Assembly (NCBI GenBank): GCA_965242925.1
Contig: CBDEUM010000022.1
Span: 192,001 to 256,000 of the forward strand
Source of the DNA: Roseibacillus sp.
Lineage (GTDB): Bacteria; Verrucomicrobiota; Verrucomicrobiia; Verrucomicrobiales; Akkermansiaceae
Length of the DNA stretch: 64,000 nt
Reading direction: 5' to 3'
Shown in pieces: positions 1 to 64,000 of this stretch (the first letter of the stretch is position 1; every line of letters begins with the position of its first letter). Both the position numbers and the translations under genes were made by a program. A model generated the notes under the pieces. That model worked only from the letters and a program-made list of their open reading frames with translations, was not told where the DNA came from and did no database searches.

Positions 1-307
1 CCTCGCATGGACCGGTCTCACGTTGCTGCGACACCGCAGGGAAACGCTCTACTTCATTGGATTTGCTTCCCGGCACCCGGCCTCCGGCTTCGCCCTGGCT
101 GCCCTCATCCTCATCTACGCCTTCTCCCGCGTCTTCGGTTCGAGTGTATTCTGGCGCGCCTCCCTCGGCACGAACTACAATCCCGATATCCCCCCAATCT
201 GTCGGGGTTACCTCGAATTACTGGCCTGCTATTTCATCCTGCTCGCTGCCATCGGATTCTGCCTGCCTCTTATCCGGCGCCGCTACGGAATGATCTCTGA
301 ACCATGA
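1..307 (+). CDS. Partial (5'-truncated) integral membrane protein
   Basis: Frame open from position 2 to TGA at 305-307; hydrophobic segments; stop overlaps the ATG of the next gene (ATGA). Confidence 0.6.
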   Translation, partial: LAWTGLTLLRHRRETLYFIGFASRHPASGFALAALILIYAFSRVFGSSVFWRASLGTNYNPDIPPICRGYLELLACYFILLAAIGFCLPLIRRRYGMISEP

Positions 308-1683
308 GCCGCAATAGGAAAAGGGGTCTGCTCAAGCGACTCCAATGGGGGGTTGAGTGCTCGAGTTTCCTCGCCTTGGAACGCCTTGGCGCCTTCTTCG
401 CGATGCCCTCTCTCTGGCGCGCAGGAGCAGGACTTTCGGTGGTAGGTCGCCTCTTTTCCTCCCGTTGGAACATCGTCCGCAGCAACCTCCGGACCGCCGT
501 GGGCCCCACAACCAGCGAGGAAGAGATCTCCGTCCTTACGCGTGAGGTCTTCCGCCACACCGCTGCCAATCTCCTCACCGCCCTGAAGAGCGCCCAGCTG
601 CCCTCACCCCTCGTCCGGGAGGTGCTTGCACCTGAGAACATTGAGGTCTTCGAGCGCGCCTTCAGAAAGGGAAAAGGAGTCATTCTTGTCTCCGCCCACA
701 TGGGCAATTTCGAATTGCTGGCGCAGGGCCTGGGGGCCTTCCGGCCCGAGATCCGGATCGCAGGAATTTATCGTCCTCTCAACAACATCTACCTCGACAC
801 GATCATACGTGAACGGAGGGCTCATCGAGGCATGAAGTTGTTCGCGAAGCTCACTTCTTATCATGGTCCCATCAAGTGGGTGCGCAACCAGGGCGTACTC
901 GGAATTGTCGCCGACCAGCGGGCCGGTCGTTCCGGATCAATCACCCCCTTTTTCGGGCGCCTCATGTCCATGTCCCCGCTGCCCGCCTTCATCCACAAAC
1001 ACACCGGCGCTCCCATCATAGGAATCTCCATGAAGACCACCTCCCCGGGGAGGTGGAAGGTCGCGTTCCACGAACTTGAAATCAGCGAGGGGGAAAACGT
1101 CACCACCGCTCACATCGCCTCCCTCCTTGAAACAATCGTCACCCAGTCCATCGTCGACGTGTTCTGGATGCAGGATCTCTGGCGCATGAACATCAAGCGG
1201 CCTCTGGAAATCCCGGGCCGGAAAGGACCGATTCGCCTGGAGGGTGACCGCAACAAACCTCTCTACCCCTTCTCCATCCTTGTCCGTGTTCCTGACAACG
1301 GGCGGGAATTCGCACAAACGATCCCGGCTCTCACCGCCCTCGCGCATTCACGCCCCGACTGCGATCTGCATCTTCTCGCAAGGGAACGGATCCGGGACGC
1401 GGCAGACAGCTCCGGAGTGGCCCACACGTTCCACTCCATCGAGGCCAACAAACTCCCTCCCGGCCTCGTTCTCGCCATCGCCTTCACCGACCACGAGCGC
1501 ACCGCCCGGGAACTCGCCCATCTCTACGCGGGCCCCACCTACACCCTGTCCGCTGCCATGCAATCCAGGGAAAACTGGCACTCCATCCCGATTGAGGAGA
1601 GTCTCTCCCCGGAGGCCCGCTGGCTCGGATTGGCCAGATCGCTTGGAATGCACGATCCACCCCTGCAATGGACGTATGTCTGA
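304..1683 (+). CDS. lpxL: Lipid A late acyltransferase (LpxL/HtrB family) fused to a degenerate GT9-like C-terminal domain
   Basis: GKGVILVSAHMGNFE catalytic motif, ADQ, PFFGR. The C-terminal SILVRVPDNGREFAQTIPALTAL resembles the N-terminus of GT9 heptosyltransferases. Confidence 0.8.
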   Translation: MSRNRKRGLLKRLQWGVECSSFLALERLGAFFAMPSLWRAGAGLSVVGRLFSSRWNIVRSNLRTAVGPTTSEEEISVLTREVFRHTAANLLTALKSAQLPSPLVREVLAPENIEVFERAFRKGKGVILVSAHMGNFELLAQGLGAFRPEIRIAGIYRPLNNIYLDTIIRERRAHRGMKLFAKLTSYHGPIKWVRNQGVLGIVADQRAGRSGSITPFFGRLMSMSPLPAFIHKHTGAPIIGISMKTTSPGRWKVAFHELEISEGENVTTAHIASLLETIVTQSIVDVFWMQDLWRMNIKRPLEIPGRKGPIRLEGDRNKPLYPFSILVRVPDNGREFAQTIPALTALAHSRPDCDLHLLARERIRDAADSSGVAHTFHSIEANKLPPGLVLAIAFTDHERTARELAHLYAGPTYTLSAAMQSRENWHSIPIEESLSPEARWLGLARSLGMHDPPLQWTYV

Positions 1684-2587
1684 CTCCCGCACCATCGAGA
1701 ATGCCGGTTCCAATCCTGAGGCTCCGCTCCTCTGGCTCGTCACCGATGGCAAGACCGGTCACGAAAATCAAACCCGCGCCCTGGCGGAGAATCTCCAGGC
1801 TCTGGCTCCATTTCGGATTCATGAAGGAGGCACTTCCATGGGCGGATTGCTGCAGAGTAAAGAACGTGCCTCCCTGGTCATCGGCACAGGCCATCGCACC
1901 CACCTTGCCCTTCTCGCCGCGGCCCGGCGCTTCGACTGCCCTTCGGTGGTCATCATGAAACCAACCATCCCAACGGTATTTTTCGATCTTTGCTTCATTC
2001 CCGAACACGATCTTGGCAGACCCCCGGGTCCCAATGTGGTTCCCACCAAGGGCATGCTCAACCGCGTCCCGGTCGAAAGCCCCCCAAAGCAGGAGCGCGG
2101 GCTCATCCTGGTTGGAGGCCCCTCCAGGCATCACGGGTTTGAGGCAGAACCCCTGATGGCGATCATCAGGAAAATCCTGGCGGACCGGACCGGACTGGCC
2201 TGGGATCTCACCGACTCGCGACGGACTCCGGAGGAGTTTCGCGAACATCTGGGCAAACTCGACCTGCAGTTCCATCCATCGACCGAATGTCCGGACGACT
2301 GGCTTCTCGACGCCCTGCTGGCGGCCCGAGAGATCTGGGTCACCGAGGACAGCATGTCCATGATCTACGAGGCCCTCACCGCGCGAGCCAGAGTAGGTCT
2401 CCTGCCCATGCCACGGAAATCCAATCGTAGCCGGGTGGCGCGCAGCGTCGACCGACTGGTCAGGGAAGGCTGGACCTGTTTCCCTGATGCCAGAGCGTCA
2501 TCCGAACTCACCGCCCCTCCGGCCGTCCTGCACGAAGCATCGCGCTGCGCGCGCGAAGTCCTGCAACGCTTCCCCGCTCTCGCATGA
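1676..2587 (+). CDS. ELM1/GtrOC1-family putative glycosyltransferase
   Basis: WLVTDGKTGHENQ, LILVGGPSRH and WVTEDSMSMIYEAL motifs; ATG 1676 overlaps the upstream stop. Confidence 0.85.
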   Translation: MSDSRTIENAGSNPEAPLLWLVTDGKTGHENQTRALAENLQALAPFRIHEGGTSMGGLLQSKERASLVIGTGHRTHLALLAAARRFDCPSVVIMKPTIPTVFFDLCFIPEHDLGRPPGPNVVPTKGMLNRVPVESPPKQERGLILVGGPSRHHGFEAEPLMAIIRKILADRTGLAWDLTDSRRTPEEFREHLGKLDLQFHPSTECPDDWLLDALLAAREIWVTEDSMSMIYEALTARARVGLLPMPRKSNRSRVARSVDRLVREGWTCFPDARASSELTAPPAVLHEASRCAREVLQRFPALA

Positions 2588-3672
2588 AAGTCCTGCAGAT
2601 CCTTCCCGAACTCAATAGTGGCGGAGTAGAACGCGGCACGCTCGAACTGGCAGGATACCTGGTGGAGCACGGGCATGAATCGGTGGTGATTTCCAACGGT
2701 GGCAGCATGGTGGAGGCGTTGGAAGCGGCCGGAGCACGTCACATCCAGATGCCCGTGCATCATAAGTCGCCGAAGGCTCTTCTGCAGGTCCGGGCTTTAC
2801 GACGGGTTCTGGCCGCGGAACGCCCATCGATCCTCCACCTGCGTTCCCGCCTGCCCGCGTGGATCGGCTATCTCGCCCGGAAACGGATGGACCGTGACCT
2901 GCAGCCGGTCCTGGTCAGCACGGTACACGGCTTCAATTCGGTGAATGCCTACTCGCGGATAATGACAATGGCCGAGCGGGTCATTGCTGTTTCCGGTTGC
3001 ATCAGGGAGCATGTGCTGCAGCACTATCCCGGTTGTCCCGGGGAGAACATTCACGTCATTCCCCGTGGTGTGGATCCAGAGATCTACAACCCTGACCATC
3101 AACCTGACGACCATTGGAGGTCGAAATGGGAGGAGGATTTCCCCGAACTGCAGGGCAGGAAACTGGTGACTCTTCCCGGGCGTATAACCCGCCTGAAGGG
3201 TCACGAGGATCTCTTTGATATCATGGGGAAACTGCCCGCCGAATTCCACGGCGTGGTGGCGGGGGGAACCCACCCGCGAAAACAGTCCTATCTGAAGGAG
3301 CTCCAGTCCCGGCTCTCCGAGATGAACCTTGGCAAGCGGGTCACCTTCATAGGCCAACGCAGGGACATGCGCGAAGTGCTTGCCGAATCCAGCATCGTGG
3401 TTTCACTGTCGCAGAGTCCGGAGTCCTTCGGGCGAACCACTCTTGAAGCGCTGTCACTGGGGACTCCCGTGATAGGATACCATCATGGAGGAGTGGGAGA
3501 AATACTGCGCAGCTGCTTTCCTGAAGGGCGGGTGCAAAAGGGAGACCTGGGCAGGGTCGTGCAGTTGATTCATGATTTTGCAGAGAACGTCCCGCCCATC
3601 CAGGCACCTGGAGACTTCACCCTGGATCGAATGCTCTCCTCTACGCTCTCACTTTATCTCGGTGCAGTTTAA
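2584..3672 (+). CDS. GT4 family glycosyltransferase
   Basis: LPELNSGGVERGT, GRITRLKG and PESFGRTTLEA motifs. Confidence 0.92.
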   Translation: MKVLQILPELNSGGVERGTLELAGYLVEHGHESVVISNGGSMVEALEAAGARHIQMPVHHKSPKALLQVRALRRVLAAERPSILHLRSRLPAWIGYLARKRMDRDLQPVLVSTVHGFNSVNAYSRIMTMAERVIAVSGCIREHVLQHYPGCPGENIHVIPRGVDPEIYNPDHQPDDHWRSKWEEDFPELQGRKLVTLPGRITRLKGHEDLFDIMGKLPAEFHGVVAGGTHPRKQSYLKELQSRLSEMNLGKRVTFIGQRRDMREVLAESSIVVSLSQSPESFGRTTLEALSLGTPVIGYHHGGVGEILRSCFPEGRVQKGDLGRVVQLIHDFAENVPPIQAPGDFTLDRMLSSTLSLYLGAV

Positions 3673-3826
3673 TCTTGGCAGTGACAGGGAAGATCGCACA
3701 CTTGCGCAGGGGCAACACCCGGCGCATTTGTCGGACTCGGCCCCCTTCCATTTCCTTCCGGACCGGAGAAACGGTCTCGAGGATTTCCAAACAGAGTATT
3801 TCAGATCCTAAGATCGAAGTGGTGAG

Positions 3827-5041
3827 ATGGCATTGCTGGACAATTGCATCAGGGGAATCAGGGAGGGGCCGTGGACGCTGCTTCAGTTGCGGGGGGACTT
3901 GATCAGCAGCGCGGATGTGAATGGTGATGACGTCGATTTCCTGACTTCTCCCGAGTCACTTGAACTTCTGCTGAAATCGGTCTTTGAGTGGACCAGGAAC
4001 GGGTGGTGCCATGGGCATGTCCGGCGCCGCCTGAACCGGAAGGCCGAACTTTGCCTCTTTTCCCCGGAAGGTTCCGCGTGCCTGAAACTGGATCTCTGGC
4101 TTCGCCTCCCTCAACTGGACGAGGGCCGCACCCTGATCCTGGAGAACTGTGTCGAGCTGTTGTCAGGAACCGGCATTCAGCGCCTTCCCCTGAGACTGGA
4201 AGTGGCCCTCTACCTGCAGCATCTGCTGGCCAAAAAAAAGGATCTGAGGGAGGACAAGTACCGCAAATCCCTGGCCGATTACCGCCAGCGGTGTCCGGAA
4301 TTCGCACTCGACCTGGAGAGGGTGGAGGAACTGGGAATCATTCCGGGGGAGGTGAAGGAGCACAGCGCCGGGACTCTAAGGGAGGCTTTCGGAGAATCGC
4401 CGGCGCGAAAGACGTCTCTTCTTGGTATTCATGAGGAAGGGTTCCTCTCTTACCCACGGACCGTGAAGGCGATCTCGGTGATGGGATGTGATGGCGCGGG
4501 CAAGACCTCCCTCTCGTGGTCGCTTGCGGAGCTTGAGAAACGGTATGCGAGGGTCTTTACCGGGAAGCACCTCTACCGGAAGTCGTGGCTCTACAAACTT
4601 GCGGTGATCTTCATTCGGCCATTCACCTTTCAGTCACGTGAACGATTTGATGAACTCTTCGCTCCACTGGTTTACCTGCGTGCCTGCCTGGGATTGCGGA
4701 TAAAACTTCTCCGATGGAAGCGGGGCATCACCCTGATTGACCGGGGTCTCCTTGATTTCATGTATCTCAACCGGAAAAGTGATCGTCCGGGCTTCTCCCG
4801 TCTCTTTTTCCTGAGCCGCCTGTGCGGAAAGCGCATCCCCGTAGTACATGTGATGGCGGACTATGCAGCGATCAGACAGCGCAAGGACGAAGTCAGCGAG
4901 AAGGGACATGAATGTTACGACATGGACATGTGGCAGGCGCATGCACTGCGATGTCCAACCGATTACCTGGCTTTCAACAACACGGGTTCGCTCAAGAGCT
5001 CCTCTCAGACCCTCGATCAGGTCCTCCGGGAACTATCCTGA
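3827..5041 (+). CDS. Nucleotidyltransferase-like domain fused to a thymidylate-kinase-like P-loop domain
   Basis: N-terminal GDDVDFL (NTase-like). C-terminal VMGCDGAGKTS Walker A and LIDRG (dTMP-kinase DR motif). Confidence 0.65.
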   Translation: MALLDNCIRGIREGPWTLLQLRGDLISSADVNGDDVDFLTSPESLELLLKSVFEWTRNGWCHGHVRRRLNRKAELCLFSPEGSACLKLDLWLRLPQLDEGRTLILENCVELLSGTGIQRLPLRLEVALYLQHLLAKKKDLREDKYRKSLADYRQRCPEFALDLERVEELGIIPGEVKEHSAGTLREAFGESPARKTSLLGIHEEGFLSYPRTVKAISVMGCDGAGKTSLSWSLAELEKRYARVFTGKHLYRKSWLYKLAVIFIRPFTFQSRERFDELFAPLVYLRACLGLRIKLLRWKRGITLIDRGLLDFMYLNRKSDRPGFSRLFFLSRLCGKRIPVVHVMADYAAIRQRKDEVSEKGHECYDMDMWQAHALRCPTDYLAFNNTGSLKSSSQTLDQVLRELS

Positions 5042-5844
5042 GGCAGACCCGGGAAGACTTCCCGAAGGACATCGCATACTGCATCTTCGCGTGCAAGGCG
5101 CTGAAGCCTTGAAAAAATAAAATCCAACCCGGCTGACCGGATCTCGGCAGGAACAATGGCATTCAGCAGGGTTCCCAGACGCCTCAAGTCAGACTTGAGG
5201 TCCGCCCCTCCTCTACGGGGTTTTGTACAGTCTTCGATCAGGCGCAGGTAATCGAAGGCCTTCTGCTGGTCCTCTCGAATCCACGGAGCCGGTCCGAACT
5301 CAAAGTCAATCAGACAGGTCCTCGCGGAGCAGGGATCAAAGAGAACATTGCCGAGATTCAGGTCCAGGTGAGTCAACCCAGTCCCGTGCATGGAGGCGAG
5401 CGCGGGAAGAACGGTCTCCAGCAGGGACCAGATCTCCCCGGAATCCGCTACAAGTCGTCGCGAGGCCCGGTCCCACGGCAACCAAGAACAAACCATGAAA
5501 TCAGGACCCCGCACAAGCGGTTCGGGAGAAAGACCAAGAGGAAAGAGCATCGAGTAGGCATGCCACTCGCGCTCAATCCGTCCGCGGTCGTCCAGAGGGA
5601 TGCCCGGATCGAGAGGGCCAATAGGATCCTGCTGATCCTTGGTGGGGTTATTAAGCCGGAGGATCCCCAGGCGTCTGCCTCCTTCCACGGTGAAGATCTC
5701 ATCGTACCCTCCTTTCATCGGGGCCGGAACAAGTCGAACGGATTCGCCCAGAGCCTTGCCGATTTCATCCTCCAATTCACGACAGCGTGGGGCGATGGCG
5801 GCGATTTCGCGCCTTCTTCGAACCCATCGCTTGAGAGATTTCAT
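5017..5844 (-). CDS. Protein-kinase-like fold phosphotransferase (Kdo/WaaP/APH-like)
   Basis: HLDLNLGNVL catalytic loop and LIDFEFG; ATG at 5844. Confidence 0.75.
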   Translation of the reverse strand: MKSLKRWVRRRREIAAIAPRCRELEDEIGKALGESVRLVPAPMKGGYDEIFTVEGGRRLGILRLNNPTKDQQDPIGPLDPGIPLDDRGRIEREWHAYSMLFPLGLSPEPLVRGPDFMVCSWLPWDRASRRLVADSGEIWSLLETVLPALASMHGTGLTHLDLNLGNVLFDPCSARTCLIDFEFGPAPWIREDQQKAFDYLRLIEDCTKPRRGGADLKSDLRRLGTLLNAIVPAEIRSAGLDFIFSRLQRLAREDAVCDVLREVFPGLPQDSSRRT

Positions 5845-5851
5845 CGTAGAA

Positions 5852-6652
5852 CTAGACGTGGGCAATGACGACAAGATCCTGGAATCCCTTCCCGGGGATC
5901 CGGACAGGATCCGGGTAATCATCAACTGGCAATCCTTCCCCCTGCATCAGATTATCAAGTTGATATTCCCCGGGGTAGAGCCCGGAAAAATAGTGCTCCA
6001 CCTTCCTGAAGCGGGAAGAGATTTCTTCGATGAGGTCCAGGCCTATGGTTCGGGAACGGTCGTTTCTCCACTCCCCGAATTCATCAGTCATCAAGCAAGT
6101 GTAGGATTCCGCAATGATTGCCACTCCCCCGGGCTTCAGGATGCGCCGGATCTCATCAAGGCAGGCGGCGAGGTTCGGGGGAACATTCAGGACCCGGGAA
6201 ACAAGCAGGGCGTCATAAGAAAAATCCGGAAAGCTGAGGTCCTGGAGGTCCTCCTGGAAATCGACATTTTTTTTGAGGAGGTCGGCACTATGGCAGGTTT
6301 CAAAGCGGGCCAAGAGTAATTTCCGGAGGCACTCTTCAGGGGCGATATGCAGAACTGATTTTCCAGCGGGAGACCAGTCCTGAAAGAGCTCTTCGAGCAC
6401 CAGATGTGTCATGCGGTGCCTTTCGGCAGAGGCGCAACGGGGACACTTTGAATGAAGGCGAAGCAGAGGAGGTGCTTTCACGATTCGCTTGTCCTTGAAT
6501 GGACCGCGATAGTCGCATATGGGACAGTGGAAATGCGGTCGGGGGGATAGCGCCCGGAACATGGCGGGGCGAATCCACCGTTTCAGGGTCTCGGTCCACT
6601 GTTGTCTCACTTCAGAGTATCGCAATCTTATCTGCCAGTCTCCCCCAAGCAC
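5852..6652 (-). CDS. Class I SAM-dependent methyltransferase with N-terminal Zn ribbon
   Basis: CPIC...CPRCASAERHR, VLHIAPE, DLQDLSFPD and EIRRILKPGG; start codon uncertain. Confidence 0.82.
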   Translation of the reverse strand: MLGGDWQIRLRYSEVRQQWTETLKRWIRPAMFRALSPRPHFHCPICDYRGPFKDKRIVKAPPLLRLHSKCPRCASAERHRMTHLVLEELFQDWSPAGKSVLHIAPEECLRKLLLARFETCHSADLLKKNVDFQEDLQDLSFPDFSYDALLVSRVLNVPPNLAACLDEIRRILKPGGVAIIAESYTCLMTDEFGEWRNDRSRTIGLDLIEEISSRFRKVEHYFSGLYPGEYQLDNLMQGEGLPVDDYPDPVRIPGKGFQDLVVIAHV

Positions 6653-6655
6653 AGA

Positions 6656-7354
6656 TCATTCTCCGCGGTGTCTCAGGAAACCCTGATCCCAGCTGCTCTT
6701 CTCCCGCAACTCATCGGTGACCCCGCCGGACTTCGCAAACGAAACGATTCGGGGCCATGCTCTGGCCAGTCGCTTGGCGACTTTCCGTCGACCCAGGGAA
6801 GGAATCCAACGGGCCAGGGGTAGCCACGCCGGATCGCCCACACCATCGATCAAAACCAGACGCCACCGGTCATTGCCCAGGTCCTTCGCGACAAGGTTGT
6901 GATCATGCAGATTCCGGGTCAGGATACGATGAGACAGGAGGAATTCGGAAAACTCCTTATACGCCAGCTCCAGTCGCCCGGGGTCAACACCAGTGGAGGC
7001 CAACTCCCTGATTGAACGGGAGATCCTCCCATCATGATCGCGGACAAGGTCAAGCACGAGTCCTGGGCCCAGGTCGGTCTCCTCAAAGCCGTGGCAAAGA
7101 GGAAGATGTGCGGCCATGACATCTCCAATGCGAAGATGAACCCGGTGGAGTTCTCTGGCTTCATCAGCATTGTTGTCATACTTCCGCCTCCAACGTAGTG
7201 GAACCCACCTTCTCTTCGCTGACAGGCGGACGGTTCGACGATCATCCGTTCGCAGCACTTTGACGCATCTTGATGCATTTTCCGGGTGCACATAACATTC
7301 GCGCCGTCCTCCGACACCGAAAGGCTCAAGGTTTTTCAGTTTCAAAGAATCCAT
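6656..7354 (-). CDS. YrbL-family kinase-like protein
   Basis: GVGGRRECYVHP, CVKV, ETDLGPGLV, NLHDHNLV and LVLIDGVG. Confidence 0.82.
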   Translation of the reverse strand: MDSLKLKNLEPFGVGGRRECYVHPENASRCVKVLRTDDRRTVRLSAKRRWVPLRWRRKYDNNADEARELHRVHLRIGDVMAAHLPLCHGFEETDLGPGLVLDLVRDHDGRISRSIRELASTGVDPGRLELAYKEFSEFLLSHRILTRNLHDHNLVAKDLGNDRWRLVLIDGVGDPAWLPLARWIPSLGRRKVAKRLARAWPRIVSFAKSGGVTDELREKSSWDQGFLRHRGE

Positions 7355-7357
7355 CAC

Positions 7358-8173
7358 TCACTTGCTCAGGCCACGCTTACCGCCACGCATGCGCAGCACA
7401 AACCCCGGCATTCCTTCCTTCCCGGATATTTTTACCCGCGGGATCTCGTAGGGAGAAAGAGGGGGAGACCCCATCACTCCCGGTTCCACGGTCACGGCCG
7501 CCAGATAGCCCGCCTCCTCTGCCATCCTGCAATGGCGCGGCTCGTAAATTCCGAAGGGATAGGCGAAGGTTGGGGGGATTACGCCGAAGCGTTCTGCAAA
7601 GTCCTGCCGGGCTGCCAGGATTTCCCTCCGGGCATCTTCGGTCGAAATCTTACTGAGATTGGCATGGGTGGTGGTGTGTCCCCCCAGTTCCCAGCGTCCG
7701 GTGGCGAGCAATTCACGAACTTCCTCGTCACTGAGCTTCGGCTCCGAGGCAAGTTCATCATCCGGGTGATGCGCCTTCTTCTTGCTCGACCAGGAACCCT
7801 CGCGTTCGGTGACGAGATACAGGGTGGCCTTCCCCTCAAATTCGGCCAGGATCCGGTCGGCCTCAAGGAGGTTGTCACGGTAGCCATCGTCGAAGGTGAG
7901 GCAGACTGCCGGCATGGGAGGAGAGGTAGCGAGCAACTCGCTGGCGTGGAGAAAGGTGAATTCTTTTCTGCGGAGCCAGCTTACTTGTTTTCGAAATTCA
8001 TCCGGCGGAACCCGGAGTTTGTTGAACCGGGTGCCGGGACGGTGGCAACAGACCATGTGATACATCAGCACCCGTGGCCGGTTCCAGGGGGTCGCCGGCC
8101 TCCACCAGGCGTAGCGCCAGCTGAGCCACAGGAGCGTCAGGATCGAAAGACCCGCAAGGAGGGGCGTGATCAT
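7358..8173 (-). CDS. Polysaccharide deacetylase (CE4) with N-terminal membrane anchor
   Basis: VLMYH, LTFDDGY, GGHTTTH and FAYPFG. Confidence 0.9.
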   Translation of the reverse strand: MITPLLAGLSILTLLWLSWRYAWWRPATPWNRPRVLMYHMVCCHRPGTRFNKLRVPPDEFRKQVSWLRRKEFTFLHASELLATSPPMPAVCLTFDDGYRDNLLEADRILAEFEGKATLYLVTEREGSWSSKKKAHHPDDELASEPKLSDEEVRELLATGRWELGGHTTTHANLSKISTEDARREILAARQDFAERFGVIPPTFAYPFGIYEPRHCRMAEEAGYLAAVTVEPGVMGSPPLSPYEIPRVKISGKEGMPGFVLRMRGGKRGLSK

Positions 8174-8299
8174 GGAAGAGGAGAAAACAATGAGAGCCCG
8201 CAATGGCGGGAAACGCAGGTCGGCGTGGCCGATCCCGGAAAACTGTCTTTCTCACCTGGGATGACAGGAAACAGCACCCTCTTTGAATTTCCCGCCATC

Positions 8300-10039
8300 C
8301 TACTCGAACTTCTGCCGTTGCCGGAGTTCGCGGTAGAGCGCACAGCTTTTCTCCAGCTCTTCATTCGTCCCATCGCCAACCACCACGCCCCGTTCAAAAA
8401 CCAGGATGCGGTTCACAACGCTAAGCGTGCTGAAACGATGCGCGATGATGAAGACCGTCTTGTCCCTCGTCAGTTCCAGCAGGGCCTGTTGCACAAGCGC
8501 CTCATTATCAGAGTCCAGAGCCGAGGCCGCCTCGTCCAGCACCAGGATGGGTGCCTTGCGCAGGAAGGCCCGGGCCAGGGCCAGACGCTGCCGCTGCCCC
8601 CCTGAAAGACGCGTCCCCTTCTCACCCATGGTGGTCTCGTAGCCATTTTCCATCCCGGTGATGAAATCGTGGGCCCGTGCCTGCCGGGCGGCCTCGAAGA
8701 CTTCTTCGTCACTGGCGTCCGGCCGACCGATGAGAATATTCTCCCTGGCCGTAGAATTGAAGAGAAGAGGCTCCTGCGGCACAAAGGAAATCGCATCATG
8801 CAGATCCTTCTGCCTCATGCGCCGGAGATCGTGCCCATCAAGTAACACGACCCCTTTGGCAGGATCATAGAACCGCAGGATCAGGTTGATGAAAGTTGTC
8901 TTGCCGGCTCCGCTCGGCCCCACGATCCCAACCACTTCTCCCGGATCGATCTTCACGCTCACCTCCCTGAGCACAGTTTCCTCCACATACGCGAAGGAGA
9001 CTCCCTTGAAAGTAATCTCTCCGCGCACCTCGCCCAGTTCGATCGGGGACTCGGGATCGATTACCTCAGGCTCCTGATGAGAGATGTCTTCCAATCGGTC
9101 GAGGGAAGCCTCCATGCTCTTGAGGTGGGCCGCAATCTTGCCCAACCGTTTGACGGGTTCGTAGCAGAAGTAAAGAGCCCCCAGGAGAGGAACCAATTCC
9201 TGGAGTCCGACACCGTTGCGCCCTGAATACACAATGACACCCGCGATGCCGATGACTGCGACAAACTCCACCAGGGGGGCGACTGCACGCTCGTACTTGA
9301 GAACCTTGAGCTGCCATTTCATCAGCTCCCGTACGCGTCGCCTCATCCCGGCCACCTGGTCGTCCTGCAGATTGAAGGCGCGGATCTCCCGTGATGCCTG
9401 CACACTATCGGTCACGTAGGCCGAAACATCCCCCACCTGGGCCTGCAGTTTCTTCGCACGTTGTTTCAACTTCCTGGCCAGCCAGCGGATGGGAAGAACG
9501 CAGGCAGGCACACTCATCAGAAAGGCCAGGATAAAGACAAACTCCCTGTTTTCGATGGAGAGATAGACGATGACACCCGCCGCCCCGAGCAGGGTGAACG
9601 GTTGCTTGATGATATCGTTGGTGACATTGATGATGCCGGCACGAAGGATCTCGGTATCCGTGATGAGACGGCTCACCGTATCCCCGCTACGACGTCGCTG
9701 AAAAAACGATAACGAGAGTTTCTGGAGGTGAGCAAAGGCGTCCGTCCGCAGCGCCTCCAGGACCCGCTGCCCACAGTAGGCCATCCCATACATGTTCGCG
9801 AACTGAGACACACTCCGGAGTCCCATCCCCGCGATCAGAACAGCGGCAATTACCAGGAGATCACCCAGCGGGACCGGCTGTTCCCCTTCTACCCAGATTC
9901 TGGGGAGCACCTCCTTGATAATGACCGGAATTCCCGCCCCACTGGCCAGTCCGTAAATCAACCCGGCGAGAAGCGCGCCGACAAACTGCCAGCGCACCGG
10001 TCGGAGGTAGCGTGTGTAGGGCCGAAGGCGCTTGAGCAC
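8300..10039 (-). CDS. MsbA-like ABC exporter (TM + ATPase)
   Basis: TM domain, [16 protein letters not shown] and ILVLDEA; lies next to LPS genes. Confidence 0.92.
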   Translation of the reverse strand: MLKRLRPYTRYLRPVRWQFVGALLAGLIYGLASGAGIPVIIKEVLPRIWVEGEQPVPLGDLLVIAAVLIAGMGLRSVSQFANMYGMAYCGQRVLEALRTDAFAHLQKLSLSFFQRRRSGDTVSRLITDTEILRAGIINVTNDIIKQPFTLLGAAGVIVYLSIENREFVFILAFLMSVPACVLPIRWLARKLKQRAKKLQAQVGDVSAYVTDSVQASREIRAFNLQDDQVAGMRRRVRELMKWQLKVLKYERAVAPLVEFVAVIGIAGVIVYSGRNGVGLQELVPLLGALYFCYEPVKRLGKIAAHLKSMEASLDRLEDISHQEPEVIDPESPIELGEVRGEITFKGVSFAYVEETVLREVSVKIDPGEVVGIVGPSGAGKTTFINLILRFYDPAKGVVLLDGHDLRRMRQKDLHDAISFVPQEPLLFNSTARENILIGRPDASDEEVFEAARQARAHDFITGMENGYETTMGEKGTRLSGGQRQRLALARAFLRKAPILVLDEAASALDSDNEALVQQALLELTRDKTVFIIAHRFSTLSVVNRILVFERGVVVGDGTNEELEKSCALYRELRQRQKFE

Positions 10040-10097
10040 GTGTCGGCAGTGTCAGGGTTTCCGAAGCAATTCGCAAGCTTTTGGAGTGCGGTAATCC

Positions 10098-10826
10098 TTA
10101 CCGCAATTCATAGCCCAGTGCACTGAGCCCATACATTACTGCGGTTTCCACCCGCAGGATAAGGGGGCCGAAGCTCACCAGCTGGAATCCACCTGCCACC
10201 GCTGATTCGGTCTCGGCGGCAGAAAAATCTCCCTCAGGACCGATCAGCAGATCCACTCCTTCCAGTTCCGGGGGCAATCCCCCGAGGACTTTCTTCAGCG
10301 AAACCGCATCATCACGGAGGGAGGCCAGTAACCCGGCACGGCCACCCCGATCTCCCAGCACTTTCTCCAGTGAGGCAACCGCCCTTACTTCCGGCACAAA
10401 GTTCCGCCCGCATTGCTTGCAGGCCTCCAGCGCAACCCGTTGCCACTTCTCCCGCTTGCCGGCCCCGCTTTCGTCTTCCAGACGCACCACGGTATGCTCG
10501 GTAACCAGCGGTTGAATTTGATCCACCCCCAGCTCAACGGCCTTCTGCACCACAAGCTCCATCATCTTCCCCTTCGGAATGGCAACCGCCAGTCCAATCC
10601 CCGGACTCGCCCGCCTGTCCCTCCCTTCTTCCTCCACCATCACCGCAACCAACCCGTCACTCTCGTCCGCAATCACTCCCCTTCCCCAGCGTCCCGCCCC
10701 GTCGAAGATTTCCACCTTGTCAGCCGTCCGCTTGCGCATCACGCGCAGGCAGTGGTGACTCTCCTCGCGTCCCAGCAAGGCCCGGTCTTCATTCCAGTCC
10801 TCGGCGCCCACGAAAAATCTGTCCAT
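10098..10826 (-). CDS. rsmE: 16S rRNA m3U1498 methyltransferase
   Basis: HHCLRVMR, QKAVELGV, IGPEGDFS and ILRVETA. Confidence 0.95.
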   Translation of the reverse strand: MDRFFVGAEDWNEDRALLGREESHHCLRVMRKRTADKVEIFDGAGRWGRGVIADESDGLVAVMVEEEGRDRRASPGIGLAVAIPKGKMMELVVQKAVELGVDQIQPLVTEHTVVRLEDESGAGKREKWQRVALEACKQCGRNFVPEVRAVASLEKVLGDRGGRAGLLASLRDDAVSLKKVLGGLPPELEGVDLLIGPEGDFSAAETESAVAGGFQLVSFGPLILRVETAVMYGLSALGYELR

Positions 10827-10867
10827 CCTCCCAGCCTGCAGGTCAATACACCATTCGCCCTGCGCTC

Positions 10868-12013
10868 CTACAGATTGAAGAAACGCTTTGTTTTCTCAAG
10901 AAAGCTCTCATGCATCGGAGAGTTCTCCTCGCCGATCGACTCGGTGAAGGTCTCCAGTTTCTCCTTCTGCTCACCACTCAAACGGGTGGGCACCTCCACG
11001 CGAACCTCCACGTGCAGGTCGCCCTTGCGTCCGCTGCTGATATCCCGGATGCCACGATTCCGCAGGCGGAAGATCGTACCGCTCTGCGTTCCCGCGGGAA
11101 TCTTGATGGAAGCTGGACCTTCCAGAGTGGGGACACCCAGTTCCCCCCCGAGAGCCGCCGTTCCGAAAGAGACAGGCACTTCACAGAAGAGATCCTCTCC
11201 ACGCCGCTCAAAGACATCATGCCGCTTTACGTGCAGAACAATGTGCAGATCGCCGGACGGTCCGCCCCGCACGCCCGCATCGCCGTTGCCGCTCGAACGC
11301 AACCGAATGCCATGATCGACCCCGGCCGGAATCTCGACCTGGGTTCGATCCATCTTCTCAACCCGGCCCTGCCCACGGCAGTCGGGACACGGATCGGAAA
11401 TCTCCTGCCCGGAACCATCACAGCCAGGGCATGCCACCTGCTTGCGGAAGATGCCTCCGAATCCCTCCATCCTCTGCTCCACGATCCCGTGACCGTGACA
11501 GGTTGCACAGGTCTGCGCTCCGTCCCCGCTCTTTGAACCGGATGCTCCACAGGTTTCGCACGCCACGTACTTCTCCAACTCAAGACCCTTGGAGACCCCG
11601 CTGGCGGTCTCTTCCAACGTGACCTCAAGATTATAGCGCAGATCACTACCACGCTTGCGACCGTCCCGGCTACGTCCCGATCCTCCTCCGAAAAAATCGC
11701 CGAAACCTCCGCCAAAGACCTGCGAAAAGATGTCCATCGGATCGTGGAATCCACCTGCTCCGAATCCTCCACCGCCACCTCCCGTCTTGAAGGCCGCATG
11801 CCCATAGCGGTCATAGGCTGCCCGCTTCTCCTCATCACTGAGCACTTCGTAAGCCTCCCCCAGTTCCTTGAACCTCTCTTCCGCGCCGGGATCATCCGGA
11901 TTCTGGTCCGGATGAAACTTCATCGCGAGCTTGCGATAGGACTTCTTGATCTCCGCCGCGCTGGAGTCTTTCGAAGCACCCAGCACCTCGTAATAGTCGC
12001 CAGTAGATGCCAT
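10868..12013 (-). CDS. dnaJ: Chaperone DnaJ
   Basis: J domain with HPD, G/F region and four CxxCxGxG-type repeats. Confidence 0.97.
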
Positions 12014-12649
12014 CTACTTGTTCTCCTCCCTTTCCGCCGGTGCCGGCACCTCGTCTGGTTCCGGCGCCCTGGCCACCACCACGTTTGCGGGGCGCAGCAG
12101 GCGGTCACTCATCCGGTAGCCACGGCGGATGACCCGCAAAACCTTGCCCTCCTCCGAGTCCGAGCACTCCTCCTGCGAAACCGCTTCGTGCACGGAAGGA
12201 TCGAATATCTCTCCCTCCGCCCGGATTTCCTCGACCCCCTGACTCGACAGGAATTCGTCGAGCTGCTTCTTCACCATTTCCATGCCACGATAAATCATCG
12301 ACTCCGAATCAGCCGCCGCGGCCTGGAGTCCCATCTGGAAGTTGTCGAACACGGGAAGGAGTTCCTCCAGAAGCAACTGGTTGGCATAGCACCGCGCTTC
12401 ACGCTTCTCGCGCTCCATCCGCTTCCGAAAGTTTTCCAGGTCGGCCGCGGAACGCATGGCACGCTCCCGCCACTCCGCGATCTGCTCTTCCGCCGTGGGC
12501 TCTGCCTGTTCCTCCTCCTCGCCAGCGGAACTCTCCTCCGCATGGGGTTCTTCTCCTTCCCCATCCTGCCCTGCCACTTCTGCCTCCACAGAATTCTCCA
12601 CCGGAACCTGCTCTTCGATTTCCGCCTCACCGGATGGCTCGTGCTGCAT
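12014..12649 (-). CDS. grpE: Nucleotide exchange factor GrpE
   Basis: ADLENFRKR, FDPSVHEAV and GYRMSDRLLRPANVVV. Confidence 0.96.
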   Translation of the reverse strand: MQHEPSGEAEIEEQVPVENSVEAEVAGQDGEGEEPHAEESSAGEEEEQAEPTAEEQIAEWRERAMRSAADLENFRKRMEREKREARCYANQLLLEELLPVFDNFQMGLQAAAADSESMIYRGMEMVKKQLDEFLSSQGVEEIRAEGEIFDPSVHEAVSQEECSDSEEGKVLRVIRRGYRMSDRLLRPANVVVARAPEPDEVPAPAEREENK

Positions 12650-12718
12650 GGGGAGACCAATACCCGGCCCCACTCTGTGGTCAACCCTGAGCATTCACTT
12701 CTCCGGTGTCCTTCGACC

Positions 12719-13228
12719 CTATTCGCCCACAGCCCGCTTCTCCAGGACATCGAGTACGGCAGAAAACTTCCCGGCATTTTCCTCGCTGGCCTCACACAAT
12801 TTCCGGTGCGCTTCAAGGATATGCGCAGCGTCCAGGTTACCCGGAGCTTCCGCTGAGAACGATTCCAGGGTCCCACGCACATCTTCGACATGGCCACACC
12901 ACTCGCTGTCCGCCGGATCGATCTCCAGCAACGCCTCCAATCCGAGATCCTGTAACAACTGGCGGTTACGCTCGCACACACCGTTCAATTGCAGTCGCCC
13001 CCCCGCAGTCCTGGATATCCGCATGGCCAATCCGGCCAGGGTGCCCATGAAGGTCGAATCCATTGCCGGACAGTCGCCCAAATCAATCACAAACTGCGTC
13101 TCACCGCTTTCCAGGCTGCTCTCAATGAAGCCCTTCAGCGGCGGACTGGTTGAAAACGAACCCTTCCCCTTGATGCGGATCCATACAAATCCGTCAGTTG
13201 TTCCGACATCGAGGGCGTCGTAGTCCAT
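12719..13228 (-). CDS. STAS-domain (anti-anti-sigma) protein
   Basis: VIDLGDCPAMDSTFMGTL STAS motif with the phospho-acceptor Ser. Confidence 0.88.
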   Translation of the reverse strand: MDYDALDVGTTDGFVWIRIKGKGSFSTSPPLKGFIESSLESGETQFVIDLGDCPAMDSTFMGTLAGLAMRISRTAGGRLQLNGVCERNRQLLQDLGLEALLEIDPADSEWCGHVEDVRGTLESFSAEAPGNLDAAHILEAHRKLCEASEENAGKFSAVLDVLEKRAVGE

Positions 13229-13303
13229 CAAGGGTAACTAGCAGAGGGGGTTCAGCGCCACAGCTTACGACAGGATCAACAATCCGTCAATCACGCAAGG
13301 AGG

Positions 13304-13753
13304 TCACTCCCATAAATATGATTGTCTGGTCTCTTCCAACCGGTCACCACGATAGTAGCTGAGGTGCCACGAGAGAATCCGCCCACCCTCCAGGTAAACC
13401 GGCCCGGTGACACGCAATTCGGTCTTGCCTTCGCTCCCGGCCGGGGCCGAGACCTCAAGCTGCCGGATCTCACTGCCAGCCCCAGCCTGCCGATAGCGGA
13501 ACACCAGACGGACTGGTTTCTCCTCCTCCCCCTCCGGCCCGTGCCACTCGATCGTATAATAGTGGCCCAGCCGGTTCCGGCGCTCTTCCGCGGTAACCGC
13601 CCCGTGGAAGCGATTCAATTGCTCCGCCCGGGGGGCGCCCATTCCCTTTGCCACGGTGCGAGAGCGAAGATGGTATTGCCGGATTTCCAGAGAACTCCGG
13701 GGACCTGAACACGAGATCAAACCAAGGACCGCAAGAATCGCCAGCCAACGCAC
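13304..13753 (-). CDS. Hypothetical lipoprotein
   Basis: Signal peptide with lipobox LISC; fills the gap between neighbouring genes. Confidence 0.7.
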   Translation of the reverse strand: MRWLAILAVLGLISCSGPRSSLEIRQYHLRSRTVAKGMGAPRAEQLNRFHGAVTAEERRNRLGHYYTIEWHGPEGEEEKPVRLVFRYRQAGAGSEIRQLEVSAPAGSEGKTELRVTGPVYLEGGRILSWHLSYYRGDRLEETRQSYLWE

Positions 13754-13855
13754 CTCCCCAGAGCAACATGGCCTCCCCCCCGCAGCAAGAACACGTTTTT
13801 GCCCGAAACTAAAAAATCGGATTCACCCCTGCGCCGGCACTGTCATACTGACACC

Positions 13856-14356
13856 ATGACGCCGGAAATCCGCAAACGGTTTAACGCCTTCATCAAAATG
13901 AAGGGGCTCCGGCACACTCCACAGCGCAATGCCATCGTGGAGATCATCTTTGCCGGCGATGAGCACTTCACCCCGGACGAGCTCTGGGAGAAGTTGCGGG
14001 GCACGGACAACCGGACATCCCGGGCCACCCTTTACCGCACTCTCTCCCTTCTGTCGGAAGCCGGACTCCTCCAGGAAATCGATCTGGGTGACGGCCAGAC
14101 GACCTACGACCCCAACTTCCTTGAAAAGCCGGCCCACAATCACCTCGTTTGTGTCGATTGCGGCAAGATCATCGAGTTCGAGGACGACCACCTTGAGGTT
14201 CTCAATGAGTGCATCACCCGGCGACTAGGATTCCACTCCATCAAACAGACCCTGCGCATCGAAGCCTGTTGCGAGGAGCTTCGGACGGAGGGACGTTGCC
14301 CCAACCTGATCCAGGCCCGCCTGAAGAGGCAGCGTCTCCCGGGCAGGAAACGCTGA
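13856..14356 (+). CDS. Fur-family transcriptional regulator
   Basis: TPQR, HFT, SRATLYRTL and HNHLVCVDCGKIIEF. Confidence 0.93.
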   Translation: MTPEIRKRFNAFIKMKGLRHTPQRNAIVEIIFAGDEHFTPDELWEKLRGTDNRTSRATLYRTLSLLSEAGLLQEIDLGDGQTTYDPNFLEKPAHNHLVCVDCGKIIEFEDDHLEVLNECITRRLGFHSIKQTLRIEACCEELRTEGRCPNLIQARLKRQRLPGRKR

Positions 14357-14596
14357 AGATTAGGGGAAACCGCAGATTGACTCAGCTTTCTAACCAATAT
14401 TCCCTCCCTTGCCGGAGCGTGTCATTCATCCTCGGGGAAATCCAGGCGTGAGCCCCCCGGATCAACAGCCCCTTCACTGCCACCGGCACCAGTTCTCCTC
14501 CCGGTTTGCTCTCTTCCGGGAAAGCAGTCCTCCTGCTTTTCCGCCTCCATATTTTGACGCCGCCCCCTCCTCCTGTTAGCGGATGGCGGAACAATC

Positions 14597-15730
14597 ATGA
14601 ATTCGATCCACGGCGCCCCCTCCTTTCAGTTGAAATCCGACTGTGTCGAACTTTCCATCACCCAAACCGCAGGAATGCTGGCTCCCGTCATCTTCCGTTC
14701 CGGTGGCTCGGAGTTCTCTCCTTACGCGCTCGCACCCTGGAAACCGGACGAACTTGAGGGAAGCCTTCCCAACCTGCTCAAGTATCTGAGGGGGGACTTC
14801 TTCTGCCTTCCCTTCGGTCCGCAGGACAACGGTGATCCCCACGGTGACACCGCCAATGCGGAATGGTCCCTGGTGAAACAGGAAGAGGGCCTCCTTCACC
14901 TGGCCCTTGACCCGGGTGACGTGGGTGGACGGGTCGAAAAGGTCCTCCGGTTGAAATCCGGACATGCCGCCGTCTACTGCGAACACCGCATCTCGGGAGC
15001 AGAGGGGCGCTTCAGTTACGGAACCCATCCCATCCTCGATTTCTCCGGTCTGGCGGAAGGTCAGGGCCGGGTCACAACCTCTCCCTTCCGGTGGGCATCG
15101 GTCAATCCGGGGCTCTTTTCCGACCCCGCCAACCACGAATACCAGGCCCTTGTTCCGGGTGCACGGTTTACCGACCTGCGAGAAGTTCCCCTTGCAACGG
15201 AACCGCCTTCCGCCCCGGATCAGGTCTCTGCCGCGGGAACCACCGACCTTACCCGCTACCCGGCGCGCCAGGGATTCGAGGATCTCGTCATGCTCGTCAA
15301 CGAGGAGGCGAGCAAGGAGCAACCATTTGCCTGGACCGCCGCCGTCCTCGACGGCTGCGTCTGGTTTTCGCTCAAGAATCCTGCCGACTTTCCCGCTACC
15401 CTGTTCTGGATTTCCAATGGCGGCCGGCGGGGGGCTCCCTGGGACGGTCAGTACCTCGGACGACTCGGCCTGGAGGAGGTGTGCTCACACTTTGCCGACA
15501 ATGTGACCAGCTCACGGGAAGACAGGCTGGACGGGGAGAACATTCCCACCACCCGGTCCTTTTCAAGGGACGAAGTGGTCTCCCTGCGGATCGTGCAGGC
15601 CGTCACCGCCATTCCCGCCGATTTCGGCGCGGTGGTCTCCATTGTTCCTGGTGGGTCCGAGGATGTCACCATCACTTCGGACACCGGAGCCACCGTGGAG
15701 GTGGCGGTGAACTGGAGTTTCACAGCCTGA
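14597..15730 (+). CDS. Hypothetical protein, possibly galactose-mutarotase-like fold
   Basis: GDFFCLPFG...PHG and FSYGTHP motifs reminiscent of aldose epimerases; first gene of the sugar cluster. Confidence 0.6.
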   Translation: MNSIHGAPSFQLKSDCVELSITQTAGMLAPVIFRSGGSEFSPYALAPWKPDELEGSLPNLLKYLRGDFFCLPFGPQDNGDPHGDTANAEWSLVKQEEGLLHLALDPGDVGGRVEKVLRLKSGHAAVYCEHRISGAEGRFSYGTHPILDFSGLAEGQGRVTTSPFRWASVNPGLFSDPANHEYQALVPGARFTDLREVPLATEPPSAPDQVSAAGTTDLTRYPARQGFEDLVMLVNEEASKEQPFAWTAAVLDGCVWFSLKNPADFPATLFWISNGGRRGAPWDGQYLGRLGLEEVCSHFADNVTSSREDRLDGENIPTTRSFSRDEVVSLRIVQAVTAIPADFGAVVSIVPGGSEDVTITSDTGATVEVAVNWSFTA

Positions 15731-16013
15731 ACGAGGCGAGCCCCGACCAGTTCAGATTCAACCACACGCTGATCTCCCCGCGCAGGCTCCCGGCAAGAAG
15801 TCTCATTTCGGCCTGACGCCTCACTCCCGGGGGGAATCTTGCCACCGACACCAATCCCACGGCCCGCAGGCCGTGGAAGAAAACCACCTCCCCTCGAAAA
15901 ATCGTGCATCCGGCACCGCCCTCCCCTTCACTCTCTGCCGCGGAGCAGGCCGTCCGCGTCGACAACCCGGATTCACTCTCCCCTTTCCCCTCATCACTCA
16001 CTCCCTTGACATC

Positions 16014-17276
16014 ATGAGTCATCCCCGCACGACCGAAGACCTCACTACTGCCTCCAGTAACGTTCGCAGCCTCGTGGACGGTCACCTTGAAGACACCGGA
16101 GGCCTCCTTCGTCTCGCCCCGACCTGGGTGCCCCGCTCCTTCCTCCAGCCTGGACTGCGGATCAAGCTCCACCCCGACGACACTTATGCCTACGGCCTGA
16201 GCCGGGGGGGAATTGACGAACGCTGGTTCGCCTCCACAACCGAGTGCGCCAACGAAGGCCGCGTAGCAGACGAAGGGCTTTCCTACGTGGTGGTGGGAAA
16301 AGAGCGCTTCACCCTGCGCGATGCGGTGGCCGAATGCGGTGCCGACCTCATCGGTTCTGCCATCTGGGACAAGTACGGCAAGTGGCCGGTCTATTCCAAG
16401 TTCTTCGACAATATGGGCCCGATTCCCCATCACATGCATCAGAATGCCGAGCAGGCCGCCCTGGTCGGCCAGGAGGGCAAACCCGAGAGCTACTACTTCC
16501 CTCCCCAGCATAACAACGTGGGCAACAACTTCCCCTACACCTTCATGGGATTCGAACCCGGCACCACCCGGCAGCAGGTCTACGACTGCATCGCCAACTG
16601 GCACAAGGGCGACAACAGGATCCTCGAACTCTCCAAGGCCTACAAGCTGCAACCCGGAACCGGCTGGCTCATCGACCCCTGTGTCCTGCACGCGCCGGGT
16701 TCCCTCTGCACCTACGAACCGCAATGGGGCTCCGACGTTTTCGGCATGTACCAAAATCTGGTGGAGGGCCGGGAAGTTCCCTGGTCCCTCCTCGTCAAGG
16801 ACATGCCTGAGGACAAACATGAAGACATCGACTTCATCATCGACCAGCTCGACTGGGAGAAAAACCTCGATCCAACCTTCAAGGACAACCACTACCTTGA
16901 ACCTGTCACTTCCGGGCAGGAAGATGGTTACCACGACAAATGGATTGTCTACGGGAAGATTGACGGGGAACAACTCTTCACTGCCAAGGAGCTCACCGTG
17001 GAACCCGGCCAGACGTGCACCGTCAGGGATGGCGGAGCCTACGGTCTGATCGTGGTGCAGGGTGAGGGCCACGCCAACAAGCTGCGCCTGAACTGCCCCA
17101 AACTTCTCCGCTTCAACGAACTTTCCCAGGACGAGTTCTTCGCCACTGAGGCGGCCGCACGGGACGGGGTGACCTTTGAGAACACTTCCGATACCGAACC
17201 TCTCGTCTGCCTCCGCTACTTCGGCCCCGAAACCCAGCCCGACGCCCCCGAAATGGGCGCCTACAAAACCGGGTAA
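16014..17276 (+). CDS. Phosphomannose-isomerase-like cupin
   Basis: KFFDNMGPIPHHMHQ...GKPESYY...LHAPG parallels the type I PMI metal-binding motifs. Confidence 0.7.
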   Translation: MSHPRTTEDLTTASSNVRSLVDGHLEDTGGLLRLAPTWVPRSFLQPGLRIKLHPDDTYAYGLSRGGIDERWFASTTECANEGRVADEGLSYVVVGKERFTLRDAVAECGADLIGSAIWDKYGKWPVYSKFFDNMGPIPHHMHQNAEQAALVGQEGKPESYYFPPQHNNVGNNFPYTFMGFEPGTTRQQVYDCIANWHKGDNRILELSKAYKLQPGTGWLIDPCVLHAPGSLCTYEPQWGSDVFGMYQNLVEGREVPWSLLVKDMPEDKHEDIDFIIDQLDWEKNLDPTFKDNHYLEPVTSGQEDGYHDKWIVYGKIDGEQLFTAKELTVEPGQTCTVRDGGAYGLIVVQGEGHANKLRLNCPKLLRFNELSQDEFFATEAAARDGVTFENTSDTEPLVCLRYFGPETQPDAPEMGAYKTG

Positions 17277-17363
17277 ACAGGTCGACGCTCCCCCGAACAG
17301 AGCCCCCGCTACGAACCTGCTGGACTCCCTGCCCTTCGTAATGACGAACCCTGGCAAGTGGAA

Positions 17364-17690
17364 ATGAACGGGAAGCCATCCGTCCAGCAACTCCGCAGGA
17401 CCAAGCGGCGCTGGCTCCTCATTCTCTGGTGCTGCGGCCTCCTTCTCGCCCTCTCCATCATCCTGGGCATGGGATCCACCCTCAATCGCCTCCGCCAGAC
17501 CGTCCAACTGACCGACGACCCCTCCCTCTCCGAAGCCACCTACGAGGAGATGATCCAAGGCACCCTGCTCGCCGGAAAGCTGGGTTTGGTCTTCGGAGTC
17601 CTGGCCTTCTCCGGCTATCTCGGCGCCGTGCTCATGCACCACCGGGCCAGGCAGCAACTCCGCCGCGCCCGCGAAGAGGATCACACCTAG
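17364..17690 (+). CDS. Small two-TM membrane protein
   Basis: Two hydrophobic helices; co-oriented with the cluster. Confidence 0.6.
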
Positions 17691-17823
17691 TGGTTTTCAC
17701 GGGAACCCGGGAGGGAACTTTTTCCCTTCCCCGTCCCGCCCTTCACCCTCTAGGTTCCCTCCCGGCAGCAGTGGACCGCACCGCTCAATCGCTGCTCTAC
17801 TTAACATCACACATCTCTTAATC

Positions 17824-18852
17824 ATGCCCAGCAAACCAGCATTGCACAACGCCATGTGGCCCGGACTCGTCGGCAAGGGCGACGAGGAAGGCCAGGAACC
17901 ACCCATCTCGCTCGAGCGCATGCTTGAACTGACCGCCGCCGCCGAGGTCGATGGCCAGAAGTTTGACGGGATCGATTACTTCCTCTTCCTGCCTCACACC
18001 GATCCCGAGGCCAGTGACGACGAACTCAAGGGCATCGCCGACCTGATCCAGGGCAAAGGCTTCGATATCGGCTCCCTCGTCGCACCCGTGTGGCCCGGCA
18101 CCGTCGGCGACTCCGCCATGGGCTCCGACGAGCAACAAGCCAAGTTCCTCGACGCCGTCAAGATGGCCTGCCGCATCGCCAAGGTCTTCAATGAACATGG
18201 TGCCCGCAAATACGGAGTCATCCGCATCGATTCCGCGGAATTCGGCGTTGCCAAATTCCTCGAAGATCCCGCCACCAACCTCAAGCGCATCGCGGCTACC
18301 TTCAAGGAAGCCGCCAAGATCGCTGCCGACCACGGCGAACGCCTGGCCGCCGAAGGTGAAGTCTGCTGGGCCGGTCTCCATTCCTGGAAAGCCGCCGTCG
18401 CTCTCATGGAAGAAGTCGGCATGCCGGAATCCCTCGGATTCCAGGCCGATCTCGCCCACACCTACACCTTCATGCTCGGCTACAATGCCCCTGAGGACGG
18501 CCTTCTGCAGAAGGACCACAGCGAGGAGGAGTTCTGGGCCGCCTACGAAAAGGTCACCACCGCCCTCCGCCCCTGGACCATCGATTTCCACGTGGCCCAG
18601 AACGACGGCGAAGTGCACGGCGCCGGCAGCCATGACAAGACCGGCAAGCACTGCCCCGCTGACGACCCCAACGGCAAACTCGATATCGCCAGGTGCGCCG
18701 GCTACTGGCTTGAGGGTGCCCGGGACCGCGGGATCCAGCACATCTGTTGGGATGGATGCATGTTCCCGAACGAAACCCTTGAGAAACCCGAAACCTGGAA
18801 TGCCATCCTCAAGTCCATGATCGACGTTCGCGACGCCCACGGCTGGGATTAA
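17824..18852 (+). CDS. Sugar isomerase/epimerase, xylose-isomerase-like TIM barrel
   Basis: [21 protein letters not shown] and CWDG metal-ligand pattern. Confidence 0.85.
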
Positions 18853-18891
18853 GTCCGCCCGCAACCTGGAAACTCTAAGAGAAACTCGAGC

Positions 18892-20034
<1,143 letters not shown>

Positions 20035-20061
20035 GCAGCAATCTTCCCCATGGATCCTGGC

Positions 20062-20097
20062 AGCCTTTCCTGTTCCGGCAGGGAAGGTTTCTTATTT
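20062..20097 (+). terminator. Probable intrinsic terminator
   Basis: Stem AGCCTTTCCTG/CAGGGAAGGTT followed by a T-rich tail, just downstream of the Gfo/Idh/MocA stop. Confidence 0.55.
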
Positions 20098-20223
20098 CAC
20101 GAACCACCCTGCCCCGGTTGACGGATGCCCACCCTCCCCGGGATGCTCCGGGAACGGGAAAAAGACTTGGACTCCCCCGGCGAAAGGTGTCACACCACGC
20201 TCCCAACCACCATCAGACAGTCC

Positions 20224-20622
20224 ATGCTCCAGGAAGGTATTCTCAATCCCCACGTTCTCGATCTCATCGCCCGCATCCGCCACACCAATACCCTGGTCAT
20301 CTGCGACTGGGCCTTCCCCTACTGGAGCGAAATCGAAACCGTGGACCTCGCTCTCACCCGCGGCATTCCCAACGTCCTCGATGTCCTCAAGCTTCTCCAG
20401 CCCAATTTCAAGGTCGGCCACATCCGGCAGGCCCAGGAATTCCTCAACACCAATCCGCCGGAGACCATCGCAGCATTCGACGAGTGCTTCGCCACCTTTT
20501 CCGATGCCCAGATCACCCGCGAACCGCACCTTGAGTTCAAGACCCGCGTCCCCAAAGCCATCGGTCTCATTCGCACCGGCGATCCCACCGCATATGGGAA
20601 CGTCATCGTGGAATCGGTGTGA
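20224..20622 (+). CDS. RbsD/FucU-family pyranase/mutarotase
   Basis: MLQEGILNPH..RHTNTLVICD, DLALTRGIP and IRTGDPTAYGN. Confidence 0.9.
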   Translation: MLQEGILNPHVLDLIARIRHTNTLVICDWAFPYWSEIETVDLALTRGIPNVLDVLKLLQPNFKVGHIRQAQEFLNTNPPETIAAFDECFATFSDAQITREPHLEFKTRVPKAIGLIRTGDPTAYGNVIVESV

Positions 20623-20746
20623 CGCCTTGTGATGGGAAAAGGCAAGACGGGATGATGCCGTGTCCCAATCGACCCGGTCTTGGTTGAACGCTTCCTGAGA
20701 AGCCTTTACCCTCTCCCTTCCGCCCTGCACCAATTCACCAACTGCC

Positions 20747-21775
20747 ATGAAAGCAATCGAATTCACCCGGCCCGAGGTCATCACCATGATCGACCTGCCC
20801 GATCCCCCGGCCCCCGGCCCCGGGGAGGCATTGGTACGCACCCACCGCATGGGCATCTGCGGCACCGACCTCTCCGGCTATCTCGGCAAGATGCCCTTCT
20901 TTTCCTATCCCCGCATCCCCGGGCACGAATTGGGACTGGAGGTCCTCGCGGTGGGCGGGGGAGTGGACCATGTCCGGGTCGGTGACAAGTGTTCCCTTGA
21001 GCCCTACGTAAACGATCCCTCCTCCGCCACCAGCAAAAAGGGCCACAGCAACTGCTGTCCCGGAGTGCAGGTTCTGGGAGTTCACACTGACGGCGGACTG
21101 CGCCCCGAGTGGATCTGCCCCGCTCACAAGCTCCACCCCGGCAACAATCTCTCCTACGACCAGCTGGCCCTGGTCGAGACCCTCGCCATCGGCTACCACG
21201 CGGTGATCCGGGCCGATCCACAGCCAGGAGAAACGGTGCTTGTGATCGGAGCGGGCCCCATCGGCCTGGCTGTTCTGGAATTTCTCCGGCTTCACGACAT
21301 CAAGATCATCGTGATGGACATGGTGGAAAGTCGTCTTCAATTCTGCCGGGAAAAGCTTGGGATCGATCACACCATCGTCTTCAGCCCGGAAGGGTCCCAT
21401 CTCACCGAGCTCGAAAAGATCACCGGCGGTGAACTGGCGGACGCCGTCATCGATGCCACCGGAAGTGTCAGGTCGATGTCAACCTGCTTCGAGTATGCCG
21501 CCTTTACCGGCCGGGTGATCTACGTGGGCATCACCACTGAGACTCTCTCCTTCCCCCACGCTCCCGTCTTCCACCGTCGTGAACTCACCCTCCTCTCCAG
21601 CCGAAACGCCCTACCTGCCGACTTCGGGAAGATCATCACCCTCATTGCCGACGGCCAGATCGACACCGATATCTGGATCACCGACCGCCTGACCTTCGAC
21701 GACGTCCCCACGGAATTTGCAGCTTTTACCGATACCAGTCGCGGAACCGTCAAGGCCATCATCGAAATTGCCTAG
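20747..21775 (+). CDS. Zn-dependent (MDR) sugar-acid/alcohol dehydrogenase, YjjN/LgoD-like
   Basis: GICGTD, YPRIPGHE, GAGPIG and SSRNA. Confidence 0.9.
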   Translation: MKAIEFTRPEVITMIDLPDPPAPGPGEALVRTHRMGICGTDLSGYLGKMPFFSYPRIPGHELGLEVLAVGGGVDHVRVGDKCSLEPYVNDPSSATSKKGHSNCCPGVQVLGVHTDGGLRPEWICPAHKLHPGNNLSYDQLALVETLAIGYHAVIRADPQPGETVLVIGAGPIGLAVLEFLRLHDIKIIVMDMVESRLQFCREKLGIDHTIVFSPEGSHLTELEKITGGELADAVIDATGSVRSMSTCFEYAAFTGRVIYVGITTETLSFPHAPVFHRRELTLLSSRNALPADFGKIITLIADGQIDTDIWITDRLTFDDVPTEFAAFTDTSRGTVKAIIEIA

Positions 21776-21865
21776 CTGCGCCCCCCCTGTCGATTCAGGA
21801 GCATCTTTGACTTTAGGCCCTGTGGCCTTAATCTGCCACGGAGGCAGCCTTCTCCTCACTGCTCC

Positions 21866-22303
21866 ATGTTCTTCAAGCTCCTCATTCTCTTCATCCTCGT
21901 CCCCATTGTGGAACTGTTCCTCTTCCTGAGGATCGGTGTCCGGATCGGCCTCCCGGCCACCCTCGCCGTTATCCTTCTCACAGCGGTGATCGGGGCGGCA
22001 CTGACCAGATCACAGGGTGCCAGGACCCTCGCCAATTTCAGACAGGCGATGGGGCGGGGACAACTCCCCCACCGGGAAGCCCTCGACGGACTCCTCATCC
22101 TCCTGGCGGGAGCGGTCCTCCTCACCCCGGGTTTCCTGACTGACACGGTGGGCTTCCTCCTCCTCTTTCCGCCCGCGCGCCACGCCATCCGCGGGCGCCT
22201 CGGCCACTACCTCAAGGGGCGGATCCGGATCATCGATCCCCCGACCGGGACCCGGGATTCCGCCGAACAGAACCCCAAGGATAGCGATTTTATCGACATC
22301 TAA
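21866..22303 (+). CDS. fxsA: FxsA-family membrane protein
   Basis: ILVPIVEL and LLLTPGFLTD. Confidence 0.9.
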   Translation: MFFKLLILFILVPIVELFLFLRIGVRIGLPATLAVILLTAVIGAALTRSQGARTLANFRQAMGRGQLPHREALDGLLILLAGAVLLTPGFLTDTVGFLLLFPPARHAIRGRLGHYLKGRIRIIDPPTGTRDSAEQNPKDSDFIDI

Positions 22304-22413
22304 CAAGTATTGCACCCCTGGTGCGCTACCCCGCCCCGTTCCCAGACCCGTTTCTCCCGTGGAGGGTGATTTTTCGGGAACCCCGGGGAGTTTGTGGCAA
22401 TCTTCGCCACTAG

Positions 22414-22448
22414 ACTTGCAACTTGAAACCTGAAACTTGAAACTTCCC
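22414..22448 (+). repeat. Heptamer tandem array (consensus ACTTGAA) abutting the argH start
   Basis: acttgca acttgaa acctgaa acttgaa acttccc, then gc ATG. Confidence 0.8.
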
Positions 22449-22450
22449 GC

Positions 22451-23806
22451 ATGTGGAAGGGCCGCTTCGCGCAGCAAACCGCTGATCTGCTACAACGCTA
22501 TGGAGAGTCGATCTCCTACGACTGGCGTCTGTACCCGCACGATATTGCCGGATCGATTGCTCACGCCCGGGCTCAGATGAACGCGGGACTTCTGAGCGAA
22601 GAGGAATTCACACAGATCGAAACCGGCTTGCGCGAAATCGAGAAGGAAATCGAGAGGGGTGAGTTTGAGTTCTCCATTGAACTGGAGGACATCCACATGA
22701 ACATCGAGGCCGCCCTCACCAGGAAAATCGGTCCGGCAGGTGCCAAGTTGCACACCGCGCGCAGCCGCAATGACCAGGTTGCCACCGACACCCGCCTCTA
22801 TTGCCGCAGCTCCATCGATCACCTTTTCGTGCTGGTCACCGGCCTGCAAAACGCCCTGCTCTCCCAGGCAGGGAATCACGCTGCGGTAGTGGTACCCGGC
22901 TACACCCACCTCCAGCGCGGCCAACCCGTCACCATTGGTCACCACCTCCTCGCCTATGTCGAGATGCTGGAGCGCGACAAACTGCGCCTGCGCGACTGTC
23001 GCAGACGCCTCAACATCTGCCCGCTCGGATCCGGAGCCCTCGCTGGTTCCACCATCAACCTCGACCGTCACGCCATCGCACAGGAGCTCGGCTTCGAGGG
23101 AGTGTCCACCAATTCGATGGATGCCATTGCAGACCGCGATTACATCGCGGAGCTTCTCTTCGCCATCTCCCTGCTCGGCATCCATCTTTCACGCCTCAGC
23201 GAAGATCTCATCCTCTGGTGCAGTGTGGAGTTCGGCTTTGCCGCCCTGAGCGACGCACACACAACGGGGTCGTCACTGATGCCGCAAAAGAAGAACCCGG
23301 ACGCGTGCGAACTCACCCGTGGCAGGGCGGGCCGGCTGGCAGGCAATCTTGTAACCCTCCTCACCACCCTCAAGGGACTTCCCCTCACCTACAACCGTGA
23401 CCTGCAGGAAGACAAGGAACCGCTCTTCGATTCCATCGAGACAGTCACCCTTGCTCTCGAAGTGAACGCCGAGATGATCACCGCCATGGAGATCAACGAG
23501 GAGCGTTGCCGCCAGGCTGCGGGTGATCCGGTCCTCCTGGCTACCGACCTCGCCGACTACCTCGTCCGCAAGGGCATTCCCTTCCGTGAGGCTCACGAAA
23601 TCGTTGGAAAGGCGGTGGCAACCGCGGAAAAACAAGATACCCCGCTGGACCATCTGGACCTCCCTGCCATCTCTGAGGCATTCGGCACTGACGCCGGAGA
23701 GGTTTTCGATCTCGAGACCGCCCTGCGATCGCGCACCAATCCGGGCGCACCTTCAATCGAAAACGTGCGCGGGGAGATTGATCGATGGCAGGCCCACCTC
23801 TCCTGA
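22451..23806 (+). CDS. argH: Argininosuccinate lyase
   Basis: MWKGRF, HTARSRNDQ, PGYTHLQ and GSSLMPQKKNPD. Confidence 0.98.
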   Translation: MWKGRFAQQTADLLQRYGESISYDWRLYPHDIAGSIAHARAQMNAGLLSEEEFTQIETGLREIEKEIERGEFEFSIELEDIHMNIEAALTRKIGPAGAKLHTARSRNDQVATDTRLYCRSSIDHLFVLVTGLQNALLSQAGNHAAVVVPGYTHLQRGQPVTIGHHLLAYVEMLERDKLRLRDCRRRLNICPLGSGALAGSTINLDRHAIAQELGFEGVSTNSMDAIADRDYIAELLFAISLLGIHLSRLSEDLILWCSVEFGFAALSDAHTTGSSLMPQKKNPDACELTRGRAGRLAGNLVTLLTTLKGLPLTYNRDLQEDKEPLFDSIETVTLALEVNAEMITAMEINEERCRQAAGDPVLLATDLADYLVRKGIPFREAHEIVGKAVATAEKQDTPLDHLDLPAISEAFGTDAGEVFDLETALRSRTNPGAPSIENVRGEIDRWQAHLS

Positions 23807-23954
23807 GGCAGGGAGGTCTGCGAACCCGGACGGGCAGTTGTCTGAAGAGAAATGCTCCGGCCGCCGATCGGTCGTGGGAACAGGGCTTTTCCCCTTTCCG
23901 CAACTGACAACAGGGCCTAGTGTTTCCCGTTTCTGAGAGTCACCCCCCAACTCG

Positions 23955-26900
23955 ATGTCTCGATTCAGCACCTGCTCCGTTATCGCTGCCACATTCATGC
24001 TTGTGACCGCAGGCGCCTGCGCCGCTGGCGACACGGACGGAGACGGCCTGCCTGATGAATGGGAAATCCTGAATTTCGGTGATCTCGGAGAGACCGATAC
24101 CGGCGACCTTGAACCCGACGGCCTGACCAACATCCAGGAGTTCAATAGAAACACTGATCCCAACGATGCCGACTCGGACAACGACGGGGTCGATGACGGA
24201 CCCGAGTTCAATATCCACAACACCGATCCCGCGGATGCCGACAGTGACGACGATGGGCTGTCTGATGGAATGGAACTCGGCACCCACAACACCGATCCCC
24301 TGGCCGAGGACAGTGACAACGACGGCCTCTCCGACGGTGCCGAGGTCAACACTCATTCCACCAGCCCCCGCCTTGAGGATTCCGATGGGGATGGTTTCAA
24401 CGACGGGATGGAAGTTTCCGCCGGGAGTGACCCGGGCGACCCCGGAAGCAGGCCTGACTTCAGCAACCTTTCCAATGTGGTCATCAATGAATTCATGGCG
24501 CAGAACCAATCCACTCTCCTTGATGAAGACGGGGAGAGCTCCGACTGGATCGAACTCTGGAATCCGAACGATCAGCCCGTCCCCATCACGGGTTGGCATC
24601 TCACCGACGATCCCAACGACCTGACCAAATGGACCTTTCCGGTTTATGCCATGGAGGGAAACAGTTTCCTCGTCCTCTTCGCTTCCACCAAGGACCGGAC
24701 AGTTTCCGGCCATGAGCTTCACACCTCCTTCGCGCTGGAAAAAAGCGGTGGGTTTCTCGCCCTCACCCGGCCCGCCGGACAGGGTGAAGTTGAGATCGTC
24801 CACCAGTTCAACCCCTATCCCGTCCAGACCGAGGACGTGTCGTTCGGCCTCTACGGAAACGAGGAACCGCTTCAATCCGGTTTTTTTCTCACCCCCACTC
24901 CTGATTCCGCCAACGATCCCGGCGCGGTGCAGGGATTCGTGGCCGATACCCGCTTCTCGATCGACCGCGGATTCTATGACACACCGCAAAGTGTGGTGAT
25001 CAGCTCCGCCACTCCTGGCGCGAGCATCATCTATACCACCAACAGCACGGTCCCCACCCTCAGCCCTCTCAATGGCCTGCGCGTCGATGCCCCGGACACC
25101 AACACTCCTCCCAGTGCCACCCTGACAATCTCCCGCACCACCGTGCTCCGCGCCTTCGCCTTCAAGGACGATCACGAATCTACCAATGTCGACACGCAAA
25201 CCTATCTCTTTGCCGATCAGGTCCTGCAGCAGGGCACTCCCAGTCAATCCTGGGCCAACTGGGGAAACCCGGGCCCGGACTGGGATATGAACACCCTGGT
25301 GACGGAGCACTCCAATCCGTCCAGTCGCTGTGTGGCAGACGACCTCCTGGAAATTCCCACCCTCTCCATCTCTCTCCCCTTCGCCGACATGTGGGGCAAC
25401 GGGGGAATCTACATTTCGGGAGAAGGCGTGGAGAGGGGCTGCTCCATTGAATTCATCAACCCGAACGGGGATCCCGCCAGTCCAAATTCCGAACAGGGAT
25501 TTCAGATCGACGGCACCGTCCAAATCGTGGGCGGATCGTCAACCGGTCGCTGGAAGAGCAACCACCTTTCCATGCGTGTCAAATTCACCAACGGTGATCT
25601 TCGACACAAGGTCTTCGACAAACCCTGGATTCCATTCGGCAGTGACGCCACCGATCGCTTTGACACCCTGGTGGTGGACGGCCGCCTCAACAACGTGTGG
25701 AACCACCCCAGCCACAGCCAGCGAGTCCTCGGCCAGTATGTCAGGGACCAGTATGTTGCAGATCTGCAGAACGCTCTCGGGGGAACCGCTCCCCATGGGC
25801 GGCACATGCACGTCTACGTGGCGGGCATCTACTGGGGCATGCACACCATTCATGAGCGTCCGGATGACAACTTCGCGGCCGAGTACTTCGGCGGCAACAA
25901 TGACGACTACGACGTGGTCAAGCACTCGGGGAGCACTGTCATCAGCGGTTCCAGTTCCAACTACAACAGACTCTCCAGCGTCCTCAACGCGGATCTCTCC
26001 AACCAGGGCCACTTCCAGCGGGCAACCAGCATGCTCGATCTTGAGGACTTCGCGAAATACATGATCGTGAACTATTTCTGCGGCAATACCGACTGGGATC
26101 AACACAACTGGTACGCCAGTTTCAACCGCCGCGTCCGCGGTGCCAGGTGGCATTTTCATTCGTGGGATGCCGAGCACGTGCTCAAGGGTGAAAACGACGA
26201 CGCCACGGGTCGTAACAATGGCGGCAAACCCACCGGCTTTCAGCACCGTCTGATGGCCAATGAGGAGTACAAGCTCATCTTCGCCGACATCGTGCGGCGG
26301 GAGTTCTTCAATGGGGGACAACTCTCCCCCTCCCGTGCAATCGCGCACTACAGCCAACGACTCAACATCATCGACCGCGCCATTCGTGCTGAATCCGCCC
26401 GCTGGGGCGACAACAAGCGCCCTGGGCAACCATACACCCGGGGCAACGAGTGGCTGGCAGAGCGCAACCGCATTGTCAGAGGCTACCTCCGGCGCCGCAC
26501 CAACACCGTCTTCCGCCAGTTCCAGAATCGCGGTTGGTACCCCGCCACCAACGCCCCTGATTTCAGCCCGCATGGGGGCAACGTGACACAGGATTTCGCT
26601 CTCTCCGTCACCAGCCCCGATGGCGGCACAATTTACTATACCATGGATGGCCGCGATCCCCGGGAAACCCTTACGGGTACCCCGCTGGGGACTGCCTACA
26701 CCGGACCGGTCACTCTGAGTTCCACCGGCGTATTGAAGGCGCGGGTCCGCAGTAATGGCGGTGAGTGGTCGGCTCTGACCGAAGCTCTTTTCGTGGTCGG
26801 GACCGAGGAAGCAGGAGCGGACAACCTGGTTGTTTCAGAGCTGCACTACCGCCCCGGCTCCCCCTCTACGGAGGAACTCGCCGCAGGCTACAACAACCGG

Positions 26901-27740
26901 CGGGACTTCGAATTCATTGAACTCCTGAACGTGGGATCCACGCCAATCGATCTCAGCAACGTGGTTTTCGAGGATGGGATCGATTTCAACTTTCGCAGCG
27001 ACTCGGAGATCTTTGCGCTGGACCCGGGAGAGCGCATTCTCATCGTGAAGAATGCCGCCGCCTTCGTGTTTCGCCATGGACCCGGACTGCCCGTGGCAGG
27101 GGCCTTCCAGAACGGCACGGATCTTTCCAACGGAGGAGAAAACATCACGCTGAGTAACGACACCACGGGCGAGACGATTCAGGACTTCGCCTATTCCGAC
27201 ACTTCGCCCTGGTCCGAGGCGGCCGACGGGCATGGCTACTCACTCACCCTTGCCTGTCCTGTGACCGGCGTCCATCTCACCAATCCGCTGAACTGGCGGG
27301 CGAGCCGGGAGGTGGGTGGCACCCCGGGTGGCGAGGACCGCATCTCCCTGGCAGACTGGCTCAGCACGAATGGCCTCGCAGCTGGGCAGGAAGAAAGCGA
27401 CCTCGATCGCGATGGCCTGAGCGCCCTGCTGGAGTATGCGGTGGGCGGTGATCCCAACGATTCCTCCGATGGCAACCTCTTCCTGCCTGCGGTGGCCTCC
27501 CTTGAGGTCGACGGGCAGACCGACAACTACCTGGTGCTGCAGTTCCCCCGCCTGAAGGGAGCCGACGATGTGCGGGTCACTGCCGAGGTTTCCGCCGACC
27601 TCATCACCTGGAGCGGCGCGGGCCCGGTTGTCGACTACCAGTTCAGCAGCGGCAACCTCGTGGAAGTGCTCATGGTGCGCGCCCCTATTCCTGCCGGTAG
27701 CGAAGCCCAGTTCATCCGGCTTCGCGTGGAATCCAGATAA
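23955..27740 (+). CDS. Large secreted protein: TSP3-like Ca-binding repeats, lamin-tail domains, CotH kinase-like domain, Fn3-associated domains
   Basis: Signal peptide; DSDxDGLxDGxE repeats; VVINEFMA..DWIEL and VVSELHY..EFIEL (LTD); YWGMHTIHER, NTDW..HNW and WDAE (CotH); IYYTMDGRDP. Confidence 0.85.
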   Translation: MSRFSTCSVIAATFMLVTAGACAAGDTDGDGLPDEWEILNFGDLGETDTGDLEPDGLTNIQEFNRNTDPNDADSDNDGVDDGPEFNIHNTDPADADSDDDGLSDGMELGTHNTDPLAEDSDNDGLSDGAEVNTHSTSPRLEDSDGDGFNDGMEVSAGSDPGDPGSRPDFSNLSNVVINEFMAQNQSTLLDEDGESSDWIELWNPNDQPVPITGWHLTDDPNDLTKWTFPVYAMEGNSFLVLFASTKDRTVSGHELHTSFALEKSGGFLALTRPAGQGEVEIVHQFNPYPVQTEDVSFGLYGNEEPLQSGFFLTPTPDSANDPGAVQGFVADTRFSIDRGFYDTPQSVVISSATPGASIIYTTNSTVPTLSPLNGLRVDAPDTNTPPSATLTISRTTVLRAFAFKDDHESTNVDTQTYLFADQVLQQGTPSQSWANWGNPGPDWDMNTLVTEHSNPSSRCVADDLLEIPTLSISLPFADMWGNGGIYISGEGVERGCSIEFINPNGDPASPNSEQGFQIDGTVQIVGGSSTGRWKSNHLSMRVKFTNGDLRHKVFDKPWIPFGSDATDRFDTLVVDGRLNNVWNHPSHSQRVLGQYVRDQYVADLQNALGGTAPHGRHMHVYVAGIYWGMHTIHERPDDNFAAEYFGGNNDDYDVVKHSGSTVISGSSSNYNRLSSVLNADLSNQGHFQRATSMLDLEDFAKYMIVNYFCGNTDWDQHNWYASFNRRVRGARWHFHSWDAEHVLKGENDDATGRNNGGKPTGFQHRLMANEEYKLIFADIVRREFFNGGQLSPSRAIAHYSQRLNIIDRAIRAESARWGDNKRPGQPYTRGNEWLAERNRIVRGYLRRRTNTVFRQFQNRGWYPATNAPDFSPHGGNVTQDFALSVTSPDGGTIYYTMDGRDPRETLTGTPLGTAYTGPVTLSSTGVLKARVRSNGGEWSALTEALFVVGTEEAGADNLVVSELHYRPGSPSTEELAAGYNNRRDFEFIELLNVGSTPIDLSNVVFEDGIDFNFRSDSEIFALDPGERILIVKNAAAFVFRHGPGLPVAGAFQNGTDLSNGGENITLSNDTTGETIQDFAYSDTSPWSEAADGHGYSLTLACPVTGVHLTNPLNWRASREVGGTPGGEDRISLADWLSTNGLAAGQEESDLDRDGLSALLEYAVGGDPNDSSDGNLFLPAVASLEVDGQTDNYLVLQFPRLKGADDVRVTAEVSADLITWSGAGPVVDYQFSSGNLVEVLMVRAPIPAGSEAQFIRLRVESR

Positions 27741-27769
27741 CTCAGGAATTCATCCTGCCGGAATTCAGC

Positions 27770-30064
27770 TCACTCGGCGGGAAACTGGAAGCGGGACAAC
27801 TCCACGGTCTCGACCGTGTCCCTTTCCTCGGTAATCCGGATCATCCGGTTGGCAGTAACGTCCTGAAATTGCTGCGTTATGCCGCTTGCTGGCCACCAGA
27901 TTTCGATGCGGTCGATGGTGTCCGCCTGACCAATTCCTATCGTCTGCCGCAAGGGATTGGCCCCAAAGCTCCCCCCACTGTTCACATGGCGGTAGACCGA
28001 ACGCTCCCCAGGTGGACTTTCCTCCTTGAGCACCAGTCGGATCCGGGCCCCGATGGCACAACGGTTGGAGCGGGTCCCAACCAGCTGAATTGCAATCCAG
28101 TTGTTATCACAACCGGGGTTTTCAAAGAGAGCATCTGAAAACGTGTCTCCGGTGGACCCACCCCCCATTTGAGCGTAGATGTCCTGGTCCCCATCATGAT
28201 CAAAATCTGCAAAGGCAATGCCGTGGCCCTTCTGCAGATGCCCGAACCCTCCGTCCCAGGTCACATCCGAGAACCCCTGGCCCCCTCTGTTCCGGAACAT
28301 GACGTTCGGCATGAGTGCATCGTAATCCGGATAGCCGGTTCCAAGGTAAAAATCGAGGAACCCATCGTGGTCAAGATCTCCAAAGTTACATCCCATGGGA
28401 AGGACAAGGGTATCCAGGCCCACCTTGGCCGCGACTTCTGAAAACCCACCCTTTCCATCACCGCGATAGAGACAGGCAAGTTCATCGTCGCAGGGCCGCC
28501 CAAGGTAACTCTCCACCAGACTTGAAAGCGACTCGGGTAGCCCACGGTTAGCGGCAACGAAGAGATCCAGATTTCCATCGTTATCATAATCCCAGAACCA
28601 GGTCGGGAAAGCCGCTAAGGGACGCGTGACCTTCAGTTCCGGTGCCACGTCCGTAAACGTGCCATCGCCATTATTGCGGTAGAGGCGGTTGGGACTCATT
28701 AGATTCGCCACATACAGATCAGGATCGCCATCATTGTCATAATCTCCCCACGTGACCCCCTTCGTAAACCCCCCGTTCAGCACCCCGGCCCTTCCGGCAA
28801 CATCGGTGAAGGTCCCATCTCCGTTGTTCCGGAACAGCTGGTTGGTCAAACTATCACGCCCTGAAGGTTCGTTGCCCACGTAAAGATCCAAGTCGCCGTC
28901 GTGATCGAAATCGGCCCAGGCGGCTGTCTGGGTCGGATGAGCAGGCTCCGCGAGACCGGATGCGAAGGTGACATCCGTAAACACACCCTCTCCATCGTTA
29001 CGCAGGAGCGAGTTTGGATGCCGACCGGCCTTCAGCAACCATGCCCCACGTAAGACGAGCACATCAAGATCACCATCATTGTCATAGTCCGCCTGCTCCA
29101 GGTTCAATCCACCGGTCAGGCCTGTCAGTCCGGCTGACCTTGATCTCTCCTGGAAACTCCCATCACCCTTGTTCCGGAAGTAGCGCATCGGCCCTCGCGA
29201 ATCGAACGTGGAACTCACTATATCGAGTAAATTATCCCCATCAAAATCGTCCACGATCACTCCACCTGCCAGATTGAACGTATCAAGATCCAGACGGGGT
29301 GCAATGTTGACGAACTTTGGCCAAGGCTCGTCGGAAGCAAATACGGCAGGGGGAATCAGTTTATCCTCCGGGACCTTCGACGGATAGCCATTGATGGTCA
29401 TGTAAGCCAGGTTGAGAAGCCAGAGCGCGCGGAATTTGAGAACGCGGGGAACATCAGGCGTCATCAGGATCTCTTCCAGATAGCGAATGGCACTTCGTGA
29501 TTGCGCCTGATCCGTATGAATCCCTTCTCCCCGAATCGGCATGATGCAACTGTTCTCATTGTTGCGGGCACAGCAATTACGGGTCTCTCCATGACGAAGA
29601 TAGGCCACTGCCAGACGGTAACGGATGTCATTGAGTGCTTTCTGAGGAATTGCTGCCCCCAGGCGGGAGTACCTATCATATGCACCCTGCAACCGGGAGA
29701 GGACCTCCTTTTCCTTCCCCTGGACAGCTTCCGCCTCCGCAAGACGCAGGACAGCCTCCAAGTGTTGTGCACTCGGCCTGTCCGGAAGAGAGTCCAGTTT
29801 TTTGCGCCAGGTTCTCACCTCTGCCACCCCGGTAAACGGGTTTCCAACCTCGGTTTCCTCCACAATCCTAGCCAGCATTTCAACCATCCGCTGGTGGCCA
29901 ACGGGTTGTGGTGGGGCCTCTTCCCGGGACTCGCCTTCCCCGCCACCTTGCTCTCCTCCGGGGTCGGAGCATGCGCCCAACCCGAACGTCATTACCCCCA
30001 ATGAGAGAAAAAGTTTCCTGCGAGATGACAGGAAAGAAGATATTGCCCGCAAAGCGTCGGTCAT
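27770..30064 (-). CDS. CRTAC1-like FG-GAP repeat/ASPIC-UnbV lipoprotein with N-terminal TPR-like region
   Basis: Lipobox LGAC; repeated DYDNDGDLD and NxGDGTFTDV; C-terminal NRCAIGARI...IWWPASG. Confidence 0.88.
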   Translation of the reverse strand: MTDALRAISSFLSSRRKLFLSLGVMTFGLGACSDPGGEQGGGEGESREEAPPQPVGHQRMVEMLARIVEETEVGNPFTGVAEVRTWRKKLDSLPDRPSAQHLEAVLRLAEAEAVQGKEKEVLSRLQGAYDRYSRLGAAIPQKALNDIRYRLAVAYLRHGETRNCCARNNENSCIMPIRGEGIHTDQAQSRSAIRYLEEILMTPDVPRVLKFRALWLLNLAYMTINGYPSKVPEDKLIPPAVFASDEPWPKFVNIAPRLDLDTFNLAGGVIVDDFDGDNLLDIVSSTFDSRGPMRYFRNKGDGSFQERSRSAGLTGLTGGLNLEQADYDNDGDLDVLVLRGAWLLKAGRHPNSLLRNDGEGVFTDVTFASGLAEPAHPTQTAAWADFDHDGDLDLYVGNEPSGRDSLTNQLFRNNGDGTFTDVAGRAGVLNGGFTKGVTWGDYDNDGDPDLYVANLMSPNRLYRNNGDGTFTDVAPELKVTRPLAAFPTWFWDYDNDGNLDLFVAANRGLPESLSSLVESYLGRPCDDELACLYRGDGKGGFSEVAAKVGLDTLVLPMGCNFGDLDHDGFLDFYLGTGYPDYDALMPNVMFRNRGGQGFSDVTWDGGFGHLQKGHGIAFADFDHDGDQDIYAQMGGGSTGDTFSDALFENPGCDNNWIAIQLVGTRSNRCAIGARIRLVLKEESPPGERSVYRHVNSGGSFGANPLRQTIGIGQADTIDRIEIWWPASGITQQFQDVTANRMIRITEERDTVETVELSRFQFPAE

Positions 30065-30476
30065 TGTAGCGCCTTCAGATCTACCGGATTCTCAGCTGAA
30101 AGGTCTCAGACTACAGGAAGTCTACTCGGCCTGGATAAGATCACAATCAGTTTCCAGCAGGTGCCGATCAGTTCTCGGCAGGTGCCAAATTCCCCGGATG
30201 ATTGACTCTGTTCATCGAGTCGATGGGCCCGATCGTGAATCTGGTCTGCAAGGAAAATGATTCCATCTCTTGTCTCAAATCCTGCGATCGGCCCATCAGC
30301 AACTTCAAATGTTCCTATCCACTTGAATCCACAGTCCATCACGCTAAAAGGTGACCGCCAACGCCCCTGAACCGCATCGGATGAAGGACATGTATCCGCT
30401 ACTGTGAAGGCAATATTGAGTTAGTCTAATGCCCGACAGAAAGCTCCTCTGAAGTGCCTTCCGAACTCCTCACTTG

Positions 30477-31010
30477 ATGAACTGCTTATTTCCCAGCTGC
30501 ACCCCCTTGAATCTCGTTACGACGGCCTTGGCGATTGCCATCCCGCTGGCGGGCTGCAGCGGAGGCAGGGGGATCTCCTCCAGCGCTTCCTACAATCCCG
30601 GATACGGTCCCTTCGACCAGAACGGCAACTACGTGGAGGCCTGGGCCGACAAGCCGGCGCAACAGCATCGCTGGGGAACCACGCCGGTCCCACCGGAGCC
30701 TGCTCCCCAACTGGTCGTCAGAAAAGATCCCCCGGTGCCGACCAGCCGGAAGAAACCTACGGGAAAGCGCCCACCCCTCGTGGCCTCCCAGGCACCTCCC
30801 TCCCGGCCGGCTCCCGTAGTGCAAGCCAAACCCCGGCCCGCTTCCCCCAAACCGACACCCAAGCCGACGATTCGCCATACCGTGGTCAAGGGCAACACCC
30901 TCTACTCCCTGGGCCGCCGCTATGGCACTTCGGTCGGCGCCATTCAGCGGGCGAATGGAATCAGGGGGACCACCATCCGCATCGGCCAGAAACTCAGGAT
31001 TCCCAGATAA
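30477..31010 (+). CDS. LysM-domain lipoprotein with Pro-rich linker
   Basis: Lipobox LAGC; HTVVKGNTLYSLGRRYGTSV..IGQKLRIP. Confidence 0.9.
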   Translation: MNCLFPSCTPLNLVTTALAIAIPLAGCSGGRGISSSASYNPGYGPFDQNGNYVEAWADKPAQQHRWGTTPVPPEPAPQLVVRKDPPVPTSRKKPTGKRPPLVASQAPPSRPAPVVQAKPRPASPKPTPKPTIRHTVVKGNTLYSLGRRYGTSVGAIQRANGIRGTTIRIGQKLRIPR

Positions 31011-31041
31011 GGCCCCAGCCGCTGGCCCCGGCTTGTTCTGT

Positions 31042-32112
31042 TCAACTCCCGGGCGAAACGCTCTTCCCGCCCGACTGTCCTTCCAGCGACCCCGTCTTTC
31101 CCTTCAGGCCAGCCACCACGAAGGCCGCTCCGATGGCGTACATGAAGATCGAATAAAACTGGCCCTTGGTCAGGAACCCTTCGATCACCCAGTCCGAATC
31201 GGGTTCACGGAACTGCTCCGCCACAATGCGGAAGGTCGCGTAAAGGACAAAGAAGGACCCCGTGATCACCCCATGCCCCAGGTTCCGGAACCTCAGGCGC
31301 AGGACAGACAGGATCGCGAAGAGGCCCAGCCCCTCCAGGAAGGCCTGGTAGAGTTGCGACGGATGACGGGTCTGCACGTAGGTTCCGAACACCTCAAGAA
31401 TGGCGGGATTCTCCCTGCTCGCGTCCAGCGCACCTTCCAGAAGTTGCCCTTTACCGGTTGAAGGACTGGCGAGATAGCCATCCCACAGTGCTGCCAGACG
31501 TTCAGGCTCGGCCTCCACCGCCTCTCTCATGGCCTTGTAAAAGCGGTCCTCGTTCCCCTCCCCCAGCAACTCCTTGGGAAACTTCATCCCCACCGCCGCA
31601 CCGGTTACTCTGCCATAGAGTTCACCATTGATGAAGTTGGCAATCCGGCCAAAGAAGATTCCCAGGGTGGAGACGATCACCAACCCGTCTCCCACTCCCG
31701 TCCAGGAGCACCCGGCACGACGGGCATAGAAATAGGTGAAGATGGTCAATCCCACAATGCCGCCATGACTCGACATCCCTCCCTTCCATACCTGCAGGAT
31801 CACGAGAGGGTTCTCCAGCACGTAACCGACCCCGCTCTCGGGAATCATGTATAAAAGAACGTAACCCAGCCGACCGCCAAGGAAGACTCCGAAGAGCGCC
31901 GCGTAGGCAACAAAATCAGCAACCTTCTCGGGTTGCACCACCCACAGCCCCTTCCGCGCCAGCCACTTCAGTCCGAAGTAGCCCACAATGAACCCTGCAA
32001 GATAGGCCAGCCCGTACCATCGCAACGCAAAGGTCTCGGTGATCTCAAGGATCTCCGGCTTGAGATTGTGGACCCAGACCCCCAACACGTGCACGTCCGT
32101 AAAAGAACTCAT
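31042..32112 (-). CDS. lgt: Prolipoprotein diacylglyceryl transferase
   Basis: RWYGLAY, GGRLGY, GGMSSHGG, GRIANFINGELYGR and RHPSQLY. Confidence 0.97.
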   Translation of the reverse strand: MSSFTDVHVLGVWVHNLKPEILEITETFALRWYGLAYLAGFIVGYFGLKWLARKGLWVVQPEKVADFVAYAALFGVFLGGRLGYVLLYMIPESGVGYVLENPLVILQVWKGGMSSHGGIVGLTIFTYFYARRAGCSWTGVGDGLVIVSTLGIFFGRIANFINGELYGRVTGAAVGMKFPKELLGEGNEDRFYKAMREAVEAEPERLAALWDGYLASPSTGKGQLLEGALDASRENPAILEVFGTYVQTRHPSQLYQAFLEGLGLFAILSVLRLRFRNLGHGVITGSFFVLYATFRIVAEQFREPDSDWVIEGFLTKGQFYSIFMYAIGAAFVVAGLKGKTGSLEGQSGGKSVSPGS

Positions 32113-32158
32113 CGCAGATCGGTTGCCAGCACTATTTCCGTATTCCCCCCGGCAAACA

Positions 32159-33235
32159 CTACAAATACTCCACCAGCTTGGCAGCCTGGCGGACGGTTAA
32201 CCGCCTGATGAGGGCTACACTGAGATCCACCATGGCCCGATAATCCGCCAGATCGATGATGCTGTTGTGCGAGTGGATGTAGCGCGCGGGCACCCCGAGC
32301 ACTACCGATGGCACCCCCTCTCCTGAGAGATGCATCTCGCCCGCATCAGTGCCTCCTCCGCGCCGTACTGCCAGTTGGTGGGGGATATTCTCCTTCTCCG
32401 CGGTTTCAAGGGCGAGTTCGGTGAGCCGCGGATTCATGATGGCACTGGGGTCGTGCATGCGGACCTGGACTCCGGCCCCTACCACGGCCTGGGATTCATC
32501 AGTCCTGAACCCCGGGGTGTCATCAGCAGGCGTCCCCTCCAGAATAACTGCGACATCGGGCCTGGCATGGCGCGCCAGCGTACGCGCCCCCCTCAAGCCA
32601 ATTTCCTCCTGCACACTCCCCGCCAGGAGAACGCGATTGCTCCGCTTGAGTCTGGCCAGTTTCTGGCCGGCCTCCACCACGGCCGCCATCCCTACCCGGT
32701 TGTCGAAGGCCTTGGCGAGGTAGCGTCCCTTCCGTGCCATTGGCTCGAAGGACGTTCGCGGAGCAACGGGATCGCCCACTCGTATCCCCATCTCCGCCAC
32801 CTCTTCCCCCGAAGTGGCCCCAACGTCAACAAACATGCTCTCCAGCGACATCACCCTGCTGCGCTCGGCCTCGGGCAGGAAGTGCGGAGGCTTGGATCCC
32901 ACCACTCCCACGATCCCGTTTCCCCTGTTCGTCTTCACCACCAGCTGCTGGGCCAGCACCACATGCGGCCACCAGCCGCCCACCGCGATGAGCTGCAGAA
33001 ACCCCTTCGCACTGATCGACTGCACCCGAAAACCCACTTCGTCCATGTGGGCTTCCAGCATCACTCGCGGACCCTTCCCTCCCAGGTCGCACACCACCGA
33101 TCCGGTCCGATCGGTCGAGAATGAGCCCACATTCTCCAACTCCTTCACGAATACCTCACGCACCTCGCCCTCGAATCCCGACGGCCCATGAGCTTCCGTG
33201 AACCTCTTCAGGAGCGTTTCCGACTTTGTTGCCAT
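32159..33235 (-). CDS. M42-family aminopeptidase
   Basis: AHMDEVG, KAFDNRVG, QEEIGLRGA, GGTDAG and RYIHS. Confidence 0.94.
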   Translation of the reverse strand: MATKSETLLKRFTEAHGPSGFEGEVREVFVKELENVGSFSTDRTGSVVCDLGGKGPRVMLEAHMDEVGFRVQSISAKGFLQLIAVGGWWPHVVLAQQLVVKTNRGNGIVGVVGSKPPHFLPEAERSRVMSLESMFVDVGATSGEEVAEMGIRVGDPVAPRTSFEPMARKGRYLAKAFDNRVGMAAVVEAGQKLARLKRSNRVLLAGSVQEEIGLRGARTLARHARPDVAVILEGTPADDTPGFRTDESQAVVGAGVQVRMHDPSAIMNPRLTELALETAEKENIPHQLAVRRGGGTDAGEMHLSGEGVPSVVLGVPARYIHSHNSIIDLADYRAMVDLSVALIRRLTVRQAAKLVEYL

Positions 33236-33502
33236 GGGCGGAGACTAGAAGGCCTCTCCGGGCACGGAAGGGAAAAGTGGTCCAGTGCCTGTAAGACCTT
33301 GTTGCCGGTTAGCTCTCCTTGATCTGCTTCCATGGTTGTTCCCCTTCCCTCACTTCCGGAGGAGGACGATGCCACCAGAAACAATCCTGGACAGTGCAAG
33401 ATCTTCGATCCCCCGGGGGAATCCCACGGAAAATACGGATTCTCCTCGCTTTCTGGTTTGCATCTGTTCGCGATCCACTATCTCAACTCGGTCCACATTT
33501 CA

Positions 33503-34552
33503 ATGAACACCACCCCGCAAGTCGCTGATCTCCACGTCGTCCGGAACGTTCCGCTGCCGGCGCCAGCCTTCGTCCTCTCCGAGATCAAACGCGACGCGGG
33601 GGAGGCCGCCTTCGTGGCCCAGAGCCGCGAGACAATCCGGGCTATCCTGAACGGACACGACAAGCGATTCCTGGTCATTGTGGGACCCTGTTCGATCCAC
33701 GACACCAGGGCCGGCCTGGAGTATGCCGAACGCTTCATCGCACTGGCCTCCGAGTTGCAGGACAGGATCTATCTCGTCATGCGGGTCTACTTTGAGAAAC
33801 CCCGCACCACCGTGGGCTGGAAGGGCCTCATCATGGATCCCGATCTGGATGGCACCGACAATATTCCACGGGGCCTGATGGTCGCGCGCGAGTTTCTCCG
33901 CCAGATCATTGCCCTGAACATTCCCACCGCCACCGAGTTACTCGACCCCATCACCCCTCAATACATCGCCGACCTGATCAGCTGGTCCGCCATCGGGGCG
34001 AGGACCAGTGAAAGTCAGACCCACCGGCAGATGGCCTCCGGTCTCTCCATGCCCATCGGCTTCAAGAACACCATCAGTGGGGATCTCAAGGCCGCCATCA
34101 ACGCGATTGGGGCAGCCACAAAACCGCAGACCTTCCTCGGGGTTTCAGAACAGGGAGTTGCCTCCGCCATCTCGACCTCCGGCAACCCCGACTGCCATGT
34201 CATCCTGAGAGGTGGTGAGGACGGTCCCAACTACGACAAAACGAACGTTCAGGACGCTCTCGTAAAGATCGGGGAAGCAGGATTCCCCGCCTCCGTGATG
34301 ATCGATGCTTCCCACGCCAACTGCGGGAAAAATCACGAGAAGATGCCCGCCGTGTTCGAAGAGATCATCCGTCAGCGAGCTGCAGGTAACAAAGGGATCA
34401 TTGGCGCCATGCTGGAGAGCAATCTCGTAGCCGGGAACCAGAAGTTTCCCCAACCCCTTCCGGACCTCACCTACGGTCAATCCATCACCGACAAGTGCAT
34501 CGACTGGGAGACCACGGAGCATCTCCTCCGGGCCGCGGCCAGCACAATCTGA
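33503..34552 (+). CDS. 3-deoxy-7-phosphoheptulonate (DAHP) synthase, class I alpha
   Basis: IVGPCSIHD, MRVYFEKPRTTVGWKG, IGARTSESQTHR and DASHAN. Confidence 0.96.
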   Translation: MNTTPQVADLHVVRNVPLPAPAFVLSEIKRDAGEAAFVAQSRETIRAILNGHDKRFLVIVGPCSIHDTRAGLEYAERFIALASELQDRIYLVMRVYFEKPRTTVGWKGLIMDPDLDGTDNIPRGLMVAREFLRQIIALNIPTATELLDPITPQYIADLISWSAIGARTSESQTHRQMASGLSMPIGFKNTISGDLKAAINAIGAATKPQTFLGVSEQGVASAISTSGNPDCHVILRGGEDGPNYDKTNVQDALVKIGEAGFPASVMIDASHANCGKNHEKMPAVFEEIIRQRAAGNKGIIGAMLESNLVAGNQKFPQPLPDLTYGQSITDKCIDWETTEHLLRAAASTI

Positions 34553-34657
34553 AGTACTGATCCAGCCTGCGGGGACGGACGGGGCAGGTCCACAAACCTT
34601 CCCCCCGCAATGAAGCCTCTCCGAGCCAGATACCATGTTCACGGACTCGCAGCATCA

Positions 34658-36307
34658 TCACCGGTCCTTCTTGTCCGCAGCCGGTTGACCCGGACCTGGC
34701 GCCAGATGACTGGCGGTGACCGTCCCTGCGTCCGCGAAGAAGTCAATCAAGGCCTGTCGACTGCTCGGCGGCAGGAGGCTGGCCTTGCACTCGGGCCTCT
34801 GGGCGAGGGCCCGAAGGCGCATGAGCTTCTTGCCCCCTGATTGTGCGTCATAGGAATTGAAGATGATGCAGTGACGGTGTCCAGCCGGACGGGGACCCGG
34901 ATGACGCAGGCACTGCAGGCCGCGCACGAAGCGACTCTTCCTTGTCTCGCCCCTGGCGGCCCCGGCCTCTGTCACCTGCACCTCAAAACCGAAGAGGGCG
35001 CGATCACCTCCCCCCTGGAAGGATTCATTGAGCACGCCCACCAGTTCTTCCCGGGTGAGGTAGAGAGCCACCAGACGATTGTCGTAGGGAAGGATTGACC
35101 AGGCATCCCCGACTGTCTTCTTCCCCACTGCAAGGGTGCCGCTCCCGAAGGTGCCATGAAAGACACCATCCGGGTCAAGCTTGTGCTTGGCGGCAGTGTG
35201 CAACACGGCGGAGGAAATCAGGGTCTGCAGCGGACTTGGCATTCCGGGAGCTGGTTGCCTGTCAGACAATTCAACCGCCAACTCCCCCATTTCGCCCGAG
35301 AGGTAGCCTCTGGCATCGTCCAGGTCCTTCCCCGCAATTTCCAGCACGAGCGGATCCTCCGGAAGACGTTCATCCATCAGCACGGTATAGGCTCGCTTCT
35401 CCACGATTCTCCGGCTCTCAACATCAAAGGAAAGGTCCACCCGCCCACAGTGGATCCCGAAGTAATCCGCCTGGGTATAGAGCGTCCCGTCTACAAACCT
35501 GCTGCCCTGGTCCCGGTGGGTGTGTCCCGCGAGATAGATGTCCGGTCCGTCTTCCCCCTCAAGCAGGGCCAGCACCGGATTTGCAAAATCATCGGTCTCC
35601 TTCAGCCCCATGTGTCCGCACACCACCACCGCATCCACCTTGGCCTCCTCTCGAAGATACTTCAGGCTCGTCCGCAGGGTCTTTACGGGGTCGATAGCCT
35701 CGTAGCCATTGAGCAACTCCGGACGTAGCCAGTAGGGCAGACCCGGGGTGGTCAGGCCAATCAGGCCGATCCGGAACCCCGCCACCGTCTTCACCAGGTG
35801 GGGAATGATCCGGGCCAGGGGATGGGACGAATCCTCCAGTGTTCCGGATGGCTTTCCCTCAAGGTTGATGTTCCCCGTCAGCACCGGCATGGCGGAACGC
35901 GTCACCGCATCGAGGACGACCTCCGGGCCCCAGTCGAACTCGTGATTCCCGAGAACCCACGCATCATACTGCAATTTGTTGAAGAGATCGATCATGAGAC
36001 GGCCACGGGTGATCCAACCCACCGCCGTACCCTGATACACATCCCCCATATCAAGCAGCAGGGAGTGTGGATTGGTCTTCCGCCACTGTCGAATCTGCGA
36101 GGCACAACGGGCCAGCCCCCCGACGTTCGTGATCCCCCGGTAGGTCCGGGTCGGACGGATATGCCCATGCAGATCGGTGGTATGAAAAATCGAAACAGTC
36201 TTGACCGTCCTGGGATCCCGCGCTCCATGCCCCCGCCGGGGAAGAAGGAACGAAGCTCCCGTCAAGGCAGATCCACACAGCATTGTCCGTCTCTCAATCA
36301 CGCTCAT
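34658..36307 (-). CDS. Bifunctional metallophosphoesterase/5'-nucleotidase, Tat-exported
   Basis: ERRTML Tat-like signal; HTTDLHG, DMGD, GNHEFD and AGHTH. Confidence 0.9.
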   Translation of the reverse strand: MSVIERRTMLCGSALTGASFLLPRRGHGARDPRTVKTVSIFHTTDLHGHIRPTRTYRGITNVGGLARCASQIRQWRKTNPHSLLLDMGDVYQGTAVGWITRGRLMIDLFNKLQYDAWVLGNHEFDWGPEVVLDAVTRSAMPVLTGNINLEGKPSGTLEDSSHPLARIIPHLVKTVAGFRIGLIGLTTPGLPYWLRPELLNGYEAIDPVKTLRTSLKYLREEAKVDAVVVCGHMGLKETDDFANPVLALLEGEDGPDIYLAGHTHRDQGSRFVDGTLYTQADYFGIHCGRVDLSFDVESRRIVEKRAYTVLMDERLPEDPLVLEIAGKDLDDARGYLSGEMGELAVELSDRQPAPGMPSPLQTLISSAVLHTAAKHKLDPDGVFHGTFGSGTLAVGKKTVGDAWSILPYDNRLVALYLTREELVGVLNESFQGGGDRALFGFEVQVTEAGAARGETRKSRFVRGLQCLRHPGPRPAGHRHCIIFNSYDAQSGGKKLMRLRALAQRPECKASLLPPSSRQALIDFFADAGTVTASHLAPGPGQPAADKKDR

Positions 36308-36383
36308 GGGCGGCACGTATCGTATGAAATATCACGCGGAATGCAACTCGCGGAATGCAACAGGATCTCCCTCCGGGCTGACT

Positions 36384-37079
36384 TCAGACCCTCAGTTCCC
36401 CGACTGGCAACCAGCGCCCCTCCCAGTCGTAGTAGTGCAATGCCCCAAACTGCTTCTTGTAGTCGTAGCAACTCGACTCCACCGTGGCATAGCCACTGTA
36501 ATAAAACCGGAAGCCCTGTTCCCTGGCGAACTCAAGTTCGGCCAGCATGGTGAACACTCCCAGGCGACGATGCGAAAACTCCGGATCGAACACCGCATAG
36601 ATACTGGAACATGCCTGTCGCCCAAGAGCAAAGAAACTGGCCGCAATCAGCCTTCCCTCCAGACGAACGCTCAACTGCAGGCATTCGCAGGGACGCCCGT
36701 CCGGCTGGGTTCCCAGGAAGTCCGCGAGATAATCCGGCACGTTGCCCGCAAAACGTATCTTGTGGCTGTCGAAAAGGCGGCTCTCGGCCTCCCCGGGGAC
36801 CGCACTGCCAAAACTGAGCTCCAAATCCCGGTTCTTCCGGAAGGTCCGTCGTTGACTTCTTGATCTCATGAACTGGGCCACTTCGATTCGCAGAGCGATC
36901 TGCCTTTTGAGGCGCACTCCATCACTCATGAGACTGGCCCGGAAGAAATCTGTCCCAAAATGGCGCCAACCCACCGACCACAGTTCATCCATCCCTTCGG
37001 GTTTAACCACGTCACGTTCCCGGCTTTCGGCCACCAAGGGCCACGCCCCCGAAAGCAGGTTGTAGAGTTGCTGGGACAT
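36384..37079 (-). CDS. ATE1/Bpt-like aminoacyl-tRNA-protein transferase
   Basis: GWRHFG, SRSQRR, SSIYAVFDPEFSHRRLG, YYSGY and YDYK. Confidence 0.82.
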   Translation of the reverse strand: MSQQLYNLLSGAWPLVAESRERDVVKPEGMDELWSVGWRHFGTDFFRASLMSDGVRLKRQIALRIEVAQFMRSRSQRRTFRKNRDLELSFGSAVPGEAESRLFDSHKIRFAGNVPDYLADFLGTQPDGRPCECLQLSVRLEGRLIAASFFALGRQACSSIYAVFDPEFSHRRLGVFTMLAELEFAREQGFRFYYSGYATVESSCYDYKKQFGALHYYDWEGRWLPVGELRV

Positions 37080-37129
37080 TCGACTCGCGCGGGAAAGCCC
37101 AGGCAGTATGCCCCCGATCGACCTCTCAC

Positions 37130-37364
37130 TCAATTTCCTTGTCCGATCAACTTTTTTACCAGTGCGGAATTTCCCTGGATTCCCCGCAGGAACACCCTTT
37201 CAGGGCGGGATTGCTGGCACTCCGCGGTTTGAGAGAAGAGCTGCCGAGGGCTACCGCGATAGTCCTGGCTTCCACGTTTCCGGGAGCAACTCCAGCGCGC
37301 GCCCGGCTCCACCGGTGTCGATCAGATTGCCGGCAATATCCAACAGGACCAGGTCACCGGGCAT
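37130..37364 (-). pseudogene. Degraded HAD-family phosphatase remnant
   Basis: From ATG 37364: MPGDLVLLDIAGNLIDTGGAG (compare LFDIDGTLxxTGGAG). Other frames give ARTIAVALGS and RPERVFL, resembling the HAD C-terminus; the middle is missing. Confidence 0.6.
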
Positions 37365-37391
37365 AACCCGGAGAAGGAATTGACCGCCTCG

Positions 37392-38136
37392 CTACTCCTC
37401 TGCTTTCTCTGCTTTCTCTGCTTTCTCTGCTTCCTCTGCTTCCTCTGCTTCCTCGTGTTCCTCGCTTCCTCTGTTCCTCGTGTTCCTCGTGTTCCTCGTG
37501 TTCCTCGTGTTCCTCGTCAAGATCGTCATCTTCCTCGAAGTCATCTTCCTCTATCAGGTCACCATGACTCAAATTGAATTTGCGTACCTGCTGGCTGGCC
37601 GGGAGTGGCGAGAGGACCATCACGACGTTTCGTCCAACCAGCTTGGGCTCCTGGTCAACATTCGCCATGGCCGTGATGTCCCCCTTGATGCGCTCCATTT
37701 TTTCGAACCCGATTTCCCTGTGAGCATTTTCCCGGCCACGGAACTGCAACTGCGCACGCACCTTGTGACCTTCTGCGAGGAAGGCCTCGATCCTCCCCAG
37801 CTTGATATTGTAGTCGTGCTGCTCGGTCCGCACCCGGAACTTGATCTCCTTGAGGCGCGTGACCGACTTGCTCTTACTTGTCTTCTTGAGCTTCGACTGT
37901 TCGTACTTCCATTTTCCGTAGTCGACCACACGGCATACCGGAGGATCGGCCTTGGAAGCAACTTCCACCAAGTCAAGGCCGATAGCCTTGGCTCTCTGGA
38001 CAGCCTCCCGGGTATCCATGACCCCGAGTTGTTCACCCTTGCCGGATACGACCCGCACACGTGGGGCTCTGATCCGCTCATTAACCCGCGTCATGTCCCG
38101 ACGCGGACGAAATCTCTTCTTCTTTTTCTTAGCGAT
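37392..38136 (-). CDS. infC: Translation initiation factor IF-3 with acidic repeat tail (apparent frameshift in tail; probable AUC start)
   Basis: VNERIRAPRVR, LDLVEV, DYGKWKYE and KEIKFR. GGGAGA lies upstream of ATC 38136. Restoring two 8-bp repeat units to 9 bp gives a TAG stop at 37392-37394. Confidence 0.93.
37401..37515 (-). repeat. 9-bp tandem repeat (GAGGAACAC/GAGGAAGCA/GAGAAAGCA), 13 units
   Basis: Counted directly; two units (37464-37471 and 37472-37479) are 8 bp. Confidence 0.92.
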
Positions 38137-38267
38137 AGTGTCTCTCCCGTGTTGTTGAGGGTGCGGAATGCATCCGCGAACGGAGACGCAGAGGTACTCC
38201 GGGCGTCTTGCCAAGGCCGAGGTCAACGAGTCGCTGCATCATTGAAAGCAACACAGCTCAGTCCCGC

Positions 38268-40148
38268 TCACAGCGAGCGGTTTTGGATCTCTTCGCATAT
38301 TTGGCCAACAAAATCATTAAGAGTCATGGTGCCGAGATCATCGCGATCCCGATGGCGCACGCTTACGCTTTGTGACTCTTCCTCGCGCGCGCCAATAACG
38401 AGCATATAGGGTACACGGTCCAGCCTCGCAAGACGAATCTTGGCCCCTATCTTGTCTGCCGCAAGATTGCTTGCCACCCGGACCCCGGCTTCTGCGAGCA
38501 TGCGCACCACTCCTTCGGAGTAAGCGTTGTGCTTCTCCGAAATAGAGAGCACGCGAACCTGTTCGGGTGCGAGCCAGACCGGAAACTTCCCTTCGAAGTG
38601 TTCAATGAGAAGCCCGATAAAGCGCTCCAGTGATCCGAAGGGTGCACGGTGAATCATGACCGGACGGTGCGGCGTGTTGTCCGCCCCGATATAACTCAAA
38701 TCGAATCGCTCAGGCAGGTTGTAGTCCACCTGCACGGTCCCAAGCTGCCACTCACGCCCAATCACATCCTTCACAACAAAATCGATTTTGGGCCCATAGA
38801 ATGCGGCTTCCCCGGGCTCTTCGGTGTAGTCCACACCCAGGGTTTGAACTGCATCCCGCAAGGCCTCCTCCGCCTTGTCCCAATTGGCAGGATCCCCCAC
38901 GTATTTGGAGGAATCGGGATCGCGCAGAGAAAGCCGCACGGCGTAGTCCGACATTCCCAGGGCCCCGAAGACCGTCTTGACCAGACCCAGGCAGCCCTGG
39001 ATTTCTTCACTTAGCTGCTCCGGGGTGCAGAAGAGGTGAGCATCGTCCTGCGTGAAGGAACGCGTCCGTGTAATGCCTCCGAGTTCTCCGCTTTGCTCCC
39101 AACGGTAGACGGTACCGAACTCAGCCAGTCGCACCGGGAGATCGCGGTAGCTGTGGTGATCACTTGCAAAGATGCGAATGTGGTGCGGACAGTTCATGGG
39201 CTTCAACATGAAACCCTCCACCTCTCCTTTCCGCAGCGCATTCATGAGATCCCCGCAACTGCTGTCGTCGTCAGAGAGTTTCCTGAGGGCTTCGCGCTCG
39301 GCAAAGGGTGGATACTGGCTCTCCTCGTAATAGGGGAAATGTCCGCTGGTGCGGTAGAGGTCCAGTCTGCCGATATGCGGCGTAAAGACCTGATGATAAC
39401 CCTGCTTGTCCAGTTCGGCCGCGATGAAGTCCTGTAACTGGCGCCGGATGATGGCTCCCTTGGGTTTCCACAGGGGCAGGCCCTGCCCGACCATCTCATC
39501 GAAATGAAAGAGACCCAGTTCCCTGCCCAGACGCCGATGGTCACGCTTCTTCGCTTCCTCCAGTCGCTCAAGATGCTCACTCAGCAGAGTCTTGTTCTTG
39601 AAGCAGGTTCCATAGATTCTCTGCAATTGCGGATTGTCTGCATCGGCCTTGTAGAAAGCACTGGCCACACTCATCAGCTTGAAGGCCTTGCAGTTTCCCG
39701 TTCGTCCCACATGCGGACCCGCGCAGAGATCCCAGAAATCCCCATTCTTGAAAATGGAGATCTCCTCGTCATCCGGGATATCCTCCAAAAGATCAACCTT
39801 GAAGGTTGAAGGAGTATCGCGCTCGCCCAGGGCGGCCAGTCGCCCTTTCCGGGCCAGGTCCAAGGCCTCCTCGCGGCTGATCACTTCCCGCTCAAAGACC
39901 TGATTCTCCTTCACCACTTTCTTCATCTCAGCCTCAATGGCGGGAAAATCATCCGGCGAAATGCGGTGCGCTAGGTCGACATCGTAGTAAAACCCTCCTT
40001 CCACCGGCGGTCCGGCCGAGAACTGGGCATCGGACCAGAGTCTGGCGATCGCGGTCGCCATTACGTGCGCACACGAGTGCCGGAGACGCTCCAGGTCACT
40101 CATCTGGTTTCGTTCTTCGAGAGTCTTGCGCTCTTTATCGTCAGCCAT
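38268..40148 (-). CDS. thrS: Threonine-tRNA ligase (no TGS domain)
   Basis: RHSCAH, DLCAGPH, KPMNCP, FTQDDAH, GEAAFYGPK and HRAPFGS. Confidence 0.98.
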   Translation of the reverse strand: MADDKERKTLEERNQMSDLERLRHSCAHVMATAIARLWSDAQFSAGPPVEGGFYYDVDLAHRISPDDFPAIEAEMKKVVKENQVFEREVISREEALDLARKGRLAALGERDTPSTFKVDLLEDIPDDEEISIFKNGDFWDLCAGPHVGRTGNCKAFKLMSVASAFYKADADNPQLQRIYGTCFKNKTLLSEHLERLEEAKKRDHRRLGRELGLFHFDEMVGQGLPLWKPKGAIIRRQLQDFIAAELDKQGYHQVFTPHIGRLDLYRTSGHFPYYEESQYPPFAEREALRKLSDDDSSCGDLMNALRKGEVEGFMLKPMNCPHHIRIFASDHHSYRDLPVRLAEFGTVYRWEQSGELGGITRTRSFTQDDAHLFCTPEQLSEEIQGCLGLVKTVFGALGMSDYAVRLSLRDPDSSKYVGDPANWDKAEEALRDAVQTLGVDYTEEPGEAAFYGPKIDFVVKDVIGREWQLGTVQVDYNLPERFDLSYIGADNTPHRPVMIHRAPFGSLERFIGLLIEHFEGKFPVWLAPEQVRVLSISEKHNAYSEGVVRMLAEAGVRVASNLAADKIGAKIRLARLDRVPYMLVIGAREEESQSVSVRHRDRDDLGTMTLNDFVGQICEEIQNRSL

Positions 40149-40151
40149 TTT

Positions 40152-40186
40152 CCTGAGCTTCAAGTTTCAGACTTCAAGTTTCAAGC
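40152..40186 (-). repeat. Heptamer tandem array (consensus ACTTGAA) abutting the thrS start
   Basis: Minus strand reads GCTTGAA ACTTGAA GTCTGAA ACTTGAA GCTCAGG AAA ATG. Confidence 0.8.
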
Positions 40187-40271
40187 TGAAGTGCCTGCCT
40201 GGGAGTGGTGATTCATACGGAATTCGGTGGTTGGCCCTTCGAGAATGTGCCCTGCTGCCCCTCAGCTCCAC

Positions 40272-40302
40272 AAAAAAGGCCCCGCATTGTTGCAAGGCCT
40301 TT
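40272..40302 (-). terminator. Intrinsic terminator after rpsD
   Basis: Minus strand AAAGGCCTTGCA-ACAA-TGCGGGGCCTTTTTT. Confidence 0.8.
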
Positions 40303-40333
40303 CGGATTCTCTGTCTGTTTGCCAACCTGCTCG

Positions 40334-40945
40334 TTAACGGGAGTAAAGCTCGACGATCAGTTGGACGTTGACCAGGGGATCGATGTCCTCGACTTCGGGG
40401 AGGCGCGCGACGACGCCCTCCATAGTCTCGCGATCCAGGACGAGCCAGTCCTTGAGGGCAATAGCCTGGGTGAGATCCATCATCCGGAGCCCCAGCTGCT
40501 GCGATGAGGGCTTGGGCCCGATCTTGATCTTGTCGCCTGGCTTGCAGTGGTAGCTGGGGACGTCCAGCTTCCTGCCATTGACCAGCACGTGGCCATGGCC
40601 AACCAGCTGCCGGGCGGCCTGACGGGAGTTTCCAAGCCCAAGGCGGAAGCACACATTATCGAGGCGGGTCTCAAGAAGTTGCAGCATGATATCGCCGGTC
40701 ACCCCCCGGCGACGGGCGGCTTCTTCGTAGCAACCGCGAAACTGCTTTTCCAGGACTCCATACTGGAACTTGAGCTTCTGCTTCTCGCCCAACGCGATGG
40801 CGTATTCGGATTTCTTGCGGCGACCGGCGCGGAGACCGTGCTGGCCGGGAGGATAGTTGCGGCGCTCAAGAGCGCGGGACGAACCAAACAGCGGCACCAG
40901 AAAGCGGCGGCTGATTCTGTCCTTGGGACCGGTATAACGTGCCAT
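40334..40945 (-). CDS. rpsD: 30S ribosomal protein S4
   Basis: MARYTGP, PPGQHG, EKQKLK, LETRLDN and IVELYSR. Confidence 0.98.
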   Translation of the reverse strand: MARYTGPKDRISRRFLVPLFGSSRALERRNYPPGQHGLRAGRRKKSEYAIALGEKQKLKFQYGVLEKQFRGCYEEAARRRGVTGDIMLQLLETRLDNVCFRLGLGNSRQAARQLVGHGHVLVNGRKLDVPSYHCKPGDKIKIGPKPSSQQLGLRMMDLTQAIALKDWLVLDRETMEGVVARLPEVEDIDPLVNVQLIVELYSR

Positions 40946-40982
40946 GAGGAAAAAGGTTTATTCTTTGGTCGTTGAGTTCTCG

Positions 40983-41970
40983 TTACACCCGGCGGGCCTT
41001 CTTAGGTCGGCAACCATTGTGGGGAATGGGCGTCACGTCCTTGATTCCGGACACATCGATGCCGATGGCCTGCACCGCGCGCACCGCTGACTCGCGGCCG
41101 GCCCCCGGACCCTTGACCCGAATCTCCGCTTCCTTCAGGCCGTGGCCCATGGCCTGGCGACAGGCGTCCTGCGAAACCACCTGGGCAGCATAGGCCGTGC
41201 TCTTACGGGATCCCTTGAATCCCATCTTGCCGGAACTCGACCACCCGATCGTATTTCCGGATTCATCGGTGATGGTTATCATCGTGTTGTTGAAGGTGGC
41301 CGCGATATGGATAATCCCCTTGGCAATGTTCTTGCTTTTCTTGTTCTTGTGAATCTTGAGCGCATCTGCGGCCTCTTCGCCCATGATCTCGGCGAAAATA
41401 TCTTTCTTCTCTTCCTTCTTCCCGCCTTCGCCCCCTTCACCTTCCTTGGCTTTGGCAGACTCCTCGCCTTTCGCGTCGGATTTTCTCTCAGGTTTGCCGT
41501 CACTGGCAGAAGACTTTTCTTCGGCCGCAGGCTTCTCTTCGGCCGCAGGCTTCTCTTCGGCCGCAGGCTTCTCTTCGGCCGCAGGCTTCTCTTCGGCCGC
41601 AGGCTTCTCTTCGGCCGCAGGCTTCTCTTCGGCCGCAGGCTTCTCTTCGGCCGCAGGCTTCTCTTCGGCCGCAGGCTTCTCTTCGGCCGCAGGCTTCTCT
41701 TCGGCCGCAGGCTTCTCTTCGGCCGCAGGCTTCTCGTCGGCCGCAGGCTTCTCGTCGGTCCGCAGGCTTCTCGTCGGCCGCAGGCTTCTCGTCGGCCGCA
41801 GGCTTCTCTTCCGCCGCAGGCTTCTCGTCGGCCGCAGGCTTCTCTTCCGCCGCAGGCTTCTCTTCCGTCACAGGCTTCTCTTCCGCCGCAGGCTTCTCTT
41901 CCGCCGCAGGCTTCTCTTCCGCCGCAGCCTCTTCAGGCGTATCCGGCTTGTTATTATCTTCCTCGGCCAT
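40983..41970 (-). CDS. rpsK: 30S ribosomal protein S11 with long acidic repeat N-extension (apparent 1-nt insertion at 41759)
   Basis: Core has [15 protein letters not shown] and [12 protein letters not shown]. The upstream ATG 41970 joins the core frame if the extra T at 41759 is removed (328 aa). Confidence 0.93.
41515..41929 (-). repeat. 18-bp tandem repeat encoding (AAEEKP)n, 23 units
   Basis: Unit ttctcttcggccgcaggc on the + strand; one unit is 19 bp (41749-41767). Confidence 0.95.
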
Positions 41971-42004
41971 GAGCGGGGTGGGAAAAATATTTCGTCGTCA
42001 TTGC

Positions 42005-42379
42005 TTAGATCACTTTCTTGGCACCCACCGTCTTCTTGCGGCCCTTCCGGGTGCGGGAGTTGGTCCGGGTGCGTTGACCGCGAACCGGAAGACCCCGCTT
42101 GTGTCGTTGTCCCCGGTAGCAGTTGATGGAAGAGAGGCGCTTGAGGGCAGATTGAATCTCCCGGCGGAGATCACCCTCGATCGCGATCTCCTGGCTCTGG
42201 ATTGCCTGCGCGATTTTCACCAACTGCTCTTCAGAGAGTTCCCCTGTCCGCACGTTGCAGTCCACTCCGGCCTGCTCCAGGATCTTCAGGGCTGTGGTTT
42301 GCCCGACTCCGTAGATGTAGCAGAGAGAAGCTTCGATGCGCTTCTCGTTGGGGATCTCGATTCCGAAAATACGTGCCAT
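42005..42379 (-). CDS. rpsM: 30S ribosomal protein S13
   Basis: MARIFGIEIP, IYGVG, EGDLRRE and GLPVRGQRTRTN. Confidence 0.98.
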   Translation of the reverse strand: MARIFGIEIPNEKRIEASLCYIYGVGQTTALKILEQAGVDCNVRTGELSEEQLVKIAQAIQSQEIAIEGDLRREIQSALKRLSSINCYRGQRHKRGLPVRGQRTRTNSRTRKGRKKTVGAKKVI

Positions 42380-42687
42380 ATAGTGTGGAGGCGTTGTGAA
42401 CGCGCCAAAGGGGCCTGACGCGAAAGGGGCCGAGCTATTTAGCAGAGCAGCCCTTGCTGGCAAGCGGAAATCCTCGATTTTAAAGGGGCCGAAGCCTCCA
42501 GCTCCCCTGCCGAGGCATTCTCCCGGCCTCCGCCCGCCTCCTCCGGCACCGGAAGGGCACCAATGCTCTCCCATCCCGGACGGTGCACTTCCCATGCGAT
42601 CCGAGCCGCTCCGGCCGGAATCCCCGCTAGACAAAACAACCGGGGCCGGTAGCGTCGTTTAACTGATACACACTATTCGTCAACCTC

Positions 42688-43785
42688 ATGGACTCCCGCC
42701 CTGCAGATTCGCCCGATCCCCTGGAACCCCCCGCCAGTGCCGAAGCTCCCGCCCCCGACAACCCCGCCCCCGACAACCCCGCTTCGGATACCCTGCCTCC
42801 TGACGATGTCGCTGCCATCAATGAGCTGGGAAAGCTCTACCAGTCTCTCAAAGACGAGCTGGGCAAAGTCATCATCGGCCAGAATGAGGTGGTCGAACAG
42901 CTAGCCATCTGCCTCTTCTCCCGTGGCCACGCCCTCCTCATGGGCGTCCCCGGCCTGGCCAAGACTCTCCTCATTTCCAGCGTGGGCGAGTGCATGCATC
43001 TCTCCTTCAGCCGCATTCAGTTCACTCCGGACCTGATGCCGGCCGATATCACGGGTACCGACATCATTCAGGAGAGTGCCGTCACCGGAAAACGCGAGTT
43101 CGAATACATCAAAGGCCCCGTCTTTGCCAACCTCCTCCTCGCTGACGAGATTAACCGGGCCCCGGCCAAGACACAGTCAGCTCTCCTTGAGGCCATGCAG
43201 GAAAACAAGGTCACCGTCCTGGGTCGCACCTACGACCTCGACAAGCCCTTCTTCGTTCTGGCTACCCAGAACCCCATCGAGCAGGAGGGAACTTATCCGC
43301 TCCCCGAGGCACAACTTGACCGCTTCATGTTCCTCATCGAAGTCGACTATCCTTCCGAGGATGAAGAGCGCCGCATCGCCCGGGAAACTACCGGGGTTGA
43401 TCGCGAACCTCTCAACGCTATCATCACCGGTGAACAGGTTCTCAATTTCCAGCGACTGGTACGCCGCATGCCCGTTCCCGATCACATCTACGACTACGCC
43501 GTCGAGATCGTACGCAAGACCCGCCCCGCCTCCGATGATGCCTCCGCCTGGATCAAGGAATACGTAGGATGGGGAGCAGGCCCCCGGGCGGTTCAGTATC
43601 TCGTGCTGGGAGCCAAGGGTCGGGCAGCCCTGCGCGGAAACTATATGGCCTCTCTAGAAGACATTGAGGCCGTGGCCATCCCCGTCCTCTCCCATCGCGT
43701 TATCACCAACTTCGCCGCTGAGTCGCAGGGCATGACTTCCAAGAAAGTCGTCGAGCGCCTGATGGAGGAAATGAGGGAAGATTAG
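42688..43785 (+). CDS. MoxR-family AAA+ ATPase
   Basis: GVPGLAKT, RIQFTPDLMPAD, LADEINR and NPIEQEGTYPLPEAQLDRF. Confidence 0.96.
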   Translation: MDSRPADSPDPLEPPASAEAPAPDNPAPDNPASDTLPPDDVAAINELGKLYQSLKDELGKVIIGQNEVVEQLAICLFSRGHALLMGVPGLAKTLLISSVGECMHLSFSRIQFTPDLMPADITGTDIIQESAVTGKREFEYIKGPVFANLLLADEINRAPAKTQSALLEAMQENKVTVLGRTYDLDKPFFVLATQNPIEQEGTYPLPEAQLDRFMFLIEVDYPSEDEERRIARETTGVDREPLNAIITGEQVLNFQRLVRRMPVPDHIYDYAVEIVRKTRPASDDASAWIKEYVGWGAGPRAVQYLVLGAKGRAALRGNYMASLEDIEAVAIPVLSHRVITNFAAESQGMTSKKVVERLMEEMRED

Positions 43786-43872
43786 GGGACGCGGAACCCG
43801 GATGGGGGAACTCAGAGTCCGGACAATCGACTCTACGATGAGTAATCACAATCTTGAGAACCTCGAGGGGTC

Positions 43873-44772
43873 GTGAAATACGATTTCCTCGATTCCGATG
43901 TCCTCGCCCGCCTCGGGGCCCTGCCGGTCGAGGCCCGCCTGGCCATGATCGGGAACGTAGTGGGCAAGCACCGCTCGCCCCATCGTGGGTCCTCGGTGGA
44001 ATTCGCCGAATACCGAAAATACGTGGCGGGAGACGACACGCGTCGACTCGACTGGAAGGCTTACGCCCGCAGCGACCGCCACTACATCAAGGAGTTCGAA
44101 GCTGACACCAACCTGCGCGCCTATTTCGTGGTCGATTGCAGTGGATCCATGAAATACGCCTCCGGCGAATTCGACTCCAAGATCCAATTTGCCCGGAAAT
44201 TCGCGGGCACCATGGCCTACCTTCTCGTCAACCAGGGAGATTCCGCCGGACTGTCCTGCTGCGACGACACCCTGCACCTTGAATTACCTCCCAGCAGGCG
44301 ACCGGCCCACCTGCAGAACTTCTTCGAAGTTCTCGGCGAACTGGAACCCAAGGGAGAAACCGGCCTTGTGGATGCCCTCCATACCGTGGCGGAGAAAGTC
44401 GGGCAGCGCGCCTTCATCTTTATCCTCTCGGACCTCTTCTGCGACCCTGACGCCTTAGGTGACGCTCTCCAGCACCTTCGCTACCGTAAGCACGACGTGG
44501 CGGTCTTCCACCTCATGGATCCGCAGGAGATCGACTTCGATTTCACCCGACCCTACCGTTTTGTCGACCTCGAGGACGACACCTCCATCGTCGTGGAGCC
44601 CAATCTCATCGCCAACGAGTACACCTCCGCCATCCAGGAATTCCTCGTCGCGGTGGAGGCCAGGTGCCACGACGTACACGCAGACTACAACCTGGTCACC
44701 TCGGACCAGAACTACGAGGAGATCCTCCGCGACTTCCTTACAAACCGCTTGCCAAAAAAGGGGAACCGATGA
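43873..44772 (+). CDS. DUF58 domain protein
   Basis: GSSVEFAEYRKY..GDD.RRLDWK and DCSGSM. Confidence 0.93.
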   Translation: MKYDFLDSDVLARLGALPVEARLAMIGNVVGKHRSPHRGSSVEFAEYRKYVAGDDTRRLDWKAYARSDRHYIKEFEADTNLRAYFVVDCSGSMKYASGEFDSKIQFARKFAGTMAYLLVNQGDSAGLSCCDDTLHLELPPSRRPAHLQNFFEVLGELEPKGETGLVDALHTVAEKVGQRAFIFILSDLFCDPDALGDALQHLRYRKHDVAVFHLMDPQEIDFDFTRPYRFVDLEDDTSIVVEPNLIANEYTSAIQEFLVAVEARCHDVHADYNLVTSDQNYEEILRDFLTNRLPKKGNR

Positions 44773-44866
44773 ACCCGGCAAGATGCAATCGATTCCCGGT
44801 GAGCAGACTGACGCGCTCCGTTAATCCCCGACGAAGATCTCTTCCGGACTGTTCGCCGAAAATAAG

Positions 44867-46858
44867 ATGACTTTCCTCCAACAGGCAATGCTCTGGGGAC
44901 TCTTCGCGGTCTCCATCCCCGTCATCATTCACCTGCTGAACCGTCGACGCTTTCGCACCGTGGAGTGGGGCGCAATGCAGTTCCTCCTCAAAGCCACCAA
45001 GGAATCGCGAGGCAAGAAACGCCTCAAGCACTTCCTCATCCTTCTCATGCGCTCCCTGGCCATCGCAACGCTGGTTTTCGCCATTGCCCGCCCCCTGGCA
45101 GGAGGCTTCTTCGGCTGGGGGGGAGGCAAGGTGGAAACCGTTATCCTGATCCTCGACCGCTCCGCCAGCATGGAACGTGCGGAAAAGGACATCCAGGTGA
45201 CCAAGCGTAAGAGCGTGCTCTCCCAGGTGGCCGGGGCCATGGGGGAACTGAACGGCGCCCGCCTCGTCCTCATCGACAGCGCCACCGGCAAGGCCCAGGA
45301 GGTCCCGTCCCCCGATGCCCTCCCGGAACTCTCCTTCACTGCAGCCACCGACTCGGCTTCGGACATCCCCGGTATGCTCGTAACCGCTCTCGATTACATC
45401 AAGGAAGCCAAACCGGGCCGTACGGAGATCTGGGTGGCCTCCGACCTGCAGAAGGAGAACTGGGCACCCGACGACAATCGCTGGGAGGCCTTCCGCGCCA
45501 CCCTGAGCGAAGAGGAGTTTCAGGCCAAGCTGCGTATCCTCGCTCTCAATGGCCGCGAACGCAATGATTTCGCCATCCGTGTGCTCTCCGCCCGCCGGGA
45601 AACCGGGGAACTGGTTCTTGATCTCGAACTGAACCGCGAGGAAGACACCGGACCAACTGCTGTCACGGTCAGTATCGATCACATGGGCGCCCGCTCCGGC
45701 AGCGAGGTTGCCTTCAACGGCCAGAGCCAGCGCTTCCAGAGACGTCTCCCCCTCGAAGGTGCAACGGGGGAGGGATATGGATGGGTCTCCATCGCCGACA
45801 ACGCCAACAAACGCAATAACCTCTCCTACTATGCCTACGGCAGGGAAGCGCCCATCCACTCCTACCTTGTGGTCGAAAACTCCACTGATGAGGAAACAGT
45901 TAAGTCCCTGACCAAGTCGCTCGCCCCCGGCTTTGCCAACCAGGAGGTGAGCGTCCGCAATCCCAACCTCGCCCACCAGATCAACTATGAGTCCGCTTCA
46001 CTCATCGTATGGAAGGCCCCCCTCCCTGGACCACCGGTCTCCAACCAGCTGTTCGACTACGTGAAAAAGGGCGGCGTGGCGCTCTTTCTACCGCCTGCCG
46101 ATGACTCGGAAACCTCTTTTGGCGGGCTTTCCTGGAACTCCATCACGGAAGCTCCCAAGGAAAAGTTCTTCATCGTCAACGACTGGGAACGTGGTGAGGG
46201 CGCCTTCCGTGACTCCCTTGACGGTTCCCCACTGCCCATGGACCGCATTCGTGCCATCAAGCGCCGGGGCATCCTCGGCGATTATACTACCCTGGCAAGC
46301 TGGATAGACAACGAGCCCCTCCTCGCCCGCCGCGTGATCGAGGCCGGCCAGATCCTCTTCCTCTCCACCCTGCCCAGCTACACCTGGTCAAACTTCGAAC
46401 AGACTGCACTCCATCTGGTGGCCCTCCAGCGCACTCTGGACGAAGGCAGCCGACGGCTCGGGGCGGGCTTCTTTGGCACCGCCGGCGAGGAGTCCTCCCA
46501 ACCGGTGGGAGACGAGATTCGCAGCCGCATCGATTCCCATGCGGATAGCGACCCAGGCGATACCACGTTCCAAGCCGGCGTCTATCGTCTCGGTGAACGC
46601 ACCGTAGCGGTAAACCGCCCCGCTACCGAGGATTCCCTCGAAGTGCTCACCAGCGTCGATCTGGAAACCGCCCTTGCCGACACGGGCTACAGCCTCCTTG
46701 AGGAACAGGACGCCTCCAGTGACAGCAGCCTGTCCCGTCCGATCTGGCGGGCCTTCCTCATCGCCATGCTCCTCTTCCTCATTCTGGAGGCTCTCCTCTG
46801 TCTCCAGCCCCGTCGCGTCGATTCCAAGACGGCCCCCTCACCCCTGCCAACCTCCTGA
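44867..46858 (+). CDS. BatA N-terminal domain/VWA membrane protein
   Basis: IPVIIHLLNRRR..WGAMQFL, LDRSASM MIDAS motif and a C-terminal TM. Confidence 0.88.
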   Translation: MTFLQQAMLWGLFAVSIPVIIHLLNRRRFRTVEWGAMQFLLKATKESRGKKRLKHFLILLMRSLAIATLVFAIARPLAGGFFGWGGGKVETVILILDRSASMERAEKDIQVTKRKSVLSQVAGAMGELNGARLVLIDSATGKAQEVPSPDALPELSFTAATDSASDIPGMLVTALDYIKEAKPGRTEIWVASDLQKENWAPDDNRWEAFRATLSEEEFQAKLRILALNGRERNDFAIRVLSARRETGELVLDLELNREEDTGPTAVTVSIDHMGARSGSEVAFNGQSQRFQRRLPLEGATGEGYGWVSIADNANKRNNLSYYAYGREAPIHSYLVVENSTDEETVKSLTKSLAPGFANQEVSVRNPNLAHQINYESASLIVWKAPLPGPPVSNQLFDYVKKGGVALFLPPADDSETSFGGLSWNSITEAPKEKFFIVNDWERGEGAFRDSLDGSPLPMDRIRAIKRRGILGDYTTLASWIDNEPLLARRVIEAGQILFLSTLPSYTWSNFEQTALHLVALQRTLDEGSRRLGAGFFGTAGEESSQPVGDEIRSRIDSHADSDPGDTTFQAGVYRLGERTVAVNRPATEDSLEVLTSVDLETALADTGYSLLEEQDASSDSSLSRPIWRAFLIAMLLFLILEALLCLQPRRVDSKTAPSPLPTS

Positions 46859-46859
46859 C

Positions 46860-49106
46860 GTGAGTTTCAACATCGGTAATTTTCACTTCAGCGCCCCCCT
46901 GCCCGTCGCCATCACGGGCATCGCGGCCTGGTGCCTTATCCTGATCCTCTGTGTGGTTGCCTGGCGGCGCAGTGTGCGCCCGGGTCGTACCGGTCTCCTG
47001 GAGCTCCTTCGCCTCCTCTGCGGAACCGCGGCAGTCTTCTTCCTTCTCAATCCCGAGTGGCGCAAGACCATTGAACCAGCCAAACAACCGGAGATCGTCA
47101 TCCTGCACGACGGATCAGGCTCCATGACAACCGCCGATGCTCAGCTCCCTGAAGAACTGAACGAACGCCGCGAGGTAGTCACCCGCAACGAAATGTCCGA
47201 CGCCATTCTTGAGACGGAGTTCTGGAAACTTCTCGAGAAAGACGGCAGGAATCGCGTTTCGGTGGAATCCTTCTCCAATGCCCCGGAAAGCGAGGACCCC
47301 GAAGTCACGTCCCTTGCCGTAACCGACATCTACTCCGCCCTTGCCGACCTGGTGGATACCCGCCCCGATCTTCGCGCCGTTATCATGATCGGCGATGGCG
47401 ACTGGAATGCCCGGGACAAGCCCGCTCCGGTCGCGGCCGCTCAGAAAATGCGCCTCAAGGACATCCCGCTCTTCTCGGTGGTCACCGGTGCTCCTGCCCG
47501 CCTGCCGGATCTCGACCTCCTCCCCGTTAAAGCCCCCACTTACGGTATCGTGGGTGAGAACGTGCAGATCCCGTTCACCATCGAGTCCTCCCTTGAGCGC
47601 GATGTCCGCACTATTGTCCGCATCCGTGACCAGACAGGCGTGGAGCGCACCAAGAATATCACCATCCCACGGGGAAGCACCTACTACGATGCCATCCTCT
47701 GGCGCCTGCAGAAGGAAGGCAGCTCCACCCTCGAACTCTCCATCCCCTTTGCCGACGGCGAACTGGTCGAGAAGAACAACCGCCGCAGGTTCAACATCGC
47801 AGGCCGTCCCGAATCGATCCGGGTCCTCGTCGTGGAGACCCTGCCACGGTGGGAATATCGCTTCATCCGCAACGCCCTCTCGCGGGATCCCGGCGTTGAT
47901 GTCGATTGCCTCCTCCTCCATCCGCAACTCGGGGAAGGCGACGGCCCCGACTATATCACCGCCTTCCCGGACAAACTGGAGGACCTGCAGAAATACGATG
48001 TCGTCTTCATCGGGGATGTCGGCATCGGAGACGGCATGCTCACCGGGGAGCAGGCCGAACTGTTGAAGGGCCTCGTCGAAAACCAGGCATCCGGCATTGT
48101 CTTCATTCCCGGTTGGCAGGGTCACCAGTTCAGCCTGCTTGATAACGAACTGGGCGGACTCCTCCCCGTTCTCCTCGACGAAGAAATGAAAACCGGCCAG
48201 GAGGAAGCCACCGATTCCCCTCTCTCGCTCACTACCGAAGGCCGTAGTTCGCTCCTCACCATGCTGGGCGACACCGAGGAGGAAAACCCCACCATCTGGC
48301 GGAGCCTGCCAGGCTTTTACTGGCATGCACCTGTCATCCGTGCCAAGAGCGGAACCGAGGTTCTTGCAGTCCATGCCAACCGCCGGCATCCCAAGTACGG
48401 ACACCGCGTCCCCCTCATTGTGACCAGCCGCGCCGGCAACGGGAAAGTCCTCTTCATGGGCATCGATTCCGCCTGGCGCTGGCGCCGCGGCGTGGAAGAC
48501 CTCTACCACTACCGCTTCTGGGGACAGGTTGCCCGCTGGATGTCCTACCAGCGCAATATGGCCGCGGGAGAGCGCGTCCGACTCTATTTCACTCCTGAGC
48601 GTCCCTCCCCCGGCGAAAACGTGACCCTCAACGCGAATGCCTTCCAGGAAAACGGCGCCCCCCTGCAGGATGGAACGGTTCTCGTTGACCTGACCGCTCC
48701 CGATGGAAGCGTACGCCGATTCGAACTGGCCAAGGAGGATGACTCATGGGGCACCTTCACCGGGCGCTTCAAAGTCACCATGCCCGGGGACTGGCAGATT
48801 ACCGCCCGGACATCCGAGAGCGAAAAGGGCGCGGTCCGGACCCGAATCATTGCAGAGGGAACCCAGATCGAAAAAACGGGCCACCCTGCCCGCCCGGATG
48901 TGCTGGCCGAGCTCTCCCGCGTTTCACGTGGCAAACTGGTCGAAGCCTCCCAACTCAAAGCCCTGGCTCAGGAAATCTACGACCTCCCGGAACCTCGACC
49001 CCAGATTATTCCCGAATCCCAGTGGGACAAGTGGTACATCGCCGCAGCCCTTGTCGGCCTGCTCTCCGTTTTCTGGATCGGAAGGAAGCTCAACGGCACC
49101 TTCTAA
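46860..49106 (+). CDS. VWA plus glutamine-amidotransferase-like membrane protein of the MoxR/Bat cluster
   Basis: N-terminal TMs, DGSGSM, PRWEYRFIRNAL and SAWRWR..YHYRFW; GTG 46860 directly follows the upstream stop. Confidence 0.8.
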   Translation: MSFNIGNFHFSAPLPVAITGIAAWCLILILCVVAWRRSVRPGRTGLLELLRLLCGTAAVFFLLNPEWRKTIEPAKQPEIVILHDGSGSMTTADAQLPEELNERREVVTRNEMSDAILETEFWKLLEKDGRNRVSVESFSNAPESEDPEVTSLAVTDIYSALADLVDTRPDLRAVIMIGDGDWNARDKPAPVAAAQKMRLKDIPLFSVVTGAPARLPDLDLLPVKAPTYGIVGENVQIPFTIESSLERDVRTIVRIRDQTGVERTKNITIPRGSTYYDAILWRLQKEGSSTLELSIPFADGELVEKNNRRRFNIAGRPESIRVLVVETLPRWEYRFIRNALSRDPGVDVDCLLLHPQLGEGDGPDYITAFPDKLEDLQKYDVVFIGDVGIGDGMLTGEQAELLKGLVENQASGIVFIPGWQGHQFSLLDNELGGLLPVLLDEEMKTGQEEATDSPLSLTTEGRSSLLTMLGDTEEENPTIWRSLPGFYWHAPVIRAKSGTEVLAVHANRRHPKYGHRVPLIVTSRAGNGKVLFMGIDSAWRWRRGVEDLYHYRFWGQVARWMSYQRNMAAGERVRLYFTPERPSPGENVTLNANAFQENGAPLQDGTVLVDLTAPDGSVRRFELAKEDDSWGTFTGRFKVTMPGDWQITARTSESEKGAVRTRIIAEGTQIEKTGHPARPDVLAELSRVSRGKLVEASQLKALAQEIYDLPEPRPQIIPESQWDKWYIAAALVGLLSVFWIGRKLNGTF

Positions 49107-49145
49107 CGCCCCCTTTCCCCGGCGTAGTCCGGCAGGGAAGCCGAA

Positions 49146-50090
49146 TCAAATCCCCGCCTTGCCCTGCTTGAAGAGCTCTCGCGCCTCTTCCAGATCACGC
49201 CGGATCTGCTTCTTCAACTCTTCCTGGTCCTTGAACTTCTTTTCTGATCGCAACCGCAACCCGAAATAAACCTCCACCCCGGCCTCGTAGAGATCGCCCT
49301 CGAAATCCAGAAGGTGCACCTCCAGGAGACGCCGTTCCCCGTTCACTGTGGGCCTCACCCCCAGGTTCGCCACCCCCCGGTGTGTTTCCCTCTCCTCTCC
49401 AATGGTGGCGGTGACCGCGTAGACCCCGTCAGGTGGCAACTGCTGGTTTCCCAGCATGATGTTGGCCGTGGGCGCGCCCAGTTTGCGACCCAACTGCTCG
49501 CCGCGCACCACCGTCCCCATCACAGTGTAAGATCGTCCAAGCATTCCCGAAGCCGCTCGCAGGTTTCCATCGCGCAACGCCCGGCGCAAACACGTACTGC
49601 TGATCCGCTCCCCCTTCAACATGACCGGCGGCACGGCAGTCACCTCTACCCCGTGGGGTTTGCCCAGTCCCCGCAGGAGATCCATCGTTCCCCGCCGCTC
49701 CCGTCCGAATTTCCAGTCCTCGCCTGCCACCACCTGCCGCAGGGCCGCCACCGAAAAAAGGTGTTCCCCAAATTCCTCCGCCGACTGGCGCGCCATTGTC
49801 TCGTCAAAGCGCAATACCAGCAGCACTTTCACCCCCAGGGATGCCAGGAGACGCTCCTTGTGTTCCAGCGACACCAGAATCCGCCGGGGAGCCCGCCCGG
49901 GGGCCAATATCTGGATGGGATGCGGTTCAAGGGTCAGCACTCCTGCCACGCCCCCGCTCCTGCCTGCCCCTTCCACTGCCGTTCCGATCACCGCCTGATG
50001 CCCCAGATGCAGGCCGTCAAACACTCCCATGGCGAGGTGCAGAGGTCCTTGAACCTCTTCCAATTCAGCAATGGTCGACAACCGTTTCAC
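49146..50090 (-). CDS. ribF: Riboflavin kinase/FAD synthetase
   Basis: GVFDGLHLGHQ, ISST, PTAN, GVRPT and LEVHLLDF. Confidence 0.97.
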   Translation of the reverse strand: MKRLSTIAELEEVQGPLHLAMGVFDGLHLGHQAVIGTAVEGAGRSGGVAGVLTLEPHPIQILAPGRAPRRILVSLEHKERLLASLGVKVLLVLRFDETMARQSAEEFGEHLFSVAALRQVVAGEDWKFGRERRGTMDLLRGLGKPHGVEVTAVPPVMLKGERISSTCLRRALRDGNLRAASGMLGRSYTVMGTVVRGEQLGRKLGAPTANIMLGNQQLPPDGVYAVTATIGEERETHRGVANLGVRPTVNGERRLLEVHLLDFEGDLYEAGVEVYFGLRLRSEKKFKDQEELKKQIRRDLEEARELFKQGKAGI

Positions 50091-50109
50091 TCTCCAACTG
50101 GAAACTCTT

Positions 50110-50835
50110 TCAAGCTCCCCGCATCAACGAAATCTCTGCCAGGCTCACCATTGAGTTGATCAACTCCTGGGCCTCCGTGTTCTTCAGGGTCTCCACCTTC
50201 ACCGCCCGATCGAGCGTAAACTCCCCCGACCGTGTGCGCCGCAGCGAAGAGAGATGGCCGCCACAACCCAGCGTGGATCCAATATCGTGCGCATAGCTCC
50301 GGACGTAGAATCCCTTTGAACAGTTCACCGTGAAGTCGATCTCGGGAATTGCGATCCGGGTAAGTTCATAGGCGGTCACGTAGACGGGCCGCGGATCCCG
50401 CTTCACTTCCTTCCCCTTGCGGGCGAGCTTGTAGAGAGGCACCCCATCCTTTTTGATCGCGGAGACCATGGGCGGGATCTGTTCGAATTTGCCCGAGTAT
50501 TGCTCGAATGCGGACCGAACATCGTCCTCGCTCACCCCCGTCACCTCCCGCTCCTCAATTACTTCCCCTTCCGCATCCTGTGTGCTGGTGGTCGACCCCA
50601 ACGTGACGGTGCCCACATACTCCTTGTCCTCGCTCATGAGAAGATCCTGAATCTTGGTCGCGCGACCCACCACCAGCATCAGGAGCCCTGTCGCCATCGG
50701 ATCCAGGGTCCCGCAATGGCCAATCTTCTTGATGCCCATGGATCGTCGCGCAATGGCAACCACGTCGTGGGAGGTCATCCCGGGATCCTTATCCACCAGG
50801 AGCACTCCACTTGGTACAATATTCGGTTCGTTCAT
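50110..50835 (-). CDS. truB: tRNA pseudouridine-55 synthase
   Basis: DKDPGMTSHD, GHCGTLDPMATG and CSKGFYVRS. Confidence 0.97.
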   Translation of the reverse strand: MNEPNIVPSGVLLVDKDPGMTSHDVVAIARRSMGIKKIGHCGTLDPMATGLLMLVVGRATKIQDLLMSEDKEYVGTVTLGSTTSTQDAEGEVIEEREVTGVSEDDVRSAFEQYSGKFEQIPPMVSAIKKDGVPLYKLARKGKEVKRDPRPVYVTAYELTRIAIPEIDFTVNCSKGFYVRSYAHDIGSTLGCGGHLSSLRRTRSGEFTLDRAVKVETLKNTEAQELINSMVSLAEISLMRGA

Positions 50836-51818
50836 TCGCTCAAAGGAGAGAGAGTTGCCTGCGCCACCCGCAGGAGCCGTGCGACCGCATCTTCCAGTGG
50901 CCCCTGCGTCCGCGCCCCAGCCGCCAGGGCATGGCCCCCGCCTCCAAACTGCGCACAAATGTCACACACGTTGACGGAGGAATCCTTGGAACGCAGCGAG
51001 AGCCGTACTTTCCCATCCGCCATCTCCTCCACAAAGGCGCAGACGAGAACCCCTCGGATCGCACGCAGGACGTCGATCAGCCCTTCACTGTCTCCTGCCT
51101 GCATTCCCACCTGTTCCTTTGTTTTGTGGGATAGTGTCCACCACGCAATCCTGCCATCGTCGGTTAACTGCGTGGTCTCAAGGAGCGCCCGCAGCAATTC
51201 CACTCTCCGATATGGATAATCGTGGTAAAGGCGTGCAGTCAGGGACGCGACATCAAGACCCCGACCCACCAGATCAGCCGCCATCCGGTGTGTGTGCACC
51301 GTCGTGTTGGAATACTGGAACGATCCCGTGTCAGTCGAGAGAGCAACATAGAGCGCATCACGCGCCACATCGGGCAGGGGCCACTCGAGCTCCCGGATAA
51401 GGCCGTAGAGAATCTCCCCCGTGGCGGCTGCACTGGAATCAATGAGCAAGTGGTCGCCATATTCTTCGTTCGAGATGTGGTGATCGATGTTAACCCAGAG
51501 CTTCCCCTCTCCCAGCACCTCAAGACACCCCGCGCCAAGGCGCTCCCGGTTTGCCGTGTCGAGCGCGATGACCACCTCGGTCTCTAGGGGTTCAGACGGA
51601 CGCTCGATCCCCTCCACGCCATTCAGAAAAAGCAGGTTATCCGGCACGCCATCCTCGTTGAGCGCACGGACCGATTTACCCAACGCTTCCAATACGGCCT
51701 TGAGCGCCACCTCTGACCCGATCGCATCACCATCGGGACGGGCATGACTCAGGAGCACGAAGTGCTCGTGTGTGGAGACAATCCTGAAAAGCCCGGATGC
51801 TGTGATCGGTTGACCCAT
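50832..51818 (-). CDS. nrnA: DHH/DHHA1 phosphoesterase (NrnA-like)
   Basis: HARPDGDAIGS, IDHH, DTGSF, SLRS and GGGHALAAG. Confidence 0.92.
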   Translation of the reverse strand: MGQPITASGLFRIVSTHEHFVLLSHARPDGDAIGSEVALKAVLEALGKSVRALNEDGVPDNLLFLNGVEGIERPSEPLETEVVIALDTANRERLGAGCLEVLGEGKLWVNIDHHISNEEYGDHLLIDSSAAATGEILYGLIRELEWPLPDVARDALYVALSTDTGSFQYSNTTVHTHRMAADLVGRGLDVASLTARLYHDYPYRRVELLRALLETTQLTDDGRIAWWTLSHKTKEQVGMQAGDSEGLIDVLRAIRGVLVCAFVEEMADGKVRLSLRSKDSSVNVCDICAQFGGGGHALAAGARTQGPLEDAVARLLRVAQATLSPLSE

Positions 51819-52045
51819 GGACGGTTGGAACGTTCAGCGGGAAGGGCGCGGATTGTCTACAACACCCGCAGGATCGCAAGCAAAAGTAGGGCTTTATGAA
51901 GGAGCCGCACCGGGGACCGGAAATCCGCGATTCCGGGCCTTCCTCTATCCCTTTCACCTGCCTGGTGTGCGACAACAGAAACCACCGTATCGTGAATCCG
52001 AAGTCCGGCGGACAAACGATGAGGATCAAGCCCTCAGGAGCCGGG

Positions 52046-53179
52046 CTACTGTTCCGGCGTCTTTTCCAGACCTTCGCCTTGAGTCCGCCCTTCCGCGGCT
52101 TCCTCGATCCCCAGCCGTTCGGCGCGAAGATACGCGGTCCGGGCTTCCTTCTCTTTTCCCATTTCAGTCAGGCATTTCCCGAATTCGAGGTGTCCATGGC
52201 CAAAATCCGGCCATGCCCGCAAGAGCTGCGAATAGGAGATCTCGGCAAGCTCCAGATTTTCCTGCTCACGGTAAAACTGGGCGAGATAGTAAAGGGCCAC
52301 CGCATTCTCAGGCTGATAGTTCAGGACACGGCGACAACGGTCTGCAGCCTCCTCGGTAACGCCCCCGTGGCGTTTCTCACCGGCAACCTGATAAGCGCTA
52401 TGGATCCAGAGGTCCCGGCTGTTGCTGTCAATGGCAGCCCCCATCAATTCCTCAAACAATTCGGCGATCTCCGGGGCCAGACGTTCCACCGAATCAACGA
52501 AAGCATCCACGATTTCATAAACGCTGAACCGGCTCAGGATTCCCTTGCCGGTGGCAAACTCCCTGTCGCTGAACAGCAGATTGCGCATTCGCGCGTGGAG
52601 CAGGTTGTAGGCGGTATCGGACAGGAAGATGCGGAAATGGTGGCCATCGCGGGAGTGAGACTCAATCCGTTTCGCCAGGTTGATCGCGTAGCCCTGCATC
52701 TTGAATCCGGATTCCAACTGCCTCGCCCAGACAGTCCCGAAATTAATCCCAACCGCAATCTCAGCCGCAGCCGAGCGGCGTTCTACCCGCTCCCGGTTAA
52801 AGGGGGATGCGAACCAGGCAGCCTTGAGCGTAATCCCGAGCGTTGCGAGAAGGTAAACATCATTTGAGGGCTTGGCAGTGTGCATGAAAAACACCAGCTC
52901 GTCACCTATCACAAAGTACTCGTAATCCCGGACTCGCTCATACTTCCCGCGCAGATAATGCTCAAAAAAATGCTCACACTGGACACGCACCACCTCGTGA
53001 AACGACTCAACGTAATCCGAATATTCCTTGAGCCCGAGAACACTGGCGAACACCGATGAATCGACCAGGTCCACGAACATGATTGCCGTGTCCAGGGGCC
53101 CTTCCCACTTTGGCTGACTGCCCGCTGGCGCGCTCACTTCCTCCCGGGATTCGCCCTCGCGCTTTGACGATGAACCCAT
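52046..53179 (-). CDS. Class III nucleotide cyclase domain plus C-terminal TPR repeats
   Basis: AIMFVDLVDS, IGDE, VGINFGTV, GYAINLAKRIES and GKG. TPR-like ALYYLAQFY..PDFGHGHLEFG. Confidence 0.85.
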   Translation of the reverse strand: MGSSSKREGESREEVSAPAGSQPKWEGPLDTAIMFVDLVDSSVFASVLGLKEYSDYVESFHEVVRVQCEHFFEHYLRGKYERVRDYEYFVIGDELVFFMHTAKPSNDVYLLATLGITLKAAWFASPFNRERVERRSAAAEIAVGINFGTVWARQLESGFKMQGYAINLAKRIESHSRDGHHFRIFLSDTAYNLLHARMRNLLFSDREFATGKGILSRFSVYEIVDAFVDSVERLAPEIAELFEELMGAAIDSNSRDLWIHSAYQVAGEKRHGGVTEEAADRCRRVLNYQPENAVALYYLAQFYREQENLELAEISYSQLLRAWPDFGHGHLEFGKCLTEMGKEKEARTAYLRAERLGIEEAAEGRTQGEGLEKTPEQ

Positions 53180-53466
53180 CACTCGATCTCTGCTGGGTCA
53201 GGGACATGGGGGACAACCTCAGCTGGGTCAGGGACGTTGGGGACGATCTCGGCCGGGTCGGGAACATTAGTACCCTCTGCCGGGGGGGTGGCGCCAGGAT
53301 CGCTTTCCTTCTCGTCTCCAATAACCTTCCCCGTCTCCGGCGACGAGGGACCAGCTCCCCCTCCCCTGCTCGTTGTGGACGACTCCTCACAGCCCGCCGA
53401 AAAAAGGGAAACCGCACACATCACCAGCATGCACCGGAACAGAAAAAAGAATGAATTGGTCATCAT
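53179..53466 (-). CDS. Small lipoprotein with three C-terminal VPDPAE repeats
   Basis: Hydrophobic leader with lipobox-like FSAGC; 30-nt repeat with synonymous variation; TGATG overlap with the cyclase start. Confidence 0.75.
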   Translation of the reverse strand: MMTNSFFFLFRCMLVMCAVSLFSAGCEESSTTSRGGGAGPSSPETGKVIGDEKESDPGATPPAEGTNVPDPAEIVPNVPDPAEVVPHVPDPAEIE

Positions 53467-53778
53467 TAGATAGGTGGCTTGGTGGTTATCCTGATCTGAT
53501 TATTCCCCTCGTCCCAACTGCATGACGAGACAAATCAATCAAGGCTGTCGGATGTCATTACTACAAACGGAAAACCAGAGGTCCGTTTTCATAATAATCG
53601 CAAATCCGACATAATATTGTCATGGCGCAACGGGCAGAAGCGACTTTCCATCTCAGTTCACCACAACACAAAACCCCGGCAGGATCGACGTATGCTGCCA
53701 CCCAGAGTTCCTCGCTGTGATCTCCGCCCGGGATCAGCAGTGGCGCGGGCAGGCGCACCTCGAAAACACCCCGGCCAC

Positions 53779-54138
53779 CTACTCCTCTTCTTCCTGGGGT
53801 GCCGTCGGCAACTCCGCCACCTTGTCGAGCAGGTTGACGATATCCACCCCCCGCACAACCGAGTCATCGCTGAGGAAACGCAGAACGGGCGTGTTCTTCA
53901 ACACCACCCGTTTCATCACCCGGCCCTGAATGGATCCGTGTTCTCCATTGAGCCGTGAAATCACCTTCCCTTCGTGCCCGCCCAGCACTCCTATAAAGAC
54001 CTTCGCCTCCTTCAGGTCCTGCGAAACCTCCACCGCATTCACTGTCACCAGTGATCCGTCCCATTCGAAATCACGCTGCAGGACACCACTGATCTCACGC
54101 TTCAGCAGTTCGTTTACCCTGTCAGTACGTCGCGACAT
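53779..54138 (-). CDS. rbfA: Ribosome-binding factor A
   Basis: RTDRVNELLKREIS, VEVSQDL.EAKV and TPVLRF; follows infB. Confidence 0.95.
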   Translation of the reverse strand: MSRRTDRVNELLKREISGVLQRDFEWDGSLVTVNAVEVSQDLKEAKVFIGVLGGHEGKVISRLNGEHGSIQGRVMKRVVLKNTPVLRFLSDDSVVRGVDIVNLLDKVAELPTAPQEEEE

Positions 54139-54187
54139 GGATCTCCCGAATGATAAATTACCAACGCCCCAAATGGCAGCCAGAGCG

Positions 54188-56287
54188 CTAAAGGGTCTGA
54201 TCGATCTTCTCGAGCTCGTAGCATTCGATTACGTCGTCGACTTCGTACTCGTTGAACTCCCCAAGCCGGATTCCGCATTCGATGCCCTGTTTGACTTCCT
54301 CCACATCATCATTGATCCGCCGCAGGGTGGACATTTTCCCGTCAAATACGGGCGTGCCATCCCTCAACACACGCGCATGCGCCGTCCGGGTCACCTTGCC
54401 GTCCGCGACCAGGCAGCCCGCTGCCCGTCCCCGCTTGACCTTGAAAATCTGCTTCACCTCGGCATGCCCGAGAATGTTCTCTCGCAGCTCCGGTTCCAGC
54501 AGTCCCAACATGGCATCCTTCACCTGATCGATGAGTTCGTAGACAATCGAATAAAGCTTTATCTGCACACCCTCACGCTTGGCACCCTTTACCGCGTTGC
54601 TCTCCACCTTCACGTTGAATCCCAGCACCACCGCGTCCGAACTGCTGGCCAGCAGGATGTCGGACTCGCTGATCGATCCAGCCGCCGCATGGATAAAATT
54701 GACCTCCACCTTGTCGGACTCCACATCGCCAATCGCCCCCTTGATTGCCTCAACCGACCCCTGCACGTCACATTTCAGGATCAACTTGAGCACCACCTTC
54801 TGGCCTCCTTCAACCATAGCCAGCATATCTTCCATGCGGCTTTTCCTGGGACGCTCCAGACGCTCCTGCCGACGCTCAAGCTGCCGCTCGTCGCTCAGCT
54901 TCTTGGCCGCCCTTTCGTGCTCCATGGCCACCAGTTCATCCCCAACGTTGGGCAGTTCGGCAAATCCAAGCACTTCCACCGGGATGGCTGGACCGGCCTC
55001 CTCCACCTGCTCGTTCCGATCGTTGAGGAGCGACTTCACCTTACCCGCATAGGGGCCGCAGATAAACGGGGTGCCTACTTCAAGGGTTCCCGTCTCCACT
55101 ATCACGGTGGCGGTCGGACCCTTCCCGGGCTGCACCTTGGCCTCAATCACGGCGGCACGCGCATTCGCTTCGGGATTCGCCTTCAGCTCCAGCACCTCCG
55201 CCTGCAATGCCATTAACTCGGCCAGTTCGTCCATTCCCTGGCCGGTGATGGCCGAGACTTCCACCGTCTCCGTGTTGCCCCCCAGATCTGTTGACATGAG
55301 GTCCTGCTCCATGAGCTGAGTCTTCACCTTCATGGGGTCGGCACCCGCCACATCGCACTTGTTGATCGCTACAATGATGGTCTTGCCCGCTGCCTTGGCG
55401 TGACTGATCGCCTCCCTGGTCTGCGGCATGATTCCGTCGTCGGCCGCCACCACCAGCACCACGATGTCCGTGACGTCCGCGCCCCGGGCCCGCATCTCCG
55501 TGAAAATCGCGTGCCCCGGTGTATCGATAAAGGTAATCGGGCGCCCTTCATGCTCCACCCGGTAGGCCCCGATGTGCTGTGTGATCCCGCCGGCTTCCCC
55601 GTCCACGACTTTCGACTTGCGGACATAGTCCAGAAGAGAGGTCTTGCCGTGATCAACGTGTCCCATGAAGGTGATGATGGGCGCCCGCAGTTCGAGCTTT
55701 TCGGCAGGCTCATGTTCCTCCGGCTCGGGCTCCTCGATGACTTCCTCCACCTTGTGGACTCCACCACCCTTCTCGCGCTTCTCGCGTTCAAAGACAAAAC
55801 CGTGCTGCTCGCAGACATTTTCCGCCACTTCCGGTTCGATGGCCTGATTAGGCGCCACGAACACCTCCAACTGGATGAGATCCTTCATGATCTCAAACGG
55901 TTTCAGCCCCATCATCTCCGCAAGCACGCTCACGATGATGGGCGGCTTAATGCTGATGGTGTTTCCTTCAACCACTCCGATTTCCTCCTCCGCCTCGCCC
56001 TCTTCCAAAGGTTCCCCGCTCACGACAAAGTCCGGATCCTGGACCTCATCCGTCAGCTTCGAAATGCTCGGGAGCTGTTTCTTGCCGGACTTCTCGGTTT
56101 TTCGGACCGCCGCCGCCTTCTTCTGTTCATCCTCATCGATGATGTCGAGCGCCTCGTCCTTCTTATCCTGAACGGTCTTCTGCTCGGCTGCCTGAGCCCG
56201 CTGCCGTTCACGACGCGACGGCTTGTTCTGTTCGTCGACCAAGTCGAGAACTTCCTTCTTTTTGTCGCTGTCGCCCTTGTCCGGCAT
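54188..56287 (-). CDS. infB: Translation initiation factor IF-2
   Basis: [24 protein letters not shown] and NKCD. Confidence 0.98.
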
Positions 56288-56320
56288 GGTGACCCTCTAA
56301 ACCTCTCTAACTTACCGTGA

Positions 56321-58032
56321 TTACGAATCGTCGGCAGCAGATGCAGATTTCTTGTTCTCTTCCTTCTCCGTGGCTGGTTCTTCCTCCGCGGCAGGTTCTT
56401 CCTCCGTGGCTGGTTCTTCCTCCGTGGCAGGTTCTTCCTCCGTGGCAGGTTCTTCCTCCGCGGCAGGTTCTTCCTCCGTGGCAGGTTCTTCCTCCGTGGC
56501 AGGTTCTCCTCCGTGGCAGGTTCTTCCTCCGTGGCAGGTTCTTCCTCCGTGGCAGGTTCTTCCTCCGTGGCAGGCTCTTCCTCCGTGGCAGGCTCTTCCT
56601 CCGTGGCAGGTTCTTCCTCCGTGGCAGGTTCTTCCTCCGTGGCAGGTTCTTCCTCCGTGGCAGGTTCTTCCTCCGTGGCAGGTTCCTCCTCCGTGGCAGG
56701 TTCTTCCTCCGCGGCAGGTTCTTCCTCCGCGGCAGGTTCTTCCTCCGCGGCAGGTTCTTCCTCCCGGGCAGGTTTTCCGCTGAGGGATTGCGCCTGGTCG
56801 AGAATCTTCTGGGCTTCCTCTTCTGTAGACTCCAGCGACTGAGCGATGTAGTCCACCGGCATCTGCAACACCATGTCCGAAGACACACCCCCGGCACGGT
56901 AAAGTTTGTCGGCGATCTGCGGATCTACGCCCAATTCCTCCGCCAGTCCGATGGCGGCATCAGTTACCCGCGCCTCGAACTGCTCGTGCTGACTCTCGTC
57001 CTTGCGCACCTGCACGTCCCAGTTCACCAGCTTGGAAGTGAGCCGCGCATTCTGTCCCCGGCGACCGATTGCCTTGCTCAGGTCTTCCTCATCCACGGTC
57101 ACATTGATCACCTTGTTCTCCTGGTCCAGGGTGATGGACCGGATCAGTGCCGGTTTGAGGGCGTCGGTCACGAAGGGTTCCGGTTCGTCACTCCAGCGGA
57201 TGATGTCCACCTTCTCGTTGTTGAGTTCCCGCACGATGTTCTTCACCCGCGCTCCGCGCAGGCCGACGCAGGCACCGACCGGATCCACCTTTCCATCATT
57301 GCTGAAAACTGCCACCTTGGTCCGGTAGCCGGCCTCCCGCGCGATCCCACGGATCTCCACCGTGTGATCCGAAATCTCGCTCACCTCCGCCTCAAAAAGT
57401 CTTCGCACGAAATTCGGGTGACTGCGGGAGAGCATAATCTCCGGCCCCCGCAACTCGTTGTCCACCGAAACCACATACGCCCGGATACGATCTCCGACGT
57501 TGTAGTCCTCGGTCGAGACTCGTTCCCGCGACGGCATGCGGGCTTCGAATTTTCCGAGGTCGATCATGACATCGTTCTTCTCAAAGCGCCGCACCGCTCC
57601 ACTCACGATGTCGCCGGCGCGATCCTTGAACTCGTCGTAGATCTTCTCCTTCTCGGCCTGGCGCAACCGCTGCATCATGGTCTGCTTGGCAGTCTGCACC
57701 GCAATACGCCCGAAATTCTTTGGCGTCACGTTGAACTCCAGGGGATCATTCAGCTGGACCTCCGGATTCTTCCGACTCGCGAGGGAGATCGGCACCTCGT
57801 TGAACTTGTCCTGATGGTCGTCATCGGCCACCACCCGGAGGGTCGCAAAAATCCGCGTCTCCCCTTGCTTGGTATCCACTTCCGCCCGGAGCTCTTCAAT
57901 ATCCTCCGCCCCCGGAACCATCCGCCGGTAAGCTGACAAGAAGGCATTCTCAAGAGCCTCGACCACCTTCTCGCGCTCGATGCTCTTTTCCTTTTCGTAG
58001 AATTCTATGAGGGCGACGAGGTCGTTCGTCAT
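56321..58032 (-). CDS. nusA: Transcription factor NusA with acidic repeat tail (apparent 1-nt deletion near 56505)
   Basis: FGRIAVQTAKQ, AREAGYRTKVAV, DPVGACVG and AIGRRGQN. Restoring the 17-bp unit gives TAA at 56321-56323 just before infB (570 aa). Confidence 0.95.
56372..56766 (-). repeat. 18-bp tandem repeat encoding (EEEPAT/A)n, 22 units
   Basis: Unit ggcaggttcttcctccgt on the + strand; one unit is 17 bp (56498-56514). Confidence 0.95.
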
Positions 58033-58056
58033 GATCTTCTGATCGTTCTGGTCTGG

Positions 58057-58102
58057 GGACGCAAAAGAGCGGGTCGTGGGAACCCACTCTTCGAAAGCGT
58101 CC
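58057..58102 (-). promoter_or_regulatory. rimP/nusA-leader-like hairpin
   Basis: Minus strand GGACGC-TTTCG-AAGAGTGGGT-TCCCACG-ACCCGCTCTT-TT-GCGTCC. It matches the GAGTGGG..CCCrCTCTTTT pattern of the rimP leader and ends 24 nt upstream of nusA. Confidence 0.7.
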
Positions 58103-58245
58103 AGAGTTGTTCTGTTGCGGTGGCTATAGGGATGCTCCCCCCATGAATCAAGACAAAAGACCGGCCCGACCATTCACTCCACCCGGCCCATGCGGGCCCG
58201 TGAAACCGCTCGGTTCACCCTCCCCGGCATCCTGCCTGCCGGTTC

Positions 58246-58920
58246 TCACTTGATCAGTTTGCGCCAGCGCAGGCCGCGCAGTTCGGCGGTCGTCTGCCAC
58301 GTCGCCAACCCCAACGGCGCACACTTCTCGATATCCCCGAATCGCAGGCCCAACTTACGGCCCTTGATATTCACGTCCACCATCTCCTTCCCATCGATCC
58401 AGGCCTTCAGACTCTCCTTGCGGATCTCCAGCCGGATCTTGTACCACTGTTTATCCTTGAAGGCCTGGTAACTGGCGGTCTCGTTCTCGGAAGCGTCCAT
58501 GCCGTCGATACTGGAGAATCCGACCACCCCTCCACCCCAGCCGCCACAGATAAAGGTCACGCAGGTCTTGGCATCCCGCACCGGAAGCGTCAGGCCACAG
58601 AAAAAGTCCACCCCGGATGTCCGCCGGGCCTCTACCTCGATCTCGTAAGGGGCCTCCGGGAGATCCGCACCGCTGAACACCACCCCGGTCAGTTCCGCCC
58701 CCTCCGCGATCGCAAGGGTTCCGCCCTTCCACGTTGTATCCCCCTCACCGCCAAAATTCAGTGCCTTCCAGAATCCCATTCCTTCCTTCGCCGGTGCCAG
58801 TGAAACCCACTTTGCTTCCTTGTCACCTGCCTCCTTGCCCTCACCGCTCCCGGGCTTGTCCGCCCCTGCCATCATCATTCCGGCCAGCAACACCAGGATT
58901 ATCCAAAAACGCGCCTTCAT
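58246..58920 (-). CDS. Secreted DUF1080 (3-keto-disaccharide hydrolase-like) protein
   Basis: Signal peptide; YEIEVEARR, DFFCGLT, GGWGG and WYKIRL. Confidence 0.75.
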   Translation of the reverse strand: MKARFWIILVLLAGMMMAGADKPGSGEGKEAGDKEAKWVSLAPAKEGMGFWKALNFGGEGDTTWKGGTLAIAEGAELTGVVFSGADLPEAPYEIEVEARRTSGVDFFCGLTLPVRDAKTCVTFICGGWGGGVVGFSSIDGMDASENETASYQAFKDKQWYKIRLEIRKESLKAWIDGKEMVDVNIKGRKLGLRFGDIEKCAPLGLATWQTTAELRGLRWRKLIK

Positions 58921-59047
58921 CGTCTCTCAACTATTCACCCTGCGCGCGAACCCCGCAAGCCAAGAGACCGCCCACCTGCCTTCATTACGCTAACGCTTCC
59001 CCGTGACCAGCCACCGTGCAAACTGCATACTGAACATTGAATCCTGA

Positions 59048-59140
59048 CACAGATCCATCCTCCTGGACGCTGCTTACACCCTGATCCACCCCTCCGAGAC
59101 AGTGGGGCAGTCCTATCCCCACCACCTCGAAGCGGTCCCC
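59048..59140 (+). pseudogene. N-terminal remnant of a HAD-IA hydrolase
   Basis: HRSILLDAAYTLIHPSETVGQSY (compare VFFDAAGTLIHPxEPVGxxY); preceded by TGA, no start codon, remainder absent. Confidence 0.5.
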
Positions 59141-59242
59141 GGGTTGGTGGGCGTCGTGCCCTTGACTCTCAGACGAACCGCCTCACTCTTGCTGGCAGAT
59201 CCTCCCCCCGAGCCAACTCAGGCCCTCAAGGTTATCTCACTA

Positions 59243-60016
59243 ATGAGTTCGATTCGAAAAGGGGTTCCATTTCCAGATGACGGCACACGCGAAACGGCCT
59301 GCCAATGCCCCATCGGCAAGCCGACCATGTTCCAGTCCTGGCAGAATCTGCTCTTCCTGCACTGGGCGGTACCGGTAAAAACCCTGGAAGGTCATCTTCC
59401 CCAGGGCCTACGTCTCGATGATTTTGAGGGCCAGGCTTGGCTCGGTATCGTTCCTTTCTTCATGCGGGATATCCGTCCCCGTCGACTCCCTGCCATACCC
59501 GGAATTTCCAACTTCCTGGAACTTAATGTGCGAACCTACGTCTATGATGAATCCGGAATTCCCGGGGTCTGGTTTTTCTCGCTGGATGCCAACCGCAGGA
59601 TGGCCTGCGCTCTCGGCCGCTCACTTTTTCACCTGCCTTACCGCCAAGCGAAAATGAGCACACAGGCTGGAGAGTGGATCGATTACAGGGCTCTGCGAAA
59701 CGGAGAAACAGAATCAGCCGACTACCGTTATCGCGGCATTGGCCCGGACCGCATCGCAGAGCCAGGCTCCCTGGAGTTCTTCCTGCTTGAGCGTTACGTC
59801 CTCTACTCACATGAGAAAAAGAAAAATCGCCTCTGCCGCGCGAGAGTCCATCACGAGCCCTACCGGTTCCATGATGCTGAAGTCGAGCGATTCTCGACCG
59901 CACCACTTGCCTGGAACCACCTTCCGCTAGTGCCCGCCCCTCCAGATCACGCCTGCACCGTTCCACGAGTCGACGTCAGCATCTTCAGCCTGTGCGAAGT
60001 CGGCACGGTGCCATAA
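59243..60016 (+). CDS. YqjF/DUF2071 family protein
   Basis: MFQSWQNLLFLHW, FLELNVRTYV, GVWFFSLDA and FLLERY. Confidence 0.9.
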   Translation: MSSIRKGVPFPDDGTRETACQCPIGKPTMFQSWQNLLFLHWAVPVKTLEGHLPQGLRLDDFEGQAWLGIVPFFMRDIRPRRLPAIPGISNFLELNVRTYVYDESGIPGVWFFSLDANRRMACALGRSLFHLPYRQAKMSTQAGEWIDYRALRNGETESADYRYRGIGPDRIAEPGSLEFFLLERYVLYSHEKKKNRLCRARVHHEPYRFHDAEVERFSTAPLAWNHLPLVPAPPDHACTVPRVDVSIFSLCEVGTVP

Positions 60017-60109
60017 GAACCGCAAGATCGGAAGGAGTGGCCTTGGATCCGTCCCGGACAAAACGGGGATTAGCGGAAACCGCTGGAATTCACAGCCGGA
60101 AGCTGAAAG

Positions 60110-60182
60110 TACGGAGACTGGGACTCGAACCCAGGACCAATTGGTTAAAAGCCAACTGCTCTACCAACTGAGCTACCTCCGC
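60110..60182 (-). tRNA. tRNA-Lys (anticodon UUU), CCA not encoded
   Basis: GCGGAGG TAGCTCAGTTGGTAGAGC A GTTGG CTTTTAA CCAAT TGGTC CTGGGTTCGAGTCCCAG TCTCCGT A folds into a cloverleaf. Confidence 0.96.
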
Positions 60183-60308
60183 TTTTGGTTGCTCGTTTGG
60201 GGGCGGCGGGAGATAACGATCCCGTGGGCGTCCTGACAAGGGAATTCTTGCTCATGCGGACGAGAATCCGGGGATTGGAGCGGAACCGGAGCGGCTTTGC
60301 CGAGGTCC

Positions 60309-61550
60309 CTACCCCAACAACGCCATCACCAGCCCACTCCGGATCTTGGGCTGAAACCAGGTCGACTTCGGGGGCATTATGCGGTTCTGGCGGCAAACCT
60401 CGATGAACTGGTCAATGGTTACCGGGGCAAGGGTCACTGCGAGGTCGTGCCGGCCAGCGTCGACCTCGGACCTGAGGTAGGCGGCATCCCGGTTGCCCCC
60501 TACGAAGGTGAGTTCCCCGGCCCGGGGATCCTCGATCCCGAGCACGTCGGCAAAGAGATGCCTCTGCAGGATGTCGGAATCGACGGACTGGGCTGCGTTG
60601 GAAGAGTCGAAGGCCGACTCCCGCGGCACCAGCTTGAGCCACGCGCCCTCAAGGTAGAGGCCAATCTCATGGATTTTCTCCGGCTGATACTCGGAGAGTT
60701 CAAGACTCTCGATCTCAAAGGTCTCCTGCAGGGCCTCTTCCAGGCGCGCCCGCGTGATTCCCGGCGCGGTCACGAGGCGGTTATAAGGTGCCAAGCCCAT
60801 TGTGTGAGCCGGGAAGAACACCGTCAGGAACTCTCCGGTTCCCCGCATGGCGGCGGCTGCGCTCCGGTGGTTGCCGTCCGCCACGTAGGCATGCGACTCG
60901 ACCGCCAGGACCTCCCGCAGGCAGGCAATCTCGTCCACAGCGGTAACAAGCCAGATGCGATGCGCGCTGCCATCATCGTGATCGGCGGCCTCAAAGTCAC
61001 AGGGACGGTCGTCCGCGTAGTCCAGCAGGGCGTTAAGCAGCTTATTCTCCACGTCGTCCACCGAGAGGTTGACCGTCCCGATGATGGCCCCGGTGGCCTC
61101 GATGAGATCGGCGCGGCCCCGGGCTTTCTCCTCCCGGATTCCCTCGTTGCGGATGATCACGCCGTCGGGGGTGGCTTCCGTGCGAATGTCATCAGTGGGA
61201 ACCATCCCACCGAGTCCGATCTGGCGCACTCCGGGACGGGCAGGATCGACGATCTCGTACAGGAAGAGGGCATCCTCTACCTCCTCCGTGGACGCGCTCT
61301 CGACCAGTCGGGCCATCTCCCGGGTTCCCATTGCGAGGGCCCCGGGTGAGCCATCCGGCAACATCTCTTCCGCACGCCGGGCATTGCAATGGGGCATGGT
61401 CACGCGCAATACACTCTCCCCCTGCACCTGAAGGAGCTCCCATATCTCACGGTCGCTCTGGAATTCGTCGTAGTTCGGGCTGCAAAGGCGCTGGGCGGCT
61501 CCCGAGTCGACGGGAACCAGGGCTCGGCGGATCGGGTTGACAGTGACCAT
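60309..61550 (-). CDS. DUF1015 family protein
   Basis: SPNYDE, YVADGNHRSAAA and IMPPKSTWFQPKIRSGL. Confidence 0.9.
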   Translation of the reverse strand: MVTVNPIRRALVPVDSGAAQRLCSPNYDEFQSDREIWELLQVQGESVLRVTMPHCNARRAEEMLPDGSPGALAMGTREMARLVESASTEEVEDALFLYEIVDPARPGVRQIGLGGMVPTDDIRTEATPDGVIIRNEGIREEKARGRADLIEATGAIIGTVNLSVDDVENKLLNALLDYADDRPCDFEAADHDDGSAHRIWLVTAVDEIACLREVLAVESHAYVADGNHRSAAAAMRGTGEFLTVFFPAHTMGLAPYNRLVTAPGITRARLEEALQETFEIESLELSEYQPEKIHEIGLYLEGAWLKLVPRESAFDSSNAAQSVDSDILQRHLFADVLGIEDPRAGELTFVGGNRDAAYLRSEVDAGRHDLAVTLAPVTIDQFIEVCRQNRIMPPKSTWFQPKIRSGLVMALLG

Positions 61551-61622
61551 CGGTTCGAAAAGGGCCGCGACCCTGCGGAGCACGCCGGGGAGGGTCAATT
61601 CTTTCTTCGCGACAGTTCGCGC

Positions 61623-62000
61623 TCACAAACGGTCTGCGTCCTCTCCTGCAGGAGGAGCAATGCGGAACTCTTCCACCACCTTCCCGCCCACGAGGTGTTC
61701 ATCCACAATCCGGGCCAGAACCTCCGGGGTGCAGGAGTGATACCAGACGTCCTCGGGATAAATCACCGCAATAGGACCCCGTTCGCAAACCCGCAGGCAA
61801 TTGGCCTTGGACCGAAGGAGCCGGGGATAATGGCCATCCAATTCCCTGAGACGCGCCTTGAGAAACTCCCAGGACTCAAGGCTGAGATCGCGGCGACAGC
61901 ACTTGGGCTTGCTCTGGTCACAGCAGAGGAATATGTGGCGCTTTTCCTCATGCAGACCCAACTCCTCTGCAATTTCTGTTAGATTTTCCTCAGAGCCCAT
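61623..62000 (-). CDS. Thioredoxin-like [2Fe-2S] ferredoxin
   Basis: [20 protein letters not shown] and YPEDVWY. Confidence 0.9.
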
Positions 62001-62478
62001 TTTCCAGCCCTTCCGTAGGTGCTTTACTGATCCATCGACGAACAAGCTCAGACCCCACCCTCGACCAAGAGATGACTCCCGGAAAAGAGCATCTATCCGG
62101 GGCCCAACGGTTCATGCGAACCAGAAACCCGGAGCGCTTCAGCCCCCTGCACGCCGCCAGGCCCTGTCCTTGCCCATCATCAACCTCCATCACTATTCCC
62201 CACATGTGGTAGACGGATAAGGGGAGGGCTGTCGATAAATTCCAACGAAGCACTGTTCCTCGTGTCCCAAACGGGACCCATCCTCACCCAAATGGGCCCT
62301 GGTGCCACAGGAAATTTCACGAAATTCCTGACAACAAATCCCTCCTCATCGACGTTTAACAGCTAGAACAGATTTCCAACGTGGACGGCCACCGGGGGGC
62401 TTTATGGGTTTTGCCTCTCGTGGCCGTTCACCTTTTTCTGGAAGAAATCTCTCCAGCCTATATCCCTCTCCCACGCCC

Positions 62479-63246
62479 ATGAAGCTCCTCCTCACCCTTG
62501 GCGCCAGCCTGACTCTCTCCGTTGCAGCCCAGACCGACGGCGAATCCAGCCCCCCCCCCGCCACGCCGTCAACCAGCACTCAACCGCTTCCACGGGCCAA
62601 GGCAGGGGCCCCGGAGAAGGCTGCCCTTCCCAGCAGGCTCGGAGACAGTTTCGCGAGGCGCCGCGCCCGCATCGCAGAAGCACGCAAGAAGGCCCGTGCC
62701 AGCGCCAGCAAGAAAAAGCCGGAAGCCGCAAAACTCGTCCTCCCTGCTGAGAGTGCCTCGGATGCAACACTGCCCGGCACATGGGTCCTGCAAAGCGAAA
62801 GCTTGGGCAAGTCGCTCACGGAGCAGTTCCAGGAGGCCGCCGGTAAGGGCGCCACCTTCAAGCTGGGAAAACTGGACGGTCACTATCTCGCCGAGATAAA
62901 TCCCGAGGACAGCAAGATCACGGTAAAATGGAATGAATGGAAAATGGAGAGCGTGACCACGCGGGGAGATATCGCAGTCACGCTGACCGTGACCGTAAAG
63001 GGCACCCAGGAGTACGAAATCGTGCAACTCACCAGCGGCACGAAGCCCGAGGGCCGGAAACTGCTGGTGAAACTGGTAAAGGATGACACCACATCAGAGA
63101 GTTTCTTCCAGGGATCCAAGATGCGGACCAAGGTGGATCTGCCCAAACTTCGCAGCGGGCACTGGGCCCTTCACGAAGGACTCCTCTACCTCCAGGGCTC
63201 CCTGCAGAAAGAGGCTTGGAAGTTCGACCGGAAATCGCCTGAGTAG
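62479..63246 (+). CDS. Secreted hypothetical protein (low-complexity N-terminus, beta-rich C-terminus)
   Basis: Signal peptide MKLLLTLGASLTLSVAA; LPGTWVL motif of lipocalin-like barrels. Confidence 0.65.
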   Translation: MKLLLTLGASLTLSVAAQTDGESSPPPATPSTSTQPLPRAKAGAPEKAALPSRLGDSFARRRARIAEARKKARASASKKKPEAAKLVLPAESASDATLPGTWVLQSESLGKSLTEQFQEAAGKGATFKLGKLDGHYLAEINPEDSKITVKWNEWKMESVTTRGDIAVTLTVTVKGTQEYEIVQLTSGTKPEGRKLLVKLVKDDTTSESFFQGSKMRTKVDLPKLRSGHWALHEGLLYLQGSLQKEAWKFDRKSPE

Positions 63247-63364
63247 CTTTCCCCGTCACTCTCTCCACCCGGAAGGGCGGTGGAATCCGTCAGCCTCAAC
63301 AGCTTCCGGACCTTTGGAGGTCAAAGGGCGGAAGATCGAATGACATTCCCCCATTCTCGATGAC

Positions 63365-64000
63365 TTACAGCAACTGCGTCTGCGCCAGGAGGCGGTAAGT
63401 TCCCTCCGCGGCAATCAGTTCGTCGTGATTCCCGGATTCCACGATCTTACCGCCCTGCATGACATAAATCCGATCGGCGTGCTTCACGGTCCCCAGACGG
63501 TGCGCAATAATCAGGCTGGTGCGGCCCTTCATCAGCTCATCCAGGGCTTCCTGCACAAGACGTTCGCTCTCCGAGTCAAGGGCACTGGTGGCCTCGTCCA
63601 GCAGAAGAATCTTCGGATCGGCAAGAATGGCGCGGGCGATCGCAATACGCTGCCTCTGACCGCCACTCAACTTCACCCCACGCGGCCCGACCGCGGTTTC
63701 GTAGCCTTCGGGAAACTCGCTGATGAACTCATGGGCATGGGCTTTGCGGGCAGCCTCTTCGATTTCCTCCCGGGTGGCTTCCGGTTTGCCATACCCGATA
63801 TTTTCCGCCACCGATCCACCAAAGAGGAGAACGTCCTGCGGAACAAGGGCCATCGCTCCGCGCAAGGTCGCAAGGGAAAGTTCAGCGACAGGATCACCAT
63901 CAATGAGAAGAGCCCCATCCTGCGGATCGTAAAAGCGCAGAAGTAGCGAGAAGAGGGTGGATTTACCCGCTCCGCTCTGGCCAACAAAGGCAATCCGCTC
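63365..64000 (-). CDS. ABC exporter ATPase domain (partial, 5' end outside window)
   Basis: Frame open to the window edge: [17 protein letters not shown] and [11 protein letters not shown]. Confidence 0.93.

Follow-up and report, generated by a model that had tools for sequence, protein, structure and literature searches.

The window, that is the whole stretch of 64,000 nt of Roseibacillus sp. DNA that was analysed, holds the gene of a small exported protein directly before the gene of a class III cyclase-homology protein with TPRs, and comparison with relatives supports the view that these two genes form a conserved pair. In the reading that we favour, to which a probability of roughly 0.35 is given, their products would be a cognate ligand and its receptor: docking of a short motif of the small protein would set the output of the cyclase, and the enzyme would read its partner before the latter is exported.

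Table 1. Features of the locus and its flanks, with positions in the window
Feature	Positions	Strand	Basis
rbfA, upstream flank of the insertion	53779..54138	-	Pfam RBFA, E 7.5e-22
Promoter-like site (ATGACA-18-GATTAT, with TG preceding the second hexamer) in the AT-rich spacer ahead of the small ORF	53594..53623	-	consensus scan only
Small partner gene, 95-aa predicted lipoprotein	53179..53466	-	ORF call
Signal peptide with lipobox, codons 1-26, ..LFSAG-C	53389..53466	-	lipobox regex, orthologue alignment
Three tandem motif copies, aa 67-95: NVPDPAEIVP / NVPDPAEVVP / HVPDPAEIE	53182..53268	-	30-nt repeat
Gene junction GTGATG; TGA of the small ORF overlaps the GTG and ATG starts of the cyclase gene	53177..53182	-	
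Class III cyclase-homology + TPR protein, 378 aa	52046..53182	-	Pfam, AF2, Foldseek
Cyclase-homology domain, about aa 27-230, with D38, D94, N168, R172	52493..53104	-	
TPR region, about aa 237-370, eight helices	52073..52474	-	
Terminator-like hairpin just past the cyclase stop codon	52020..52036	-	consensus scan only
DHH/DHHA1 nrnA-like gene, downstream flank of the insertion	50832..51818	-	Pfam

The preliminary description of this DNA had stated that the pair splits rbfA from nrnA and that the TGA of the small ORF overlaps the ATG of the cyclase gene. The first statement was confirmed by ORF calls and Pfam, which place both genes between rbfA and the nrnA-like gene, with infB and nusA upstream of rbfA and truB and ribF beyond the nrnA-like gene; the second was confirmed by the junction, which reads GAGTGATGG and in which the TGA has a single base in common with the ATG, and two of its bases are also part of an in-frame GTG that directly precedes the ATG. 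Such an overlap of stop and start is an arrangement typical of translational coupling, and a distance of -4 or -5 nt from the stop to the cyclase match is common to many orthologous loci. A programmed frameshift fusing both ORFs was ruled out, as the two genes lie 40-252 nt apart at three loci of relatives (L028, L029 and L135) and are convergent at a fourth (L041). In five of five pair-less genomes of the same genus, nrnA follows rbfA directly with ~220-260 nt between them, and the pair is thus a ~1.7 kb indel at this site. An Rfam scan of positions 51000-54500 at E <= 1 gave no RNA family match. Contigs from RNA libraries, which are strandless and may include DNA carry-over, bridge the junction of the two genes in three runs. 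The contigs of the three runs end at 53533-53545 and the next one starts at 53624, a break that is a weak hint for the promoter-like site of Table 1; stretches free of such contigs, for example 53546-53623, are no evidence of absence.

The small ORF was found to have the parts ascribed to it at the outset, namely 95 codons with an export/lipobox leader, a disordered linker and three VPDPAE[IV] repeats. From the N-terminus, the signal peptide and lipobox Cys26 are followed by an SRGGG motif and then by a linker, disordered and acidic, that leads to the three repeats; the mature part is acidic and rich in Pro and Gly (15 D+E, 3 K+R, 13 P and 8 G among 69 residues). Its N-terminus, MMTNSFFFLFRCMLVMCAVSLFSAGC, matches the lipobox pattern in the form of a regular expression that we take to express the PROSITE-type rule, and the Cys, SRGG and VPDP.E are invariant across the eight Roseibacillus orthologues, the lipobox Cys being kept in 8/8. 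With its n-region, short h-region, lipobox and invariant Cys, the protein is predicted to be a lipoprotein, and a signal peptidase II gene (Peptidase_A8) is present in the genome. The lipoboxes of distant partners read LASC, FAGC, VTGC, MAAC or LSSC, and one partner (L034) has a membrane anchor in place of the lipobox. An NCBIfam search with the small ORF gave no match, and the best score of an ESM Atlas search, 0.84, was under the level counted as a lead. A PEP-CTERM sorting signal, which the VPEP-like core of the motif brings to mind, was ruled out because neither a membrane helix nor an Arg cluster follows the motif.

The motif is rare in the genome: VPDPxx[ILVM] occurs in only 22 stop-to-stop frames of at least 60 aa (5.6 million residues) and in three copies in this ORF only, which argues that its presence here is not due to chance. 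The copies form a 30-nt direct repeat (53188-53277; identity to the reference copy 100, 83 and 63%), and the differences between them are mostly synonymous (AAT/AAC, GTT/GTC, CCC/CCT, CCG/CCA, GCC/GCT/GCA). With dS at about 1, the motif region had a dN/dS of 0.12, compared with 0.35 for the linker, 0.44 for the signal peptide and 0.34 for the small ORF overall; that of the cyclase was 0.09. By this measure the small ORF is under purifying selection, and the value at the motif, together with the synonymous differences between copies, bears out the earlier claim of selection on the peptide. Strain variants seen in the RNA-library contigs are synonymous in seven of nine cases in the small ORF and in four of four inside the three-copy region.

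The larger protein had been described as a TM-less class III cyclase with C-terminal TPRs, a claim upheld by Pfam, by the hydrophobicity window and by the predicted fold. Pfam gave a weak match to Guanylate_cyc (PF00211; 25.8 bits against a cut-off of 21.9, E 9.6e-6, residues 33-199) and one to TPR_19 (28.7 bits against a cut-off of 25, residues 277-314), and at E <= 0.01 the TPR matches were to generic families only (TPR_19, TPR_16, TPR_17 and others); in NCBIfam the protein had sub-threshold generic TPR matches only, with no RRNPP model among them. Neither a signal peptide nor a membrane segment was found, and the most hydrophobic 19-residue window is no membrane helix, being the cyclase beta1 strand with the metal Asp. 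The AF2 model has a pLDDT of 91.1 and a pTM of 0.88, and the top Foldseek hits are all class III cyclases (4yus at E 3.5e-9, 3r5g, 1wc0 and 1ybu), with TM values of 0.77-0.79 normalised to CyaB (3r5g).

All 25 family sequences have D38, D94 and R172, and at least 90% of them have N168. D38, N168 and R172 align with their equivalents in Rv1900c and rhodopsin guanylyl cyclase, D38 with the Asp of Rv1900c in IMFTDIVGS, and the transition-state N-x-x-x-R segment GYAINLAKRIES aligns with GDTVNTASRMES of rhodopsin guanylyl cyclase; D94 is taken by us to be the Asp of the GD motif. The conservation of the metal Asp pair and of the Asn and Arg points to an active enzyme. In class III cyclases the purine-specifying pair is Lys/Asp for ATP and of the Glu/Cys type for GTP. 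By the numbering used for CyaC and the mammalian enzymes, we assume that its counterparts here are residue 161 and the residue four positions ahead of D94; both differ between family members, so that the product, and even the activity, is uncertain. A genome-wide six-frame search with PF00211 at E <= 0.001 gave no match, and since it missed the divergent domain of this very protein it cannot show that the cyclase is the only one in the genome. Longer fused cyclase-TPR forms (686-2000 aa) were not found at E <= 1e-10, which is weak evidence. A Pycsar-type defence cyclase was ruled out, as no adjacent effector gene with a cNMP-binding domain is present. A stand-alone cNMP-binding protein of 160 aa (C30:77123-77605) has an orthologue of at least 61% identity in seven of nine Roseibacillus genomes with the cyclase, and an orthologue is present in three of eleven lacking an intact cyclase; it was dropped as a phyletically linked receptor because relatives occur in cyclase-less genomes of the order and because kin are not independent.

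The preliminary description had made its case depend on whether homologous cyclases have an adjacent motif ORF, and for the most part they do. Counting same-strand ORFs that end at most 600 nt upstream of the cyclase and carry [VI]PDP..[ILVM], a motif-bearing ORF was found at 45 of the 63 loci whose cyclase is at least 41% identical. These comprise 27 of 28 close loci (at least 70% identity), the 28th being without upstream DNA, and 18 of 35 distant ones (41-51% identity); in a control clade of cyclase-TPR loci with 24-35% identity the motif was found at 0 of 88. The motif-bearing loci come from Roseibacillus, Luteolibacter, other Verrucomicrobiota, Sumerlaeota, Planctomycetota and metagenomes, and the VPDP core is kept across phyla. 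Repetition, by which the preliminary description had characterised the ORF, is not what is conserved: the copy number ranges from 1 to 4 and is one at 26 of the 45 loci, thus it is the motif that matters and not its repetition. In nearly all cases the motif lies 1-12 residues from the C-terminus. In one genome (G010) both genes have decayed together, the cyclase by an internal deletion and the small ORF by being cut by a transposase gene.

The carriers of the motif are diverse. Loci L037 and L139 have a 246-aa Gly-zipper lipoprotein ending VPDADEI..IPDEDEI, L126 and L135 a large protein ending VPDP[VI]DLK, and L042 and L127 a multihaem-like protein ending AE[AP][VI]DLK, while the carrier at L125 reads VGDPKKL/VADPRKI; at L041 two strict copies stand N-terminally in an exported protein encoded convergently downstream. 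With Pfam, only Gly-zipper (L037) and DUF4384 (L032) were recognised among the relatives' partners, and those of L041, L045 and L054 gave nothing above cut-offs. The movement of the tag between carriers and gene orders argues for recognition at the protein level. The same evidence bears on a control by leader peptide similar to that of SecM, MifM or VemP, in which the ribosome would halt at the motif for as long as export exerts no pull on the nascent chain, and translation of the cyclase would be set in this way. An N-terminal export signal, a conserved motif 1-12 residues before the stop and overlapping or close stop and start codons are what this mechanism would call for. We nevertheless consider it most improbable, because conservation extends to the residues that follow PDP, internal copies can be as far as ~35 residues from the stop, the distance from the stop to the cyclase match reaches 252 nt in L029 and 148 nt in L135, and the motif gene of L041 is convergent with its motif at the N-terminal end. 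Moreover, stalling five codons ahead of the overlapping start would leave that start hidden under the ribosome, the gene that follows encodes a cyclase and no Sec or YidC component, and the co-fold described below supports contact at the protein level.

Co-folding of the small protein with the cyclase-TPR protein gave a score of 0.73 (runs 0.74, 0.73 and 0.68) against 0.02 for the best of three controls (range 0.00-0.02); the mark was attained for 116 of 157 solved complexes and for 2 of 215 mismatched pairs, counts that apply here only approximately since the co-fold was run on own alignments. The predicted interface comprises residues 66-74 and 76 of the small protein (TNVPDPAEI.P) and, on the cyclase side, residues 76-77, 104-111, 198-201, 228-233, 266-270, 298, 329 and 333. 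One copy of the motif is accordingly predicted by the model to dock in the cleft between the concave face of the TPRs and the cyclase-homology domain. Co-folding had been suggested earlier as a check, together with the claim that the repeat is a docking motif acting through the TPRs; docking of VPDPAEI is indeed predicted, and the part of the claim that does not stand is the site, which is the TPR/cyclase cleft and not the TPRs alone. The runs agree in at least 0% of contacts, with a partner pLDDT of at least 39, and this zero guaranteed agreement may possibly reflect three equivalent copies that are all able to dock. Conservation of the contact residues, 0.70 against 0.61 overall, appears only modestly above background, as 500 of 10,000 random sets reach 0.70; Y110, R200, N201, F228, R234, Y298 and D329 are invariant or nearly so. 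Where position 6 of the motif is E, residue 104 is always K/R, and N/S104 goes with a non-E residue in four lineages, which with few lineages and three exceptions is a hint of covariation.

It could be argued that there is no direct contact, and that the lipoprotein and the cyclase are merely co-expressed, for example for a shared envelope function, with another protein bound by the TPRs. The mature proteins do belong to different compartments, the co-fold runs have no guaranteed shared contacts at a partner pLDDT of about 40, and the cleft residues are kept at the 17 of 35 distant loci that have no strict motif upstream, some of which show only a DUF4384 exported protein there (L032, L033, L120-123) or nothing recognisable (L119, L132/133). 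This explanation is unlikely when set against an 8-residue motif that is kept beside the cyclase gene across phyla, on unrelated carriers and once in a convergent gene, that is absent from the 88 control loci, and that is exactly the segment placed at conserved residues by the co-fold, with controls at 0.00-0.02. A contact of another kind would arise if the cyclase-TPR protein served the tagged partner alone, as a holdase or targeting factor in the cytoplasm, with a cyclase-like domain that is secondary or inactive. TPR chaperones serve type III secretion substrates, the unfolded tail is predicted to dock in the TPR cleft, and the TPRs have a weak, non-significant similarity to the LcrH/SycD and SctY chaperones (NCBIfam E 0.03-0.17, far below cut-offs). 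Both metal Asp and the Asn/Arg pair are, however, conserved across the family, and Sec substrates of 72-95 aa need no dedicated chaperone, which makes such a role quite improbable.

Topology is the main problem for the favoured reading, as the mature motif is outside the cytoplasmic membrane and the enzyme inside; with the motif on the exported part of the partner and a cytoplasmic enzyme, reading before export is proposed. In this mechanism, the small protein would start with a lipoprotein signal peptide and end in a disordered tail that bears V-P-D-P-x-E/x-[IL], and the cytoplasmic cyclase-TPR protein would be translated from the same mRNA right behind it. The ligand of the cyclase-TPR protein would be the motif peptide TNVPDPAEIVPN or the full precursor, and docking of the motif in the TPR/cyclase cleft would set the output of cyclic nucleotide. 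The enzyme would read its partner while the partner is still cytoplasmic, and a second-messenger signal would thereby be derived from the pool of unexported precursor, and through it from the condition of Sec/lipoprotein export. Binding and its site are predicted by the model; a change of activity on binding, its sign, the product and the sensing before export are what we infer. Four points speak for this order of events: the VPDP core stays the same from phylum to phylum, the carriers of the tag include large exported proteins with functions of their own, the two proteins would be made at one place owing to the overlap of stop and start, and synthesis of a protein of 72-95 aa is complete before its export can begin. 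The proposal has to assume a precursor pool of a size sufficient for signalling; general Sec export is constitutive. A broader version, which is possible and is offered tentatively, regards VPDPxE[IL] as a portable tag on Sec-exported carriers (the tiny lipoproteins, the Gly-zipper lipoprotein and the multihaem-like protein) that would be bound by the neighbouring cyclase-TPR protein only while the carrier is cytoplasmic. The pair would then be a secretion monitor at the protein level, and the dwell time of the export substrate would become a cyclic-nucleotide signal.

Sensing before export is favoured, and its main rival is an RRNPP-like route in which the tail is cut into VPDPxEI peptides that are re-imported by an Opp-type permease; bound to the cytoplasmic cyclase-TPR protein, these would signal cell density or envelope proteolysis. 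The evidence from pairing, selection and predicted docking applies equally to this route, a copy number of 1-4 would raise the peptide yield per precursor, and the motif nearly always lies 1-12 residues from the C-terminus, as is the case in many RRNPP propeptides. Two genes for family-5 (Opp/Dpp-type, SBP_bac_5) binding proteins are present in the genome, and the positions after VPDP vary by lineage and may track receptor residue 104. This route is nonetheless rather doubtful. The VPDP core is invariant across phyla, unlike fast-diverging pherotypes, and in several relatives the tag is on large exported proteins (Gly-zipper lipoprotein, multihaem-like), both of which sit poorly with a propeptide dedicated to quorum sensing by private pherotypes. 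Genes for a processing protease or a permease are not linked to the pair, the receptor matches generic TPR families only in Pfam and has a different output domain, and a peptide of 7-10 residues must also cross the outer membrane. The genome encodes Opp-type binding proteins as well as signal peptidase II, and its gene content therefore does not discriminate between the routes.

A full-text literature search, with subscription journals outside its scope, gave no description of a module of a cyclase-TPR protein and an exported VPDP partner, and an exported motif protein linked to cyclic-nucleotide signalling looks like an undescribed link. The regulation of most bacterial class III cyclases is poorly known, and a genetically encoded motif partner would be a new kind of input. 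If the partner is read before export, this would be a new way to monitor protein export, with an 8-residue tag that could be reused as a tool; as a secretion monitor the pair would provide a second-messenger read-out of export or lipoprotein-maturation capacity in diderm PVC bacteria, for which there is no known counterpart. If the peptide is instead re-imported, receptor-propeptide signalling of the RRNPP type would be extended to diderm PVC bacteria, with a second-messenger output. The hosts include abundant marine Verrucomicrobia (Roseibacillus), whose signalling is little studied, and the pair is small enough, with two genes and one short peptide, to be open to direct test in vitro and in an E. 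coli cya background.

With known class III cyclases (CyaB 3r5g, CyaC 1wc0, Rv1900c 1ybu) the larger protein shares the cyclase-homology fold and the catalytic Asp/Asp/Asn/Arg set. It differs from them in purine-specifying residues that are not conserved, in a Pfam score of only 25.8 bits and in its genetically coupled, motif-bearing partner. Mycobacterial CHD-ATPase-TPR-HTH proteins are multidomain class III cyclases that also use TPRs as an accessory domain, whereas the protein described here is short, a CHD with four TPR-like helix pairs, and has neither ATPase nor HTH. The Desulfobacterota clade of cyclase-TPR proteins (L045 and others, 24-35% identity) is similar in size, at ~365 aa, and has a small partner gene that ends 1-4 nt before the start. 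Its partner has a conserved extreme C-terminus, ..[IT]ID[ILM]EL, but has an N-out/C-in membrane anchor, a coiled coil, a cytoplasmic tail and no VPDP motif.

The preliminary description had also likened the pair to RRNPP-type signalling. A small exported gene beside a TPR receptor is indeed present; homology to RRNPP receptors and an HTH or phosphatase output were not found. As in the RRNPP systems (Rap, NprR, PlcR, PrgX, AimR), a cytoplasmic TPR receptor adjoins, and often overlaps, the gene of a small exported precursor, whose predicted ligand is a short motif near the C-terminus that may be present in several copies. The differences are the class III cyclase in place of HTH or phosphatase, diderm hosts (Verrucomicrobiota, Planctomycetota, Sumerlaeota) in place of Firmicutes or their phages, a precursor of the lipoprotein type, replaced in some relatives by a large exported protein, a motif core conserved across phyla with a predicted site in the TPR/cyclase cleft, and a receptor that has no Pfam match to RRNPP-specific families. 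SecM, MifM and VemP, which act by ribosome stalling and regulate Sec/YidC genes, are likewise small exported proteins whose C-terminal motif is conserved and whose genes immediately precede those that they regulate, whereas the present motif is predicted to bind the downstream protein and is also found in a convergent gene.

Export-coupled regulators such as FlgM with sigma-28, IpgC with IpaB/IpaC and MxiE, and ExsE with ExsC provide a parallel to reading before export. In these systems a cytoplasmic regulator, a TPR protein in the case of IpgC, is bound by a departing protein and export sets its state; there it is type III secretion that governs transcription factors, and here Sec and signal peptidase II with a proposed cyclic-nucleotide output. 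The resemblance is one of logic only, with no claim of homology. RcsF and NlpE, finally, are sentinel lipoproteins read in the periplasm by the membrane sensors IgaA and CpxA. The proposed pair would share with them a small lipoprotein whose trafficking state is read as an envelope signal, and would differ in that its reader is a soluble cytoplasmic enzyme.

Judged from its substitution pattern, the small ORF, which encodes a predicted lipoprotein of 95 aa, is a genuine gene under selection. Its N-terminus (MMTNSFFFLFRCMLVMCAVSLFSAGC) fits a lipobox pattern, the 69-residue stretch past the Cys is acidic with much Pro and Gly, and the C-terminus reads NVPDPAEIVP-NVPDPAEVVP-HVPDPAEIE over a DNA repeat of three 30-nt units (53188-53277). 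The preliminary description had proposed selection on the peptide, and this is borne out by repeat copies that differ mainly at synonymous sites and by a dN/dS of 0.12 in the motif region; the values were 0.44 for the signal peptide, 0.35 for the linker, 0.34 for the whole ORF and 0.09 for the cyclase gene (seven Roseibacillus orthologues, synonymous divergence near 1). Both genes are covered by contigs from marine RNA libraries, which may hold DNA and yield strandless contigs; contigs from three runs bridge the small ORF/cyclase junction with at least 31 letters on each side, and 7 of 9 strain variants in the small ORF are synonymous, including 4/4 in the repeats.

The locus itself had been described correctly in all parts, namely the ORFs, lipobox pattern, repeat, synonymous differences, overlap and flanks. 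At the junction, GAGTGATGG, the stop codon of the small ORF overlaps both candidate start codons of the cyclase gene. Where congeners lack the pair, rbfA and nrnA are direct neighbours (5/5), and the promoter-like and terminator-like sites are weak hints that the pair forms its own transcription unit. In three Roseibacillus species (fetched loci L003:2676-4097, L006:1-1095 and L007:1-1132) an extra predicted lipoprotein gene follows the cyclase gene (at least 365 aa, ..CLGWLGCEE/..CLAWVGCED; the L003 copy without Pfam match), and nrnA is not seen within the 1.5 kb fetched downstream of the latter; for these reasons the rbfA-nrnA gap may be a variable insertion site. Elsewhere in the window, an 18-nt tandem repeat (56366-56778; 23.1 copies, 95% identity) lies inside nusA, where the long ORF reads EEEPA[AT] first and NLPRRK later and extends 234 nt into infB, which is suggestive of a frame shift within the array, whether genuine or caused by misassembly of this MAG. 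Upstream of ribF, two long plus-strand ORFs (44867-49106; 663 and 810 aa) carry N-terminal membrane segments.

Features of the locus and partner genes of the more distant cyclase-TPR clade
Feature	Position	Strand	Remark
nusA	56053-58173	minus	
infB	54188-56287	minus	
rbfA	53779-54138	minus	
Promoter-like site	53623-53594	minus	consensus scan
Small ORF (95 aa)	53179-53466	minus	
Cyclase-TPR ORF (378 aa)	52046-53182	minus	
Terminator-like hairpin	52036-52020	minus	consensus scan
DHH/DHHA1 nrnA-like gene	50832-51818	minus	
truB	50110-50958	minus	
ribF	49146-50090	minus	
Desulfobacterota-type partner gene	L045:2476-2985		same position in L046, L051, L063, L066, L067, L069, L071, L077
Desulfobacterota-type partner gene	L054:2563-2976		

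For the 378-aa protein the Pfam match to Guanylate_cyc is weak (25.8 bits) yet above the cut-off of 21.9, and TPR_19 is matched with 28.7 bits (cut-off 25). Its AlphaFold2 model, built on a family alignment of 25 sequences (pLDDT 91.1, pTM 0.88), places a mixed alpha/beta domain at 27-227 and eight helices at 237-370 packed onto it, and its top Foldseek matches among solved structures all belong to the class III cyclases: OaPAC 4yus (E 3.5e-9), CyaB 3r5g (TM 0.77-0.79, target-normalised), CyaC 1wc0 and Rv1900c 1ybu. D38, D94, K171, R172 and E174 are invariant in the family, and N168 is kept in at least 90% of it; the aligned counterpart of D38 in Rv1900c is the metal Asp, and those of N168 and R172 in a rhodopsin guanylyl cyclase are its Asn and Arg. 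The two usual purine-specificity positions, assigned by a numbering that we assume to apply, are variable across the family. The enzyme is a divergent member of the class III cyclases with atypical specificity residues. No signal peptide or membrane segment was found in the protein, its most hydrophobic window being strand beta1 of the cyclase fold, and we regard the enzyme as probably an active nucleotidyl cyclase of the cytoplasm. A candidate receptor is a stand-alone cNMP-binding protein of 160 aa (C30:77123-77605 of the window's genome G000; L101:1124-1606), the only PF00027 match in that genome; an orthologue with at least 61% identity occurs in 7/9 Roseibacillus genomes with the cyclase and 3/11 without an intact one, a phyletic profile confounded by relatedness.

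A full-length orthologue of the cyclase (74-90% identity) occurs in 8 of 19 other Roseibacillus genomes and is absent from all 21 genomes of other genera. Wherever upstream DNA is available in Roseibacillus, the cyclase gene has the small ORF in front of it, with Cys26, SRGG and VPDP.E invariant. In genome G010 both genes of the module (L010:1141-2267) have decayed, since the cyclase remnant has lost its middle part, joining query residues 14-73 to 313-369, and an IS-type transposase ORF (169 aa) cuts the small ORF, of which only ..DPAELPNVPDPDK is left. The wider family comprises 63 protein clusters with 40-98% identity across ~90% of the length and 335-414 aa, save one 202-aa fragment (P0061); where a cluster carries a name, it is mostly class 3 adenylate cyclase.

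Loci were fetched from species genomes (75) and metagenomes (79), and a same-strand ORF with [VI]PDP..[ILVM] ending at most 600 nt upstream of the cyclase match was scored as a partner. Consistent adjacency of a small ORF to cyclase homologues, which the preliminary description had set as a test, was for the most part found: such an ORF is present at 45/63 loci whose cyclase is at least 41% identical and at 0/88 loci of the control clade (24-35% identity), counts that include duplicate rows (L039=L038, L107=L023, L117=L022, L128=L035) and non-independent close relatives. The fraction is 27/28 at 70% identity or more, the 28th locus (L106) being without upstream DNA, and 18/35 at 41-51%, where Luteolibacter, other Verrucomicrobiota, a Sumerlaeota MAG and metagenome contigs are included. 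The tail past the last motif copy has 1-12 residues, with one exception of 21.

Exceptional loci indicate which elements matter. Sumerlaeota loci L037/L139 encode a 246-aa Gly-zipper lipoprotein with C-terminal VPDADEI..IPDEDEI, and L125 has the tail VGDPKKL..VADPRKI. In L126 and L135 a large protein has the motif at its end (..VPDP[VI]DLK), and L042 and L127 encode a large protein, membrane-anchored and rich in CxxCH, whose end is ..AE[AP][VI]DLK. In L041 (Pirellulales) a 211-aa exported protein carries two strict copies right behind the signal peptide, and its gene lies directly downstream of the cyclase gene and convergent with it. At L032, L033 and L120-123 the upstream neighbour is a DUF4384 exported protein without the motif, and L119 and L132/133 have no recognisable partner upstream. 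In L032:1988-2905, L033:1959-2906 and L120:408-1439 the DUF4384 neighbour is Pro-rich, with 305-343 aa and the end ..YAPLLY..I..LHYR, and the enzyme of this sub-clade retains its cleft residues. From these carriers and arrangements, the conserved set is an export signal, a short motif and an adjacent enzyme; neither repetition nor a small size of the carrier nor a set gene order is conserved. Within Roseibacillus the copy number of the motif runs from 1 (L002, L003, L005, L006, L007) through 2 (L004) and 3 (window) to 4 (L009). Mere co-expression of the pair is improbable, given that the motif follows the enzyme onto unrelated carriers. That the small ORF acts as a ribosome-arrest leader is hardly credible in view of internal motif copies, conserved residues past PDP, stop-to-cyclase gaps of up to 252 nt and the convergent case.

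Binding between the partners is supported, as a prediction, by a co-fold model of enzyme residues 20-378 (25-row alignment) and small-protein residues 27-95 (8-row alignment). The score was 0.73 (runs 0.74, 0.73 and 0.68) and that of the best of three controls 0.02; the mark is passed by 116/157 solved complexes and 2/215 mismatched pairs, counts that are rough here, own alignments having been used. Contact agreement between runs was at least 0% and partner pLDDT at least 39, and the missing agreement might come from the three copies being equivalent and taking turns at the site. The small-protein interface of the best run (residues 66-74 and 76) is exactly TNVPDPAEI.P, facing cyclase-domain residues 76-77, 104, 106-107, 110-111 and 198-201, linker residues 228-233 and TPR-helix residues 266, 269-270, 298, 329 and 333. 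Docking of the motif through the TPR had been suggested earlier; docking is indeed predicted, but at a cleft between cyclase domain and TPR helices, so that the cyclase domain takes part too. Interface conservation (0.70, a value that 500/10,000 random sets reach) is somewhat above the average of 0.61, and Y110, R200, N201, F228, R234, Y298 and D329 are nearly invariant. There is also a hint of covariation between motif position 6 and enzyme residue 104: E at position 6 is always accompanied by K or R at 104, and where 104 is N or S, position 6 is V, Q or D (L035/L129, L043/L044/L134, L126, L127), the exceptions being L036, L038 and L041, with K/R104 and a non-E position 6. We put the probability of direct binding, the chaperone reading included, at about 0.65-0.7; that the enzyme serves as a holdase or targeting factor is very improbable.

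The tag is predicted to end up outside the cytoplasmic membrane because its carriers are lipoproteins, signal-anchored or haem-binding proteins, and this poses a topology puzzle, as the enzyme requires nucleotide triphosphates and lacks an export signal. We tentatively favour a meeting before export, in which the enzyme would contact its partner inside the cell and its cell-internal read-out would be the speed at which the carrier leaves. This reading is favoured because proteins of 72-95 residues are complete before export can begin, because the overlapping genes make both proteins at one place, because the VPDP core is the same across phyla, and because large exported proteins, presumably with functions of their own, bear the tag as well. 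Cleavage of the tail and its re-import, RRNPP-style, would agree with the variable copy number, the motif's position near the C-terminus, the lineage-specific residues past VPDP and the Opp-type binding proteins encoded in the genome, and is rated somewhat unlikely.

The control clade consists mostly of Desulfobacterota and has a coupled partner gene of its own upstream, whose end lies 1-4 nt ahead of the cyclase start. Its product (137-173 aa; no Pfam family above its cut-off) has a short N-terminus, one membrane helix with RTRKK-type charges right behind it and a coiled coil, with a predicted N-out/C-in anchor, a cytoplasmic tail and a conserved extreme C-terminus, ..[IT]ID[ILM]EL. Because of this coupled partner with a conserved tail, cyclase-TPR proteins with membrane-associated partners may form a broader class.

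The preliminary description knew of no account of this arrangement, and the text portions returned by a full-text literature search likewise contained none; there is a real chance that the pair represents a new principle. The logic of the proposed read-out before export resembles that of FlgM/sigma-28, of IpgC with IpaB/C and of the sentinel lipoproteins RcsF and NlpE. By its proposed mode of action the pair comes closest to RRNPP receptor-propeptide systems or to export-coupled regulators, but defining features of both families are wanting: it differs from them in output domain and secretion route as well as in homology and host range.
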